From an uncultured Ignavibacterium sp. (GTDB taxonomy: Bacteria > Bacteroidota > Ignavibacteria > Ignavibacteriales > Ignavibacteriaceae), in assembly GCA_964580755.1 (NCBI GenBank), contig CAZOMO010000008.1:16875-80874 (forward strand): DNA of 64,000 nt. The letters are read 5' to 3'. Positions 1-64,000 of the stretch are shown here, one piece after another. The notes below the pieces were generated by a model that saw only the letters and a list, made by a program, of their open reading frames with translations, searched no databases and was not told the DNA's origin. The first letter of the stretch is position 1; each line of letters opens with the position of its first letter. The position numbers and the translations under genes are program-made.

Positions 1-2177
1 ATCGTCGTTCCATCGCCGCCAATTTCGTAAGGACCAATATTTATATAATTATCCAACAGAGAAAAATTACCACTAAAGGTATGTTTAAAAGTTACCTTAT
101 GCATTCTGCCCCACTGCCAGTTGGTCAAATCTTTTCCATACTCTTTTTCCAGATACGTCAATGCATCAGATAAACTTTTTCTGATTATATCTTCTCTTGT
201 TTCCCGCTTATTAGTATTCACATTATCAAACCAAATAGAATTTGGTTTTTCTAAAATCTGCAGTAAGCTTCTGTAAGGCACATTTGCCAAAAACACAAAC
301 CGATTATATAGATCGTCACCCATTTCATCATAATAAATATTTTTTAAAAGATAATTTAAAAACACAGCGTAGATTGCAGGAGTTTGACTGAACTTATTTA
401 AATCATAATCCCATTTTTCAAAAAGTTCAAGTGAAGTATTAAGATTCTGATCTTTCACCTTTACTCCTTCAAAAGATTTTAAGATATAAGGCACAATTGT
501 TCGTGCATAAGGCGAGACTTGATCCATCTGATAATTTTTAAAATCATCCGCTGAATGTTTTTCTTTGCCGTTCAATAATTCTCTTATTCTGTCAATGCGT
601 GATGAAGGCTCCCAAAGATTTGAAATGTAATACTTAAAGTTCTTTAATGTTTTATTGTTTGCGGATGCAATAAAATTTTCAGCTGGATTTAGTATGGTTG
701 GAATTTTCTGAGCTGGAACAAATCCTTTCCAATCATTTTCGGTTGTAGTACCATCAAATACCAAAGTTGGATTATTACTAGCCCGCATCGGAATTCTTGC
801 ACCCATAATGTAACCGATATTTCCCTGAGCATCTGCATAAACAAAATTTTGTCCGGGTATTCCAAAATGTTTTACACCATCCCGAAACTCATTCCAGTTT
901 TTTGCCTTGTTGATTTTATAAAACGCCAACAGCTCATCGCTAAAATCATTGCCGGACCATCGCATACTGATTGGCGGAATATTTTCATCATCACTGTTAT
1001 AAATGAATTCAAATGGATGTATATCAGAAATAATTGGACCGCGATGAGTTTCTTTAATAGTAATTACCTGATCTTTTCCGTTTTTAATCTTTATAGTATC
1101 TTTTATTATTTCAAGGTTCTTCCATTGACCATCAACAAAGTATTTTGTTTGGGATGAATCAAGTTTTTCAGAATAAAAATCGGCATCATCATTCATAACA
1201 TTTGTTAGGACCCAGGAAATACTATCGCCTTTACCAATTACAACTCCAGGAACGCCGGGCAATGTAACTCCCGCAGCATTCCAAGAATTACTTTTGATTA
1301 CCGCAGCAAACCATTTGCCCGGTGCACTAAAAGCAAGATGTGGATCGTTTGCAATGATTGGTTTGCCGGAAACTGATTTGTTAGCATTAACAACCCAGTT
1401 GTTTGAACCAATATGCGTACCCGTCCAGCCCATCATTTGCCGAAAAGCTTTATCAGTTTCAACAAGTGTTGAATTTATTGCAGGAAGATATTTAAAATTA
1501 TCTGCAATGATTGTCGGTGCATTCTCTGGATAATCAGGCAAAATTTCTAAAACTTTTTCTTTCCCAAGTTTTTGGATTAATTCAGCAAAAGATAGATCAG
1601 CCCACCAGCTTATGTTTAACTCCCAAGCCATCATTTTGATTACAATCAAACTATGAACAGGTTTCCACTGTTCAGGTTCATACCCAAGGATATCAAACTC
1701 AATTCCATAATTCCCTTTTTGTTCTTTCAGATATTTGTTAATGCCGTTTGAATATGCCTGTAAAATCTTCATAACTGGCGCATCAAATTTGTTTAGATTT
1801 TTTACTATGTTTCTTTTTATTCCAACTGTGCGAAACATCTTATCAAACGGAACTGTTTCTTCACCAAATATTTCACTTAATCTGCCTTCTCCTGCTCTTC
1901 GGATAAAATCCATTGTGAACATTCTTTCCTGTGCATGTAAATATCCAAGTGCAAAAGCTGCATCTTCATCATCCTGTGCAAAGATGTAAGGTACAGCAAA
2001 ACTATCGCGGTAAACTTCAATACTGGAATTGATTTTTGATGATGAAATAGTACCGGAATATTGCGGCAAAGATGATGAAAGCATATTATAAAATATTGCG
2101 CCTGCAATAATAAAAGTGATCAGAAGGGCAGCAGACAAACCAATCAGTATTTTTTTCCACTTACGCATAAGACTCAT
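1..2177 (-). CDS. Penicillin acylase (peptidase S45, Ntn-hydrolase) family protein; C-terminal end lies outside the window
   Basis: Own minus-strand translation: MSLMRKWKKILIGLSAALLITF (N-terminal anchor), EVYRDSFAVPYIFAQDDEDAAFALGYLHAQERMFTMDF, THIGSNNWVV (Ser-nucleophile context), GPYEIGGDGTT. The frame stays open to base 1, so the ORF is edge-truncated and absent from the supplied track. Alternative ATG at 2168. Confidence 0.85.
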   Translation of the reverse strand, partial: MSLMRKWKKILIGLSAALLITFIIAGAIFYNMLSSSLPQYSGTISSSKINSSIEVYRDSFAVPYIFAQDDEDAAFALGYLHAQERMFTMDFIRRAGEGRLSEIFGEETVPFDKMFRTVGIKRNIVKNLNKFDAPVMKILQAYSNGINKYLKEQKGNYGIEFDILGYEPEQWKPVHSLIVIKMMAWELNISWWADLSFAELIQKLGKEKVLEILPDYPENAPTIIADNFKYLPAINSTLVETDKAFRQMMGWTGTHIGSNNWVVNANKSVSGKPIIANDPHLAFSAPGKWFAAVIKSNSWNAAGVTLPGVPGVVIGKGDSISWVLTNVMNDDADFYSEKLDSSQTKYFVDGQWKNLEIIKDTIKIKNGKDQVITIKETHRGPIISDIHPFEFIYNSDDENIPPISMRWSGNDFSDELLAFYKINKAKNWNEFRDGVKHFGIPGQNFVYADAQGNIGYIMGARIPMRASNNPTLVFDGTTTENDWKGFVPAQKIPTILNPAENFIASANNKTLKNFKYYISNLWEPSSRIDRIRELLNGKEKHSADDFKNYQMDQVSPYARTIVPYILKSFEGVKVKDQNLNTSLELFEKWDYDLNKFSQTPAIYAVFLNYLLKNIYYDEMGDDLYNRFVFLANVPYRSLLQILEKPNSIWFDNVNTNKRETREDIIRKSLSDALTYLEKEYGKDLTNWQWGRMHKVTFKHTFSGNFSLLDNYINIGPYEIGGDGTT

Positions 2178-2302
2178 CTGAAATTTTGAAAGTAAATATA
2201 AGGATTAAAAAGGATGGAAGTTTTATTAAGAATACTGATCACTGCAAATAAAAATCATTTCTTCTTTTTACTGAATATAAAAACAAATGCTCGTAGTGAT
2301 TT

Positions 2303-3016
2303 TTAATTACAATCAAGATTAGAATCATTAACAACTTGTGCAGAAATTTTTGGTGATAAATATGGAATGCCGAGTCCCATTCCACGCAAAACAAAAAGTA
2401 ACCCGAGCACTAAAGCAAAAACGGGAACCAGTTTTGTGATTCTTCTTCTTATATTGAGATTAATAAATTTTCCAAAAATTGTTGCGGCAAACATTACAGG
2501 AACAGTACCCAGTCCGAATAAAAACATAACTGTAAAACCTGAAAGTGCACTACCGCTGGCAATTGCTCCTGCAAGTGCAACGTAAACCAGTCCACACGGA
2601 AGGAAACCATTTAGTATTCCAATAAAAAACATAGCAGAAAAAGTTCTTCGTCTAAATAATCCGCTGATTCCTGATTTTAATGGCAATGAAATCTTCTGAA
2701 TAAATTTATGCTGAGTAATTTTTGCTTTGAACTTTGGAGGAATTAAAACTGCAATTACAATTGCAGCCCCCAATACGATAGAAATACTTTGCTGAAAACC
2801 TGCAATCACAAAACGTGATCCAAGCAATCCAAACACAGCACCAAGCAATGAATAGGTTACTACTCTGCCAAGGTTGTAAAGCAGTCTTCCCGCAACAAAG
2901 GAAAGATTATTTGATTTGGGAATTGGCAGTGCAATTGCAATTGGTCCGCACATACCAATACAGTGGAAACTTCCGAATAATCCAACAAAAAAACCTGTTA
3001 AAATTTCTGGTGACAT
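2303..3016 (-). CDS. TauE/SafE (DsbD_2-type) family membrane protein, last gene of the cco locus
   Basis: Polytopic membrane protein with an N-terminal FHCIGMCGP motif. It sits directly downstream of fixH/ccoG, the position such proteins hold in FCB-group cbb3 loci. Confidence 0.7.
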   Translation of the reverse strand: MSPEILTGFFVGLFGSFHCIGMCGPIAIALPIPKSNNLSFVAGRLLYNLGRVVTYSLLGAVFGLLGSRFVIAGFQQSISIVLGAAIVIAVLIPPKFKAKITQHKFIQKISLPLKSGISGLFRRRTFSAMFFIGILNGFLPCGLVYVALAGAIASGSALSGFTVMFLFGLGTVPVMFAATIFGKFINLNIRRRITKLVPVFALVLGLLFVLRGMGLGIPYLSPKISAQVVNDSNLDCN

Positions 3017-3160
3017 TTTATTAATTGTTAATATCAGATGAGGTTGTTCATTTACTTTCAGGATGTAATGACTTCAGAAAATTTATCTGCAACTAATATT
3101 AAGATTTTCAGAAATCTCCGGTGGACAATTTCCGTGATACAATCATCTGAATAATTTTAT

Positions 3161-3619
3161 CTAATTTATTATAAAAGAACTTTCTTTATAATATTCAACT
3201 GAATCCTGCGACCAGTTAAGTCCAATCTTCCAATATCCTTTTTCCATATTTTGTGTTGGAATAAGCTGCTGCGCTGTTGAGTCAATGTTAAGTAAAAAAG
3301 AAAAATCCTTATTAGAATCTGACGGACGATAAAACTGTATAGTACCGTTTACATCTTTTTGTGCAAAAGTTTTTGGAAGAATTAATCTTATAAAGCCATT
3401 ATCCAGTGTGATGCTTACCTCATCGCCCATTTTATTGGCTCTGTTCATTCTGTCAATCTGTTCCTGATGATGAATACCTTTGTTGTAATAATCGCCTGAA
3501 ACCAAATCAACTTTTTGATTCATTAAAAAAATTACAGAGCCGACTGTTATAAGCATAAAAATAATTATCGTAATAAAAATTCCTGTTCCCCAGTTAAATT
3601 TACTTTTGTTCATTTGCAT
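3161..3619 (-). CDS. FixH/CcoH family cbb3 oxidase assembly protein
   Basis: Single N-terminal TM (NWGTGIFITIIIFMLITVGSVIF) followed by LVSGDYYNKG, typical of FixH. Overlaps the ccoG stop by 20 nt. Confidence 0.7.
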   Translation of the reverse strand: MQMNKSKFNWGTGIFITIIIFMLITVGSVIFLMNQKVDLVSGDYYNKGIHHQEQIDRMNRANKMGDEVSITLDNGFIRLILPKTFAQKDVNGTIQFYRPSDSNKDFSFLLNIDSTAQQLIPTQNMEKGYWKIGLNWSQDSVEYYKESSFIIN

Positions 3620-5030
3620 CCACCGGTCCTAAGAATGAAGTCTTAACTTTCTTGATTAATTTATTCTCATCATAAACACCAATTTCTATAGGTGTATTCA
3701 TTTTGGTCAGATTAATTTTATCCAACAATACTAAAAACTTTGTTTCAAGTATCTGCTGAGATTTAAGAACGATATCTTTACCAACTAATTTTAATTCTCC
3801 GTCAGCAGGTTTTTCTAATTTAATTTGCAGTGGAGTTTCATCAAAAGTTTTGTTAACGATATTAAGATCATAAACATTACTAACCTTTCCATGCGGTTGT
3901 TCCTGGAAGAGCATTCCTGGTGTTCTTAAAATATCAACAGAATAATCAGTTCTGACAGAAAGCAAATAACCTAGGAGTCCGAGAAGAACTAACAGAATTA
4001 CAGAGTATAACATCATTCTTGATGTAACTTTAAACTTCGTTTTATTTTCAATACCATTCAGCGAATCATATCTGATTAATTTTTTGGGACGATTAATTTT
4101 TTCCATAACTGCATCACAGGCATCAATACAGGCTGTACAGTTAACACATTCTAACTGTATTCCGTTTCTTATATCTATTCCTGTCGGGCAAACATCAACA
4201 CACAGATGACAATCAATACAATCACCTTTGCCTGAATTATTTTCATCTCTATTTATTTTGCCTCTTGGTTCGCCTCTTTTATGGTCATAAGCAATTACAA
4301 TTGAATCCTGATCAAGTAATACTCCCTGCAATCTTCCGTAAGGACAAACAATAGTACAAGCCTGTTCACGAAAGAAAGCAAATATCCAATAAAAAATAAA
4401 CGAGAAAGCAATAATTGCAAAAAATCCGCTTAGGTTCTCACTTGGCGGCTTAGTTATAATTTCAATTACTTTATCCATACTGATGATATAGGATAAAAAT
4501 ATATGAGCAATAAAAAATGCAATCAGAAAAAAGATAAAGTTTTTCAATCCCTTTTTAAAAAGTTTCTTACTGTTCCAGCTTTCCGCATCAAGTTTACGCT
4601 GATATTTTGCATCACCTTCAATAAGATATTCAATTTTTCGAAAAACCATTTCCATAAAAATTGTTTGGGGGCAAACCCAGCCGCAAAATAATCTGCCAAA
4701 TACTACTGTAAATAAAATTATAAATACTATCATTGCAATCATTGCAAGACCAAACAGATGAAAATCATGCGGACCGAAAGGGACACCGAAAAGAATAAAG
4801 TTTCTATTTAAAACATCAAAGAGAAGAACTGGATGACCATTAGATTTTATAAAAGGAACAATAATTAAAAATGCGAGCAGAAAAAAACTTAATATTGTTC
4901 GTGCATTGTAAAATACACCTGAAGGTTTCTTTGGATAAATCCATACTCTTTTTCCTTCTTTCGTAACAGTTGAAATTTGATCCCTAAATTCCTGTTTTTC
5001 TTCATCTATTATTTTTTCACTTGTTTCCAC
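3600..5030 (-). CDS. ccoG: Cytochrome c oxidase accessory protein CcoG (FixG)
   Basis: TM helices, a CGWVCPQT motif and two ferredoxin-type clusters (CIDCHLCVDVCP, CVNCTACIDAC). Lies between ccoP and fixH. Confidence 0.9.
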   Translation of the reverse strand: METSEKIIDEEKQEFRDQISTVTKEGKRVWIYPKKPSGVFYNARTILSFFLLAFLIIVPFIKSNGHPVLLFDVLNRNFILFGVPFGPHDFHLFGLAMIAMIVFIILFTVVFGRLFCGWVCPQTIFMEMVFRKIEYLIEGDAKYQRKLDAESWNSKKLFKKGLKNFIFFLIAFFIAHIFLSYIISMDKVIEIITKPPSENLSGFFAIIAFSFIFYWIFAFFREQACTIVCPYGRLQGVLLDQDSIVIAYDHKRGEPRGKINRDENNSGKGDCIDCHLCVDVCPTGIDIRNGIQLECVNCTACIDACDAVMEKINRPKKLIRYDSLNGIENKTKFKVTSRMMLYSVILLVLLGLLGYLLSVRTDYSVDILRTPGMLFQEQPHGKVSNVYDLNIVNKTFDETPLQIKLEKPADGELKLVGKDIVLKSQQILETKFLVLLDKINLTKMNTPIEIGVYDENKLIKKVKTSFLGPVDANEQK

Positions 5031-5081
5031 TATACACTCTGATATGTTGCTATAATAATTCTATCTTAATATATCAATTAT

Positions 5082-5924
5082 TTATTCAGAATCTTTCCAT
5101 ACGGGTCCTTCAGGCGCTTTTGGATTAGCAGGTTTCGTTCCGTGTATGGAAACAATAAAACTTGCAACTTCTTGTATTTGATTTGGGCTTAACTGATTTT
5201 CCCAGGCAATCATACCTTTTGCAGGAACACCATATTTAATTGTCTTAAATATATTTTTTATTCCACCGCCATGAATCCAATTATCATCTGTAAGATTTGG
5301 ACCAACTAATCCACCGCCATCAGCACCGTGGCAAGCGACACAATTAGCCGAAAAAATCTGCTTGCCTGCTTCAAGAGCTGCTGGATCAGTAAGTAAGGTT
5401 GCTGTTTCTTCGTTCAATACTGAACCTGATTTCATCGAAGCAGTTCGTTCAGCTTTAGCTTTATTAACTTCCAATTGATATTCTTCTTCCTGTAAAGGAC
5501 TTGATTTAAATATGTGATAATCAAGCAGATAAAAAACTGCGAAAGCTATTGAAAGATAAAACAACCACAAAAACCATGGCGGAACCTTACTATCAAGTTC
5601 ACGTATTCCGTCATACTCCTGCTCTAATAACAATTCATCTTCAGTTTCAACCGGAGTTGTTTTGGTAATATATCTTCTGAACTTTGCAAAAGCAGAAGGT
5701 TTATCTTTAGACCCTGCTTTTTCTTCTTCGTCAGAGATAAGTGTTTTGCCTTCATAATATACAAGCGTGATAAAACCGATTAAGATTACTGCAATAACAA
5801 TCATCGCAGCAACATCAAAATATGACGGCGGAAAATCAGGTTCGCCGGCGGCAAAAATTGGTGATGCTGCAAATAAAAATATTGCCGCAAATAAAACAGT
5901 TAAATGGCTAAACTTTTTTCTCAT
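5082..5924 (-). CDS. ccoP: cbb3-type cytochrome c oxidase subunit CcoP-like, single haem c site
   Basis: Signal/TM region, a second TM segment, and one CVACHG haem-binding motif in the C-terminal cytochrome c domain. 17-nt overlap with the upstream small ORF. Confidence 0.85.
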   Translation of the reverse strand: MRKKFSHLTVLFAAIFLFAASPIFAAGEPDFPPSYFDVAAMIVIAVILIGFITLVYYEGKTLISDEEEKAGSKDKPSAFAKFRRYITKTTPVETEDELLLEQEYDGIRELDSKVPPWFLWLFYLSIAFAVFYLLDYHIFKSSPLQEEEYQLEVNKAKAERTASMKSGSVLNEETATLLTDPAALEAGKQIFSANCVACHGADGGGLVGPNLTDDNWIHGGGIKNIFKTIKYGVPAKGMIAWENQLSPNQIQEVASFIVSIHGTKPANPKAPEGPVWKDSE

Positions 5925-6117
5925 ATAAACTACCTGTAGTGTTTAATTTTTTTTCTTCTGAATTTTCTAAAGGAAGGTTTTCCATTTTTTTAATATAACT
6001 TTTATCCGCTTTAAACAACCAGATAATAATGGCTGCAAAAAACAGAACAAAAACAATTAAAGAAATAATTGGATAAATAGAAATGCCTTCGACAGAATTT
6101 AAAGTTTCTTTATACAT
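5908..6117 (-). CDS. Small single-TM protein, CcoQ/FixQ-like by size and position
   Basis: 69-aa ORF with one hydrophobic helix (ISIYPIISLIVFVLFFAAIIIWLF), wedged between ccoNO and ccoP. No strong motif. Confidence 0.55.
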   Translation of the reverse strand: MYKETLNSVEGISIYPIISLIVFVLFFAAIIIWLFKADKSYIKKMENLPLENSEEKKLNTTGSLYEKKV

Positions 6118-6123
6118 TGCCTA

Positions 6124-8244
6124 CTACCTGCTTTCCACAACCGGATTAGCTTTGATATCTGTTCCTAGTCTTTGCAGATATGCAATCAAAGCTATTATCT
6201 CTTTGTCTGGCTCTGCAGCAATTCCATTTTTTTGTAAATCAAGTGCAATTGCTTCTGCCTGTTTCATCAAATCATCATTAGCCTGATTCTCATATCCGTC
6301 GGGATAAGGAACACCAAGAGTTCTCATTACATTTATTTTATTAGATGTTAATGAAATATCAAGCTGATTTTCAAGCAGCCATGGATAATGCGGCATAATT
6401 GAACTGGGCGACATTGAAGTTGGGTTTTCCATATGCAGATAATGCCAAAGATTCGGATACTTTCCACCAACACGATGTAAATCAGGTCCGGTTCTTTTTG
6501 ATCCCCAAAGGAATGGATGGTCATAAACATATTCACCTGCCTTAGAATAATCACCATATCTTTCTGTTTCAGACCTGAATGGACGAACAAGCTGAGAATG
6601 ACAATTATTACAACCTTCTCTTATATACAAATCTCTTCCCTGCAGTTCAAGAGGAGTATAAGGTTTTACAGAAGCGATTGTAGGTATATTAGATTTAACT
6701 AAAAAAGTCGGAAGAAATTCTACAATGCCACCAATAAGAATTACAATCAATGATGCAATTAAAAAGTAAATCGGTTTACCTTCTAACCATCGGTGAGAGA
6801 TTTTTTCTTTAATATCTTTTTGTAATGGTGCAGCTTCTGCTTCTTCCTGTGCAGCTAATTTGCCGACAGCCATTGTTTTATAAAGATTGTAAACCATCAA
6901 ACACATTCCGGTTAAATACAAAGTACCGCCAAATGCGCGAATCATATACATTGGAATAATCTGCAGAGTTGTTTCTAAAAAATTTGGATATTGAAGCATA
7001 CCGGTATCATTAAACTGCTTCCACATTAATGATTGTGCGACACTTGACCAATACATTGATGTTGCATAGAATACCATACCTAATGTGCCAATCCAGAAAT
7101 GGACATTTGCCATTTTTTTGGAATAAAGTTGTGTTTTATAAATTTTAGGGATTAACCAATAGAACATTCCCGCTGTTAGAAAACCATTCCAGCCAAGTGC
7201 ACCAATATGTACATGCGCAATAATCCAGTCCGTAAAGTGCGCAAATGCATTAACATTTTTTAGTGATAACATCGGACCTTCAAACGTAGCCATACCATAA
7301 GCAGTAACTGCAACAACCATAAATTTCAGAATAGGATCTTCTCTAACCCTGTCCCAAGCACCGCGTAAAGTTAAAAGACCATTTATCATACCACCCCAGC
7401 TCGGAGCGATCAGCATAATCGAAAAAACTGTTCCTAAAGATTGTGCCCAATCAGGTAAGGACGAATATAATAAGTGATGAGGTCCTGCCCAGATATAGAT
7501 AAAAATTAAAGACCAGAAATGAATAATAGAAAGTTTATACGAATAAATTGGTCTGTTAGCAGCTTTGGGCAGATAATAATACATCAGACCCAGATAAGGA
7601 GTAGTTAAAAAAAACGCTACTGCATTATGTCCATACCACCATTGAACAAGAGCATCCTGAACACCGGCATACATTGAATAACTTTTAAATAAACTTACCG
7701 GAATCTCAAATGAATTTACAATATGTAAAACTGCAACCGTAACCCATGTAGCAAGATAAAACCAGATTGCAACATAAAGATGTTTTTCCCTTCGCTTCAG
7801 TAATGTTCCAATCATATTGATTCCGAAGATAACCCAAATGATTGTTATAGCAACATCAATAGGCCACTCTAGCTCAGCATATTCTTTACTTGAATTAAGT
7901 CCAAGCGGAAGGGAAATTACCGCAGCGATAATTATTGATTGCCATCCCCAGAAATGAATACGGCTTAGTACTGTGCTAAACATTGGGGTTTTTAATAGTC
8001 TTGGCAGTGAATAATAAACTCCGGCAAAAATCGCATTGCCGACAAAGGCAAAAATAACAGCATTGGTATGCAGTGGTCGGATTCTTCCGAATGTTAAAAA
8101 TGGAATATTGAAATTCAGTTCAGGTGCAAAGAGCTGGCTTGCAATAAGTACACCAACGAACATTCCGACAACAGCAAATGTCAGTGATGCTATAGTAAAA
8201 TCTCTGACGATTTTATTGTCGTAGCTAAACTTCTCTAGCTGCAT
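6124..8244 (-). CDS. ccoNO: cbb3-type cytochrome c oxidase, fused subunits I and II (CcoN-CcoO)
   Basis: The polytopic haem-copper oxidase part has His contexts RPLHTNAVIF, WWYGHNAV, GPHHLL and AHVHIGALGW. The C-terminal part has a TM helix plus a CNNCHS haem c site as in CcoO. AAGGAG lies shortly upstream of the ATG. Confidence 0.92.
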   Translation of the reverse strand: MQLEKFSYDNKIVRDFTIASLTFAVVGMFVGVLIASQLFAPELNFNIPFLTFGRIRPLHTNAVIFAFVGNAIFAGVYYSLPRLLKTPMFSTVLSRIHFWGWQSIIIAAVISLPLGLNSSKEYAELEWPIDVAITIIWVIFGINMIGTLLKRREKHLYVAIWFYLATWVTVAVLHIVNSFEIPVSLFKSYSMYAGVQDALVQWWYGHNAVAFFLTTPYLGLMYYYLPKAANRPIYSYKLSIIHFWSLIFIYIWAGPHHLLYSSLPDWAQSLGTVFSIMLIAPSWGGMINGLLTLRGAWDRVREDPILKFMVVAVTAYGMATFEGPMLSLKNVNAFAHFTDWIIAHVHIGALGWNGFLTAGMFYWLIPKIYKTQLYSKKMANVHFWIGTLGMVFYATSMYWSSVAQSLMWKQFNDTGMLQYPNFLETTLQIIPMYMIRAFGGTLYLTGMCLMVYNLYKTMAVGKLAAQEEAEAAPLQKDIKEKISHRWLEGKPIYFLIASLIVILIGGIVEFLPTFLVKSNIPTIASVKPYTPLELQGRDLYIREGCNNCHSQLVRPFRSETERYGDYSKAGEYVYDHPFLWGSKRTGPDLHRVGGKYPNLWHYLHMENPTSMSPSSIMPHYPWLLENQLDISLTSNKINVMRTLGVPYPDGYENQANDDLMKQAEAIALDLQKNGIAAEPDKEIIALIAYLQRLGTDIKANPVVESR

Positions 8245-8278
8245 AGGTTCTCCTTAATTTGAAGTTTTAAGTTATTAA

Positions 8279-8479
8279 TCATGATTTTTTTTCTTTTTTT
8301 GTATCGGATTCATTTTCAGTTTTTTTTCCCCCTTTTGATTTTTCATCTTCAAAAAGCATCCGAACTGAAGGAGTATAAGTATCTGAATACTGCCCGCTTT
8401 TAACACTCCATAAAAACGCAATTAGAAATCCAATCGCTACAAGCAAACTAAAACCAATTAATACAACTATTACGGAGAT
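8279..8479 (-). CDS. ccoS: CcoS-like cbb3 oxidase maturation protein; start codon unresolved (no ATG/GTG/TTG near the 5' end)
   Basis: Own translation: ISVIVVLIGFSLLVAIGFLIAFLWSVKSGQYSDTYTPSVRMLFEDE..., matching the CcoS pattern (one TM, then F-W-x-x-K/R-x-GQ-Y/F-D/S-D). Sits between ccoI and ccoNO. Not in the ORF track. The frame opens at 8494 and overlaps the ccoI stop. Confidence 0.6.
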   Translation of the reverse strand: MSVIVVLIGFSLLVAIGFLIAFLWSVKSGQYSDTYTPSVRMLFEDEKSKGGKKTENESDTKKEKKS

Positions 8480-10887
8480 AGCAAACCTCTTTTTTTAGCA
8501 ATTAAATTTGTTGACAGTGTCGCAACCAAAACAACACTTATAGAACTTATCGGCATAAGCACCGCTGCAATCAGAGGGGATAGCATTCCATTAATTGCAA
8601 AACTTAATCCGACTAAATTATAAAAAAATGAAATTAAAAAGTTTAGATGAATAATTTTTAAACTCGATTTAGAAAATTTTAGAAATTCTGCGATATTTTT
8701 TAGCTGTTCCGAATCCAATATTGCATCGCAGGCAGGTGTAAAACTGCTAATATCATCTGTAACTGAAATTCCCACATCACTTTTACTTAATGCTCCGGCA
8801 TCATTTAAACCATCACCAATCATTAAAACTTTACTATGATCTAACTGTAATGATTTTATAAAATTTAATTTGTCTTCTGGTGACTGATTAAAATGAAGCT
8901 GTGAATCTGAATTAAAAATTTTTAACAGATTTCCTCTTTCACCGCTGTTATCACCTGATAATAATGCCAACTGGTATTCATCAGATAATTGTTTTATTAC
9001 CTTATCAATTCCTTCTCTATAAGAGTTTGAAACGATGAAGTAACCAACAACTTCAGAATTAATAGTAATATATACTTTTGTTTTTACAACGTCTTTTTCA
9101 ATTTCATACTTTTTCAGATTAACAAACTCTGCAGAACCAATTTTGATAATATTACCATACACAACTCCTTCAATACCTTTTCCGATTGGCTCATTAAATT
9201 TTGTAACCGGAAAGAATTCATCACCAGCTATTGTATCAAAAATCTTTTTGCTTAATGGATGAGTTGAGTTTCGAACCAATGATTTAATACATTTAAGTTC
9301 AGTTGGATTTAATATTCTGCCGTTATAAATAATATCAGATTTACCGGATTCAGTAATTGTTCCTGTTTTATCAAATACAATTGATTTTATTTTTGCCATA
9401 ACTTCAACAACAGCAGCATTTTTAAGATAGAATTTATTTCTTCCAAAAATCCTCATTGTGTTGCCTAGCGTAAATGGTGTTGATAATGCCAAAGCACACG
9501 GACAAGCAACTATTAATACTGATGTAAAAACATTTATTGCAACAGAAGAACTTACCGGAAACCAGAACGCAGCAGCAATAAATGCGATTAATAAAATAAC
9601 AATTGTAAAATATTTACTAATCGTATTTGAAAAATTTGTAAACTCACTTTCGGTCTTCTTATTAAACGTATCGTTATTCCAAAGCTGAGTTAAATAACTT
9701 TGTGATACTTCTTTTATTATTTCAAGTTCAATCAAACCGGATTTTTGCCTGCCACCGGCATAAATCATTTCACCGCTTACTTTATGAATCGGGTGCGATT
9801 CTCCCGAAACAAAACTGTAATCAATCAACCCATCACCATTAATTAATATTGCATCAGCGGGAATAATTTCATTTTGTCTGATGATAATTCTATTCCCTGT
9901 CATCAGGTTTGCAACCGGAATCGATTTTTCAATTTCGTTTTGTTTTATTGTAACCGAGAGTGGAAAATAAGATTTATAATCACGCTCAAAGTTCATTGCA
10001 TCATAGGTTTTTTCTTGCAATATCTTTCCTATCAAAAGGAAAAAAACCAATCCCGCCAATGAATCAAAGTAACCTGACTGATTTAAAATCAGCAATTCAT
10101 AAATACTGCGAAGGAAAAGGACCAAAATGCCTAAAGATAACGGAAGATCAATATTGATAATTTTTTTTCGCAAACCTTTATAGGCTGAAACAAAATAATC
10201 TGATGCAGAATAGAAAAATACAGGCAGTGAAAGAACGAGATTTAAATAATTAAAAAATGATTTTAATAAACTATCAGCAGTTGTAATTGAAAAATATTCG
10301 GGAAAACTGAACATCATTATATTACCGAAACAAAATCCTGCAACACCAACTTTATAGTACAATGTTTTATTGGATTTGCTTTTAATTTTCTTTTCAACAG
10401 AATCAAGATTTATCTGAGGTTCATATCCGATTGATGAAATTAAAACAACAACTGCTTTTAAAGATATTTGCTGATGCAGAAATTTTACCGTTAATTCTTT
10501 ACGTACAAAATTGACAGTTGATGAAAGAATTGCCGGGTTTAGTTTGAATAAATTTTCAAGCAGCCAAATACACGAACTGCAGTGCATCTGAGGAATGTAA
10601 AAAGTTATTTTTGAAATTTTTTCGTCAGCAAAATCTAAAAGTTTACTGATTGTTGCCCGATCATCTAAATAATCAAACTTGCTGGTTTCAAAAGCCTTCG
10701 GAGAAATTCCCGGGTTCTCTTGAAAATTATAATAAGTACAAAGTTCGCCCTTATTTAAAATTTCATATACCGTTTTGCAGCCGGCACAACAAAAATATTT
10801 ATCGTCAATTGCAATAGATTCATCTTTACAAAAATCACCGCAATGATAACAGATAATTTTATCTTTTGTATTCGTTTTGACTGACAT
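8470..10887 (-). CDS. ccoI: Copper-translocating P1B-type ATPase CcoI/FixI
   Basis: N-terminal Cys-rich CYHCGDFC...CCAGCKTVYE, a TM CPC motif (ACPCALAL), DKTGTIT phosphorylation site and GDGLNDA hinge. Confidence 0.9.
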   Translation of the reverse strand: MSVKTNTKDKIICYHCGDFCKDESIAIDDKYFCCAGCKTVYEILNKGELCTYYNFQENPGISPKAFETSKFDYLDDRATISKLLDFADEKISKITFYIPQMHCSSCIWLLENLFKLNPAILSSTVNFVRKELTVKFLHQQISLKAVVVLISSIGYEPQINLDSVEKKIKSKSNKTLYYKVGVAGFCFGNIMMFSFPEYFSITTADSLLKSFFNYLNLVLSLPVFFYSASDYFVSAYKGLRKKIINIDLPLSLGILVLFLRSIYELLILNQSGYFDSLAGLVFFLLIGKILQEKTYDAMNFERDYKSYFPLSVTIKQNEIEKSIPVANLMTGNRIIIRQNEIIPADAILINGDGLIDYSFVSGESHPIHKVSGEMIYAGGRQKSGLIELEIIKEVSQSYLTQLWNNDTFNKKTESEFTNFSNTISKYFTIVILLIAFIAAAFWFPVSSSVAINVFTSVLIVACPCALALSTPFTLGNTMRIFGRNKFYLKNAAVVEVMAKIKSIVFDKTGTITESGKSDIIYNGRILNPTELKCIKSLVRNSTHPLSKKIFDTIAGDEFFPVTKFNEPIGKGIEGVVYGNIIKIGSAEFVNLKKYEIEKDVVKTKVYITINSEVVGYFIVSNSYREGIDKVIKQLSDEYQLALLSGDNSGERGNLLKIFNSDSQLHFNQSPEDKLNFIKSLQLDHSKVLMIGDGLNDAGALSKSDVGISVTDDISSFTPACDAILDSEQLKNIAEFLKFSKSSLKIIHLNFLISFFYNLVGLSFAINGMLSPLIAAVLMPISSISVVLVATLSTNLIAKKRGLLSP

Positions 10888-11091
10888 TAATAAATGCTGA
10901 TAGTTTATAGTTTTAATCGGGAAAATAGTTTAAAATTTTGTGCTGTAATATAGGTTATTCAGAAGGATTATTTATCATCAAAAAAACTATATGAACCAAA
11001 AGCGGTAATGTTTTTCGAGACTTATCTAAGTTCAGTAAACGATAAATACAATAACGATTTTGATTAAAAATTCAACAGAAGATATTCAGGA

Positions 11092-11775
11092 TTATTTTAA
11101 ATAGTTCTCCCAGATTTTAAACAACTGATAAGTTGCATAAACATCTTTAGAGCAATACACTGCAATATCTTTTATTCTGCCGGCTTCATAAAGAGTTTTT
11201 ACTTCCATTCCTGAAATATCTTTTGCCTTTGGTGATTCAATTCCGAATGCAAGACAGTAAAAATCTAAATTAAATTTTCTGGTAGTATTATAAAAAGTAA
11301 ACTGTTCAAGTAAATCAATATGAATATCACCGTAACGATATCCCATTAAATTTTTTGTTACTTTAACACCAAGCAAAGCAGACCGCATCATCAAGAATGG
11401 AATATCAAAATTTCTTCCGTTAAATGTTACAAACTGATCAATAAAATTTGCAATACGCCAGAAAGATTCGAGCATTTCTTTTTCTGATAATCCCTTATAA
11501 CGTACATTTGTATTTTCAGCATTCCATTCTTCAGGTTTATTTGATTCATAATAAACATAGGATTCTTCTTTTTGAACATCATACATTCCAATTGCAATGC
11601 AGTGGGCAGTAAAAGGATAAAGAGAGGTATAACGAATTACTTCGTCTTTCATTGCGTCTTTTTTATTGGGGTCGATTTCTTTTTCAGCATATTTTAATAA
11701 GTATTCGCGCTGACTTTCAGCTAAAGACTCAAATGGATAAGAACAAGTTTCAATATCAAAGATCAGTTTACGCAT
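11092..11775 (-). CDS. Stand-alone RNase H-fold 3'-5' exonuclease (PolB-exonuclease-like)
   Basis: DEDDy-type motifs FDIET, FNGRNFD and YCSKDVYATYQLF. Confidence 0.7.
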   Translation of the reverse strand: MRKLIFDIETCSYPFESLAESQREYLLKYAEKEIDPNKKDAMKDEVIRYTSLYPFTAHCIAIGMYDVQKEESYVYYESNKPEEWNAENTNVRYKGLSEKEMLESFWRIANFIDQFVTFNGRNFDIPFLMMRSALLGVKVTKNLMGYRYGDIHIDLLEQFTFYNTTRKFNLDFYCLAFGIESPKAKDISGMEVKTLYEAGRIKDIAVYCSKDVYATYQLFKIWENYLK

Positions 11776-11810
11776 TTTAGTACCTCCGTTAAAATGTTAT
11801 TGAAAATATT

Positions 11811-12266
11811 TTAACTTAGAATTTGAACACGTGGTTCAAAATTTTTTATCTTCTTAATAAAATCTTCTGTTAATAAAGTTGATTTTCGTGTTTTTGGGTC
11901 AACAGAAACTACAACTCCTTTTCCATCAACAATTACTTCATCTGTTTTCTTCCTTACAATCAGATGATCATAGCCGAAAGAAGAATTTTTTATATAACTT
12001 ATTTTTGAATATACATCAAGTTCATCATCATAGTAAGAATGTCCGCGATAATTAATTTCATTCCTAACCATAAAGAATAGTCTTCCGTCAGAAAACAACC
12101 CGCCTTCGGGAATCAATCCAGCTTCTTTAATATACTCCAGTCTCGCTTGCTCAAAATAGTTAATATAAACTGCATTGTTACAAACACCCAGCATATCTAC
12201 TTCATGAAAACGAACCTTAATTGTTATTTTGTGTTCAAATTCTTCTATATTCATTTGCCTGTCCAT
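11811..12266 (-). CDS. Acyl-CoA thioesterase, hotdog fold (4HBT/YbgC-like)
   Basis: VRFHEVDMLGVCNNAVYINYFEQAR pattern; about 150 aa. Confidence 0.75.
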   Translation of the reverse strand: MDRQMNIEEFEHKITIKVRFHEVDMLGVCNNAVYINYFEQARLEYIKEAGLIPEGGLFSDGRLFFMVRNEINYRGHSYYDDELDVYSKISYIKNSSFGYDHLIVRKKTDEVIVDGKGVVVSVDPKTRKSTLLTEDFIKKIKNFEPRVQILS

Positions 12267-12358
12267 TACTTAATTACTTGATTATTCTTCATCATGCTTT
12301 CTCTTTAATCCAGAGTATATCGTAGGCTGATAATTTATTTAATTATTTCACTTATAAA

Positions 12359-13381
12359 TTAACCAAATACATTATCTATTATATCAGCAGCCATTTTAAC
12401 CTCTTCAAACGAAACATCAAGATGCATTATCGCACGAATCAAATTAATCTTACCAACCGATAACAGTAATCCTTTTTCCTTGCAGAGCTTTAATCCTTCT
12501 TCAACAGAAATATTTTTAGGATGGAAGAGTAAAATGTTTGTTTGAACCGCCTCCATATTAATTATAAGATTTGGATTCCCGTTAATTCTTTCCGCAAGAT
12601 ATTTAGCTTTTTCGTGATCTTCTTTTAATCGTGAAATATTATTTTGAAGCGCATATAAACCTGCCGCAGCAAGAATCCCTGCCTGCCGCATTCCACCTCC
12701 CCAGGCTTTACGCACACGAAAAGCTTTTTCAATAAAATCTTTTGAACCTGCAATGATAGAACCAACCGGCGCTCCAAGTGCTTTTGAAAGACAACAGGAA
12801 ATTGAATTAAAATGTGATGCATATTCACTTACCGTTATTCCCGTCGCAACAGATGCATTCCAGATTCTTGCACCATCAAGATGATAAAACAAATTGTATT
12901 TTTTTGCCAGATTTTTTATTGAGATGATCTCTTCAATTTGCCATATTGTTCCGCCCGCACGGTTATGAGTATTTTCAACTTCAATAACTTTTGTACGAGG
13001 CATATAGTATGCTGATGCAGGACGAATTATCGGTTCAACTTGTTCAGGAGTAATTACACCGTGTTTGCCTTCAACCGGAAATAATTGAATCCCGCTAAGT
13101 GCAGCAGGTGAGCCTGATTCATAATTAAAAATATGAGCATCTTTTTCACAGATTACTTCATCACCGGGATTGGTTAAAACATTTAAACATATCTGATTAC
13201 CCATTACTCCGCTTGGAACGTATAATGCAGCTTCTTTTCCTAAAAGTTCAGCGGCATATTTTTCAAGTTTATTTACAGATGGGTCTTCTTTAAAAACATC
13301 ATCACCAACTTCAGCATTGAACATTGCTTTGCGCATTGCTTCAGATGGTTTTGTAACAGTATCACTTCTTAAATCTATCAT
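12359..13381 (-). CDS. ltaE: Low-specificity L-threonine aldolase
   Basis: N-terminal IDLRSDTVTKPS and a PLP-lysine context (CLSKALGAPVGS); length typical of the family. Confidence 0.88.
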   Translation of the reverse strand: MIDLRSDTVTKPSEAMRKAMFNAEVGDDVFKEDPSVNKLEKYAAELLGKEAALYVPSGVMGNQICLNVLTNPGDEVICEKDAHIFNYESGSPAALSGIQLFPVEGKHGVITPEQVEPIIRPASAYYMPRTKVIEVENTHNRAGGTIWQIEEIISIKNLAKKYNLFYHLDGARIWNASVATGITVSEYASHFNSISCCLSKALGAPVGSIIAGSKDFIEKAFRVRKAWGGGMRQAGILAAAGLYALQNNISRLKEDHEKAKYLAERINGNPNLIINMEAVQTNILLFHPKNISVEEGLKLCKEKGLLLSVGKINLIRAIMHLDVSFEEVKMAADIIDNVFG

Positions 13382-13456
13382 TATATTTTTCTGTTAGTTT
13401 TGGAAAAAATATTATTTTTATCTATTCAATTGCTTTGGAATCAATAAATTAAAAAG

Positions 13457-15103
13457 CTATAAATTGAATTTCCTTTTCATCCAAATTAAGATGTTAATTC
13501 CAAAAATCCATAAACTAAACGCTGATGAAAGAAAAGGAATGATTAATGGATTTTTTGTATAAAAAGTTTTTTCATCATTCAATGGAACATCAACAACTAA
13601 GTGAGTTCGTACAAACATTTCTGTTTCAACTTCTGTAATACCAAACTTATTTATTAAACAACTCACACCTCCGTTAGCACAACGAACAACGGCTCTTCTA
13701 TTTTCAACAGCGCGCAAGTTTGCAAATTCCTTATGCTGATAAGGACCACTGAGTTTTCCGTACCAGCTATCGTTTGTCAGAACTGCTAAAAACTGTGCAC
13801 CGCGATCAACAAAATAATTTGGAAAAGTGGGAAACACAGACTCATAACAAACTAATCCGCCAATTTTTGTTGTGTCATTACTGTCAGCAAATTTAAAGAC
13901 TGTTGTGTCCTGCCCGATATTCCAGCCGCTGATACCAACTCCCCATTTTAATAATTCACCAAGAAAAGGGATTTGATCAACGAATGGAGTGTGTTCACCA
14001 AGCGGAACTAATTGCATCTTTCCATATCGCTGAATATCATACGTGTTCGGTTGAAACAGCAAAATGGAATTGTAAGTTGTATAATAAAATTTACCTGATT
14101 TATTATACTTTGCATTTTCAGGCGCATCTTTATCATATATTCTGTAATCGGGCATACCTGTTAAAAGTGAAACATTATTTCTATTCAAGAAAGAGTATAT
14201 TGTATCAAGTTCATTTTGATAAGAACCATCTAAAAGATAAACCGGTAAAGCTGTCTCAGGCCAAAAAATAATCTTTGCACCTTCATCAACACATTTTTGA
14301 GAAAGCTCCAAATTTATATTTAGTATTTCATCTAAACCGCCCAGTTCCCATTTGTTCCATGGATCAAGATTCGGCTGAATGATTCCAGCTTTAATTTTTT
14401 TCTCATCATTCTTTATTGTTGATATTCTGATAAATCCATAAACAACAATTAAAATAAAAATCAAACCCGCGGCAGAAAGATTTATTAAACCTGTTTTAGT
14501 AGATTCTTTAAATAACTTCAATCCTTTATATATAAAAATGTTTATCCATAAAACAACAAACGATAAACCAAATGCACCTGTAATATCAGCTATCTGAATG
14601 AACGAAGTAAACTTTGCAAGACCGTGTCCAATCGTTAACCAGGGAAATTTTAAATCTGTAAGTGTAAGTAAATATTCGCCTGTTACCCAAAAGAAAGGGA
14701 AGAAATAAAGTGAAAGATCTTTTTTAAATACTTTTCTGGAGATAAAATATAAAGTGGAATTAATGAGCATTACACAGGGCAGAAAGAAAACCAGCACAAC
14801 GCCGCTTAACATTAAAAACGGATCAGCTTTGCTCTGCCAGCTGCCAACCCAATATACTGTTAACAAACTCATTACAAAAAAAGCAAGATACGATGCTGAG
14901 TTAACTTTCAACAAGGTTTGTCTTTTAGTTATTACATAGAAGTAAGGAACAAATACAATAAAAAGAAAAAGCGGAAACGGAAATGGGAATGGAGTAAATG
15001 AAATTCCAAATAATATTCCTGAAAGAATTAATAAGAGCCGATCTTTTTTTCTCTCTTTTTTTTCCTTCTCTGATAATACTTTTTTCTTGAATAAGAATTT
15101 CAA
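13457..15103 (-). CDS. lnt: Apolipoprotein N-acyltransferase
   Basis: N-terminal polytopic region plus a C-terminal CN-hydrolase domain (IIFWPETA, GGLVCYES). The only canonical start is the TTG at 15101-15103, 2 nt after the dedA stop. Confidence 0.88.
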   Translation of the reverse strand: MKFLFKKKVLSEKEKKERKKDRLLLILSGILFGISFTPFPFPFPLFLFIVFVPYFYVITKRQTLLKVNSASYLAFFVMSLLTVYWVGSWQSKADPFLMLSGVVLVFFLPCVMLINSTLYFISRKVFKKDLSLYFFPFFWVTGEYLLTLTDLKFPWLTIGHGLAKFTSFIQIADITGAFGLSFVVLWINIFIYKGLKLFKESTKTGLINLSAAGLIFILIVVYGFIRISTIKNDEKKIKAGIIQPNLDPWNKWELGGLDEILNINLELSQKCVDEGAKIIFWPETALPVYLLDGSYQNELDTIYSFLNRNNVSLLTGMPDYRIYDKDAPENAKYNKSGKFYYTTYNSILLFQPNTYDIQRYGKMQLVPLGEHTPFVDQIPFLGELLKWGVGISGWNIGQDTTVFKFADSNDTTKIGGLVCYESVFPTFPNYFVDRGAQFLAVLTNDSWYGKLSGPYQHKEFANLRAVENRRAVVRCANGGVSCLINKFGITEVETEMFVRTHLVVDVPLNDEKTFYTKNPLIIPFLSSAFSLWIFGINILIWMKRKFNL

Positions 15104-15105
15104 AT

Positions 15106-15711
15106 TTATTTTGTTCTTTTGATAATGAAATAACGAATAATAAAAAATAAAATAACAATACCGGTAATTATTAAAATTAAATTACTGTATGTTTTAAGAT
15201 AAACGTCAATTAATTCAAGATTCTCTCCAAACGCTACACCAAGCGAAATTAAAACCGCATTCCACGCAGCAGAACTAATTAAACTAAGCGAGGTGGTTTT
15301 GTTTACATTCAATCTGCTCATACCCCCAAAAAAAGAAATTACAGCACGCGTGCCGGGTAAAAATCTGTTGGCAACAATTAAGTAGTATCCATATTTACGA
15401 AAAGAATTTTCAACCTTCTCAAACGACTGAACATTTATAAATTTTAGTTTACCGGAATGAATTAATCTTTTGTCAAATTGCCATCCAATAACAAAAGCAG
15501 TTAAAAACCCGAGTAAACTTCCGGCAGTTGCAAAAAGATAGGCAGGTAATAAATGTAAAGTACCTGTTGCAACAAGTGAACCGCCCATAACTACTATCAT
15601 ATCACTTGGTGAAGGCGGAAATAAATTTTCTAAATAAGCAAAGAAAAATATCGTAAAGTAAATCCAGATTGGAGAGAAATTAGAAATCTGTTCAAAAAGT
15701 GTTTCGAGCAT
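15106..15711 (-). CDS. DedA/SNARE-associated family membrane protein
   Basis: FFAYLENLFPPSPSD and RFLPGTRAVISFFGG motifs. Confidence 0.8.
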   Translation of the reverse strand: MLETLFEQISNFSPIWIYFTIFFFAYLENLFPPSPSDMIVVMGGSLVATGTLHLLPAYLFATAGSLLGFLTAFVIGWQFDKRLIHSGKLKFINVQSFEKVENSFRKYGYYLIVANRFLPGTRAVISFFGGMSRLNVNKTTSLSLISSAAWNAVLISLGVAFGENLELIDVYLKTYSNLILIITGIVILFFIIRYFIIKRTK

Positions 15712-15712
15712 T

Positions 15713-16201
15713 CTAATCTTTCTTTACAAGCAAAACAGTTGCAAATGAAACTATACCTTCTGCTCTGCCAACAAATCCCATTCGTTCTGTTGTGGTTGCC
15801 TTAACTGATATTTGATCAACATCTGCGTTTAATATTTCTGCAATACGGTTTCTGATTTGTTCAACATAAGGTGATATCTTTGGTTTTTCTATTGCAAGAA
15901 CGCAATCAAGATTACCTAGTTCAAATCCTTTTTCATTAATCAGATTATTGCAAAACTTTAACAATTTTGCGCTATCGGAATCTTTCCATTTTTCATCATC
16001 ATTCGGAAAGTGTTTTCCGATATCACCGAGTGCAAGTGCGCCAAGCATTGCGTCACAAATTGCGTGAAGCAAAACATCAGCATCGGAATGACCTTCTAAT
16101 CCTTTTTCATACGGAATCTCTACTCCGCCGATAATTAATTTCCTTCCTTCCGTAAAAGCATGAACGTCAAATCCAAAACCAGTTCTAATATTTAATTTCA
16201 T
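15713..16201 (-). CDS. ispF: 2-C-methyl-D-erythritol 2,4-cyclodiphosphate synthase
   Basis: GFGFDVHAF and [14 protein letters not shown] motifs; about 160 aa. Confidence 0.95.
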
Positions 16202-16275
16202 TTAACTTCTTCTGCATCCTCTTAATAATATTTGGTGAATTTAAACCAAGGCTAAAGAACTTATAAAAAATAAGT

Positions 16276-16551
16276 CTAGTATCTTACCTCAAATCTTAAA
16301 AATTCATTTTTTGATTCAGACCATTCAGTAAAGCAATTTACAACGTGTGATTTCATTGGACCGATTTTTAATTTCTCAATCAGTGCTAAAATCATTGCTT
16401 CCTCTCCCTCTGTTAACACCTCTCCGGAAAACAAATTTTGTGTGTATCCCTTTAAATTAAAACTTTCGGCTTGCCTCATAACAAAATATCTAAATCCCAC
16501 ACCCTGAACCAAACCGTTAACAATTATTTTTGCTCTTTTAGTATTACACAT
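16276..16551 (-). CDS. acyP: Acylphosphatase
   Basis: VNGLVQGVGFRYF signature; 91 aa. Confidence 0.85.
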   Translation of the reverse strand: MCNTKRAKIIVNGLVQGVGFRYFVMRQAESFNLKGYTQNLFSGEVLTEGEEAMILALIEKLKIGPMKSHVVNCFTEWSESKNEFLRFEVRY

Positions 16552-17446
16552 CTTTACTTGTAAATACTTCTGATAAAATCAAACCGCTGAAAATAAGTAC
16601 GCAACCAACCAAGCCAAAATTAGAAATATTTTCACTTAGTAAAAAGTAAGCAAATGTTGCTGCAAATATTGGCTCGATTGAAAATATAATTCCTGCTTTT
16701 GTAGGAGAAACTGTTTTTTGATATTTCAACTGAATAATTGTTGCAATCACAGAAGCAAAAATGGATGTGTAAAGTATTGCACTAATTACATTAGCGGTAA
16801 TTGAAAATCTTATTTCTTCTATTGAAGCAATTGAAAAGAAGAAAGCTAAGACAAATCCGCCTAGACCAGTAATCAGCAACTGAACAAAAACCATCGGCAT
16901 GTACTCAAATTTTTTAGTGAATACATCAACATAAACAACTTGAAATGCAAACAACATTGCACAGATCAGCGTTAATAAATCACCAACGTTAAAATCACCC
17001 CCGAGCTGAGCAATAAACTCAACTAAATTTTCGCCCTTGCTGGATAACATTATTAAACCAATTAAAACCAAAACCACGCTTATCAGATTGTACCATTTAG
17101 GTTTTCGTTTTTCGATTAAGAATTGTAAAATTGGAATGAAGATAACAAACGTGCCTGTTATAAATCCTGATTTAGTAGCGGTAGTTATTGTTAACCCGAA
17201 TGTTTGTGCTGCAAAACCTGAAAAATAAAAAATACCAAGTATCGCTCCGGCAAAAAGTGTTTTTTTGTTCGTAACTTTTAATTTTGTATAAACGAATGGA
17301 AGTAAAATAAGGGTTGCTATACTAAATCTCAGTCCTAAAAACATAAGAGAAGAAATATCATCAAAAGCATTTTTTATCAGTGCGAAAGTTCCACCCCAGA
17401 TCAGCGTATTAAACAGAAGCGCGCCTTCGCCAATATACTTTTTCAT
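16544..17446 (-). CDS. EamA/DMT family transporter
   Basis: About 10 TM helices in the duplicated EamA arrangement. 8-nt overlap with acyP. Confidence 0.8.
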   Translation of the reverse strand: MKKYIGEGALLFNTLIWGGTFALIKNAFDDISSLMFLGLRFSIATLILLPFVYTKLKVTNKKTLFAGAILGIFYFSGFAAQTFGLTITTATKSGFITGTFVIFIPILQFLIEKRKPKWYNLISVVLVLIGLIMLSSKGENLVEFIAQLGGDFNVGDLLTLICAMLFAFQVVYVDVFTKKFEYMPMVFVQLLITGLGGFVLAFFFSIASIEEIRFSITANVISAILYTSIFASVIATIIQLKYQKTVSPTKAGIIFSIEPIFAATFAYFLLSENISNFGLVGCVLIFSGLILSEVFTSKDV

Positions 17447-17516
17447 AAAATAGAAACTAAATACACAAACTTATTTTTAAACTGAACATTAAGCAGAATC
17501 CTGGTTTGAATTTACT

Positions 17517-18431
17517 TTATTCTTTTTCTTTCACCCGAACATATCCAAAGGATTTTAGCATATTAAGATTTGAGCGCCATTTTTCTCTAACCTTTACATG
17601 CAGTTCAAGATAAACTTCACGTTCTAAAAATTCTTCAATAGCTGCTCTCGATTTTTCTCCAAGTACTTTTATTGCTCTGCCTGCTTTACCAATTATTATT
17701 GGTTTTTGCGATTCACGCTCAACCACAATTTCGGCACTAATAAAATCTTTGGCGTTTTCTCTCTCTTTAAATTCAGCTATTAACACTTCACAGCTATACG
17801 GAACTTCATCATCATAAAGTTCAAAAAGTTTTTCTCTAATTATTTCTGTAACAAAAAATCTTTCAGACTCTTCAGATACAATATCATCAGGATAAAACTT
17901 GGAACCTTCCGGCAGACAGTCAACAATATCATTAAGTAATCTTTCAAGATTAAATTTTAAATCTGCAGAAACAGGAATAACAGATTTAAAAATATTTAAC
18001 TTTTCAAATCTGTCAACTAAAGAAGAAGCCTGCTCTTGTGAAATTGTATCAATTTTATTCAGTACAAGAATTTTAGAATTTGATTTTTCTTTAATTACTT
18101 TCTGAATGTATTCATTTTCATCTGCACTTTTAAACGTTTTTTCAGAACTTACATCATAAATAATAACAAATGCATCAGCATCTTTTACAGATAAATCAAT
18201 TTCATCCATCATTTTTTCCTGCAAAAGATATGCAGGTTTTAATATTCCAGGAGTATCTAAAAATATTATCTGATATTCTTCTTGGGATAAAATTCCTAAA
18301 ATTCTTTTGCGGGTAGTTTGTGGTTTTGATGTAGTTATAGAAATCTTTTGTCCAAGCAAAGCATTCATTAAAGTTGATTTGCCTGAATTCGGCAAACCGA
18401 TAATAGCAACGTATCCGGCTTTTGTTTTCAT
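17517..18431 (-). CDS. era: GTPase Era
   Basis: G1 GLPNSGKST, G3 DTPG, G4 NKID, and a C-terminal KH domain (IIIGKAGRAIK). Confidence 0.95.
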   Translation of the reverse strand: MKTKAGYVAIIGLPNSGKSTLMNALLGQKISITTSKPQTTRKRILGILSQEEYQIIFLDTPGILKPAYLLQEKMMDEIDLSVKDADAFVIIYDVSSEKTFKSADENEYIQKVIKEKSNSKILVLNKIDTISQEQASSLVDRFEKLNIFKSVIPVSADLKFNLERLLNDIVDCLPEGSKFYPDDIVSEESERFFVTEIIREKLFELYDDEVPYSCEVLIAEFKERENAKDFISAEIVVERESQKPIIIGKAGRAIKVLGEKSRAAIEEFLEREVYLELHVKVREKWRSNLNMLKSFGYVRVKEKE

Positions 18432-18643
18432 TTTTATCTTTTAATTTCTGATGAGCAAATATACGAAATGAGCGAGGAAATCTTATTAGTATTTTAAGTA
18501 AGGATTGTTTTGTATGTCTGTAACCGCCGCTGATCATTTCAATGACCTGCTTTTAAATTAAACAAGTGACTGAAATAACCAGCAGCGGCAGATGTTGAAA
18601 ATATTTTTATAAAAATAATCTAAAAAAGGATAACTTATTTTTA

Positions 18644-19603
18644 TTACTCCTGAGCTGCTAACCAGCGCTCTGCATCAAGAGCAGCCATACAGCCTGTGCC
18701 TGCCGCAGTTACTGCCTGACGATAAGTATGATCAGCAACATCACCGGCTGCAAACACGCCTTCAATATTTGTATAAGTTGAACCGGGTTTAACTTTCAGA
18801 TATCCGGTTTCATCCATATCTAACCAGCGTTTAAATAATTTCGTGTTTGGCTGATGACCAATTCCAATAAATAATCCGTCAGCCTGAAACTCAGTTACTG
18901 CGCCTGAATTCGTATCCTGAAGTAATACTCCTCTCATACTTTTCTTACCATTTTCTTCAGTACCAAGGACTTCTTTAATTATTTTATTCGTTAAGAATTT
19001 AATTTTAGGATTTTTCTGTGCACGTTCAGTCATAATTTTTGAAGCACGGAATTCATCTCTTCTGTGAATGATTGTTACTTCATTTGCAAACTTTGTTAAG
19101 AATGTTGCTTCTTCCATTGCAGTATCGCCACCGCCGACAACAATAACTTTTAATCCTTTAAAGAAAAAACCATCACAGGTTGCGCAGGCAGAAACACCGT
19201 AACCCATATATTTATTTTCACTTTCTAACCCAAGTAATTTTGCTGATGCGCCGGTCGAAATAATAATTGAATCTGCCGTATAATTTTCATCATAAGATTT
19301 TACTTTAAACGGACGAGTTGAAAAATCAACTTCAGTTATTTCTTTATAAAAAGACTGAGCACCAAAACGCTGAGCCTGTTTACGCATTACATCCATTAAA
19401 GCAGGACCATCAATTCCGTTTTCAAATCCCGGATAATTTTCAACTTCGGTTGTAATTGTTAACTGCCCGCCGGGCTGCATTCCTTCAAAAATAACTGGAT
19501 TAAGGTTTGCACGACCGGTATAAATTGCAGCGGTTAAACCCGCGGGTCCTGAACCAATTATTAATACTTTAAAGTGATTTTTTTGATTTGCTTGTTCTGC
19601 CAT
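18644..19603 (-). CDS. trxB: Thioredoxin-disulfide reductase
   Basis: GSGPAG FAD site, redox-active CATCDG, GGGDTAMEEA NADPH site. I prefer the ATG at 19603 (preceded by GGAGAG) to the TTG-extended track start at 19630. Confidence 0.93.
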   Translation of the reverse strand: MAEQANQKNHFKVLIIGSGPAGLTAAIYTGRANLNPVIFEGMQPGGQLTITTEVENYPGFENGIDGPALMDVMRKQAQRFGAQSFYKEITEVDFSTRPFKVKSYDENYTADSIIISTGASAKLLGLESENKYMGYGVSACATCDGFFFKGLKVIVVGGGDTAMEEATFLTKFANEVTIIHRRDEFRASKIMTERAQKNPKIKFLTNKIIKEVLGTEENGKKSMRGVLLQDTNSGAVTEFQADGLFIGIGHQPNTKLFKRWLDMDETGYLKVKPGSTYTNIEGVFAAGDVADHTYRQAVTAAGTGCMAALDAERWLAAQE

Positions 19604-19769
19604 TTTCTCTCCAACAGTTTTTATGAGCAAAGATTTATTTTTTTATATCTGTAAGATTCTTATAAGTTGATGAAGATTCAAGAAGGAAAAATGGAATGTG
19701 TCTTAAAATCTTGGTTTATCATCAACTAAATACCAAAACCTGAAAAATATTTGATTTTGCTGCTCATAA

Positions 19770-20711
19770 TTATTCAAACAAAAACTTTGCATTCCGCTGC
19801 AGTCCTTTTAGTTTTGTTCTTTTAATCGGACTTTCGGCAAAGCGCTCTTTAAATGTTTGAGCATTCAATTCCATTACTTCATCATAACTTAATTCCTTAT
19901 TCTTTGGGTAAAATTCATCAATCGAAGTAATGACTGAAAATTTTTGATTCCATGGACAAACATCCTGACAAATATCACATCCAAATATCCAGTTCTCAAA
20001 CTTTTCTTTTAGTTCATCCGGGATATCATTTTTGTTTTCAATTGTCTGAAATGAAATACACCTATTTGCATCAACAACATATTCGTTAACAATTGCACTT
20101 GTCGGGCAGGCATCAATACAAGCTGTACAAGTTCCGCAATGGTCAGTAATGATTTCAGAATAATCAAAATCATAATTTGTAATTATGTTTGCAATAAAAA
20201 ACCAACTGCCGATTTTTGGATTAATAACATTTGAGTGTTTACCCACCCAGCCAATTCCTGCACGAACAGCCCAGGCTTTGTCCATAACTGGACCAGTATC
20301 CACATACGAAAGAGTTTCTAGTTCAGGTTCAAGTTTCTTTAACTCTTTCTCTAATTCTTCAAGCTTTTGCCAGATAATAAAATGATAATCTTTTCCCCAG
20401 CCATAACGGGAAACTTTTCCTTGTGCAGCCTGATTTGAATTTTCATCCTTTTGAAGTGAATGTTTTTCAGGTGTATAATAATTTAGTGCGAGTGAGATTA
20501 CACTTTTTGCGGATGGTAAAATTTCTCTAACATTTTTTCGTTTATGGAAATTTCTTTCCATATATCCCATCGTTGATTGAAACCCTTTATCCAGCCATAA
20601 CTGAAGTTTTTCAGTTTCCTTTTCAAGCAAATCTGCCTTTGCAAAACCGACCAGATCAAATCCAAATTGTTTTGCTTTTTCAATCACTATTTGATTTGTT
20701 AGTATGTTCAT
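19770..20711 (-). CDS. queG: tRNA epoxyqueuosine(34) reductase
   Basis: Two 4Fe-4S motifs (CGTCTACIDACP, CDICQDVCPWN) in the QueG arrangement. Confidence 0.9.
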   Translation of the reverse strand: MNILTNQIVIEKAKQFGFDLVGFAKADLLEKETEKLQLWLDKGFQSTMGYMERNFHKRKNVREILPSAKSVISLALNYYTPEKHSLQKDENSNQAAQGKVSRYGWGKDYHFIIWQKLEELEKELKKLEPELETLSYVDTGPVMDKAWAVRAGIGWVGKHSNVINPKIGSWFFIANIITNYDFDYSEIITDHCGTCTACIDACPTSAIVNEYVVDANRCISFQTIENKNDIPDELKEKFENWIFGCDICQDVCPWNQKFSVITSIDEFYPKNKELSYDEVMELNAQTFKERFAESPIKRTKLKGLQRNAKFLFE

Positions 20712-20818
20712 ATTAGCATAAAAGACTTATACAATTTCAACTTTGTTCACTAAAAATCTTTTACCCTTATGTTCTTTTAAATCAGAAACCTTATAGATTT
20801 TTGAATAATCAGAATCAA

Positions 20819-21664
20819 TTATTCTATATCCAAAAAAGTTTTATCCTGCACGATTCCCTTTTCGGTATGTTTTAATGTTGCCGCAGCAAATTTAGGATCG
20901 TGACCAAAATATAATATCCAGTTTTCATCAGCAGCCAATTTGAGATACTTTTTCTTCTCTTCAACTGTTACTAAAGGCTGAATGTCATATCCCATTATAT
21001 ATGGTATTCTGATTTGTGAAACGAACGGAATTAAATCACAACAATAAAGCAAAATTTTTGATGAATCAGATATTTTAATCATCTGCTGACCCAACGTATG
21101 TCCGTTGATTATTCTGAATGATATATTTTCATCAAAATCAATTTCTCCATCAATCAGATTTAATACACCTTCTTTAGCAAGAGGTTCAAAATTTTCTTTG
21201 ATATAACTTCCTCTGTCTCTGTCAGATGGATTCATACCCCATTCAAAATTTTTCTTCTGAACAAAATATCTGGCATTGGGAAATGAAGGAATAATTTTAT
21301 CGTTTTCAATTTTTGTTGAACCGCCAGTATGATCAAAATGAAGATGAGTTAAAATTACATCGGTTAAATCATCAGGTTTTAATCCATTTAACTCAAGAGA
21401 TTTTTCAAGACTAATTTCAGGATCAATACGATAAATATTTTTTGATTTTTCATCCCACTTGTTGCCCATTCCTGTATCTATAAGTATTTTTCTGTCATCA
21501 CAGGTAAGCAAAAGATTTCTTGTTGCAAGTATAACACGGTTTTGTTCATCAGCAGGATTTGTTTTTTCCCAAAGAGGTTTTGGGATAATTCCAAACATTG
21601 CACCTCCATCCAAACCAATAAATCCGGACAGAACAGTTGTTAAAGTATATTTACCAATTTTCAT
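20819..21664 (-). CDS. MBL-fold metallo-hydrolase
   Basis: HxHxDH motif (THLHFDHTGG). Confidence 0.8.
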   Translation of the reverse strand: MKIGKYTLTTVLSGFIGLDGGAMFGIIPKPLWEKTNPADEQNRVILATRNLLLTCDDRKILIDTGMGNKWDEKSKNIYRIDPEISLEKSLELNGLKPDDLTDVILTHLHFDHTGGSTKIENDKIIPSFPNARYFVQKKNFEWGMNPSDRDRGSYIKENFEPLAKEGVLNLIDGEIDFDENISFRIINGHTLGQQMIKISDSSKILLYCCDLIPFVSQIRIPYIMGYDIQPLVTVEEKKKYLKLAADENWILYFGHDPKFAAATLKHTEKGIVQDKTFLDIE

Positions 21665-21770
21665 AATAATTAAAAATGATTGAACAATAATTGATTTTTA
21701 CAAATGAAGTTAAATAAGAATGGAAAAAGATGGAAATGAATAAAATGAAAACACGAATTATAATTCGGTA

Positions 21771-21800
21771 ATAAATAAAAAGGGTAGTCAAACCACCCTT
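21771..21800 (-). terminator. Candidate intrinsic terminator of the ferredoxin gene
   Basis: Minus strand reads AAGGGTGG-TTTGA-CTACCCTT followed by TTTATTTAT (8-bp stem with one G-U). The stem begins 14 nt after the stop at 21815. Confidence 0.6.
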
Positions 21801-21814
21801 CAAACAAAATAAAA

Positions 21815-22147
21815 TTATCTTCCTATACTATCTAGGTATTCTTTTCGTTTTAACAATGTATCAACATCTTCCACGTGTTCTGGATCCGGTATGCAGCAAT
21901 CCACTGGACAAACAGCAGCACATTGTGGTTCGTCGTGGAAGCCTTTGCATTCTGTACATTTATCAGGAACAATGTAAAAGAAGTCAGCAGAATAGAAACC
22001 AGATGCGCCGGAAGGAGCTGGATCGCCAGCACCGTAATGATTACCGGCTAATTCCCAATCGGCTCCGCCTTCATAAATTGCAGTGTTAGGGCATTCTGGT
22101 TCACAAGCACCACAGTTGATACATTCTTCAGTAATTTTAATGGCCAT
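21815..22147 (-). CDS. 4Fe-4S dicluster ferredoxin
   Basis: Cys clusters [12 protein letters not shown] and CTECKGF...CAAVCP. Confidence 0.85.
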
Positions 22148-22261
22148 AATTTTTCTCCTTAAATATTATCAATATTTGCAAATAATTTTCAAAACGCATC
22201 CATAGTTTATAAAATATCGCACTATTCTTCAAGGTAGAATTGAAAAATTCTTTGATAATAA

Positions 22262-22969
22262 TTACCAGCGTCCACTAGCTCCTCCGCCGCCAAACGAGCC
22301 GCCTCCGCCGCTAAAACCGCTTCCACCGCCGCCCCAACTACTACTTCCACTTGACCATCCGCCCGAAGATGAGCCAGCTCTATAAATTCCACCTGGAGTT
22401 AATGGTCCGCCATTCTTAATAAAAATAAATATTACTACAAAAATTATCATAAAAACAATAAACGGAACAGCAGAATCATCGTCACTTTCTTCTGCAACAT
22501 ATTCACCGCCAATAGCCTTGATAATTGTTTCAATCCCATCTTTGATTCCTGAATAATAATCATCATTCTTAAATTGCGGAGTTATTACATTTCTAATTAT
22601 TGAACTTGCTGTTGCATCCGGAACAACGCCTTCTAATCCATATCCTACTTCAATTCTAACTTGTCTGTCATTTTTTGCAATCAGAAGCAAAATACCGTTA
22701 TCGTGTTTTACACTTCCAATTTTATTTTTAGTTGCTAATTCTTCAGCAAGCATTTCAATCGGATAACCTTCTAGTGAAGGAATCATCAATACAATTATCT
22801 GATTTGATGTTGTATCTGCAAAAGACTTTAATCTAAAATTCAAATCACTTAATTCCGATTGGCTTAAAGTGTTTGTCAAATCAGTTGCCCACATTTTAAG
22901 TTCTGGTACTTCAGGCTGTGCAAATGTGGATACAGTAAAGATTAAAAATACTGCTGCAAATAATTTCAT
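22262..22969 (-). CDS. TPM (YgcG-like) domain protein
   Basis: Signal peptide, TPM-type domain, TM helix and a Gly/Ser-rich tail. Starts 2 nt after the lemA stop. Confidence 0.8.
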   Translation of the reverse strand: MKLFAAVFLIFTVSTFAQPEVPELKMWATDLTNTLSQSELSDLNFRLKSFADTTSNQIIVLMIPSLEGYPIEMLAEELATKNKIGSVKHDNGILLLIAKNDRQVRIEVGYGLEGVVPDATASSIIRNVITPQFKNDDYYSGIKDGIETIIKAIGGEYVAEESDDDSAVPFIVFMIIFVVIFIFIKNGGPLTPGGIYRAGSSSGGWSSGSSSWGGGGSGFSGGGGSFGGGGASGRW

Positions 22970-22971
22970 TT

Positions 22972-23580
22972 TTAAAATTCAACTTTAGGCGGAGTTTCAG
23001 CACCTGGAATTGATTTAAAATATTGCTTCTCACCAAATCCAAACATACCAGCTAACATTGATGCAGGAAATCTTTTAATAGTTGTATTATACTGCTGTAC
23101 GACTTCATTAAACTTTTTTCGTTCTACTGAAATTCTGTTTTCTGTTCCCTCTAACTGTGCCTGAAGCTGTAAGAAGTTTTCATTTGCTTTTAATTGAGGA
23201 TAATTTTCTACTGTAACAAGCAAGCGGGATAATGCACCGCTTAATTCACCTTGTAATGATTGAAATTTTGCAAATGCCTGAGGATCGTTAAGCAGTTCTG
23301 GCGTAATGTTGAACTGACTAACCTTTGCACGGGCTTCGGTTACTTGTGTTAAAACATCTTTTTCAAAATCTGCATAACCCTTAACAGTATTAACTAGATT
23401 TGGAATAAGATCTGCACGGCGCTGATACTGATTTTCCACCTGAGCCCATTGTTGAATAACGGACTGATCAAGAGAAACCATATTATTGTAAACGCCAATT
23501 CCCCAGGTAACAAGCAATGCAATGCCAAGAAGCACTACTGCCCCAATTGCGCAACCGATCATCATAGTTTTATTTTTCAT
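22972..23580 (-). CDS. lemA: LemA family protein
   Basis: N-terminal TM plus LemA pattern (QYQRRADLIPNLV, ENRISVERKKFN). Confidence 0.9.
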   Translation of the reverse strand: MKNKTMMIGCAIGAVVLLGIALLVTWGIGVYNNMVSLDQSVIQQWAQVENQYQRRADLIPNLVNTVKGYADFEKDVLTQVTEARAKVSQFNITPELLNDPQAFAKFQSLQGELSGALSRLLVTVENYPQLKANENFLQLQAQLEGTENRISVERKKFNEVVQQYNTTIKRFPASMLAGMFGFGEKQYFKSIPGAETPPKVEF

Positions 23581-23699
23581 TGATCCTCCTCTACGAACAA
23601 TTAATAAATGGAGATTTATCTGTTAAATGATTTTCACGAATTTCAATATAAAATATAATATTTAATCAAAGAAAAAACTTGTTAAACTTCAGATATTCT

Positions 23700-24539
23700 T
23701 TACGGATGCTTTCCAGTAAACATAAACTGCAAGTATTCCATAGCTTTATTTGATATCTGCAAATTCTTTTGAACTGCAAATTTTTCTGCATTCTCTATGT
23801 TACCGGAATAAAATCTTAACCATAAGAAATTACCTGCGATAACTCCGTCAAACACCCTGTCTTCAATAAAGGAATTTACTGTCAGATATCCTGCTAAAAT
23901 ATTCCAGCCCAGCGAAAGTAATCCGCTTAAATATTCTCCGGTGTAAAATTGTCCAAAGCCCGGAATTAAGTATGAACTATATTCAGCAAACTTTTCAGAG
24001 TACATTTGGTTATCAACTGATTTACAGAGTTCAGCTAATGCTGTATCAAGATTATTTTCAGCAAAGATATTATATGCTTTCTCCCAGTCATTATTAAAAA
24101 TGTAATTCCAGCCAATCCAATATTTTATTTCACTTTGCCTGGAAAAAAAATTAGGATTATCAATTAAATCATTCAGGATTTTTTCTGCCTGCTTGTCAGT
24201 ACGCCGTAAAATATTTGTTCTCGCATTTAAAATTTTTGAATTAAAAAGTTCATCATCATTGCGTGCGTTGATTTCAGCAAGAGTAAAATACTTAATGGCA
24301 TCGTCAAACTTTGCACCAGCTTTATATGATTTGCCAATTAACAGATTGGATTGAAATAAAAAAATTTTTTCATCATCAAAAAATTGAAGACGCTTTAATT
24401 CAGTTATCGCATCAAAATACTTTTCCTGCTTATAAAGCTGATATGCAAAATTATATTGCTGCTCTAAATTATTTTGTGCAAATAATTCTGAAAAAAGTAT
24501 AAGAATCAGTAAGAGTATCTTTTTATTTACAAAAATCAT
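23700..24539 (-). CDS. Secreted TPR-like protein with C-terminal two-helix membrane anchor (PGFGQFYTG motif), function unknown
   Basis: The internal ATG at 24539 gives a clean signal peptide (MIFVNKKILLLILILFSELFAQ). The track start at 24716 would overlap the upstream gene by about 190 nt. Paralogous in layout to 24523..25374. Confidence 0.55.
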   Translation of the reverse strand: MIFVNKKILLLILILFSELFAQNNLEQQYNFAYQLYKQEKYFDAITELKRLQFFDDEKIFLFQSNLLIGKSYKAGAKFDDAIKYFTLAEINARNDDELFNSKILNARTNILRRTDKQAEKILNDLIDNPNFFSRQSEIKYWIGWNYIFNNDWEKAYNIFAENNLDTALAELCKSVDNQMYSEKFAEYSSYLIPGFGQFYTGEYLSGLLSLGWNILAGYLTVNSFIEDRVFDGVIAGNFLWLRFYSGNIENAEKFAVQKNLQISNKAMEYLQFMFTGKHP

Positions 24540-25374
24540 AATGCTGTGTAAAATAATTTTTTTCCTGCAGAAATAACTTAATGTGTTCATTAAAACTGAA
24601 ATTAACTTTTGCATTAAATATCTGAGCTGATGCGACAGAACCATAAATATTTCCGGCATAAAAACCAGCGCCAACTGCTGTAAAAATCCAAGCTCGCGTT
24701 GTATGATGATGTTCAAAATTTGTATAAGCCAGATACGAAAAAATTCCTGTCAATACTAAAGCTGTTATTCCGTCACTAACGTGATTGGTATAAATCTTAC
24801 CCAATCCAGGGACTATTGTTGAAAGAACCCCTGCTAATAATTCACTTTTATAAGGAGGGTCTTTTTTCAAATCAAAAAAATGAGATACGGTATTTTTGTC
24901 CTCATTTGTAAATGGAATAAGAAATTTTTCTTTTTCAATCAGTTTGTTTTCAGTAAGCAGCAAAGAAATGTTCTTTAGTTTATAAGCATTATTTGAATAA
25001 ACAAATTGGGATTCAATTAACGAATCAGCAAACGGATAAAACGAAGAAAAATCATTTAATAGATAAAGCGATTTGAGAATTTCTATTTTACTTTCTTCAA
25101 AGAATAGAGATGTATTTTTTATATTCTTAAATATTTTAATTGCATTTGCAGGATCATTTATATATGAAAATCCAAGTGCAATTTTAAATTGCACCGAATC
25201 ATCTTCAACTGATATCAAATATTTTTCATACTCATCAATAGCTCGTAAATAATCTTTTTCACAGAATAAAAAATCAGCAAATCGTTTTATGTTTTGTGGC
25301 GATTGAAAATCAATCTGTTGTGAAAAGCTATGGACAGAAATAATGATAAATAAAAGAAAAAATTTTTTAATCAT
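24523..25374 (-). CDS. Secreted TPR-like protein with C-terminal two-helix membrane anchor (PGLGKIYTN motif), function unknown
   Basis: Signal peptide MIKKFFLLFIIISVHSFSQ, a helical-repeat region and hydrophobic C-terminal helices. ATGA overlap with the YidD-like gene. Confidence 0.55.
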   Translation of the reverse strand: MIKKFFLLFIIISVHSFSQQIDFQSPQNIKRFADFLFCEKDYLRAIDEYEKYLISVEDDSVQFKIALGFSYINDPANAIKIFKNIKNTSLFFEESKIEILKSLYLLNDFSSFYPFADSLIESQFVYSNNAYKLKNISLLLTENKLIEKEKFLIPFTNEDKNTVSHFFDLKKDPPYKSELLAGVLSTIVPGLGKIYTNHVSDGITALVLTGIFSYLAYTNFEHHHTTRAWIFTAVGAGFYAGNIYGSVASAQIFNAKVNFSFNEHIKLFLQEKNYFTQHYDFCK

Positions 25375-25847
25375 TTATTCACAAAAGAATTTGCCGGAAT
25401 TATTTTTATCTTTTCTTTCTCCAGGGTATAAAGTCTTATTGGATCATAAAAATGATATTTATCAAAGTGTGGATAATTCTTACGGCGTTCAAAAAGATTT
25501 GTGTCCCTTGTAAATCTATCGAAGAACATCAGAGTACCCTGAAAAATATTTGTTTCCTTAATTGACTCAGCAAAAAAACTTGAACACGATGGTTGAAACG
25601 GACAATTAGCGCCATCCAAATCTGAAACAAAAAACCAGTAAGCATTGATTACCGGTATTATAATAATATCTGAAACCGAGTTAATGGATAAATCATATTC
25701 ACGCTGAATATATGGATCATTTTTCTGATAAGTTGGGTCAGATTTTTCCCATCTAACCCAATCTGTCTGTGCAAAAGAACAAAAATGAAGAAGGAAGAAA
25801 ATCCACAAAAAATATTTTTTATTTATTATCAAGCAATGCTCTTGCAA
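25371..25847 (-). CDS. Divergent YidD (DUF37)-like protein with signal-peptide-like N-terminal extension
   Basis: The core NCPFQPSCSSFFAESIKETNIFQGTLMFFDRFTRD fits the YidD pattern C-x-F-x-P-[ST]-C-S, but CHP and GG-DP are absent. Start is a TTG at 25847 or 25832; either overlaps the acyl-CoA dehydrogenase stop. Confidence 0.55.
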   Translation of the reverse strand: MQEHCLIINKKYFLWIFFLLHFCSFAQTDWVRWEKSDPTYQKNDPYIQREYDLSINSVSDIIIIPVINAYWFFVSDLDGANCPFQPSCSSFFAESIKETNIFQGTLMFFDRFTRDTNLFERRKNYPHFDKYHFYDPIRLYTLEKEKIKIIPANSFVNK

Positions 25848-26964
25848 TTACTACTTTTTGTATTTCCGAGGTTCCTTCATATATCTCGGTAATTTTAGCA
25901 TCACGCAAATACCTTTCCACCAGATACTCGCGCACATAACCATAACCACCGTGTATTTGAATAGCATCCAGTGCATTTTGCACAGCAATTCTTGAAGCAT
26001 AAAGTTTTGCCATTGCCGCTTCTTTAAAATAAGGTTTGTCTGCATCTTTAAGCGCTGCAGCTTTAAATGTTAACATCTTTGCGGCATCAACTTTTACAGA
26101 CATATCAGCAATCATAAACTGAATTGCCTGAAAATTTGATATTGTTTGTCCGAATGCTTTTCTTTCTTTGGAATATTTGATGGAAGCATTCAAAGAAGCT
26201 TCTGCTATACCAATTGCCTGTGATGCAATACCAATTCTTCCGCCATTAAGCGTGTTCATTGCAAAATTAAATCCTTTACCCTCTTCCCAAACAAGATTTT
26301 CTTTTGGCACCCTGCAATTTTGAAAAGTAAGTGAACAAGTATCAGAACTTCTGATTCCAAGTTTATCTTCTTTAACACCGTGATCAAAACCCGGTGTTCC
26401 TTTTTCAACAATAAAGGTTGAAATACCTTTATGAGCTAATTCTTTATTTGTAGCAGCCATAACCAAAACATAATCGGCTGTAGTTCCGTTTGTTATCCAG
26501 TTTTTAATTCCATTCAAAGAGAAATGATCACCATCTTTATCAGCGGTAGTTTTTTGTTTTGTTGCATCACTTCCTGCCTCTGGCTCTGATAAAGCGAATG
26601 CACCGAGTTTTTCACCCTGAGCAAGGGGTACAAGATATTTTTGTTTGATAAAATCTGAACCATATTTTTCTAATCCGTAACAAACTAAAGAATTATTTAC
26701 AGACATTATTACACCAAGACTCGCATCAACTTTGGAAATTTCTATCATCGCCAGAACATAACTAATTGTATCCATTCCGGCGCCTCCGTACTCAGGTGGA
26801 ACCATCATTCCCATAAAACCAAGTTCACCCATTTTTTTAACAAGTTCATAAGGAAATTCTGCTGTCTTATCTCTCTGAACTGCAGAAGGTGCGATTTCAT
26901 TTACTGCAAAGTCTCTTGCAGATTCCTGAATCATCAGATGTTCTTCGGTGAAGTCAAAATTCAT
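25819..26964 (-). CDS. Acyl-CoA dehydrogenase (short/medium-chain type)
   Basis: Full three-domain ACAD layout, with YEGTSEIQ near the C-terminus. Confidence 0.92.
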   Translation of the reverse strand: MNFDFTEEHLMIQESARDFAVNEIAPSAVQRDKTAEFPYELVKKMGELGFMGMMVPPEYGGAGMDTISYVLAMIEISKVDASLGVIMSVNNSLVCYGLEKYGSDFIKQKYLVPLAQGEKLGAFALSEPEAGSDATKQKTTADKDGDHFSLNGIKNWITNGTTADYVLVMAATNKELAHKGISTFIVEKGTPGFDHGVKEDKLGIRSSDTCSLTFQNCRVPKENLVWEEGKGFNFAMNTLNGGRIGIASQAIGIAEASLNASIKYSKERKAFGQTISNFQAIQFMIADMSVKVDAAKMLTFKAAALKDADKPYFKEAAMAKLYASRIAVQNALDAIQIHGGYGYVREYLVERYLRDAKITEIYEGTSEIQKVVIARALLDNK

Positions 26965-27134
26965 TTTAATTCCTTTTTAATTTTAAAAAAAGCTGTTAAC
27001 TTAATCCCGTTGATTTAAGGGTTTATTTTATTTCAAAAATAAAGTATTAATCTTTATGTATCAATTGGAAGATGATTGTTAATATGCTGAAAATTTTTAT
27101 TATTTTTGACAAATCTTAATTCTAATGTTATATA

Positions 27135-28232
27135 ATGACTGAACAAAGTTTAACTGAGGCGCCGGTTAGCAAAACCATATTAAAAGGATTAACCTTAAAA
27201 GAATTAAAAGACTTTTTTATTGTAGCTGACGAAAAAAAGTTTAGGGGCGAACAGGTTTTTGAATGGATCTACGGACACATGGCAGTTAGTTTTGACGATA
27301 TGTCAACAATTCCAAACTATCTCAGAAAAAAACTAAATCTTTATTGCGAACTTAACACCCTCACTTTTGTTTCTGTAAATCAATCATCGAAAACAGGAAC
27401 AAGAAAATATTTATTTAAAACACACGATGATCTTATCATTGAATCTGTAATTATTCCCGAACCCAAACGAATAACACTATGTATTTCCACACAGGTTGGA
27501 TGTCCGCTTGATTGTCAGTTTTGCGCAACCGGTGTAATGGGCTATAAAAGAAATCTCACATCCGGTGAAATAATTGATCAGTTTCTTTTAGCTTCAAGAG
27601 ACTATGGAAAAAATAAAATTTCTAATATTGTTTATATGGGAATGGGTGAACCGCTTCTAAATTATACAAATACATTAAAAACTCTTCAGATATTTGCTGA
27701 AGAAAAGACTAAAGATATTAGTTTAAAAAAGATTACGGTTTCAACTGCGGGTATAGCACCAAAAATTATTGAACTTGCTGACAGCGGATTAAAAGTAAAA
27801 TTGGCATTTTCACTTCACTCAATGTTTGAAGAAACCCGCAGTAAAATAATGCCGATAAATAAAAAATATTCATTGACAGAAAATATTGAAGCTCTTAGAT
27901 ATTATGTAAAACAAACCGGTACACGTATTACTTTTGAATATATTATGTTAAAAGATTTTAATGACAGAGATGATGATTTAAAAGCTCTTATAAGATTATG
28001 CAAATCAATTTCTTGCAAGATAAATATTATACCGTTTAATTCAATTGCACATATGAGTCCGACCGGTCTTGCACAAGAATTAGAACCTTCACAAAAATTC
28101 CGCTTTGATGAATTTGTAAATACATTGCGAAATAATGATATAACTGTTATGGTCAGATATACACAGGGTGATGATATTGCTGCAGCCTGCGGGCAGTTGG
28201 CATATAAGTTTGAAAAAGACAAAGCTGAGTAA
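27135..28232 (+). CDS. rlmN: 23S rRNA (adenine2503-C2)-methyltransferase RlmN
   Basis: FRGEQVFEWIY, radical-SAM CPLDCQFC, GMGEPLLN, C-terminal AACGQL. Confidence 0.92.
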   Translation: MTEQSLTEAPVSKTILKGLTLKELKDFFIVADEKKFRGEQVFEWIYGHMAVSFDDMSTIPNYLRKKLNLYCELNTLTFVSVNQSSKTGTRKYLFKTHDDLIIESVIIPEPKRITLCISTQVGCPLDCQFCATGVMGYKRNLTSGEIIDQFLLASRDYGKNKISNIVYMGMGEPLLNYTNTLKTLQIFAEEKTKDISLKKITVSTAGIAPKIIELADSGLKVKLAFSLHSMFEETRSKIMPINKKYSLTENIEALRYYVKQTGTRITFEYIMLKDFNDRDDDLKALIRLCKSISCKINIIPFNSIAHMSPTGLAQELEPSQKFRFDEFVNTLRNNDITVMVRYTQGDDIAAACGQLAYKFEKDKAE

Positions 28233-28786
28233 TGCGTAAACTTACGCACGATGAAATTTCTGCAAACAGAAGTTCACTTGAAAATATTCACACCGTAAAA
28301 AAACTTCCTGTTCAGGTTTTATTAAATTCTATAAGAAGCTCATACAATGTTGGTTCAATCTTCAGAACCTCAGATGGAGCAATGATAGAAAAACTTATCC
28401 TGTGCGGTTACACACCTCATCCGCCTTTAGATGAAAATGATAAAGGAAATAAAGACGTACTTAAAACAGCACTTGGCTCAACTCAAAGTGTAAAATGGGA
28501 ATACAAAAAAAGTGCAATTGAAACCTTGAAACAATTTAAGGAAGACGGGATCAAAATTTGTGCTTTGGAATTAACAGAAAACAGTAAACCCTATAATGAA
28601 ATCAGCAAAAAAGATTTTCCGATTTGTTTGGTTATTGGAAATGAAATAACCGGTGTAGCACAGGAAGTATTGGATTTATGCGATTACTCAATTGAGATTC
28701 CGCAATACGGCATTAAACAATCATTAAATGTTGCAGTAGCTTATGGAATTGCAATTTTTGAAATGCGTAAAATATTTGACTTCTAA
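28232..28786 (+). CDS. SPOUT (TrmH/SpoU) family RNA methyltransferase
   Basis: NVGSIFRTSDG, LVIGNEITGV, IPQYGIKQSLNVAVAYGI. 1-nt overlap with the rlmN stop. Confidence 0.85.
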   Translation: MRKLTHDEISANRSSLENIHTVKKLPVQVLLNSIRSSYNVGSIFRTSDGAMIEKLILCGYTPHPPLDENDKGNKDVLKTALGSTQSVKWEYKKSAIETLKQFKEDGIKICALELTENSKPYNEISKKDFPICLVIGNEITGVAQEVLDLCDYSIEIPQYGIKQSLNVAVAYGIAIFEMRKIFDF

Positions 28787-28821
28787 AATATGTTACAGCA
28801 AATAATTTTTAGTTAATATCT

Positions 28822-29478
28822 TCATCCTGCTGAAGTAAAAAATTCTTCCCCATTATCTTTTGTATGAATCATAAGCAGGTTAGCGCGGACCATTTTAACT
28901 AAGGTTCTGGAAGCTCTTCTTTCTGAAATGTTTACAAGATTACTTAACTCCTTAATAGATATCTTATCAGTTTTAGAAAGATATTCAAATACTAATTTTT
29001 CTGTTGATCCTATAACATATTTTTTTAATGCAGTATGATTGGATTGTACACGAAGAATCCTGATCATTTCTTTGCTTGCCTGCACGCTTTTATCATTAAC
29101 ACGGATTGGAACGACAGCCGTTTTAATGTCAAGTTCGGACTGGTAATCTTGTAAACGATGCGGTTTTTTTTCTGACTCAGGAATTTTTACAATAACGATT
29201 TCTTTACTATCAATCTCTCTGTATTCAATTGAATACTCAAGCGGTGGTTCACAATAATTAACGGCAGTATCTTTAATTAATTCAGTAGTTTCTTTTTCAC
29301 TTTCAACACCGATAACTTTTTTATCATCATCAACTCCGAATAACACATAACCGCCTTTAGTATTTGCAAGCGCTATCATTTCGCGGGCAATTTTATCGTG
29401 AGTCGAAAATTTTCTTTTAAACTCACATTGAATGTTTTCCCCTTCTTCAATTATTTCTAACAATTCCCGGTACCGCAT
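28822..29478 (-). CDS. AlbA_2 (Schlafen-type) DNA-binding domain protein with C-terminal winged-helix
   Basis: N-terminal EGENIQCEFKRKF...ALANTKGGYVLFGVDD pattern, then an HTH-like ISIKELSNLVNISERRASRTLVKM. Confidence 0.65.
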   Translation of the reverse strand: MRYRELLEIIEEGENIQCEFKRKFSTHDKIAREMIALANTKGGYVLFGVDDDKKVIGVESEKETTELIKDTAVNYCEPPLEYSIEYREIDSKEIVIVKIPESEKKPHRLQDYQSELDIKTAVVPIRVNDKSVQASKEMIRILRVQSNHTALKKYVIGSTEKLVFEYLSKTDKISIKELSNLVNISERRASRTLVKMVRANLLMIHTKDNGEEFFTSAG

Positions 29479-29501
29479 AACAGCAATAATATTTTAAAGG
29501 T

Positions 29502-31895
29502 TCAATTAAAATGTTTACGGGGGTCCCACAATGGTTCTAACTTTTTCTTAATCGGAGAAATATTTTGGATATCTGGATTCAGATTTTGTTTTTCAGTTCC
29601 AGTTTTATCTTTTGTTTCTGTTTCAACAATTTTGTCTTGTTCTTTAGTTTCATCATTAACCAAATCAGTATTATTTTCATCGACATCATTAAGAGCAATC
29701 ATCGTTGAATCCTTTTGATGATTTGCCAATGCGTTCAAACTATCCTGAAGTGCTTTTTGCAGCCTTGCTTTTTCCTGTTTGTAAGTTGAAACTTTTTGTG
29801 AAGCTTTTTTTACATAAACAGTAGCCGGATATTTGGATATCAAGGTATCATAGACCGCAGCAGCAGAATCCAAAAGAAACAAATTGTTTTCTAAAATGAA
29901 TGCTGATGCATACAATGCCTGCGGTGCTAATGGTGATTTTGGGTATTCACTATAAATATTTAAAAACTTGCTTAAAGATTTCTGGTAATCACCTGACAAC
30001 ATTAAATCCTCTGCAGATGCATAAGAATCTTTTGCCTGGTCATATTGAAGATCAACCAACGGTAATTTTAGTTTATCTGCAGCAGCATTGACAATGCTTT
30101 TATCTTTATAATCATCATAAATAATTTTAAACAAACTATCAGCTTTTTGTTTTTCATCAACGGTCAAATAATAACTACCCATAGCATAAAGGGTGTTTGG
30201 ATAATAATTTGTGCCTGAATAAAACTCAAGATTTTGCTTATAAAGATTATAAGCTGAGTCGGGCACGTCAAACTCGGTTAAAAACAGATTACCCAATTCC
30301 AAATTATTTTTAGAAATTATTGTTTTTGCAGAATCTAACGGAATTGATAATTTTTTTGGTGGATTGCCTTTAAAGCCTAAACTATCAAGGTTAATCTTTC
30401 CCTGATTACGCATTGCTAAAAAGTCTTTATTCTTTTTTTCGTTTATGGCATCATTTTTTTTCTGCTCAATATAAGTGTATAAACTGGAATGTAATCCCAC
30501 AGTATCAAACGGAGATATTTCACCTATGAGCACAAGACTATCAACGCGGGCTAAACTATCAACAACAAAAAGTGAGTCTTTAATAAATGAAGAATCAACC
30601 TTAACAGTAGAAGTATCTGTACCTACATCTTTCCAAATATCCTCCATTTCTTTTTTAGCGAGAAAATCATCCAAAATTTTTAATGAATCAGCAAGATAAT
30701 CTGATGAATCTTTTTTAAAATTTTCAGGATTTTCAGAATAAAATAACTGCTTATCCAGCTTGTTAATTTCACCACGAAGTCTGGAGTATTTTGAAAATAG
30801 CTGTGTGTTACTCTTTACATCTTCAATATACTCTTTAGGAGGATTTGATGCTAAAGCTTTTTGATAATAATACCCTGCACTATCATAATTCATAAATCTG
30901 GTTCTGAACAATTCTGCGAGTTCAAAATTTGAAGCAGAAGCGAACGGAGTGTTTTTATAAGTTGTATCAACTATCTTAAACTGTTCAAATGCACTGTCAA
31001 ATCTTCCAAGTGCAACCAGGGTTTTACCAATTTCAAAATCAATTTCATTAAAGGAATCAAGAAACTTATCCTTGTTTCTAATATCTTCAAAAACATTCAG
31101 TGCTTTTTGCGCTTGACCGCCTTTGCGTAATGCATCTGCATATTTTATTGTTGCTTTAATCTCAAGATCAAATTCCGGTGAATAATCAAAAACTTTTTCA
31201 AAGGCTGAAATAGCATTATCATTGTCATTCATCAGCGTGTATAGGTTTCCTAATTCATAATATATTTGTCCACGAGTTTGGTCGCCTTTATATACCTCTG
31301 CAAATTCATTTGCAAGCGAGATTGCTTTTGTATAATCTTTTTCTCTTAGCCGGAATTTAATTTCCTGAACGTATGATTCTTTGATAAAATCTTTATAGCC
31401 TTCTTCAACTGATTTTGTTCGTACTTGCTGAATAAGTTTCAGTGCCTGAGTATTCTCCCTTAACTCGAAATAATTTTTTGCCATCCATAAATTAGCTTCT
31501 GTTATTCTTTCATCGTCATCAATGTTTGTAGCAAGGAGTTCTTCAAATTTTCTGTTGGATTTTTGATAATTACCCTGATAGTAGAATGATTTTCCAAGCA
31601 TTATCAGTGCTTCATCAACATAGGAAGTTGATGCATTGAACTGCAAAAGTTTTGAACTTTTTTCAACAACTTTAACTAATGAATTTTTTGCTGTGCCGGG
31701 AATAATCAGCGGATCGTTAGAAAATAAATCGCGTTTTTGCGAAAGTATTTCTGTTTCAGCATCTTCGAAAAGTGTGGCAGTATTATAATAAAGATTAAAG
31801 TAGGTTGTAAAATTATCCCACACAGAACATCCGCTTAAAGCAAGCAGAAGAATTGAGATTGCGATAAACTTGTTTTTATTGTTTCTAAAAATCAT
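29502..31895 (-). CDS. TPR-repeat lipoprotein
   Basis: Lipobox LLALSGC and many TPR-like helical repeats. Confidence 0.7.
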   Translation of the reverse strand: MIFRNNKNKFIAISILLLALSGCSVWDNFTTYFNLYYNTATLFEDAETEILSQKRDLFSNDPLIIPGTAKNSLVKVVEKSSKLLQFNASTSYVDEALIMLGKSFYYQGNYQKSNRKFEELLATNIDDDERITEANLWMAKNYFELRENTQALKLIQQVRTKSVEEGYKDFIKESYVQEIKFRLREKDYTKAISLANEFAEVYKGDQTRGQIYYELGNLYTLMNDNDNAISAFEKVFDYSPEFDLEIKATIKYADALRKGGQAQKALNVFEDIRNKDKFLDSFNEIDFEIGKTLVALGRFDSAFEQFKIVDTTYKNTPFASASNFELAELFRTRFMNYDSAGYYYQKALASNPPKEYIEDVKSNTQLFSKYSRLRGEINKLDKQLFYSENPENFKKDSSDYLADSLKILDDFLAKKEMEDIWKDVGTDTSTVKVDSSFIKDSLFVVDSLARVDSLVLIGEISPFDTVGLHSSLYTYIEQKKNDAINEKKNKDFLAMRNQGKINLDSLGFKGNPPKKLSIPLDSAKTIISKNNLELGNLFLTEFDVPDSAYNLYKQNLEFYSGTNYYPNTLYAMGSYYLTVDEKQKADSLFKIIYDDYKDKSIVNAAADKLKLPLVDLQYDQAKDSYASAEDLMLSGDYQKSLSKFLNIYSEYPKSPLAPQALYASAFILENNLFLLDSAAAVYDTLISKYPATVYVKKASQKVSTYKQEKARLQKALQDSLNALANHQKDSTMIALNDVDENNTDLVNDETKEQDKIVETETKDKTGTEKQNLNPDIQNISPIKKKLEPLWDPRKHFN

Positions 31896-31941
31896 AGTTT
31901 AAGCTATTAAACCTTAACAAAAAGAAAAAGGCATTTTTTTT

Positions 31942-35333
<3,392 letters not shown>

Positions 35334-35601
35334 TTTATGTAAGTTTCTCCGTTGGTAATTTCTATTGAAAAATTAAATATAGATGTTTTGATATACAATT
35401 TAATAATATTTGATAAAAGATTGTTTGTTTAACTAGTGCAAAAATATTTGATAAGTGATTTACTCAACGTTTTAGATCATCCATATTTTACTTTCTAAAA
35501 TTAGTATCTGGGATATCCTGAAGCCTTTATCCTTTAATACAAGACTTTTTTTGCATAAATTATCAGCATTAAATAAATATTAATATTCAAACAGATTAAT
35601 T

Positions 35602-38600
35602 ATGAAACCCAATTTCTATTTAAAATTTATCATATCTCTTATTTTAATTTTATCCTATAATATTAAACCTCAGCAAAATAATAATGAGTTTAGAGCAACG
35701 TGGGTTATCACCTGGGAATATATAAACTCAGGCAGCTCTGTTGAAGTTAACAAAGCACGAATCAGAGAGATTTTGGACAATCACAAAGAAGCTAATATGA
35801 CCTCTGTTTTATTTCAGGTAAGACAAAGCGGAACGGCATACTATCAATCATCTTATGAGCCCTGGGGATATTATGCTGGTTATTCTTATCCCGGATTTGA
35901 CCCATTACAATATGCAATTGAAGAAGCACATAAAAGAGGACTTGAGTTACACGCCTGGTTTAATTGTTTTAGTGTCGCATCTACTCATGCAGGTACAATC
36001 CCCGTTAAATATCCGCAATGGATTTGCAGAGATCAAAACGGTAATGCTATGACTTCAAACCAAGCTGCTTCTCCCGGATTGCAGGAAGTCAGAGACTATA
36101 CAATAAACGTCGCGATGGAACTTGTAAGAAATTATGATATTGATGGTTTGCATTTGGATTATGTCAGATGGAATGAATACACTACTGGCGATATGTTAAA
36201 ACCTGCTTCACAGATTGAACAAGAAACAAAACTTGATGGTGTTTTCTCAGATGAAACTATTACCAAATTAACATCAACTCAAAGTTCAAACAGATTTTTA
36301 TATGATGTTGAACATCCGTACAGCTCTGGCGTCCCATCCGGGTTTAACACCTGGGAAGATTGGTGGCGATGGTCTGTTACTGAATTTGTAAAAACTTTAC
36401 ACGATTCTATCCAGACGGTAAAACCATGGGTTCGTTTATCTCCTGCTGCATTAGGTAATTATAAAGCAGGCGGCGCTAATGGATGGAATGGCTATTATGT
36501 TGTTTATCAGGATGCTGCTCTGTGGTTTAATCAGGGTTATGTTGAACAATTAGCTCCTATGCATTATCACTGGTTAAATGGCAATGCAATGTTTAATGCA
36601 ATTACTTCTGACTGGGAACCAAATATTCAGCAGGGAATTGCCGCCGGCAGATTATATACCTGCGGTCCGGGCTCTTATTTACTGGATGAAAACAATGTCT
36701 GGTCGAATCATCCGGGAATCGTTTATCGAATGCGTGATAAAACCTGGGTTGATGGTTTTCAATTTTTTAGCTATGGAACATGGAATTCCTATAATTACTG
36801 GGATGAAGCAGGCACAACATTTTTTAATAAAAAAGTTAAGGTAAGAGATATAAATTTTGTTTCCCAGCCCTCTGCACCATCCATTGCATTAAATCAAATT
36901 GATTCGCTTAATTATGAAATAACCGTTACGCCTCATCCATCAAGTACAGATAATCATTGGTTTGCAATTTACAGGTCCAATGATGAAATACTTAATGTAG
37001 ATGATGATGAGATTATAGATGTAAAATTCGGAAATTCTCCTTATAGTTTTATTGATACTTTTACCGGTACACAAAATTATAATGGCACATATAAATATTT
37101 TGCTGCTTCTTTAAACAGATATTGGAATGAATCTGAAATTTCCAATTCATTTACTACCTCACCAATACCATCATTTGCTCCTGTTGTCGTTGAAACAACT
37201 CCGGCAGAAAACGAGATATTAAATATTCCGAATAATATTCTTATCCATTTTTCAAAATCAATGGATATAACTACTTTTACAAATACTGTACATATCTCTC
37301 CATCTGTACAGGTTACAAACCTAACATGGAGTAATGATAATAAAACTGTTTCAATTGCTGCAACAGGATACCTCTATCAAACAAACTATACATTAACAAT
37401 AGATTCAACAGTTACTGATGTTAATGGTAGAAAACTTGATGGCGATGGAAACGGAATAGAAGGCGACCCGTTTGTTTTACATTTCCAGACAAATCTTGAA
37501 GACATTCTCGGTCCACAAATAATATCCACCTATCCGCAAAACAATTCCGCAAATGTAGATGTTGGTTCAATAATAACAATTGTATTTGATGAATTGATTG
37601 CACCGCAAACATTTACTGCTGCAGATTTAAGTCTTACCAGCAGTGGTTCTCCAGTAAATTTTAGTTTTCAGCATACTAACTCTGGTGGAAAAAGTATTAT
37701 TTGCATTCAGCCAGCAAATTTATTTAATCACAGCACAGATTATAACCTTACTTTAAGCGGTGATTATACCGATACACTAGGAAATTTATCAGGCTCAGTT
37801 ACACAAATTAATTTTACAAGTGCAGGATTATCATACAGCGAAATTAAAATGATAGATGATTTTACAACGCCCGGCGATTGGAAACAGCCTGATTACAGCG
37901 GCTCAACTTCAGGGATTATTGGATCTGGAACTCATTTTGAATTTGTATCAAATGTTTATCTTCCTTCTACTTCTCCCAGAAGATCTGCAAAACTTACATA
38001 TCAGTGGGATGCTAATGCAAGTAGTTATTTAATTCGTGAATATTTAAACGGCGGGGCACCTCAGTCTGTTTATTTTGACACAAGCTGCGTATTACAAAGT
38101 TATGTTTACGGTGATGGCAGTAATACAAGCGTAAGATTTTGTATTGATGAATATACAGGCTCTGCCTGGGGCGATCACGAAGTATCTCAATGGATAAAAA
38201 TTGATTGGTACGGTTGGAAATTAATTGAATGGCAATTAAATGATCCCGGTAGTGTAGGAAGCTGGATTGGAGACAGAAATCTTAACGGACAGTATTATAG
38301 AATTGATAGTTACCAGTTAACCAAAACTCCTGAAAGCGCAATTTCCGGAATTATATATTTTGATGATTTAAGAGCGGTTAAAAAAGTGGTCGGCACTGTT
38401 GGTATCGACGATGTAAGCAGTGATATACCAGTACAATATTTTCTTTCACAGAACTATCCAAATCCATTTAATCCAAGTACAAAAATAAGCTGGCAATCAC
38501 CTGCAAGCGGATGGCACACTTTGAAAATATATAATTCACTAGGAGAAGAAATCGAAACTTTAATAAATGGATATCTTGAAGCAGGTTCTCACTCTGTATT

Positions 38601-38697
38601 ATATAATGTAAATTCTGCTTTGCCAAGCGGTGTTTACTTTTACAGATTACAAACGGAAAACTTTGTTGAAACTAAAAAAATGATTCTATTAAGATAA
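35602..38697 (+). CDS. Glycosyl-hydrolase-like 10 (DUF187) family protein with Ig-like repeats and a T9SS C-terminal sorting domain
   Basis: N-terminal FRATWVITW...LFQVRQSGTAYY...GLELHAWFN (GHL10 pattern), SbsA-Ig-like repeats (VVETTPAEN, IISTYPQNN), and a C-terminal NYPNPFNPSTKISW...GVYFYRL tail. Confidence 0.75.
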   Translation: MKPNFYLKFIISLILILSYNIKPQQNNNEFRATWVITWEYINSGSSVEVNKARIREILDNHKEANMTSVLFQVRQSGTAYYQSSYEPWGYYAGYSYPGFDPLQYAIEEAHKRGLELHAWFNCFSVASTHAGTIPVKYPQWICRDQNGNAMTSNQAASPGLQEVRDYTINVAMELVRNYDIDGLHLDYVRWNEYTTGDMLKPASQIEQETKLDGVFSDETITKLTSTQSSNRFLYDVEHPYSSGVPSGFNTWEDWWRWSVTEFVKTLHDSIQTVKPWVRLSPAALGNYKAGGANGWNGYYVVYQDAALWFNQGYVEQLAPMHYHWLNGNAMFNAITSDWEPNIQQGIAAGRLYTCGPGSYLLDENNVWSNHPGIVYRMRDKTWVDGFQFFSYGTWNSYNYWDEAGTTFFNKKVKVRDINFVSQPSAPSIALNQIDSLNYEITVTPHPSSTDNHWFAIYRSNDEILNVDDDEIIDVKFGNSPYSFIDTFTGTQNYNGTYKYFAASLNRYWNESEISNSFTTSPIPSFAPVVVETTPAENEILNIPNNILIHFSKSMDITTFTNTVHISPSVQVTNLTWSNDNKTVSIAATGYLYQTNYTLTIDSTVTDVNGRKLDGDGNGIEGDPFVLHFQTNLEDILGPQIISTYPQNNSANVDVGSIITIVFDELIAPQTFTAADLSLTSSGSPVNFSFQHTNSGGKSIICIQPANLFNHSTDYNLTLSGDYTDTLGNLSGSVTQINFTSAGLSYSEIKMIDDFTTPGDWKQPDYSGSTSGIIGSGTHFEFVSNVYLPSTSPRRSAKLTYQWDANASSYLIREYLNGGAPQSVYFDTSCVLQSYVYGDGSNTSVRFCIDEYTGSAWGDHEVSQWIKIDWYGWKLIEWQLNDPGSVGSWIGDRNLNGQYYRIDSYQLTKTPESAISGIIYFDDLRAVKKVVGTVGIDDVSSDIPVQYFLSQNYPNPFNPSTKISWQSPASGWHTLKIYNSLGEEIETLINGYLEAGSHSVLYNVNSALPSGVYFYRLQTENFVETKKMILLR

Positions 38698-38780
38698 TTA
38701 TTTGAAGACAGTTATTGGCGGTTAAAAATATTTACAGATTACTGAATTAAAAAAAAGTTGTTTGAATAAGACCGATTGGG

Positions 38781-39467
38781 TTACAGCAATTCCTTTATCG
38801 CTTTTTCAACCAACGGCTTCATAATTTGATATCCTGTCAGATTCGGATGAACTCCGTCTTCAGAATATTCTTTTGGAAGCCCATTTCTTTCATCAGCCAT
38901 AGCAGTAAAATAATCAACGTAAGAAATATTGTTTGTTGCGGCGTAATTTTTAATCCACTTATTAAGTTCAGTTATTTTTTGAGCTGGGTGCAAACCCGGA
39001 TTCCAGGGATAATCAAATGCGGGAAGTACAGAACAGAGAATCACTTTGATATTATTTGCCTCAGCTATTTCAACCATTGATTTAATATTATCTGCAATCA
39101 TTTCTAAAGTAGAAGGACCGGTATTACCAGCGATATCGTTTGCACCTGCTAATATTACAACAATCTTCGGTTTTAGATTTACAACATCAGGTCTGAATCT
39201 GATTAGCATTTGCGGAGTTGTTTGCCCGCTGATTCCACGATTAATATATCCATTCTCATCAAAGAAATCAGGATCAAGTCTTTTCCACTCTTCAGTAATT
39301 GAATTGCCCATAAATACAACTCGTTTTTCATCCGGTTTAGGCAATCCAAGTTTTAAATTTTCTTCCTTATACTTTGATAAAAAAGCCCAGTCGTTATTTT
39401 GTGCTTGTAATATTTGATCCATAAATAAAAAAGATATTATTAAAATTAGAAGATTAAATGTTTTCAT
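38781..39467 (-). CDS. SGNH/GDSL hydrolase family protein, secreted
   Basis: Blocks GNSIT, LAGANDI and DGVHPN. The ATG at 39467 gives the signal peptide MKTFNLLILIISFLF; the track start at 39494 is a GTG extension. Confidence 0.8.
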   Translation of the reverse strand: MKTFNLLILIISFLFMDQILQAQNNDWAFLSKYKEENLKLGLPKPDEKRVVFMGNSITEEWKRLDPDFFDENGYINRGISGQTTPQMLIRFRPDVVNLKPKIVVILAGANDIAGNTGPSTLEMIADNIKSMVEIAEANNIKVILCSVLPAFDYPWNPGLHPAQKITELNKWIKNYAATNNISYVDYFTAMADERNGLPKEYSEDGVHPNLTGYQIMKPLVEKAIKELL

Positions 39468-39536
39468 CTTATCAGATCCCACTTTGATTTTCACTGAACA
39501 AAAATATTTTATCTGTAAAGAAACAATACAATCTGT

Positions 39537-41075
39537 TTAATGTTTCCAAAGTTCGCGGTCTAAACTTCGATACTGAATTGCTTCACTGATATGCTGAGGT
39601 AAAATCTTTTCTGAATTTTCTAAATCAGCAATTGTCCGGCTGACTTTTAATATTCTGTCATAGGCTCTTGCCGAAAGACCTAATTTTGTCATTGCCATTT
39701 TTAATAATTCTTCACCCTGTTCATCTAACTTGCAGTAAGCACGCACTTCTTTAGAACCCATATCTCCGTTATTGAAAATATTTTTATGTTCTTTAAATCT
39801 CTGCAACTGGATTTGGCGTGCTGCGATAACTCTTTTTCTAATACTCTCTGATTTTTCTCCGACAGATTTTGAAGATAGCTCTTTGTATTTAACAGCGGGT
39901 ACTTCAATATGGATATCAATTCTGTCTAACAAAGGACCCGAAATTTTTGCCATATATCTTTGTATTTGAGGGGGTGCGCATGTGCACTCTTTGTTTGGAT
40001 CAGTATAAAAGCCACAGGGACAGGGATTCATAGCCGCAGCGAGCATAAAATTAGCAGGAAATTCAAGAGACAATTTCGATCTGCTTACAGTAACTCTTGC
40101 ATCTTCCAAAGGTTGTCGTAAAACTTCTAAAACATTTTTTTTGAATTCAGGCAGTTCATCCAAAAACAAAACACCGTAATGAGCAAAAGAAACTTCACCG
40201 GGTTTGGGAAAAGACCCGCCGCCAACCAAAGCAGCATCGCTAACAGTATGATGCGGACTTCTAAACGGACGTTCTGTAATTATCGCTTTGTGTTTTGGCA
40301 GGATACCGGCAATTGAATGAATCTTTGTAGTTTCCAGCGCTTCATCAAAAGTTAATGGCGGCAAAATAGAAGGTAATCTTTTCGCAAGCATTGTCTTTCC
40401 TGATCCGGGCGGTCCTATCATCAGGATATTATGCGCACCTGCAGCAGCAACTTCCAATGCACGTTTTACATTCTCCTGTCCTTTAACATCAGAAAAATCA
40501 TAAATATAGCTATTGATTGAAGAAAACAATTCATCTTTATCAGTTATGGTTTTTTCAGGATTTGATTCTTCGTTTAAAAACGCAATTACTTCTGTTAAAT
40601 TTTCAAATCCATAAACATCAATACCATCAACAATAGAAGCTTCATTTGCAGATTCTTTCGGAAGGATAATTCTTTTTATTCCCTTTTTCTTCGATTCAAC
40701 TGCTATCGGAAGTGTGCCTTTTACGTGCCGTAAAGTTCCATCCAAAGATAACTCTCCGAGAAAAACTGAATCAGTTAAAAATTTATCAGATACCAATTCT
40801 TCTGCGGCAAGAATTCCAATTGCAATTGCAAGATCGAACGCACTGCCTTCTTTTTTAATATCAGCAGGTGCAAGATTTATTGTAAATTTTTTGAGTGGAA
40901 ATTTTATATCAGAGTTTTTTATTGCTGCAATAACCCGTTCACGGCTTTCACGCACAGCATTATCTGGTAAGCCCACGATGATAAAACCCGGAATTTGTTT
41001 TTCTACATGCGTTTCAACTTCAACTAAGTAAGCATCAATTCCATAAGTTGCACTTGTAAGAGTTTTGGACAGCAT
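39537..41075 (-). CDS. YifB/ComM family Mg-chelatase-like AAA ATPase
   Basis: Lon-like N-domain, Walker A GPPGSGKT, ChlI-type AAA core. Confidence 0.92.
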
Positions 41076-41183
41076 AAAAATTATCCGGTTTGTTTTTGGA
41101 TTTTATTTAGATAAACGGAGCAAGGAAATTTTACCCTGATTTAAGCTGAACCTAATTATAAAAACAAAATACAAGCAAAGTTT

Positions 41184-41693
41184 TTATCTGTAGTTTCTCA
41201 GAAAATCAATTTTATCCTGCAGTTGAGTAACAGGAACTAAAAGTTTATCTTTTCCGTAAATAGCATCTTCCCTGTTATCAAATGCAAGTTCATAATCCTT
41301 ACTCATAACGATAGCTTCTTCAGGGCAAACCTCTTCACAAAAGCCACAAAAGATGCAGCGCAGCATATTGATTTCAAACTTTATCGGGTATCTTTCTTTT
41401 TCCAGTTCAGTTTCAGCAGCTTGTATTTGAATAGCAAGCGGGGGGCAAACCCGTGCACAAAGTCCACACGCAACACATCGTCCTTCGCCATTCATTTCCT
41501 GAACGAGTACAGGTCTTCCGCGATAAGATTTTGGCGGTATAAATTTCTCTTCCGGATATTCCATCGTAAACTTAGGTCTGAACATCGTCTTTAGTGTTAA
41601 CGAAAGTGCCTTTGTTATTTCCGGAATATATGTTTTTTGACCAAAGGTTAAATCTTTAATTCTCTTTTTCGGTGGTATGTTCTTATCAGACAT
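41184..41693 (-). CDS. nuoI: NADH-quinone oxidoreductase subunit I
   Basis: CVACGLCARVCP and CIFCGFCEEVCP. I prefer the ATG at 41693 (with an AGGAG SD) to the adjacent TTG at 41696. Confidence 0.9.
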   Translation of the reverse strand: MSDKNIPPKKRIKDLTFGQKTYIPEITKALSLTLKTMFRPKFTMEYPEEKFIPPKSYRGRPVLVQEMNGEGRCVACGLCARVCPPLAIQIQAAETELEKERYPIKFEINMLRCIFCGFCEEVCPEEAIVMSKDYELAFDNREDAIYGKDKLLVPVTQLQDKIDFLRNYR

Positions 41694-41737
41694 CAAAACT
41701 CCTGTTAATATTTTCTTTACAGATAAATAAAATTAAA

Positions 41738-42811
41738 TTATAACTTAAAAATCATTATTAAAACCGCAACCCAAACAATATTGAAAAGCGAAAGCGGAAA
41801 CATAACTTTCCAGCCTAAACTCATCAACTGATCATATCTAAATCTCGGAATGCTCCAGCGTACCCAGAGGAAGAAGAATAACAGCAAAACAACTTTTAAA
41901 AGAAATCCCAATACCTGTACTGCAATAACCAAACCTTCTGACAATCCTAACTTTTCTATATAAGGAACTTGCCATCCGCCAAGATAAAGAGTAACGATTA
42001 AAGCGCTTGCAATCAGCATGTTAGCATACTCAGCTAAAAAGAAAGCAGCAAATTTCATACTGCTGTATTCTGTGTGATAGCCTCCAACAAGCTCTGGTTC
42101 TGCTTCGGGCAAATCAAAAGGCAGCCGGTTGGTTTCTGCAAAAGCTGAAACAAGAAAGGTAATAAACCCAATCGGTTGAAGTATCAAATTCCACATTGGA
42201 ATAAAGCCTAAAAAATATCCGCCCTGTGATTCAACAATTGCAATTGGTCTTAAAGATTCGGCTAAAAGAACAACACCTCCGATTGAAAAGCCCATTGATA
42301 TTTCATAAGAGATCATCTGTGCAGATGAACGCACACCGCCAAGTAAAGAATATTTACTTCCCGATGACCATCCCGCAAAAGTTATTGCGTAAACACCAAG
42401 CGAGGTTAATGCCAAAACATAAAGTATTCCTATATTAACATCTGCAATTACCAGCGGTATTTGATAACCTGCAATTGAAATTCCAGGACCAATTGGAATT
42501 ACTGCATAGGTGGTAAAAGAAACAAACAAAGCCAACATTGGTGCAAGTGTATGTATTCTTTTGTTTGCAACATCCGGTACGATATCTTCCTTTAATAAAA
42601 GTTTAAATACATCTGCAAACGATTGAAGAGAGCCTTTCCAGCCAACTCTGTTTGGACCTAACCGGTTTTGTGCCCACGCACTGATCTTCCTTTCAAAGTA
42701 AACCAGATAAGCTGCTGCTAACAGCATTGCTATAAGTACAATTACAATTCTTATTAACAAAAAATTATAAAAACTGATTATTGACCACAAAAAATTTAAG
42801 ATTCCATCCAT
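41738..42811 (-). CDS. nuoH: NADH-quinone oxidoreductase subunit H
   Basis: SLQSFADVFKLLLKED and RLPFDLPEAEPELVGGYHTEYS. Confidence 0.93.
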   Translation of the reverse strand: MDGILNFLWSIISFYNFLLIRIVIVLIAMLLAAAYLVYFERKISAWAQNRLGPNRVGWKGSLQSFADVFKLLLKEDIVPDVANKRIHTLAPMLALFVSFTTYAVIPIGPGISIAGYQIPLVIADVNIGILYVLALTSLGVYAITFAGWSSGSKYSLLGGVRSSAQMISYEISMGFSIGGVVLLAESLRPIAIVESQGGYFLGFIPMWNLILQPIGFITFLVSAFAETNRLPFDLPEAEPELVGGYHTEYSSMKFAAFFLAEYANMLIASALIVTLYLGGWQVPYIEKLGLSEGLVIAVQVLGFLLKVVLLLFFFLWVRWSIPRFRYDQLMSLGWKVMFPLSLFNIVWVAVLIMIFKL

Positions 42812-42831
42812 TAAAATTTTATCCTTATAAC

Positions 42832-44517
42832 CTAAATTTTAAGAGTAGATTTTGAATTTGCAGATTTTAATTGCGCACCAAGTTCACCAAGCACATCATA
42901 GTCTAATCCTTTGAATGCTTCAATAGAGTTTGCAATATCAAGAAAGACTTCTTCAGCCATACCGTATTTCATTTTTTGACCCATTGCAGAAGCCAAACCT
43001 GTTAAAATTTTCCAGCTTGATCTTGCATCGAAATGTTTGCCCTGTGCCCAACGGTCAAATTTGGTTCCGAATTTATCCAATCGGCTCATTGACATTCCTT
43101 CCAATGCACGGTCAACATCCAATGTAGCAACTGCCGGACGAATCCGTTGAACTCTTCCAGCAAAGTTTACAAATGTTCCATTCTTTTCTGCGTAGGTTGC
43201 GGCAGGAAAAACAATATCGGCAAGTACGGTTGTCTTATTAAAATTAGTTGCATTAACAATCAGCAAATCTAATTTAGATAAAAGATTTTCTATTTCAGGA
43301 TTAGTGTTTAAGATATCATCTTCCAAAACATAAAGCGCTTTTATTTTACCTTCGCGCATACCTTTAATTATTCCATTATAATCCAGACCATTTTTAGAAG
43401 GTGCAACACCTGCTAACTCAGCTCCTTTTGTATTTGGAGTGATGTCTTCAACTTTTAAAATGTCATCACCAAAAGCAGGATCAATATGGCGAACGAAATC
43501 CAAATTACCTGTACCGATAACCGATTTGGCAAATTTGGCTGCAATAAAATTATCTTCAACAGTTGCATAAGGCGAGCCAATCACAGCAATTTCATCCTTG
43601 CCAAAAGATTTTAATTGCGATGCTGCTTTTGCAAATGCTTCATCCCAGCCAACTCTTAACAGTTCACCTTCAACCCGAATATGAGGACCATCAACTCTGT
43701 CATTTGCATTAACAAATTTAAAAGTATTTAATCTTCCGTGATCGCACATCCAATAGCTGTTTACATCTTCATTATATTTTGGAACTAATCTTAACACTTC
43801 ATTATTTCTTACCCATAGTTCGATATTACATCCGCGGGCACAGCCGACACAAACTGAATTTGTGCTGGACATATCCCAAACCCGGGCTTTAAATCTAAAA
43901 TCACGATTAGTTAATGCACCAACCGGACAGATATCAACAACGTTCATTGAATAAGGATTATCAAGCTCCTGCCCCGGAAAAGTTGTAAGGGTAACTCTAT
44001 CACCCCGTTTAGTAAATGTAAGTTCAGGGTCTTTGGCGATTTCATCACAAAAGCGGATACAACGTGAACACAAAATGCAACGTTCAACATCAAGCATTAT
44101 ATTTGGACCAACCGGAATGCGTTTACCTTTATGCCATTTTTCTTCAACAAATCTGCTTTCGCCCGTACTATGCTTATAGGCGTAATCCTGCAATTTGCAT
44201 TCACCTGCCTCATCACATATCGGGCAATCAAGCGGGTGATTTATAAGGAAAAACTCCATAACAGCGTTGCGTGCCGCAAGTGATTTTTCAGATTCTGTAT
44301 GAACAACCATCCCTTCTGATGCAACTGTTGCACAGGCAATAACAAGTTTCGGCATTCTTTCAACTTCAACCAAACACATCCTGCAATTACCTGATACGGA
44401 TAATTTAGGATGCCAGCAAAAATGCGGAATCTCAATTCCGTGATCTTTTGCTGCTTCCATAACTGTTTGACCTTGTTTAAACTCAATTTCTTTTCCATCA
44501 ATATTAATTTTAGGCAT
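42832..44517 (-). CDS. nuoG: NADH-quinone oxidoreductase subunit G (short form)
   Basis: 2Fe-2S N-terminus (CWHPKLSVSGNCRMCLVE), HPLDCPICDEAGEC, CILCSRCIRFC, and a molybdopterin-oxidoreductase-like remainder. Confidence 0.88.
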   Translation of the reverse strand: MPKINIDGKEIEFKQGQTVMEAAKDHGIEIPHFCWHPKLSVSGNCRMCLVEVERMPKLVIACATVASEGMVVHTESEKSLAARNAVMEFFLINHPLDCPICDEAGECKLQDYAYKHSTGESRFVEEKWHKGKRIPVGPNIMLDVERCILCSRCIRFCDEIAKDPELTFTKRGDRVTLTTFPGQELDNPYSMNVVDICPVGALTNRDFRFKARVWDMSSTNSVCVGCARGCNIELWVRNNEVLRLVPKYNEDVNSYWMCDHGRLNTFKFVNANDRVDGPHIRVEGELLRVGWDEAFAKAASQLKSFGKDEIAVIGSPYATVEDNFIAAKFAKSVIGTGNLDFVRHIDPAFGDDILKVEDITPNTKGAELAGVAPSKNGLDYNGIIKGMREGKIKALYVLEDDILNTNPEIENLLSKLDLLIVNATNFNKTTVLADIVFPAATYAEKNGTFVNFAGRVQRIRPAVATLDVDRALEGMSMSRLDKFGTKFDRWAQGKHFDARSSWKILTGLASAMGQKMKYGMAEEVFLDIANSIEAFKGLDYDVLGELGAQLKSANSKSTLKI

Positions 44518-44534
44518 AATCTACTCTGAAATTT

Positions 44535-45785
44535 TTAAGCTGCTTTATTTATTAAATTATCTTTTGAACAAATTACTATTCTGCTTAAGATATTTTCATT
44601 AAAAACTTCTTTTGAAAGTTTTAACAAATCTTCTGCAGTAACAGAATCTATTTTAATAAGCAAATCTTCAATCGGCATTACTTTACCATAATGTAAAATT
44701 GAATTTGCTAACCGGATCATTCTGTTTGTTGTATTTTCAAGGCTCATCAACGTATTGCCTTTTATGTATTCTTTAACACGGTTTAATTCTTTCGGTTTAA
44801 CTTCAGCAGTTCTGAGTTTGTTAAACTCCCGAATTACAATATCGTTAACCTTACCTGACTGCTTTTCATTTGTGGAATAATAAACACCAAATGCGGAAAC
44901 ATCAAGATAAGAATTAAGGAATGAATTTATCTGATAAGTCATTCCGAGTTTTTCTCTTACAGCCTGAAATAAACGCGATGAGCTTCCGTCACCCAGTAAA
45001 GTAGAAAGGACTTTCAGTTTGTGTCGCTTGATATTATTAAATCCGTAGGTTGTTGTTCCAATAATTGAGTGAACCTGATTAATTTCTTTTTTTATAACTG
45101 AATTATTAATACCCGGTTTAATAAAATTTTTTCTCTTTTGGTTTGATGCGTTTGTTTTTCCGGCAAAATATTTTTCTGCAAGTTTTACAACTTCATCATG
45201 CTGGACAGAACCCGAAACAGAAATTAAAAGATTATCCAACCGATAATTTGTATTATGAAATTCATGTAAATTATATGAATTAAACATACGAATATTTTTT
45301 TCAGTTCCAATTATGGGATAACTTAATGAGTGCCCGTTAAAAATACCTTCTTCAAACTTATCAAAAATTAATTCTTCCGGATTATCATCAATATCTTTTA
45401 ACTCATCAATTACAACACCTGCCTCTTTTTTGATATGAGAATCTTTGAACAATGGATTTTTTATCATATCCGAAAGCACAATAAAAGTTTTCTTAAAGTT
45501 TTCAGATAAACCCCTGCCGTAATAACAAGTTTGTTCTTTGGAAGTGAAAGCGTTCAGATAGCCGCCGTAAGATTCGATCTCATCAGAAATCTGTTTTGCA
45601 GTACGGGATTTTGTTCCCTTAAATAACATGTGTTCTATAAAATGTGATATTCCATTATTATTTAAATTCTCATCACGTGCGCCAACATTAAACCAAAATC
45701 CAAGTGAAAATGATCTTAAATAAGGAATGAATTCCGATACGATCTTTACACCGTTTGAAAGAGTCGTTACTTTACAATTATCCAC
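44535..45785 (-). CDS. M16 family zinc peptidase
   Basis: Inverted zinc motif HFIEHMLFKG. GTG start at 45783-45785. Confidence 0.88.
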   Translation of the reverse strand: MDNCKVTTLSNGVKIVSEFIPYLRSFSLGFWFNVGARDENLNNNGISHFIEHMLFKGTKSRTAKQISDEIESYGGYLNAFTSKEQTCYYGRGLSENFKKTFIVLSDMIKNPLFKDSHIKKEAGVVIDELKDIDDNPEELIFDKFEEGIFNGHSLSYPIIGTEKNIRMFNSYNLHEFHNTNYRLDNLLISVSGSVQHDEVVKLAEKYFAGKTNASNQKRKNFIKPGINNSVIKKEINQVHSIIGTTTYGFNNIKRHKLKVLSTLLGDGSSSRLFQAVREKLGMTYQINSFLNSYLDVSAFGVYYSTNEKQSGKVNDIVIREFNKLRTAEVKPKELNRVKEYIKGNTLMSLENTTNRMIRLANSILHYGKVMPIEDLLIKIDSVTAEDLLKLSKEVFNENILSRIVICSKDNLINKAA

Positions 45786-45991
45786 AATTCCGTCTATTAA
45801 TAATGAATTAAATGAGGTTCAAATATAGATAAAGACCCTTAGTCTTTCAAGGAAAGAAAACAAAGAAAAAAAATAACAGTAAACCATTTTTTGAAACAAA
45901 TTTAAATCCAATATAATATGAGATACTTTGATAAACTGCTTTTTGTCATCAGTGCTTTTGTGATAAATACTGGAAAGGAATAACACAAAGC

Positions 45992-46029
45992 ATTGGCTTT
46001 AGCCTAAAAGGAATTTGACTAAAGCCAAT
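45992..46029. terminator. 11-bp perfect-stem hairpin, possible bidirectional terminator downstream of the aminotransferase gene
   Basis: ATTGGCTTTAG (45992-46002) pairs with CTAAAGCCAAT (46019-46029) around a 16-nt loop. Flanks are T-rich on both strands but there is no clean U-tract. Confidence 0.4.
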
Positions 46030-46136
46030 TTATGATATTATTATTAATCAGTCTAACCAAAAAGTTCTTCAGAACAGAAGATTAAAGAATACTTTTTAAA
46101 AGTTATAATAACCTAATTTTAACTTAAGAAAATTTA

Positions 46137-47354
46137 TTATTCTCTTATGTCAGGAAATTTTTCCTGATACTTAACAAAAAATTCACCAATTGCTTTATAA
46201 GCTTTTTCAAGGATCTGTTCGTTTGGTAAAAACACAACTCTAAAATGTTTAGTACCAGGCACCTGTCCAAATCCACTGCCCGGAACAACCACAACGCCGG
46301 TTTCTTTAATCAGCTCAGAAACAAAATGAGCATCCGGCTGTTTCATTTCCAGTTTCGGAAAAGCATAAAAAGCGCCTTCAGGTTTTACACAGCTTATACC
46401 GGGAATATCATTTAACATTTCAACTGTTAAATCTCTGCGTCTGGTAAGTTTTTTCATTCCTTCGGTAAGATGATCATGATTTCCTTCGAGCGATGGTTTT
46501 ATTCCATATTGCTCAGGATGATTTGCAGATAATCTTGCGCGTAAAATTTTATTAATTGCTTCAATGTAGTCCGCAAGAAATTCTTTTCTGCCGCTTACAA
46601 TACCCCAGCCGATTCTAAAACCCGGAACCATATAATTTTTTGATAATCCACCGAAAGTAACACAGCTTACGTCTTTATTTAACGACCCAATTGAAATTTG
46701 CTTTTTACCATCAAATAAAAGTTTATCATAAATCTCATCTGCAAAAATTACAAGATTATGTTCAAGAGCTAAATCAACAATCTGCTGCAAATTTTCTTTT
46801 GTGTAAATTGAACCGGTCGGATTATTTGGATTGATAAGAATAATTCCTTTTGTCTTATCATTAATTTTTGATTTTATATCTTCAATATCAGGCAGCCATC
46901 CGTTTTTTTCGTTCAGATAGTAAGGATTTTCCATCATCTGAAGTTTGCTTGATATTGCAGTATAAAGCGGATAACCTGGGGTTGGTGTAAGCACATTTTC
47001 ACCATCATTTACAAGTGCAGTTAAACAGATTTCAATTGCTTCACTTGCACCGGTTGTAACAAAAATATCATGGACATTTGTAATTCCTTTTCGTTCTGCT
47101 TCAGCTTCAATTGCCTTTACAGCCTCTGCGATACCTGATGAAGGAGCATAGCCATTTAAGTTTTTTAACATTGCCTGATATGTTGCATCAATAAGATGTT
47201 TTGGCGGAACAAAATCATAAAGATTTGGATCACCAATATTTAAATACAACATTTCTTTACCTGATTTTGCGACCTGATTTGCAAGAACTACAATATCTCT
47301 TACTGCATAAGTGATATTATTTGTCCTTACTGCCGGGACAATTTTTGATAACAT
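46137..47354 (-). CDS. Class I/II PLP-dependent aminotransferase (AlaA/AspC-like)
   Basis: PLP-lysine context GLSKNYMVPGFRIGW; typical length. Confidence 0.9.
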   Translation of the reverse strand: MLSKIVPAVRTNNITYAVRDIVVLANQVAKSGKEMLYLNIGDPNLYDFVPPKHLIDATYQAMLKNLNGYAPSSGIAEAVKAIEAEAERKGITNVHDIFVTTGASEAIEICLTALVNDGENVLTPTPGYPLYTAISSKLQMMENPYYLNEKNGWLPDIEDIKSKINDKTKGIILINPNNPTGSIYTKENLQQIVDLALEHNLVIFADEIYDKLLFDGKKQISIGSLNKDVSCVTFGGLSKNYMVPGFRIGWGIVSGRKEFLADYIEAINKILRARLSANHPEQYGIKPSLEGNHDHLTEGMKKLTRRRDLTVEMLNDIPGISCVKPEGAFYAFPKLEMKQPDAHFVSELIKETGVVVVPGSGFGQVPGTKHFRVVFLPNEQILEKAYKAIGEFFVKYQEKFPDIRE

Positions 47355-47449
47355 AATTTTTTTCTCCGAATATTCTTTTAATTACTTCTCAAACTTAACA
47401 ATTTTTTTAAGATTAGCGGAAGCATTTAAATATATCCACAAAAATAAAC

Positions 47450-47477
47450 TTCAATTTAAATGTTAAAATGATATAAT
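47450..47477 (+). promoter_or_regulatory. Possible sigma70-type promoter with extended -10 for the serine hydrolase gene
   Basis: TTCAAT (47450-47455), 16-nt spacer, TGaTATAAT (47469-47477), followed by a 7-bp hairpin ATTCCTG/CAGGAAT at 47500-47519. Motif match only; the promoter rules of this organism are unknown. Confidence 0.3.
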
Positions 47478-47590
47478 GTGACAAGCGCATTTTTCTGTAA
47501 TTCCTGCAAAATCAGGAATCCACCTTTCATAAACAAGATGACATCATAATAACTTTTTATTAATTTAACTTAACATTTTAAAAAGGAAAT

Positions 47591-49114
47591 ATGATGAGAA
47601 AGATATCCTTGCTCGTTTCAGTTTTTGCAATTGTAAATTACAGTTTGTTTTCACAAGAGCTGCCGGTTTTTATATCAGACAGTCTTGATAATTATATTAA
47701 TCGTGGATTGGAACAATGGCAGATTCCGGGTGCGGCTGTACTGATTGTAAAAGATGGAAAAGTTGTTGTTGAAAAAGGTTACGGCGTTAGAGAGTTTGGT
47801 AAAAATGAAAAAGTAGATGAAAATACTTTGTTTATGATCGGCTCCAATACAAAAGCTTTTACCGGTACGGCTATGGCTTTGCTTGAATACGATGGCAAAA
47901 TAAAACTTGAGGATAAAGTAATTAAATATTTAACTGATTTTAAAATGAACGATAACTGGATAACACAGCATTTAAACATTGTTGATCTTCTTACGCACAG
48001 AATGGGAATGGAAACTTTTCAGGGTGATTTTATTTACTGGGCATCTGATCTTAATGCAGATGAAGTTATTGAAAAATTTGGCGAGCTTACACCGAAATAT
48101 GATTTTAGAACCAAATACGGTTATACAAATGCCGGTTATACTGTTGCAGGAAAAATAATTGAAAAAGTATCGGGCTTAAAGTGGGAAGATTATCTTAAAG
48201 AAAAAATATTCCTTCCCTTAAATATGTCCCGAACAGTTGCACTTTCTGTGGATTATCCACAAGCAAGCAACATAACAAAACCTCATACCTTTGTTGATGG
48301 AAAGATAACTGTTCTGCCTTATGATAATATTGATAATTTAGCTCCATGCGGAAGTATCGGCTCTTCGGTTAAGGATTTAAGTCGTTGGCTGATTGCTCAG
48401 TTAGATAGCGGCAAATACCAGGATGAAATTGCATTACCTTTTGATGTAATTAAAAGAACCAGAAAACCTGAAACTATTATCGGCAGAGTAAGACATCCTT
48501 TTAATGAAGGTCATTTTAATCTGTACGGATTAGGATGGGTTTTAACAGATTATGAAGGAACTGAAATTGTATCGCATACAGGCGGTGTAAATGGATTTGT
48601 TACTTCTGTAACTCTTTTACCTGAAGAAAATCTCGGTATTGTTGTCTTAACTAATTCAGATCAGAACTCGTTTTATCAATTACTAAAATGGGAAATTATT
48701 GATGCGTACTTACGCCTTCCTTACAGAAATTACAGCGATGTTTTTTATCAGCAGTCTTTAGAACAAAAAGAAGAAAGTGAAAAACTGCTTGCCGCATTAA
48801 AAGATTCTGTTTCTTTGGATTTAAAACCTGAGCTGCCGCTAACCGAATTTACAGGAAAATATGAAAATGATCCATACGGTTTTGCTGAATTGATTGTAAA
48901 AGGAAATGCTCTTGAATTAAGTCTTAAGCATCATTCAAAACTGAAAGGTAAACTTGAGTACATAGGAAACAATCGTTTTCTTTGTACATATTCTGACCCG
49001 ACATACGGAATAAAAGTTTTTCCTTTTGATATTGAAAACGGTAAAGTAAAATTCTTCAATTTATACGTGGAAGAATTTCTTGATTTTCAACCCTACAAGT
49101 TTGTGAAAAAATAG
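47591..49114 (+). CDS. Serine hydrolase, class C beta-lactamase/PBP-like family, secreted
   Basis: Signal peptide, SxxK (GSNTKAF), YxN (YTNAGY). AAAGGA lies upstream of the ATG. Confidence 0.85.
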   Translation: MMRKISLLVSVFAIVNYSLFSQELPVFISDSLDNYINRGLEQWQIPGAAVLIVKDGKVVVEKGYGVREFGKNEKVDENTLFMIGSNTKAFTGTAMALLEYDGKIKLEDKVIKYLTDFKMNDNWITQHLNIVDLLTHRMGMETFQGDFIYWASDLNADEVIEKFGELTPKYDFRTKYGYTNAGYTVAGKIIEKVSGLKWEDYLKEKIFLPLNMSRTVALSVDYPQASNITKPHTFVDGKITVLPYDNIDNLAPCGSIGSSVKDLSRWLIAQLDSGKYQDEIALPFDVIKRTRKPETIIGRVRHPFNEGHFNLYGLGWVLTDYEGTEIVSHTGGVNGFVTSVTLLPEENLGIVVLTNSDQNSFYQLLKWEIIDAYLRLPYRNYSDVFYQQSLEQKEESEKLLAALKDSVSLDLKPELPLTEFTGKYENDPYGFAELIVKGNALELSLKHHSKLKGKLEYIGNNRFLCTYSDPTYGIKVFPFDIENGKVKFFNLYVEEFLDFQPYKFVKK

Positions 49115-49305
49115 ACAACAGCGGGTTGTAAGTTGAAAGTGGTTAGTTGTCGTTCGATTTAAATTAGTGTTTATATTGATGAGTTTCTTCTGATGTTTAA
49201 TGTTCAATTAACCACAGATTCACGCAGATAAGTTAAATTTTAATTATGCGTTAAACTTGAAATCTTTCTTCTCGTATATCAATTCTCTTTTTTCATCTTT
49301 CTTCC

Positions 49306-50209
49306 AGTGTAAAGATTAGAGAATAGATAAACTATTAATAAATTAGAAAATGGAAACAAAACCAATCATACTATACGAAAAAGAGCTGGAAGCATTCACA
49401 ACGATAAGCCGTTCACAAAAAGCCAAAGTAATAGAGACCGCCTGATCAAAAGCTGAGAATGGCTTTACAAATTGTTCACCAAGACGAATAGCAAAAGAAG
49501 CAGGTATAAGCCAAACAAAGGTGCAGAATATATTATCACAAGCAGATTTGAAATCACACAATACAGATTATTGGTGTGGAAAGAGTCCTGATCCAGATTT
49601 TGAGACTAAGATGACTGAAATAGCAGGACTCTATATAAATACACCAGAGAACGCATTGGTTTTATGTGTTGATGAAAAGACACAAATACAAGCTATGGAT
49701 AAAACACAACCAGAACTTCCAATGATAAGTAGAAATGCAAAGCGCCAAATAACAACGTATAAAAAAATGGGGTGTTTCATTGATCGCTGCATTATCAGTA
49801 CATCAGGGAGAAATTACAGCTAAACCAATTAAAACAAATAATGTCATAAATTTTCTTGGTTTCTTAAAGAGTCTTGAAAAAAATACAGTAAAAAGAATTT
49901 ACATATCATCGCAAATAATTTATCTGTTCACAGGCATAAAAATGTAAAGCAATGGTTATCAAAAAAGGAAAACATCAAGATTCATTATACTCCAACATAT
50001 TCTTCTTGGCTTAATCAGATTGAAATATAGTTTAATATTTTAACTAAGGATGTTCTTAAAGGTGGTATCTGGAAATCAAAACAACAACTGACCGGACAAA
50101 TTATTGATTATATTAAAACTTATAATTTCACAAGGGCTAAATCTTTCCAATGGACTTATAGTGATAAAGTTCTAAAACTATAGTCTATGTTCTTTAAAAT
50201 CTTTACACT
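49306..50209 (+). mobile_element. Decayed IS630-family insertion sequence
   Basis: Terminal inverted repeats AGTGTAAAGATT (49306-49317) and AATCTTTACACT (50198-50209), perfect for 12 bp and weaker further inward, enclosing a disrupted DDE_3-type transposase reading frame. Confidence 0.8.
49350..50183 (+). pseudogene. IS630-family transposase pseudogene
   Basis: Recognisable pieces: VLCVDEKTQIQAMDKTQPELP, GVSLIAALSVHQGEITAKP, NVKQWLSKKENIKIHYTPTYSSWLNQIE, FQWTY. Lesions by my reading: in-frame TGA at 49443-49445, two frameshifts (near 49770 and 49895) and an in-frame TAG at 50028-50030. The HTH region looks shortened. Confidence 0.85.
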
Positions 50210-50667
50210 AAGTGAGTACAACTGTTTATATTCTTGTTATGTTTGTCTGTCCCAGATTTATCTACTGCTTTGTTAAATAAGTTTCTGCTTATTTGCTGCA
50301 TTATTTGACTGTAAAGTGTTAGATTTATCATTGATCCTCCGATATTGTTTGATTTTTTTTTGTTCAATCTAATTTATCAACTTTATTTGAAGGATCCTTT
50401 TTTTATTTGTTTTGGATAGATATGGATGTTCAACGAAAACCATATTGGTACTAAAATCAAGTTGTAGGTTTTATTTATGTTGTCTCTATTATTTCAACCT
50501 GTTTCTTTTTCAAACGATAACAATTAATTCTTTCACTATTATCAATTATTTTTTTTCTTCCTTTCTTTTTCAATTTCAAAACTTATTGAAAATTTTTTAG
50601 AATATTTGGAGTGGCATTTTAAATGCTTGATTATCTGACTTAGATTATTATCTTTTTAAGGATTTAA

Positions 50668-52110
50668 ATGAGCGAACTGTCAAATTTTTTCTTCCAAAAA
50701 TTAAAAGAATATTCCAATCAACCTGCATTGATTGATACTACAGCTAATAAATCCATTACTTATGATTTACTTGATAATGAATCAGAAAACCTTGCTAAAG
50801 AAATAATACTGCAAGAAAAAGGATTAATATTTTTATTCACCACAAATAATTACGAATCAATTATTGCATATTTAGCTGCGTTGAAATCCGAGAATGCGGT
50901 TTTACTTCTTGATGAGAAATTAAATAATGAAATACGATTAGACCTTATAAATAATTATCAGCCTGATTTTATTATTACCGCAAACAATACCGCAACAGAT
51001 ACTTATAAAAATTATACTACATACGGCGTATTAAATATTTATAAGAATAATAATCAAAGGTCTGTCAAAATATTTTCTGACTTAGCTGTTTTACTTTCAA
51101 CTTCAGGCACAACAGGCTCCCCAAAACTTGTAAAACTTGCATATAAGAATATCCAGTCAAATGCAGAATCTATTGTAGAGTATTTAGAAATTGATGAGAA
51201 TGAAAGACCAATCACTACCCTGCCTTTAAGTTATTCTTATGGACTATCGGTTATAAATAGTCATCTGCTGAAAGGTGCTGCAATAATCTTAACAGATCAA
51301 ACTGTCTTCTTCAGGGATTTTTGGAATACGTTCAATGAATATAAATGTACATCGTTTGCGGGCGTGCCGTACACTTATACAATGTTAAAAAGAATTAACT
51401 TTGACAAGATTGAACTTCCGACTTTAAAATATTTTACACAGGCTGGAGGTAAATTAAGCGAAGAATTTATAAAACATTTTGCAGATTATGCACGGCAGAA
51501 GAATATAAAATTTTTTGTAATGTACGGTCAGACAGAAGCTACTGCACGAATAACCTATGTGCCCGCTGAAAAGCTTAAAAATAAAATTGGTTCAATTGGT
51601 ATTTCTATTCCCGGCGGTATTTTGAAAATAATGAATGATGGTGCTGAGATAACAACCCCAAATGTGATTGGAGAAATAGTTTACAGCGGCGATAATGTTA
51701 TGCTTGGTTATGCTGAAATACAGTCCGATTTATCAAAAGGTGATGAATTAAAAGGAACTCTTTTTACAGGTGATCTTGGCTATAAAGATCAGGATGGATT
51801 TTTTTATGTAACCGGAAGAATGAAAAGGTTTATTAAAATTTTTGGTTTAAGAATTAATTTAGATGAAGTTCAAAAGATGATTGAAAATCATTTTAAAATT
51901 TCCGTTGCCTGCACAGGTAAAGATGAGCTTTTAAAAATATTAGTTCATGCGGATGATCATCTAACGGAAGTTAGTGTAAAGAATGAAGTAATGAAAATGT
52001 ATAAGCTTGGTTTTAAATCTGTTGTTGTAAAATCAACAAATCAAATTCCGACAAACACTTCAGGTAAATATGACTACAACAGAATTAATCAAATGTTTGA
52101 TGACAATTAA
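50668..52110 (+). CDS. Adenylate-forming (AMP-binding) enzyme, acyl- or aminoacyl-carrier-protein ligase candidate
   Basis: LLSTSGTTGSPKLV core motif, YGQTEA, GDLGYKDQDGFFYVTGR, C-terminal SGK. AAGGA SD upstream. Confidence 0.85.
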   Translation: MSELSNFFFQKLKEYSNQPALIDTTANKSITYDLLDNESENLAKEIILQEKGLIFLFTTNNYESIIAYLAALKSENAVLLLDEKLNNEIRLDLINNYQPDFIITANNTATDTYKNYTTYGVLNIYKNNNQRSVKIFSDLAVLLSTSGTTGSPKLVKLAYKNIQSNAESIVEYLEIDENERPITTLPLSYSYGLSVINSHLLKGAAIILTDQTVFFRDFWNTFNEYKCTSFAGVPYTYTMLKRINFDKIELPTLKYFTQAGGKLSEEFIKHFADYARQKNIKFFVMYGQTEATARITYVPAEKLKNKIGSIGISIPGGILKIMNDGAEITTPNVIGEIVYSGDNVMLGYAEIQSDLSKGDELKGTLFTGDLGYKDQDGFFYVTGRMKRFIKIFGLRINLDEVQKMIENHFKISVACTGKDELLKILVHADDHLTEVSVKNEVMKMYKLGFKSVVVKSTNQIPTNTSGKYDYNRINQMFDDN

Positions 52111-52140
52111 ACACATTCAAAATATTTCTCTTTAATAAAC

Positions 52141-53109
52141 TTAATCCAAAGAAAGAGGTTCGCGTCTTAAATATTCAGTAGTCTGAATTTTTTGGCGCAA
52201 ATCATTTATTACAACTTCAACCTGATTTTTAGACATATTTAATACACTTGCAATTTTTTCAGGTGCAACACCTTTTTCCCAGCCATCCCAAATACGATCC
52301 ATAATTTCAAAAGGCATCTTGTAAAAAAACTCTTCCTGAGTTTGCTCTGCACTGTAAGTATCTGTTGTTGGTGTACGCTTTCTAATACTTTCAGGCACTT
52401 CAAGAAATTCTGCTAACTGATAAACCTGTGTTTTAAACAAATGAACAATTGGTTTTATATCAGCGCCCCCATCACCATATTTAACAAAGAAACCCTGTTC
52501 ATGTTCGTTTTTATTTCCGGTTCCGATTACTGCATAATTTTTAGACTCAGCGTGATAATAAAGCATATTGGTTCTGCTGCGCTGTTTAAAATTTGAAGCC
52601 GCAACTATTTGCAGATATTCTGCTAAAGGTATTCGCTTGGATTTTTCTGAACCATCAGGTGCAATTATAGTAAGATAAAACAAATTTAATTTACCAACAG
52701 CTTCCTGATCAGCTTTAAGAACAATTTTCATTTTATATGATTTAGGATCATATTCCGGAAAGACCCGTTTAACAGCTTCATCTCTTCTTCGATAGCAGCC
52801 AAAACCATTTACAGCATCAGTTATATCTTCAACTACATAAGGAACTTTAAATTCCTCACATAACTCAACCGCAAGTTCTTTACTTTCAGGACTTGAGTCT
52901 TTCTCCGGCATGATTAATGCAAAAACTTTTTCAGGTCCAAATGTTTTTGCACAAAGTGCAAGCACAACTGATGAATCAATTCCGCCGCTTACACCAACAA
53001 CAGCACCGCGTTTTTTAAGTTTAAAAGCAATGCTTTCTTTTAAAGCTGCAGATAATCTTTCGGTCTCTGTTTTGGCATCCAAATAAATTGTATTCATTGT
53101 AAAATCCAT
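52141..53109 (-). CDS. nadE: NAD synthetase (NadE) family PP-loop amidoligase, no glutaminase domain
   Basis: PP-loop VGVSGGIDSSV, later GTGNKNEHEQGFFVKYGDGGADIKP. GGAGAT SD. 17 nt downstream of the AsnB-family gene. Confidence 0.8.
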   Translation of the reverse strand: MDFTMNTIYLDAKTETERLSAALKESIAFKLKKRGAVVGVSGGIDSSVVLALCAKTFGPEKVFALIMPEKDSSPESKELAVELCEEFKVPYVVEDITDAVNGFGCYRRRDEAVKRVFPEYDPKSYKMKIVLKADQEAVGKLNLFYLTIIAPDGSEKSKRIPLAEYLQIVAASNFKQRSRTNMLYYHAESKNYAVIGTGNKNEHEQGFFVKYGDGGADIKPIVHLFKTQVYQLAEFLEVPESIRKRTPTTDTYSAEQTQEEFFYKMPFEIMDRIWDGWEKGVAPEKIASVLNMSKNQVEVVINDLRQKIQTTEYLRREPLSLD

Positions 53110-53126
53110 TACATCTCCAAAAATTT

Positions 53127-55109
53127 TTATAGTGTTAGATTTCTTTTATCAATAAATGTATTAAATATATAATCAGCTGGAACATTTACCCTTTTATAAT
53201 TAATAAAATGGTTATGCAAAAACTGTGTAGATATAATTCCTGCGAGCGCCATATTGTCAAGTTCACTTAACGTTTCCGTTCTTTCGGCTTTTTTTAATAA
53301 CATATTTACTTTTTCAGAATCAAAAACTCCTGCGTCATCAATTTGTTTTTCTGAAAGAAGCGATTGAAGTTCAAGAAATTTATTATTAAAAAAACTATTT
53401 CTTATCGGTGCACGATAAGGATTTTTTGCCCGATACACAATTTGCTGAGGCAGTAAATCTTTAAAAACTTTTTTTAACAGATATTTTTCATTTAATCCGC
53501 GTATCTTAAATCGCGAAGGAACCGTTGCCATATATTCAATTATCCGGTGATCAAGGTATGGAACACGAAGCTCAACAGAATTTGCCATAGACATCCTGTC
53601 ACCCTGAGAAGAAAGCAGGTATCCGCTCATAAAAGTAATAATCTCTAAATACTGTGCTTTATAAACATAATCCCATTTATCAAAATCTTTTGGTAAAATA
53701 TTTTTTAAATCATCATAAGCATTATAGCTGCCGATTTGCATTTTTAATTCATCCGAAAAAAAATTCTTTAATCTTGTATTGTTGTTCCACCGGACAATAT
53801 GAGAGAAAAAAGGATTAGCCGGATCTTCAATACCAAATTTAAAAAATGCCTGAAGAGTTTGTGCTAATCTTTTATCCTTAAAAATATATGGATAAAGTTT
53901 TTGAAGGAGTTTTGGTCGTAATTTGGATTCGGGATCAACTGACCAGAATTTTCTTACCTTGGTTTCTTTGAAAATATTGTATCCTCCGAATATCTCATCT
54001 GCGCCTTCGCCCGTTAAAACAACCTTAAACCCATCCCCTCTAACTTTCTCCGATAAAAGATAAAGCGGAACCGGAGCAGCACGGATAATTGGTTTTTCAC
54101 CGTAATAGATAATATCAGAAAAATATTTTCCAATATCTTCGTTTGTTGCATGCACTTCTGAGTGATTAGTATTTAAATGATTAATCATCAGATTTTGAAA
54201 ATTACTTTCATCAAAACTTTCTTCCTGAAATGTAATTCCAAAAGTTCTTAAATCATTATTAAAATAATTTTTAACAAAAGCAGTAATACCTGATGAATCA
54301 AGCCCTCCGCTTAAATAGCTGCCCACAGGAACATCTGCACGCAAACGAATACGAATTGAATCTTTCATCAAATCAGATATTTCATTTGTAAAATCCGAAA
54401 TAGATTTATCCTCCCTTACCTGTTCTTGATTGTATGAAGGACTCCAATAACGATTTATTGTCATTGTCTTATCAGGTGAGAAAGTTAAATAATGGCCGGG
54501 AGATAATTCGTTAATATTATTAAACGCAGTTCTGCCGGGCAGAGGTGTCCAAAAAGTAAATATCTGATCCAAACTTATCGGATCTAGTTTATTTTGTGAT
54601 TGGGAGATTTCAATTATTGCTTTGGCTTCTGAAGCGAAAAGGAATTTTTCACTTTCTACTTTATAAAAAAAAGGAAGAATCCCAACACGATCACGTGCTG
54701 CAAAAAATTCTTTTTTAACTGCGTTCCAAATAACAAAAGCAAATTGTCCGTTTAGATCTTCAAGACATTTTTCCTTTTTCTCTTCATAAAGATGAAGAAT
54801 TACTTCTGTATCTGTTGTTGTATAGAACTTATGACCACGCTTTATTAATGAATCACGTATTTCCGGATAATTAAATACCTCGCCGTTAAATACTATCCAG
54901 ATACTTTTATCTTCGTTATGGATTGGCTGAGAACCACTGCTTAAATCAATAATACTAAGCCTTGAATGCGTAAGTCCGATCCAGTCATCAACATAAGCTC
55001 CCGTTTCATCTGGTCCTCGATGCTGTAGTGAATAAGTCATTCTTCGCAGAATATCTGTATCTATTGGCACAGGACTCTTAAGATTTAAGATTCCGCTAAT
55101 ACCACACAT
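53127..55109 (-). CDS. Asparagine synthase (glutamine-hydrolysing) family amidotransferase, long form
   Basis: N-terminal MCGI (Ntn glutaminase Cys) and PP-loop YLSGGLDSS; 660 aa. The ATG overlaps the stop of the upstream ACP gene. Confidence 0.9.
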   Translation of the reverse strand: MCGISGILNLKSPVPIDTDILRRMTYSLQHRGPDETGAYVDDWIGLTHSRLSIIDLSSGSQPIHNEDKSIWIVFNGEVFNYPEIRDSLIKRGHKFYTTTDTEVILHLYEEKKEKCLEDLNGQFAFVIWNAVKKEFFAARDRVGILPFFYKVESEKFLFASEAKAIIEISQSQNKLDPISLDQIFTFWTPLPGRTAFNNINELSPGHYLTFSPDKTMTINRYWSPSYNQEQVREDKSISDFTNEISDLMKDSIRIRLRADVPVGSYLSGGLDSSGITAFVKNYFNNDLRTFGITFQEESFDESNFQNLMINHLNTNHSEVHATNEDIGKYFSDIIYYGEKPIIRAAPVPLYLLSEKVRGDGFKVVLTGEGADEIFGGYNIFKETKVRKFWSVDPESKLRPKLLQKLYPYIFKDKRLAQTLQAFFKFGIEDPANPFFSHIVRWNNNTRLKNFFSDELKMQIGSYNAYDDLKNILPKDFDKWDYVYKAQYLEIITFMSGYLLSSQGDRMSMANSVELRVPYLDHRIIEYMATVPSRFKIRGLNEKYLLKKVFKDLLPQQIVYRAKNPYRAPIRNSFFNNKFLELQSLLSEKQIDDAGVFDSEKVNMLLKKAERTETLSELDNMALAGIISTQFLHNHFINYKRVNVPADYIFNTFIDKRNLTL

Positions 55110-55384
55110 TAGATTGAAGAGACCTTATCAATATTAATTTTTGATTTCAAAAACTTCTCGATTGCATTTACGCTGGAAAAATTATCCTGAACAAGTTCTT
55201 CATCTGCAACAGTGATATTAAAATTATCTTCGATAAAGGCTACAAGCTCAAGAACGCCTGTTGAATCAATGATTCCTTTTTCTAATAATGGAGTATCAGC
55301 AGCTAATTTAGAGCCGTCTCCAAAAAGAAAGTTATCAATTATAAACTGATTAATATTTTCAAGTATTTGTGATTGGTGTTGCAT
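55109..55384 (-). CDS. Acyl/peptidyl carrier protein
   Basis: 91 aa with a phosphopantetheine-type serine in GIIDSTGVLELVAFIE. Confidence 0.8.
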   Translation of the reverse strand: MQHQSQILENINQFIIDNFLFGDGSKLAADTPLLEKGIIDSTGVLELVAFIEDNFNITVADEELVQDNFSSVNAIEKFLKSKINIDKVSSI

Positions 55385-55626
55385 ACAGTCCTAAAAATTA
55401 TTTATGATACTAAAATAATTATAAAAACTAACATTAAGTGATTTCTGTAAAATTATCATTGGTCAAACTTTGATTACGTTTATTGTCATTCTAATCCTCT
55501 CGAAGGATGACTTCCTTTATTCTTAATTCCAATCTTCTCAATCTTTGGCAAGCTTTAAAAAGGAGCGGTTCAGAAATTGTAATCCAAATTAATTTATTAA
55601 AATTCATTTTTTAATTAAATTATTAT

Positions 55627-55654
55627 AAAAAAACCGCCATTAAGACGGTTTTTT
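55627..55654 (-). terminator. Candidate intrinsic (bidirectional) terminator after the DUF2341 cargo gene
   Basis: AAAAAACCG-loop-CGGTTTTTT. On the minus strand the stem is followed by a T7 run. Begins 23 nt after the stop at 55677. The GC core is short. Confidence 0.45.
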
Positions 55655-55676
55655 ATAAGAAATATTTATGCCAAAC

Positions 55677-58433
55677 TTATTTCGTTAATATCATCTTTTT
55701 TACAGAACTAAACTTCTGACCATCTATTCCCGCTGCATCTATCCTGTAAAAATAAACACCACTATTTAATGAACTTGCATTAAAATTAACCTCCTGATTG
55801 CCCGCTGTTAATTGTTCATTAACTAAAGTTGTTACTTCCTGCCCTAAAATATTAAACACTTTTAGACTAACTTTACTGTCAACCGCCAGACTAAAAGTAA
55901 TCTTTGTACTCGGGTTAAACGGGTTTGGATAATTTTGATTTAATGCAAATTCCTTTGGTGTATTAAAGTCTATCTGAACTGTTTTTGAGTATTCATACTG
56001 TCCGCCAATATCAATTTGTTTTAATCTGTATGAATACTTGCCAGGCACAAGGTCTTTATCTTCAAAAGCATAATTCTTTGGCGAATTACTGTTGCCATTT
56101 CCATTTACAAATCCAATCATTGACCATTCTTTTTCGTTCTTAGTCTGTCGGAGTATTTCGAAACCGTAGTTGTTTACTTCTGTTTCCGTTTTCCAAACTA
56201 ATTTAACAGACGAACCGACTATCAACGCTGAGAACGATGAAAGTTCTACAGGAAGCGGATTGTTATTATGTGCTCCGACTGTTATTTCTGGTTCTTGATC
56301 AGCAAAATTTCGTACCCGCACATCATCAAAATACACCGGATGCGTGGTTGCGCCTCCAAGATTATTAAGACTAATTCTGCCTGAAGGAATCCCTGAGCCT
56401 GCATCATTCCAGGTTGTTCCAATTTGTAAATCATTCAAATACTGTTGGATTGATGTACCATTTGCTACGATCTTATATTTATAATACTCGTTGGCATTAT
56501 AATTAACTGTTGTAAATGAACCCGGATCTGTTGGTGAACCATCCTCATATCTCGTTATAAACAAATCATTCTGTGCACCACCACGGAGCCGGGTTACATA
56601 TCTGTTATTACTATCTGTAACACGGAATCCAACTTCCGGAGTACAATCATCATTTGCATCTGCTGTCATTTTTACATTCATTTCTAAAACGAAATTATCA
56701 AAACTTGAAGGTGCTGTTATTAAATAATTAGTAATACTGCCATCTCCTTCAAAACTTGCAACATTATTACCATCATCTTGCGTAATTGATACTATTGGAG
56801 TTCCGGTTTTAGACCACAAAGCGTTTTTGGGCTGCAAAGTTAGAGAAGACGTCCAATTTAACTTATCTGTAAAATATTTATTATCAGAAGAAAAGAAACC
56901 ACCAGCAGCAGGAGTTTTTTTAACTTGTTTTATCAACATGTCTAAATAGTTATAAGACTGTAATGAGTTTGGGGATTTATAATCAAAAAGATTCCAGTGT
57001 TCATAATTTAATCCCAAAGCCCAAAGTTCAACACCAATATCGGCTGCACCCTTTAGATCCGAATTCTGATATGTCCCATTAATATCTGCATCACTATAAG
57101 CAAAAAAGTTATTATTATTTAAATAATTATCAATATATAAATCAACTCCGGCTGGGTTATTGCCTGTTAGAAAATCCCAGACTTCTTTACCTTTATCTGT
57201 TAAGTTGTATTTTCCACCAGATTGACCATTAAGCCGTCTGGTAACAACCATAAACAATTCCTGATTATAATCTGAGAAACTATTATCTTCTTTCAATCCT
57301 TTATAAGTATCATCCTGATAATTTTCCAATATATAATTAAGATTGTTTTCCACTGCAGGAAGCAAGTAATCTGGATCCTCATGAGCAATTATATGAGCAT
57401 AAAGAAGTCCAAGATTTCGTTTCAACTGCCCTTGAAGACCCTGAGCTTCATTCCAGGAGCGGTCCAAATTTTGGCTGGCAATAATAGAACTGGCATAACT
57501 TTGAACAAGGCTTAAAGCACTATCTTTTTTAGTGCCATAATCTAATGATTGCCAGGCATAACTAAAACCAACTAACAACATACTATATCCTTCGTGGTCG
57601 TTGGCAGGATAAGGCGAAGGAATAGCAGGGTATTCTTTACTTAAAAAATCATATACTTTAATCATATCAGGATATAAGGAGTCTATAGCAAAATTTTTCC
57701 AAACTGCAATATCACTCCCAAAAAAATGATAATAACCAAAAGCAAGGTTAGTTAATAAAAGACCGTAACAATATTCCGGTTGCGCTGTCAGAGAATCATC
57801 CGGATTATCGATTTCCCCCGATGCATTAATGTGATTATGTATGTAAGATAATTCTTCAAAAATTTCATCTTCTATTATTGTTTCCGGATGGTGTCCTTCA
57901 TAACCACGACTAAAATAGGCATAATCTAATGCGCCGTGTAATAATTCTAAGGATGACTTCCAATTGTGTGTTGGAGTTTCTGCACCCCACAATCCGGTAC
58001 TGCCTGTACTAAAATCATCAAAGAAATTAAATGTACTTGTACCATTGCTAACGCTAAGTGCATTCGTATTTCCATAATATAAATATATGGTGGTCCCTGA
58101 TGCAGGTATATCTGGGATTTTTACCCAAATAACTGCATGTGCCTGATCATTATCCCATTCTTCAACCCAAAAAGGGAGTAAAGTTGATCCATCATTGTCA
58201 GCAATTCTAATATCGCTTCCATCTGGTTTTGGATAACTGAAATCAAAATTAGTGTTGTTTAATTCAACTTTAACTTGAAAGTCAGTTAAAGCTGTAGCTC
58301 CAGGATTTGAGATTAGCAAATCTCTTCTGAATAGCCAGGAACTTGGGTCCCACACATCCTGTGCAAAAACACTTACTGATAAGAAAATCAGCAGCATAGA
58401 AATATAACGAACGTTAATAGATATTTTTTCCAT
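55677..58433 (-). CDS. T9SS cargo protein: DUF2341 domain, helical-repeat region, LamG-like lectin domain, conserved pre-tail module, T9SS CTD
   Basis: Signal peptide; DUF2341 pattern (LLPFWVEEWDNDQAHAVIWVKIPDIPASGTTIYLYYGN); LamG-like FVLEMNVKM...YFDDVRVR; PVELSSFSA...NNYGFEILRQ; NYPNPFNPSTKITF...GVYFYRI. GGAG SD. Confidence 0.75.
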   Translation of the reverse strand: MEKISINVRYISMLLIFLSVSVFAQDVWDPSSWLFRRDLLISNPGATALTDFQVKVELNNTNFDFSYPKPDGSDIRIADNDGSTLLPFWVEEWDNDQAHAVIWVKIPDIPASGTTIYLYYGNTNALSVSNGTSTFNFFDDFSTGSTGLWGAETPTHNWKSSLELLHGALDYAYFSRGYEGHHPETIIEDEIFEELSYIHNHINASGEIDNPDDSLTAQPEYCYGLLLTNLAFGYYHFFGSDIAVWKNFAIDSLYPDMIKVYDFLSKEYPAIPSPYPANDHEGYSMLLVGFSYAWQSLDYGTKKDSALSLVQSYASSIIASQNLDRSWNEAQGLQGQLKRNLGLLYAHIIAHEDPDYLLPAVENNLNYILENYQDDTYKGLKEDNSFSDYNQELFMVVTRRLNGQSGGKYNLTDKGKEVWDFLTGNNPAGVDLYIDNYLNNNNFFAYSDADINGTYQNSDLKGAADIGVELWALGLNYEHWNLFDYKSPNSLQSYNYLDMLIKQVKKTPAAGGFFSSDNKYFTDKLNWTSSLTLQPKNALWSKTGTPIVSITQDDGNNVASFEGDGSITNYLITAPSSFDNFVLEMNVKMTADANDDCTPEVGFRVTDSNNRYVTRLRGGAQNDLFITRYEDGSPTDPGSFTTVNYNANEYYKYKIVANGTSIQQYLNDLQIGTTWNDAGSGIPSGRISLNNLGGATTHPVYFDDVRVRNFADQEPEITVGAHNNNPLPVELSSFSALIVGSSVKLVWKTETEVNNYGFEILRQTKNEKEWSMIGFVNGNGNSNSPKNYAFEDKDLVPGKYSYRLKQIDIGGQYEYSKTVQIDFNTPKEFALNQNYPNPFNPSTKITFSLAVDSKVSLKVFNILGQEVTTLVNEQLTAGNQEVNFNASSLNSGVYFYRIDAAGIDGQKFSSVKKMILTK

Positions 58434-59000
58434 TTTGATACTCCAATTAATTAAAAATATAATAAACTTTTTTCAAAATAATGTTTTAATGTACTTAAAT
58501 AACAGAAGTAGTAATAATATATGAATTTCCTAATAATAAACTGAAGTTTATTAGCATTGCAGTTTTCAATCGAAAATCTTCATCCCGCATAAAAATACTT
58601 TTAAAAAGATATTCATAAAACCACCAAATACATTCCTGAATATTTTTCATACTCAATAAAAAATCATTTACTAAAATAAAGTAATTGTTTTCTGATGTAA
58701 GAAAGCATAATTATAAAATAGATGAGTATATAGAAATATTTTACAATATAATATAGAATTTTCTCAATTATTATACCTAATTATTTGAAATAAAAAATTG
58801 GCTTGTTTTAACTAATAATTACGTTTTTAATAAAATTTTTAATCGGGGTTAATAAATTTATTTATCGGTCTGATATAAAACGATTGGAATATCTTATTTT
58901 AATAATTTTGATAAAGCGAGATTCCTATATTAAAACATTTAATAAGCAAGAAAATTGTTGAGATGAAATTAAACGGAAATGTAATTGCATCACTGATTGG

Positions 59001-59073
59001 AATTTGAGCAGAAAATTAGTTGCATATTTTTCGTTCATAACTTTTAACTAAAAGATTTTTTTCTGCTCAAATT
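59001..59073. repeat. Inverted repeat with 15-bp perfect arms plus a 6-bp inner extension
   Basis: AATTTGAGCAGAAAA (59001-59015) pairs with TTTTCTGCTCAAATT (59059-59073). Inner pair TTAGTT (59016-59021) and AACTAA (59046-59051). Confidence 0.85.
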
Positions 59074-59125
59074 ATTTTTATACACTGGTCTGATGCTGCT
59101 CAAGATTAAAAGGAACTGCTTAATC

Positions 59126-59381
59126 CTATTTCAGAAGCAACATTTTATTTGTTTTAATAAAATCTCCAGATTTCAGTTGAGAAAAATATACTCCGGATGA
59201 TAGTTCCCGAACGCCTGATTTTACACCAAACTCAACTTCATATCTTCCTTCTGATTTATATTCATTTACTAGTGTCGCAACTTCATTTCCCAGAGCATCA
59301 AATATTTTTAATGATACGAATGATGGCTGACTTATTGCAAACGACAAAGTTGTACTTGGATTAAACGGGTTAGGATAGTTT
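59126..59381 (-). repeat. Copy A of a near-identical CTD-coding segment (partner 63651..63906)
   Basis: Manual alignment: 10 mismatches, no indels, over 256 aligned positions, starting exactly at the stop codon. Confidence 0.9.
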
Positions 59382-60733
59382 TGTTCAAGAGAAAAATTTA
59401 ACGGTATTTCAATAGTTACTTTAACGATGTCAGAATACTCAATTGATCCATCAAAATCAATTTGCTTTAGTCTGTAAAAAAGGATATGAGAAGGATTATG
59501 AATAAGATCATCTTTGAAAGAATATGACCTTAATTCGGTTGTAGTTCCATATCCTGGAACAAAACCTATCTTTTCCCAATTATCTGCTGTTGATTGCCTT
59601 TCAATTTCAAATCCATAATTATTAGTCTCTGTTGCTGTTGACCAGTTAAGAAAAACAGAATTGTCATTTCTATCTGCTGTAAATGATGTAAGTTCTACTG
59701 GAATAAAACCGCCCTCGCCTAACCAGCAAGTTGCCTGATAATTTGAGCTCACATTGCCTTCGTTGCCTCCTCCAAAGAAAATTTTACTTTCAGTTGGAAG
59801 ATAAGAAGCAAGTGCTAAACCTCTGGTTATTGGAGTATTCCCGTCGTATGTCCAAGCATTTGAAGAAACATCATAATAAAATACTTTTGGATTAGCAGGG
59901 TAACCCGAATATCCACCACCTGAACTAACTAAAACAATTTTATTACCAACAACTGTTGTTGACCATTTACAGAAATTAACAACATCGGGTAGATATGCAA
60001 TTGTGGTCCAAGCGTTAGTTGCAATTTCATATTTCAAACAGATTGTTCCGTCATCACCTGCGTCCACTAAACCACCAATCAGATAAACAAAGCCATTATA
60101 ATAAGCTAAGCCAGGATATCGTTTAATATTGGGAGAAGGTGCAAGCATTGACCAAGAATTCCCGGAAATGCTGTACTTCGCCAAATATGATAAAGGAGCA
60201 GTTGTGCTATAATTTGAACTATGAACATAAATATTATCCCCGCCATCCCAGACTGCTGCATTTTGTGAATTCATTATATCGGTTGGTCCTGCTGTAAGGC
60301 TTGCCCAGGTGCCGGTACCTGTTCCGTTGGGAGTAAATTTTTCAAAATTATTTGTCGCACCAGTTCCTGAAATTTTATAAAGTTCTCCGGCAGCTACAAC
60401 AAAACCCGCATTATAGGCAGGATAAGTTGCTGCAGTTGATGCGACCCATGAATTAGTAGTTAAATTATATGCCCGAGCCATGCTTGAATTTGCTTGCCCA
60501 CCAAATATATAAAAAAAGTTACCTATTGTTCCCCCAATAGACCTGCCAAATGGTTCGGGTGAAGCAGTAATGCTTGTCCATCCTAAAGCCATCTGAAGTT
60601 CATCATAGCTCGAAATTATTGTATTCCTGTCAAATCCATATTCTTCAATATATTGTTGAGAATAATCGGTTTGAGAAAATAAAAGAGTAGATAACAGAAA
60701 TGAAACTAAAAAGATACGTAACGTTTTAGACAT
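59126..60733 (-). CDS. T9SS cargo protein: Kelch-like beta-propeller, conserved pre-tail module, T9SS CTD
   Basis: Signal peptide MSKTLRIFLVSFLLSTLLFSQ; repeated Kelch-like blocks (FFYIFGG, ELYKISG, FVYLIGG); PVELTSFTA...NNYGFEIERQ; NYPNPFNPSTTLSF. AAGGAGG SD. Confidence 0.7.
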   Translation of the reverse strand: MSKTLRIFLVSFLLSTLLFSQTDYSQQYIEEYGFDRNTIISSYDELQMALGWTSITASPEPFGRSIGGTIGNFFYIFGGQANSSMARAYNLTTNSWVASTAATYPAYNAGFVVAAGELYKISGTGATNNFEKFTPNGTGTGTWASLTAGPTDIMNSQNAAVWDGGDNIYVHSSNYSTTAPLSYLAKYSISGNSWSMLAPSPNIKRYPGLAYYNGFVYLIGGLVDAGDDGTICLKYEIATNAWTTIAYLPDVVNFCKWSTTVVGNKIVLVSSGGGYSGYPANPKVFYYDVSSNAWTYDGNTPITRGLALASYLPTESKIFFGGGNEGNVSSNYQATCWLGEGGFIPVELTSFTADRNDNSVFLNWSTATETNNYGFEIERQSTADNWEKIGFVPGYGTTTELRSYSFKDDLIHNPSHILFYRLKQIDFDGSIEYSDIVKVTIEIPLNFSLEQNYPNPFNPSTTLSFAISQPSFVSLKIFDALGNEVATLVNEYKSEGRYEVEFGVKSGVRELSSGVYFSQLKSGDFIKTNKMLLLK

Positions 60734-61039
60734 AGAGCCTCCTTAAGAATGTTATAAATTTAAGGTGAACTTATTTAAACGAATACTGCTTTTTACTGAA
60801 CAACAAATTTTACTTATTAATACTACAAATTAAAATATTAACATGCCAATTATTGACTGAACTATCATTAATCGTCGTAGGCTGACTTACTAAAAACCTT
60901 AGATTTGTCAGTCAGCCCCTGCAAACAAACTGAAAAAAATTATTTTTGTGTCAGCCTCAAGCGATTTTAAACTTTCTGACAATTAAACAATTATCAACTT
61001 CAAAAGAATTTTATAATAAAATTATGGTATTATTTGGCA

Positions 61040-63130
61040 CTATTTAAGTAGAATCATCTTCTTCGTTTGAATAAAATCGCCCGCTTGTATCTTATAAAAA
61101 TATATTCCGCTTGACAGACTTAAAGTCTGTCCTACTGAAATTTCAAATTCATATCTTCCCGCTTCTCTAAACTCATCAACCAAAGTTGCAACTTCATTTC
61201 CTAATATATCGTATATTTTCAAAGTTTGCCAACTGCTTACTGGTGACTGCCAACTGATTTTTGTACTTGGATTAAACGGATTAGGATAGTTTTGATTTAA
61301 TGCAAACTCTATTGGCGTTGTTATATCGACAAGTAATTCATTACTATATTCATACTTTCCATTAAAATCAATTTGTTTGAGGCGGTAACGAAGCGTATGA
61401 GTAAGATCAAGAGTAAGATCATCAACAAAAGAATACGATCTTGGTTCTGTTGTCGTTCCATATCCCGGAACAAATCCAATCTTCTCCCATTCTGACGCTT
61501 GATTTCTTACTTCTGATTTCTGGCGTTGAACTTCAAATCCCTGGTTATTTAACTCTGTTGCGGTCGTCCATTTCAGATGAACTAAATTATCAATTACATT
61601 AGCTGTAAATGAAGTTAGCTCTACTGGTATTGGAGTTGATTCATCAGCTCCTTTATACGGAAACTGAACATGTCTGAGTTCACCATCAATATCGTCAATA
61701 ATTCCTGCAATTGGAGTTCCACTCAGATCAACATCTCCAATTGAAGAACCACTAAGGTGTAGATCAACATTTGAAACAAAGTTAACTTCTTTAAATATTG
61801 TGTTCTGTTCATTCGGAGAAGCATTAGTTTTATAATCACTAAGATTATTATAACCTATCGAACCCCAGTATGCACTGAAGTCATTGGTTCCGTTTGCAAA
61901 ATAACAGTTGAAATCTAAATCGAGTATTCCTGTTAAACTTATTAAAGCAAATCCTATGTGATTAACATTACCGCCCGTTCTTAAATTAATTGCAATATTA
62001 TTTTTCATATTCAGATTTAGTCCGGTAGCTCCGATCCTTATTCCTGATGAAGTTGTAGTGCCGGCAGTTCCTCCTGAATGAGTTCCTCCAATTAATACAG
62101 TATTATAATAAATATTTGCAGTATAAGCATTTGAACCCAAAAATTCTATTCCTGTAATTGTCTGAGAATTTAGATTATTAAGAGTGTTTGAAATAAAATT
62201 ATTTTCTACATTGAAAGTACTTCCTGCTGCAGGAGCAGCTGCATAAATTCCTCTTATTGCCGTTGAAGCTGATGTTGAAGTTGTCTGCAGATCATAGAAC
62301 CAGTTTTTCTTTATATTATAAACTCCACCTGTCATAGTTGACATAATTATTCCTGATACTATAGTATTATTAACTCCTATTCTCTGATAAATTTCACATG
62401 AATCTAAAGTAAAATCCATTGTTCCTGAAAGCAACCAGACACCTGCATAACCCCAATCAAAAATTTCACACTCGGTTACCCTATTGTTATTATTTGGATA
62501 GGCTGCTGTTCCTGCTGAACCAACACCACTTCTTCCTCCTTCAATAATACAATTGGTAACCAGATTATCACTATTTCCTGCTGATGTTGCGGGTCCGAAT
62601 ACGATAGTTCGGGGACCGGCTGTATTCTGCGTATTATTAACTACGTGTACGTATTCGATACTATTATTGGATGCGCCGTTTTTTAACTCTATAGTATTTG
62701 CGTTGGTTCCGCTTGTGGCAAGGTTTTCTATTTTAAGATCCGCCGTATTTCCAGAACCACCCGGTCTTCCATCAATAATTATATAATCAGCATTATCAAG
62801 AACAAATATTCCGGTTGCCGAACTTCCTGAAATTGTTTCTCCTGTATTACCGGCAGCAGGTCTTAACGTGATTGTATTCGTAACACTGCCTCCTGATTTC
62901 AAACCGAATATAATTGGAAATGTTTCAGATGCACCTGTATAAGCTGACAATAGCTCAATAACATAAGCTTCTGTTAATGGTGGAGTAATAGCATTATAAG
63001 CTACTGCTATTGATTCATAGCTGCCCACAAGAGTCCCGCCTCCTGTTCTTAATTCAACTGAACCTGTCTGAGCTGTTAAAACAGTCGAACAGCATAAAGC
63101 GAACAAACTATAAAAGAATAACTTATTCAT
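61040..63130 (-). CDS. T9SS cargo protein: parallel beta-helix-like region, conserved pre-tail module, T9SS CTD
   Basis: Signal peptide; Gly/Asn/Thr-rich repeats suggestive of a right-handed beta-helix; PVELTSFTA...NNQGFEVQRQ; NYPNPFNPSTKISW. AAGGAGG SD. Confidence 0.65.
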   Translation of the reverse strand: MNKLFFYSLFALCCSTVLTAQTGSVELRTGGGTLVGSYESIAVAYNAITPPLTEAYVIELLSAYTGASETFPIIFGLKSGGSVTNTITLRPAAGNTGETISGSSATGIFVLDNADYIIIDGRPGGSGNTADLKIENLATSGTNANTIELKNGASNNSIEYVHVVNNTQNTAGPRTIVFGPATSAGNSDNLVTNCIIEGGRSGVGSAGTAAYPNNNNRVTECEIFDWGYAGVWLLSGTMDFTLDSCEIYQRIGVNNTIVSGIIMSTMTGGVYNIKKNWFYDLQTTSTSASTAIRGIYAAAPAAGSTFNVENNFISNTLNNLNSQTITGIEFLGSNAYTANIYYNTVLIGGTHSGGTAGTTTSSGIRIGATGLNLNMKNNIAINLRTGGNVNHIGFALISLTGILDLDFNCYFANGTNDFSAYWGSIGYNNLSDYKTNASPNEQNTIFKEVNFVSNVDLHLSGSSIGDVDLSGTPIAGIIDDIDGELRHVQFPYKGADESTPIPVELTSFTANVIDNLVHLKWTTATELNNQGFEVQRQKSEVRNQASEWEKIGFVPGYGTTTEPRSYSFVDDLTLDLTHTLRYRLKQIDFNGKYEYSNELLVDITTPIEFALNQNYPNPFNPSTKISWQSPVSSWQTLKIYDILGNEVATLVDEFREAGRYEFEISVGQTLSLSSGIYFYKIQAGDFIQTKKMILLK

Positions 63131-63650
63131 GGATTCCTCCTTATTTTGTTTTTGAATGATTTATTTTTTCCCCTGACTTATTCAAATTACAAATTGATAC
63201 AAGTTATATGAATGATAATAGTTTAATAAAAACTTAATCAAAAACCAAATAATAACAAAAAAAGGAATTGCACAAATCGGAATTGAAAACCTGTCCTGAA
63301 TGTACTTTCTTATCCTAAGTAACTTATGATACCTCAGAGAACATTAAGTATTTTTTAATAATAATCTTTCAAAAAGGTATTTCTGAAAAAAGTTAATTCA
63401 GTTTCTGACACATTTAAACTAAAGACTGTAACAAAGCTATGTAATTATCAACATCGCGCCAGTGACTTCAACCTTAGTCACATCGTTGTGAAGCTTACTT
63501 TAACAGATAAAGGGTGATTTCTCTAATCATGTGCAGCTTAATCTTAGAAATAAAAAATCATTCTAAAGAGTCTATCTCAGAAAGAAGGTTAACCTGTCTC
63601 TCAAATTTGTCAAAGAACTAATCGCTTTAAAGATAGTATATCATTTGGTA

Positions 63651-63906
63651 CTATTTCAGAAGCAACATTTTATTTGTTTTAATAAAATCTCCGAATTTCA
63701 GTTGAGAAAAATATACTCCGGATGATAGTTCCCGAACGCCTGATTTTACACCAAACTCAACTTCATATCTTCCTTCTGATTTATATTCATTTACCAGGGT
63801 TGCAACTTCATTTCCCAGAACATCAAATATTTTTAATGATACGAATGATGGCTGACTAATTGCAAACGACAAAGTTGTACTTGGATTAAATGGATTCGGA
63901 TAGTTT
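63651..63906 (-). repeat. Copy B of the near-identical CTD-coding segment (partner 59126..59381)
   Basis: See copy A. Confidence 0.9.
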
Positions 63907-64000
63907 TGGAAAAGCTGAAACTTTTCAAGAGTATTAATTTCAACCATTATTTCATTTGAGTATTCAATAGTTCCATCCAGATCAATTTGTTTTAATCTGT
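63651..64000 (-). CDS. T9SS cargo protein, C-terminal part only (5' end outside the window)
   Basis: The frame is open upstream of the track's Met (..RLKQIDLDGTIEYSNEIMVEINT..) to base 64000. Ends with NYPNPFNPSTTLSF...GVYFSQL...MLLLK. Confidence 0.8.
   Translation of the reverse strand, partial: RLKQIDLDGTIEYSNEIMVEINTLEKFQLFQNYPNPFNPSTTLSFAISQPSFVSLKIFDVLGNEVATLVNEYKSEGRYEVEFGVKSGVRELSSGVYFSQLKFGDFIKTNKMLLLK

Follow-up and report, generated by a model that had tools for sequence, protein, structure and literature searches.

A carrier-protein cassette with two putative amidating enzymes in Ignavibacterium belongs to the operon family of Sinorhizobium meliloti pSymB

The cassette described here, which encodes an adenylate-forming (ANL) ligase, a small carrier protein (ACP), an AsnB homologue and a NadE homologue, is the Ignavibacterial version of a conserved operon family, one member of which is the four-gene operon asnB-SMb20651(ACP)-SMb20650(ligase)-nadE on pSymB of S. 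meliloti. The best overall explanation, which we hold with moderate confidence, is that the cassette is a module of the pSymB operon family in which a carrier protein is combined with two amidating enzymes and which supplies an amidated unit for surface polysaccharide; its product is probably an amide-bearing building block for such a polysaccharide. The same operon is present in Nitratireductor and Shinella, and on an Azospirillum chromid the same four genes adjoin one another. The initial annotation had taken the pairing of two different amide-forming enzymes with one carrier protein for a combination not yet described. This does not hold: the same four-gene operon is found on S. meliloti pSymB, and Ramos-Vega et al. 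(2009, Microbiology 155:257), as cited in PMC7232532, had already worked on its ACP and ligase.

In the window, i.e. the whole 64,000-nucleotide stretch of DNA that was analysed, the cassette comprises the ligase ORF on the + strand (50668–52110; 480 aa, with STSGTTGSPK and a C-terminal SGK) and, convergent with it at a distance of 30 nt, three ORFs on the − strand: the NadE homologue (52141–53109; 322 aa, SGGIDSS), the AsnB homologue (53127–55109; 660 aa, MCGI and SGGLDSS) and the ACP (55109–55384; 91 aa, GIIDSTG). A TAATG stop/start overlap (55107..55111, − strand) with one shared base couples the ACP and AsnB genes, and 17 nt separate the AsnB and NadE genes. All four ORFs and every listed motif were thus found where the initial annotation had placed them, and the Pfam searches that it had proposed all returned matches (AMP-binding, NAD_synthase, GATase_7 together with Asn_synthase, and PP-binding). 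Querying the window by tblastn with the four cassette proteins returned only the proteins themselves; queries with the I. album PPTase, the I. album hexapeptide transferase and a type B ligase (see below) found no further homologue, in agreement with the earlier observation that the window has no PPTase gene. No polysaccharide, transferase or PPTase gene adjoins the cassette in the window, which speaks against the polysaccharide reading, and there is no exosortase among the nearby window ORFs scanned with Pfam. On its flanks lie what reads by eye as a frameshifted IS630-type transposase (49343–50180), previously called an IS scar, and, downstream, three ORFs with Por_Secre_tail domains, which bears out the adjoining T9SS cargo; neither the IS scar nor the neighbouring T9SS cargo genes are part of the cassette system.

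To place the cassette in context, we examined 83 loci: those of I. album and two other Ignavibacteria plus 80 GTDB species loci. The 43 well-flanked loci, with at least 6 kb on each side of the NadE homologue, represent Ignavibacteria, Calditrichota, Chloroflexi, Acidobacteriota, Zixibacteria, Bacteroidales, Gemmatimonadota and Proteobacteria; among them the ACP is found in 40, the AsnB homologue in 38, the ANL ligase in 37 and all three in 34. Because 34 of 43 well-flanked loci thus retain all four gene types, the arrangement is far beyond chance, i.e. it is a conserved module; this is what the proposed check of neighbourhood conservation was meant to reveal. Synteny of the cassette extends across more than 10 phyla, in support of the earlier idea that the four genes form a functional unit; between phyla the gene order is shuffled and the gene set is retained. 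The divergence of NadE between loci correlates with the divergence of the other two proteins on its side of the cassette (r=0.96 for AsnB, r=0.90 for the ACP). In three loci (L037, L053 and L066) a second NadE-like paralogue occupies the place of AsnB, and in L066 this paralogue overlaps the ACP stop, matching the overlap between the ACP and the following amidating enzyme in the window. Because AsnB is replaced by a second NadE-like paralogue in these loci, two putative amidating enzymes appear to be needed by the module.

The NadE homologue matches NAD_synthase (Pfam, 6.9e-55) and falls within the NF002048/PRK00876 subfamily (NF002048, 446 bits against a cutoff of 313; the TIGR00552 cutoff is also passed), members of which are annotated as nadE in the public records examined. 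Judging by its residues, it is probably an ammonia-dependent amidating enzyme with a substrate other than NaAD, and the name ‘NAD synthase’ is probably wrong for the cassette protein. Like the NH3-dependent NAD synthetase NadE (EC 6.3.1.5), it is predicted to adopt the NadE fold, and it keeps the PP-loop together with every residue that serves ATP, Mg or catalysis (S41, D45, S46, R179, T197, E202, D213, K226, P247 and T248). It differs from this enzyme in an insert of ~60 aa (residues ~100–165) and in the replacement of four NaAD contacts: E. coli K261 by L314, T172 by V209, A212 by T249 and L214 by T251 (Lys258, Thr169, Ala209 and Leu211 in B. subtilis numbering). Lys261, Thr172, Ala212 and Leu214 (E. 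coli numbering) are conserved in 10–11 of 11 solved NAD synthetases, while Leu, Val, Thr and Thr stand at these contacts in all aligned cassette members, L314, V209, T249 and T251 being common to the window protein and the S. meliloti copy. The cassette gene is further set apart by its linkage to ACP, AsnB and exopolysaccharide genes and, in cultured hosts, by its occurrence as an extra paralogue; both S. meliloti and A. brasilense possess additional glutamine-dependent NadEs. Since approximately half of the NaAD contacts are kept (N173, R177, Y184, D217, E260, F207 and F208) and the TIGR00552 and NF002048 cutoffs are passed, the cassette enzyme may, above all in Ignavibacteria, have genuine NAD synthetase activity.

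Could the cassette then be a housekeeping coincidence, with ordinary asparagine and NAD synthetases lying beside an unrelated ACP and ligase? We regard this as very unlikely. The passed cutoffs (TIGR01536 for the AsnB homologue, TIGR00552/NF002048 for NadE) and the strong conservation of NadE (72% identity to the I. album copy and at least 55% across many phyla) would suit such a coincidence, but the four-gene linkage is kept, with its start/stop overlaps, across more than 10 phyla, in Sinorhizobium and Azospirillum the genes are additional paralogues carried on chromids, the NaAD pocket has changed, and the AsnB homologue carries a large insert and scores below the AsnB equivalog cutoff.

The AsnB homologue itself matches GATase_7 (8e-44) and Asn_synthase (1e-88) in Pfam and has both the N-terminal nucleophile Cys2 and the PP-loop SGGLDSS. 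Its top NCBIfam match is the generic TIGR01536, which it passes (518 against a cutoff of 267); for the AsnB equivalog NF006949 it reaches 352 of the 499 bits required. An insert of ~95 aa sets it apart from E. coli AsnB, whose ‘YDCARANK’ stretch here reads ‘LLSSQGDR’, the D384/R387 region not being conserved. Its second-best PDB match is the hydroxyamidotransferase TsnB9 (7ylz), a resemblance that would also fit a role in natural product synthesis, in which a PKS/NRPS would receive its starter or extender unit from the cassette in amidated form (a malonamyl-like unit, by analogy with OxyD). Several features of the related loci point the same way: in I. album, L002, L011, L012 and L014 the cassette has a very large FAAL-PKS hybrid and an Sfp-type PPTase as neighbours, usually accompanied by a Cupin_8 protein; in L040 both the PPTase and Cupin_8 occur, with no large PKS within the fetched stretch; a VOC (methylmalonyl-CoA-epimerase-like) gene lies near the pSymB operon as well as in 10 of the loci; and the nearest solved relatives of the ligase activate short dicarboxylates (oxalate, malonate, o-succinylbenzoate). 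However, the PKS neighbour is restricted to one Ignavibacterium subgroup, and most related loci, like the window, have no PKS/NRPS close to the cassette, so that we consider this role improbable.

The ligase matches AMP-binding (PF00501, 3.6e-48), with oxalate-CoA ligase (5ie0), MenE (5buq), 4CL and DltA as its nearest PDB sequences. It belongs to what we call type A: ligases 54–75% identical to it occupy the same convergent position in most closely related Ignavibacteria loci. The type B (SMb20650-like) ligase is conserved across phyla, whereas type A is lineage-specific; two loci, L013 and L018, carry both. The type A ligase of the window is 25–38% identical to the ligases found in other phyla; at 26% identity to SMb20650 it does not qualify as an orthologue of that protein. 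In this lineage it presumably loads the carrier protein; since it is transcribed convergently, its putative pairing with the window ACP is drawn from the adjacency conserved in close relatives.

The ACP matches PP-binding (PF00550) at 2.2e-4 and 21.8 bits, barely above the cutoff of 20.8. Its phosphopantetheine-type serine lies within a (D/N)S motif in 67 of the 67 related loci that span the position, and the best 120 of 1513 homologues are all stand-alone proteins of 80–98 aa. The best NCBIfam match is the ornithine-lipid carrier ACP_for_OlsHI (53–65 bits), which could indicate a lipid pathway: the ligase would load a fatty acid onto the ACP for an aminolipid, an N-acyl amino acid or a lipid anchor, and the amidating enzymes would act on the head group, e.g. 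converting Asp/Glu to Asn/Gln. The pSymB pair speaks for this reading. As recounted in PMC7232532, smb20650 and smb20651 are cotranscribed, co-expression of SMb20650 yields acylated SMb20651, and SMb20650 is unable to replace FadD. We nevertheless think a lipid pathway unlikely: the ACP_for_OlsHI score is far under the 130-bit cutoff, the nearest solved carriers (the type II PCPs PltL, PigG and DltC) are aminoacyl or peptidyl rather than fatty ACPs, the loci examined show no recurring lipid acyltransferase (OlsA/B/F, GH3-like or LPLAT type) in the vicinity of the cassette, and the acylation in E. coli is perhaps non-physiological. The groups on the S. meliloti ACP in that host were reportedly fatty acyl (C12 and C18 forms), which favours the lipid reading. 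Since a fatty acid lacks a second carboxylate that could be amidated, it would count against the amidation model if the S. meliloti ACP carries fatty acyl groups.

The flanks of the cassette vary, and exopolysaccharide genes (Wzc, Wza, WbaP, glycosyltransferases, exosortase and hexapeptide transferase) are what most often lies beside it. Genes for Wzc, Wza, WbaP, glycosyltransferase, deacetylase, FemAB-like protein or exosortase lie within 8 kb in at least 34 of the 83 loci, a hexapeptide transferase is present in 21/83 and a PPTase in 8/83. A hexapeptide acyltransferase gene often precedes the ACP gene in relatives, the Shinella cassette has glycosyltransferases and a flippase alongside, and EpsH adjoins the cassette in four related loci (L053, L057, L060 and L081). 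These recurring neighbours fit the role in glycan decoration that had been suggested from the sequence. The more specific suggestion, a role in modifying the glycan anchor of the adjoining T9SS cargo in analogy to the Wbp/Vim pathway, fares worse. Both the window and L004 do have cargo genes next to the cassette, but proteins with T9SS-type C-terminal domains occur within 8 kb in just 18 of the 83 loci, nearly all of them from Ignavibacteria, whose genomes give the impression of being rich in T9SS cargo. The cassette is also found in Alphaproteobacteria and Chloroflexi, in which we know of no T9SS, and no WbpA/B/D/E or Vim homologues recur nearby in the loci examined. Because of this distribution a T9SS anchor role is largely refuted and is the least probable of the readings weighed here; the T9SS adjacency in the window is incidental. 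Membership in the Wbp/Vim linking-sugar pathway was rejected likewise, co-location with T9SS cargo being confined to 18/83 loci.

We envisage the amidating module as follows. The ANL ligase would adenylate a carboxylic acid and transfer it as a thioester to the dedicated PCP-like carrier, as shown for the S. meliloti pair. The AsnB paralogue, using glutamine-derived ammonia and ATP, could then turn a free carboxylate, on the tethered unit or on its acceptor, into an amide, and the NadE paralogue, with NAD-synthetase adenylation chemistry and a remodelled substrate pocket, would perform a second ATP-dependent amidation on a non-NaAD substrate. The amidated unit would finally be passed to a cell-surface polysaccharide, in relatives maybe via the hexapeptide acyltransferase, as the gene context suggests. 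Tentatively, and with somewhat less than even confidence, we further propose that the whole NF002048/PRK00876 ‘NAD(+) synthase’ subfamily is no NAD synthetase but acts in a carrier-protein pathway as its second amidating enzyme. Jointly with the AsnB paralogue, or with another NadE-like paralogue in some phyla, it would build an acyl or aminoacyl substituent that is amidated twice (diamide or amidine), or would amidate a nucleotide-sugar uronate, for exosortase-type exopolysaccharides.

If this is true, amidation by NF002048/PRK00876 enzymes would represent glycan modification chemistry not yet described. If the NadE-like protein is no NAD synthetase, the nadE annotation would be wrong wherever the subfamily is so called, and so would the GO term ‘NAD biosynthetic process’, which the records of Nitratireductor and Shinella carry; reconstructions of NAD synthesis in MAGs of Ignavibacteria, Calditrichota, Bacteroidales and the like could then be misled as well. 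The linkage to exopolysaccharide and exosortase genes makes amide-bearing substituents on exopolysaccharide candidates for the product, and S. meliloti, A. brasilense and Shinella are cultured, genetically tractable hosts of the cassette.

Several known systems resemble parts of the cassette. Like DltA/DltC, it combines a stand-alone ligase with a small carrier protein of a kind used for envelope decoration, and both Dlt proteins are among the distant matches; membership was rejected, with scores of 31 against 68 for DltC and 124 against 476 for DltA and no DltB or DltD (no MBOAT or DltD gene adjoins the window cassette in the ORF list and Pfam scan). The Dlt system has no amidating enzymes. 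WbpS/WbtH (uronamide formation), OxyD, DdaH, TsnB9 and LtsA share with the AsnB homologue the length of an extended AsnB paralogue, the intact glutaminase Cys and PP-loop and contexts in polysaccharide or secondary metabolism, a likeness that for WbpS, OxyD and DdaH is one of description; we know of none of these systems in which a carrier protein and a NadE-like enzyme take part as partners. The best match at the family level is the XrtA/PEP-CTERM set, whose ligase and amidotransferase had been named as a parallel in the initial annotation. TIGR03098 (exosortase-A-associated ligase) is the top NCBIfam match of the ligase, TIGR03108 (XrtA amidotransferase) is second for the AsnB homologue after TIGR01536, and relatives’ cassettes lie in exosortase-type exopolysaccharide loci with EpsH, FemAB-like, deacetylase, GT4, Wza and Wzc genes. 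Both matches are below the curated cutoffs, however: for TIGR03098, 177 bits in the window and 282–476 in relatives against 592; for TIGR03108, 457 in the window and 473 in relatives against 817. The XrtA set, to our knowledge, has no NadE-like member. The pSymB operon has the same four gene types adjacent, with 45% (AsnB), 52% (ACP) and 45% (NadE) identity to the window proteins and a NadE that likewise belongs to NF002048. It differs in order, with asnB-ACP-ligase-nadE on one strand as against ACP-asnB-nadE and a convergent ligase in the window, and in having an ANL ligase of the other type.

The cassette is a real and biologically coherent finding, and its genes are co-inherited as one module across phyla. 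All four open reading frames of the initial annotation are found in the window exactly as it gave them: an adenylate-forming (ANL) ligase of 480 aa on the plus strand (50668–52110) and, on the minus strand, a NadE-type PP-loop protein of 322 aa (52141–53109), an AsnB-type amidotransferase of 660 aa (53127–55109) and a carrier protein (ACP) of 91 aa (55109–55384). The stop codon of the carrier overlaps the start codon of AsnB (TAATG), 17 nt separate AsnB from NadE, and the convergent NadE and ligase genes lie 30 nt apart. Pfam searches upheld the domain assignments for all four proteins: AMP-binding for the ligase (3.6e-48), NAD_synthase for the NadE homologue (6.9e-55), GATase_7 and Asn_synthase for the AsnB homologue, and PP-binding, only slightly over threshold, for the carrier. 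When the window was searched by tblastn, the four cassette proteins matched themselves only, and the I. album PPTase, the I. album hexapeptide transferase and an SMb20650-like (type B) ligase retrieved no further homologue. The 548-aa ORF at 13457–15103 was considered as a possible second nadE and rejected, being Lnt and not a glutamine-dependent NadE.

Directly upstream of the ligase, the IS scar noted initially reads as a frameshifted, stop-interrupted IS630-type transposase pseudogene (49343–50180, the region extending up to 50667). At this position relatives carry either a small membrane protein of ~150 aa without a Pfam match or a VanZ-like gene, in the orientation of the window-like (type A) ligase; we sought remnants of both (the former being our family f9) upstream of the window ligase and found none. 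A Logan contig identical to the window (L001) stops ~307 nt upstream of the ligase start. A promoter and terminator scan gave counts no higher than the shuffle expectation and was uninformative.

The NadE homologue is 72–88% identical to Ignavibacterium/Ignavibacteriales proteins, and the four core genes are also found together, with flanks that differ each time, in I. album JCM 16511 (beside an Sfp-type PPTase, a hexapeptide transferase and a giant PKS), GCA_016716565 (beside Wzc and SLBB export genes) and a 2.8-Mb JGI contig (beside T9SS cargo). When all of GTDB was scanned with the NadE alignment, 80 loci were obtained, each at least 55% identical, from Ignavibacteria, Calditrichota, KSB1, Aminicenantes, Acidobacteriota, Anaerolineae, Bacteroidales/Rikenellaceae, Zixibacteria, Gemmatimonas, Thiocapsa and Caldisericaceae. 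Partner genes were counted within 6 kb at the 43 well-flanked loci (at least 6 kb on either side of NadE). The ACP is present in 40, AsnB in 38 and an ANL ligase in 37, and with all three partners found at 34/43 loci the gene set is kept across phyla. Its order is permuted: ACP-AsnB-NadE-ligase in Bacteroidales, ACP-ligase-AsnB-NadE in Chloroflexi, AsnB-NadE-ACP in Calditrichota and AsnB-ACP-ligase-NadE in Zixibacteria and Alphaproteobacteria. The cassette proteins rise and fall together in their identity to the window copies (r=0.96 for NadE versus AsnB, r=0.90 for NadE versus ACP), a correlation that partly reflects organismal phylogeny.

The NadE homologue clears NF002048 (446 vs 313 bits) and TIGR00552, and its AlphaFold model, of moderate confidence (pLDDT 69.6), has the NadE fold; the substrate could not be placed in it. 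Compared with solved enzymes, the protein has an insert of ~60 aa. Aligning the protein with E. coli NadE and reading the residues tabulated by De Ingeniis et al. (2012; Table S4), we found that the ATP, PPi, Mg and catalytic residues are all kept, as are the NaAD contacts N173, R177, Y184, D217, E260, F207 and F208. Four NaAD contacts that are invariant or nearly so among 11 solved NAD synthetases are replaced: Lys261 (E. coli numbering), which contacts the pyrophosphate in 11/11 structures, by Leu314, and the nicotinic-moiety contacts Thr172 (11/11), Ala212 (11/11) and Leu214 (10/11) by Val209, Thr249 and Thr251, respectively. Members from the window, I. album, S. meliloti, Chloroflexi and Bacteroidales all share the same four replacements. 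By this alignment, the cassette pocket differs from those of the 11 characterised NAD synthetases compared; the enzyme would retain the adenylation and amidation chemistry, and its carboxylate substrate is probably one other than NaAD. Since the ribose and phosphate contacts are kept, a nucleotide-like substrate, such as an NDP-uronate, is a speculative possibility. S. meliloti encodes another NadE, of the fused kind (De Ingeniis et al. 2012, Table S3), and A. brasilense has two glutamine-dependent NadEs and a third, single-domain isoform (PMC7646526); the simplest reading is that this third isoform is the chromid-borne cassette copy. A literature search pairing I. album with NadE terms found no coverage of its NAD synthesis.

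In the AsnB homologue, Cys2, SGGLDSS, the GEGADE glutamate and the residues of the glutamine site are all retained. An insert of ~95 aa is present, and the ‘YDCARANK’ segment of E. coli AsnB, which contains the aspartate-binding Asp384 and Arg387, is not kept. It misses the AsnB equivalog cutoff (352 vs 499 bits), and in the PDB it is matched best by E. coli AsnB and by the hydroxyamidotransferase TsnB9. The carrier serine is kept in 67/67 loci spanning the motif; the nearest solved proteins, all weak matches, are the type II aminoacyl/peptidyl carriers PltL, PigG and DltC, and a search of the ACP family found no domain fusions and no informative names among the 120 best of 1513 homologues. 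Because the best NCBIfam match of the cassette ACPs (55109–55384 in the window; 6210–6452 in locus L081) is NF052616, ACP_for_OlsHI, we considered the OlsHI ornithine-lipid pathway and rejected it: the scores of 53–65 bits are far under the 130-bit cutoff, and there are no OlsH/OlsI-type neighbours. AsnB is absent from three loci of Aminicenantes and Acidobacteriota (L037, L053 and L066), where a second NadE-like paralogue (6128–7084, 5994–7016 and 6061–7032, respectively; 323–340 aa, 40–44% identical) is found instead; in L066 it starts at the ACP stop and is translationally coupled, as the window AsnB is. From this replacement we argue that two PP-loop amidating activities are required by the module, and that the reactions of AsnB and of the NadE-like enzyme are analogous.

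To analyse the neighbourhood of the cassette, we clustered all neighbouring ORFs and ran Pfam on the cluster representatives. Across 83 loci, the neighbours include a hexapeptide transferase (21 loci, mostly just upstream of the ACP), Wzc/GNVR (17), Bac_transf/WbaP (12), Poly_export/Wza (11), VOC/Glyoxalase_4 (10), GT4 (9), PPTase (8), polysaccharide deacetylase (6), FemAB-like (5) and exosortase EpsH (4). Polysaccharide genes lie within 8 kb of the cassette in at least 34/83 loci, a lower bound because annotation was limited to families present in at least three loci. EpsH is ~2 kb or less from the cassette NadE in L053, L057, L060 and L081 (Acidobacteriota, Zixibacteria and an unclassified MAG), and L053 also has FemAB-like and polysaccharide-deacetylase genes nearby. 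In Calditrichota loci L017, L020 and L024, NadE occurs without AsnB or ACP and precedes genes that we labelled by eye as NDP-sugar epimerase-like, methyltransferase-like and GT2-like. The stretch ahead of the I. album cassette (L002 1–7733, CP003418) encodes a hybrid PKS longer than 2657 aa, with AMP-binding, PP-binding, KS and AT domains, as well as a Cupin_8 protein, an Sfp-type PPTase and a hexapeptide transferase; the arrangement is repeated in L011 (without Cupin_8), L012 and L014, and L040 has the Cupin_8, PPTase and transferase genes with no large PKS within the fetched stretch.

It was initially suggested that the cassette perhaps modifies a glycan or the anchor of the adjacent T9SS cargo, and three ORFs downstream of it do carry Por_Secre_tail domains. 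Proteins with T9SS-type C-terminal domains are nearby in only 18/83 loci, nearly all of them Ignavibacteria; the proposed connection does not hold, and the apparent richness of Ignavibacteria in such cargo genes best accounts for the adjacency in the window. A free-standing 98-aa ORF at 63651–63947 consists of a T9SS C-terminal domain only and, but for two differences, matches the C-terminal ~85 residues of the 535-aa Kelch/T9SS protein at 59126–60733; its appearance suggests a recent duplication or a cargo gene that was truncated. In the mechanism we propose, the ligase would load an acid onto the carrier, the glutamine-dependent AsnB and the ammonia-dependent NadE-like enzyme would each install an amide, and the amidated unit may end on an exopolysaccharide.

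The ligase is the variable part of the cassette. Pairwise comparison separates four types: A (window-like, 472–481 aa), restricted to close Ignavibacteria and always convergent after NadE; B (503–539 aa), with 45–54% identity between members from Ignavibacteria, Chloroflexi, Acidobacteria, Gemmatimonas and Sinorhizobium; C, from Bacteroidales; and D, from Aminicenantes, Zixibacteria and Calditrichota. Two I. album relatives (L013 and L018) have both A and B. The nearest solved ligases, again weak matches, are oxalate-CoA ligase, MenE and malonyl-CoA synthetase (short-dicarboxylate/aryl-acid ligases). Three Ignavibacteria loci (L015, L019 and L027) have no ANL ligase within 8 kb, and the carrier there may therefore be loaded otherwise; downstream of ACP-AsnB-NadE, these loci encode a methyltransferase-like protein (a by-eye label), two or three FemAB-like proteins, a VOC protein, a polysaccharide deacetylase and glycosyltransferases.

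S. meliloti has an operon centred on the ACP SMb20651. We searched plasmids by tblastn with the NadE protein and obtained 117 chromids and plasmids (Sinorhizobium, Ensifer, Azospirillum, Mesorhizobium, Shinella). The gene combination, initially not recognised as a described one, is the same four-gene operon as on S. meliloti pSymB, the ACP/ligase pair of which has already been studied. The pSymB order is asnB, ACP, ligase, nadE (the ligase is missing from the PLSDB gene table), with identities to the window proteins of 45% (AsnB), 52% (ACP), 26% (ligase) and 45% (NadE). Nitratireductor and Shinella have pSymB-type operons in which nadE starts inside the 3′ end of the ligase gene and is annotated as ‘NAD(+) synthase’ with the GO term ‘NAD biosynthetic process’; the order on the A. 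brasilense chromid is ACP-ligase-AsnB-NadE. A conserved ~370-aa protein without a Pfam match lies immediately upstream of asnB in Nitratireductor (L090 7092–8204) and Shinella (L091 7105–8214), and near the cassette in Gemmatimonas (L055 1431–2528). In S. meliloti, smb20650 and smb20651 are cotranscribed, SMb20651 is acylated on co-expression with SMb20650 in E. coli, and SMb20650 cannot replace FadD (PMC7232532, citing Ramos-Vega et al. 2009). Keyword searches on the four-gene combination returned nothing beyond the S. meliloti work, and we found no product or function assigned to the operon in the searchable literature. The whole ‘NadE’ subfamily may be mis-annotated, and the widespread module is open to study in cultured Alphaproteobacteria.

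As for the XrtA system, the best match of the type B ligases is the exosortase-A-associated ligase TIGR03098 (458–476 bits vs a cutoff of 592), and the second match of the AsnB homologues is TIGR03108 (457–473 bits vs 817). As these scores are below the cutoffs, the cassette proteins seem to be related to the XrtA-associated families without belonging to them. The ligase, ACP and AsnB go unmentioned in Haft 2006. The window cassette is a further member, with its ligase swapped, of the operon family already on record from S. meliloti.
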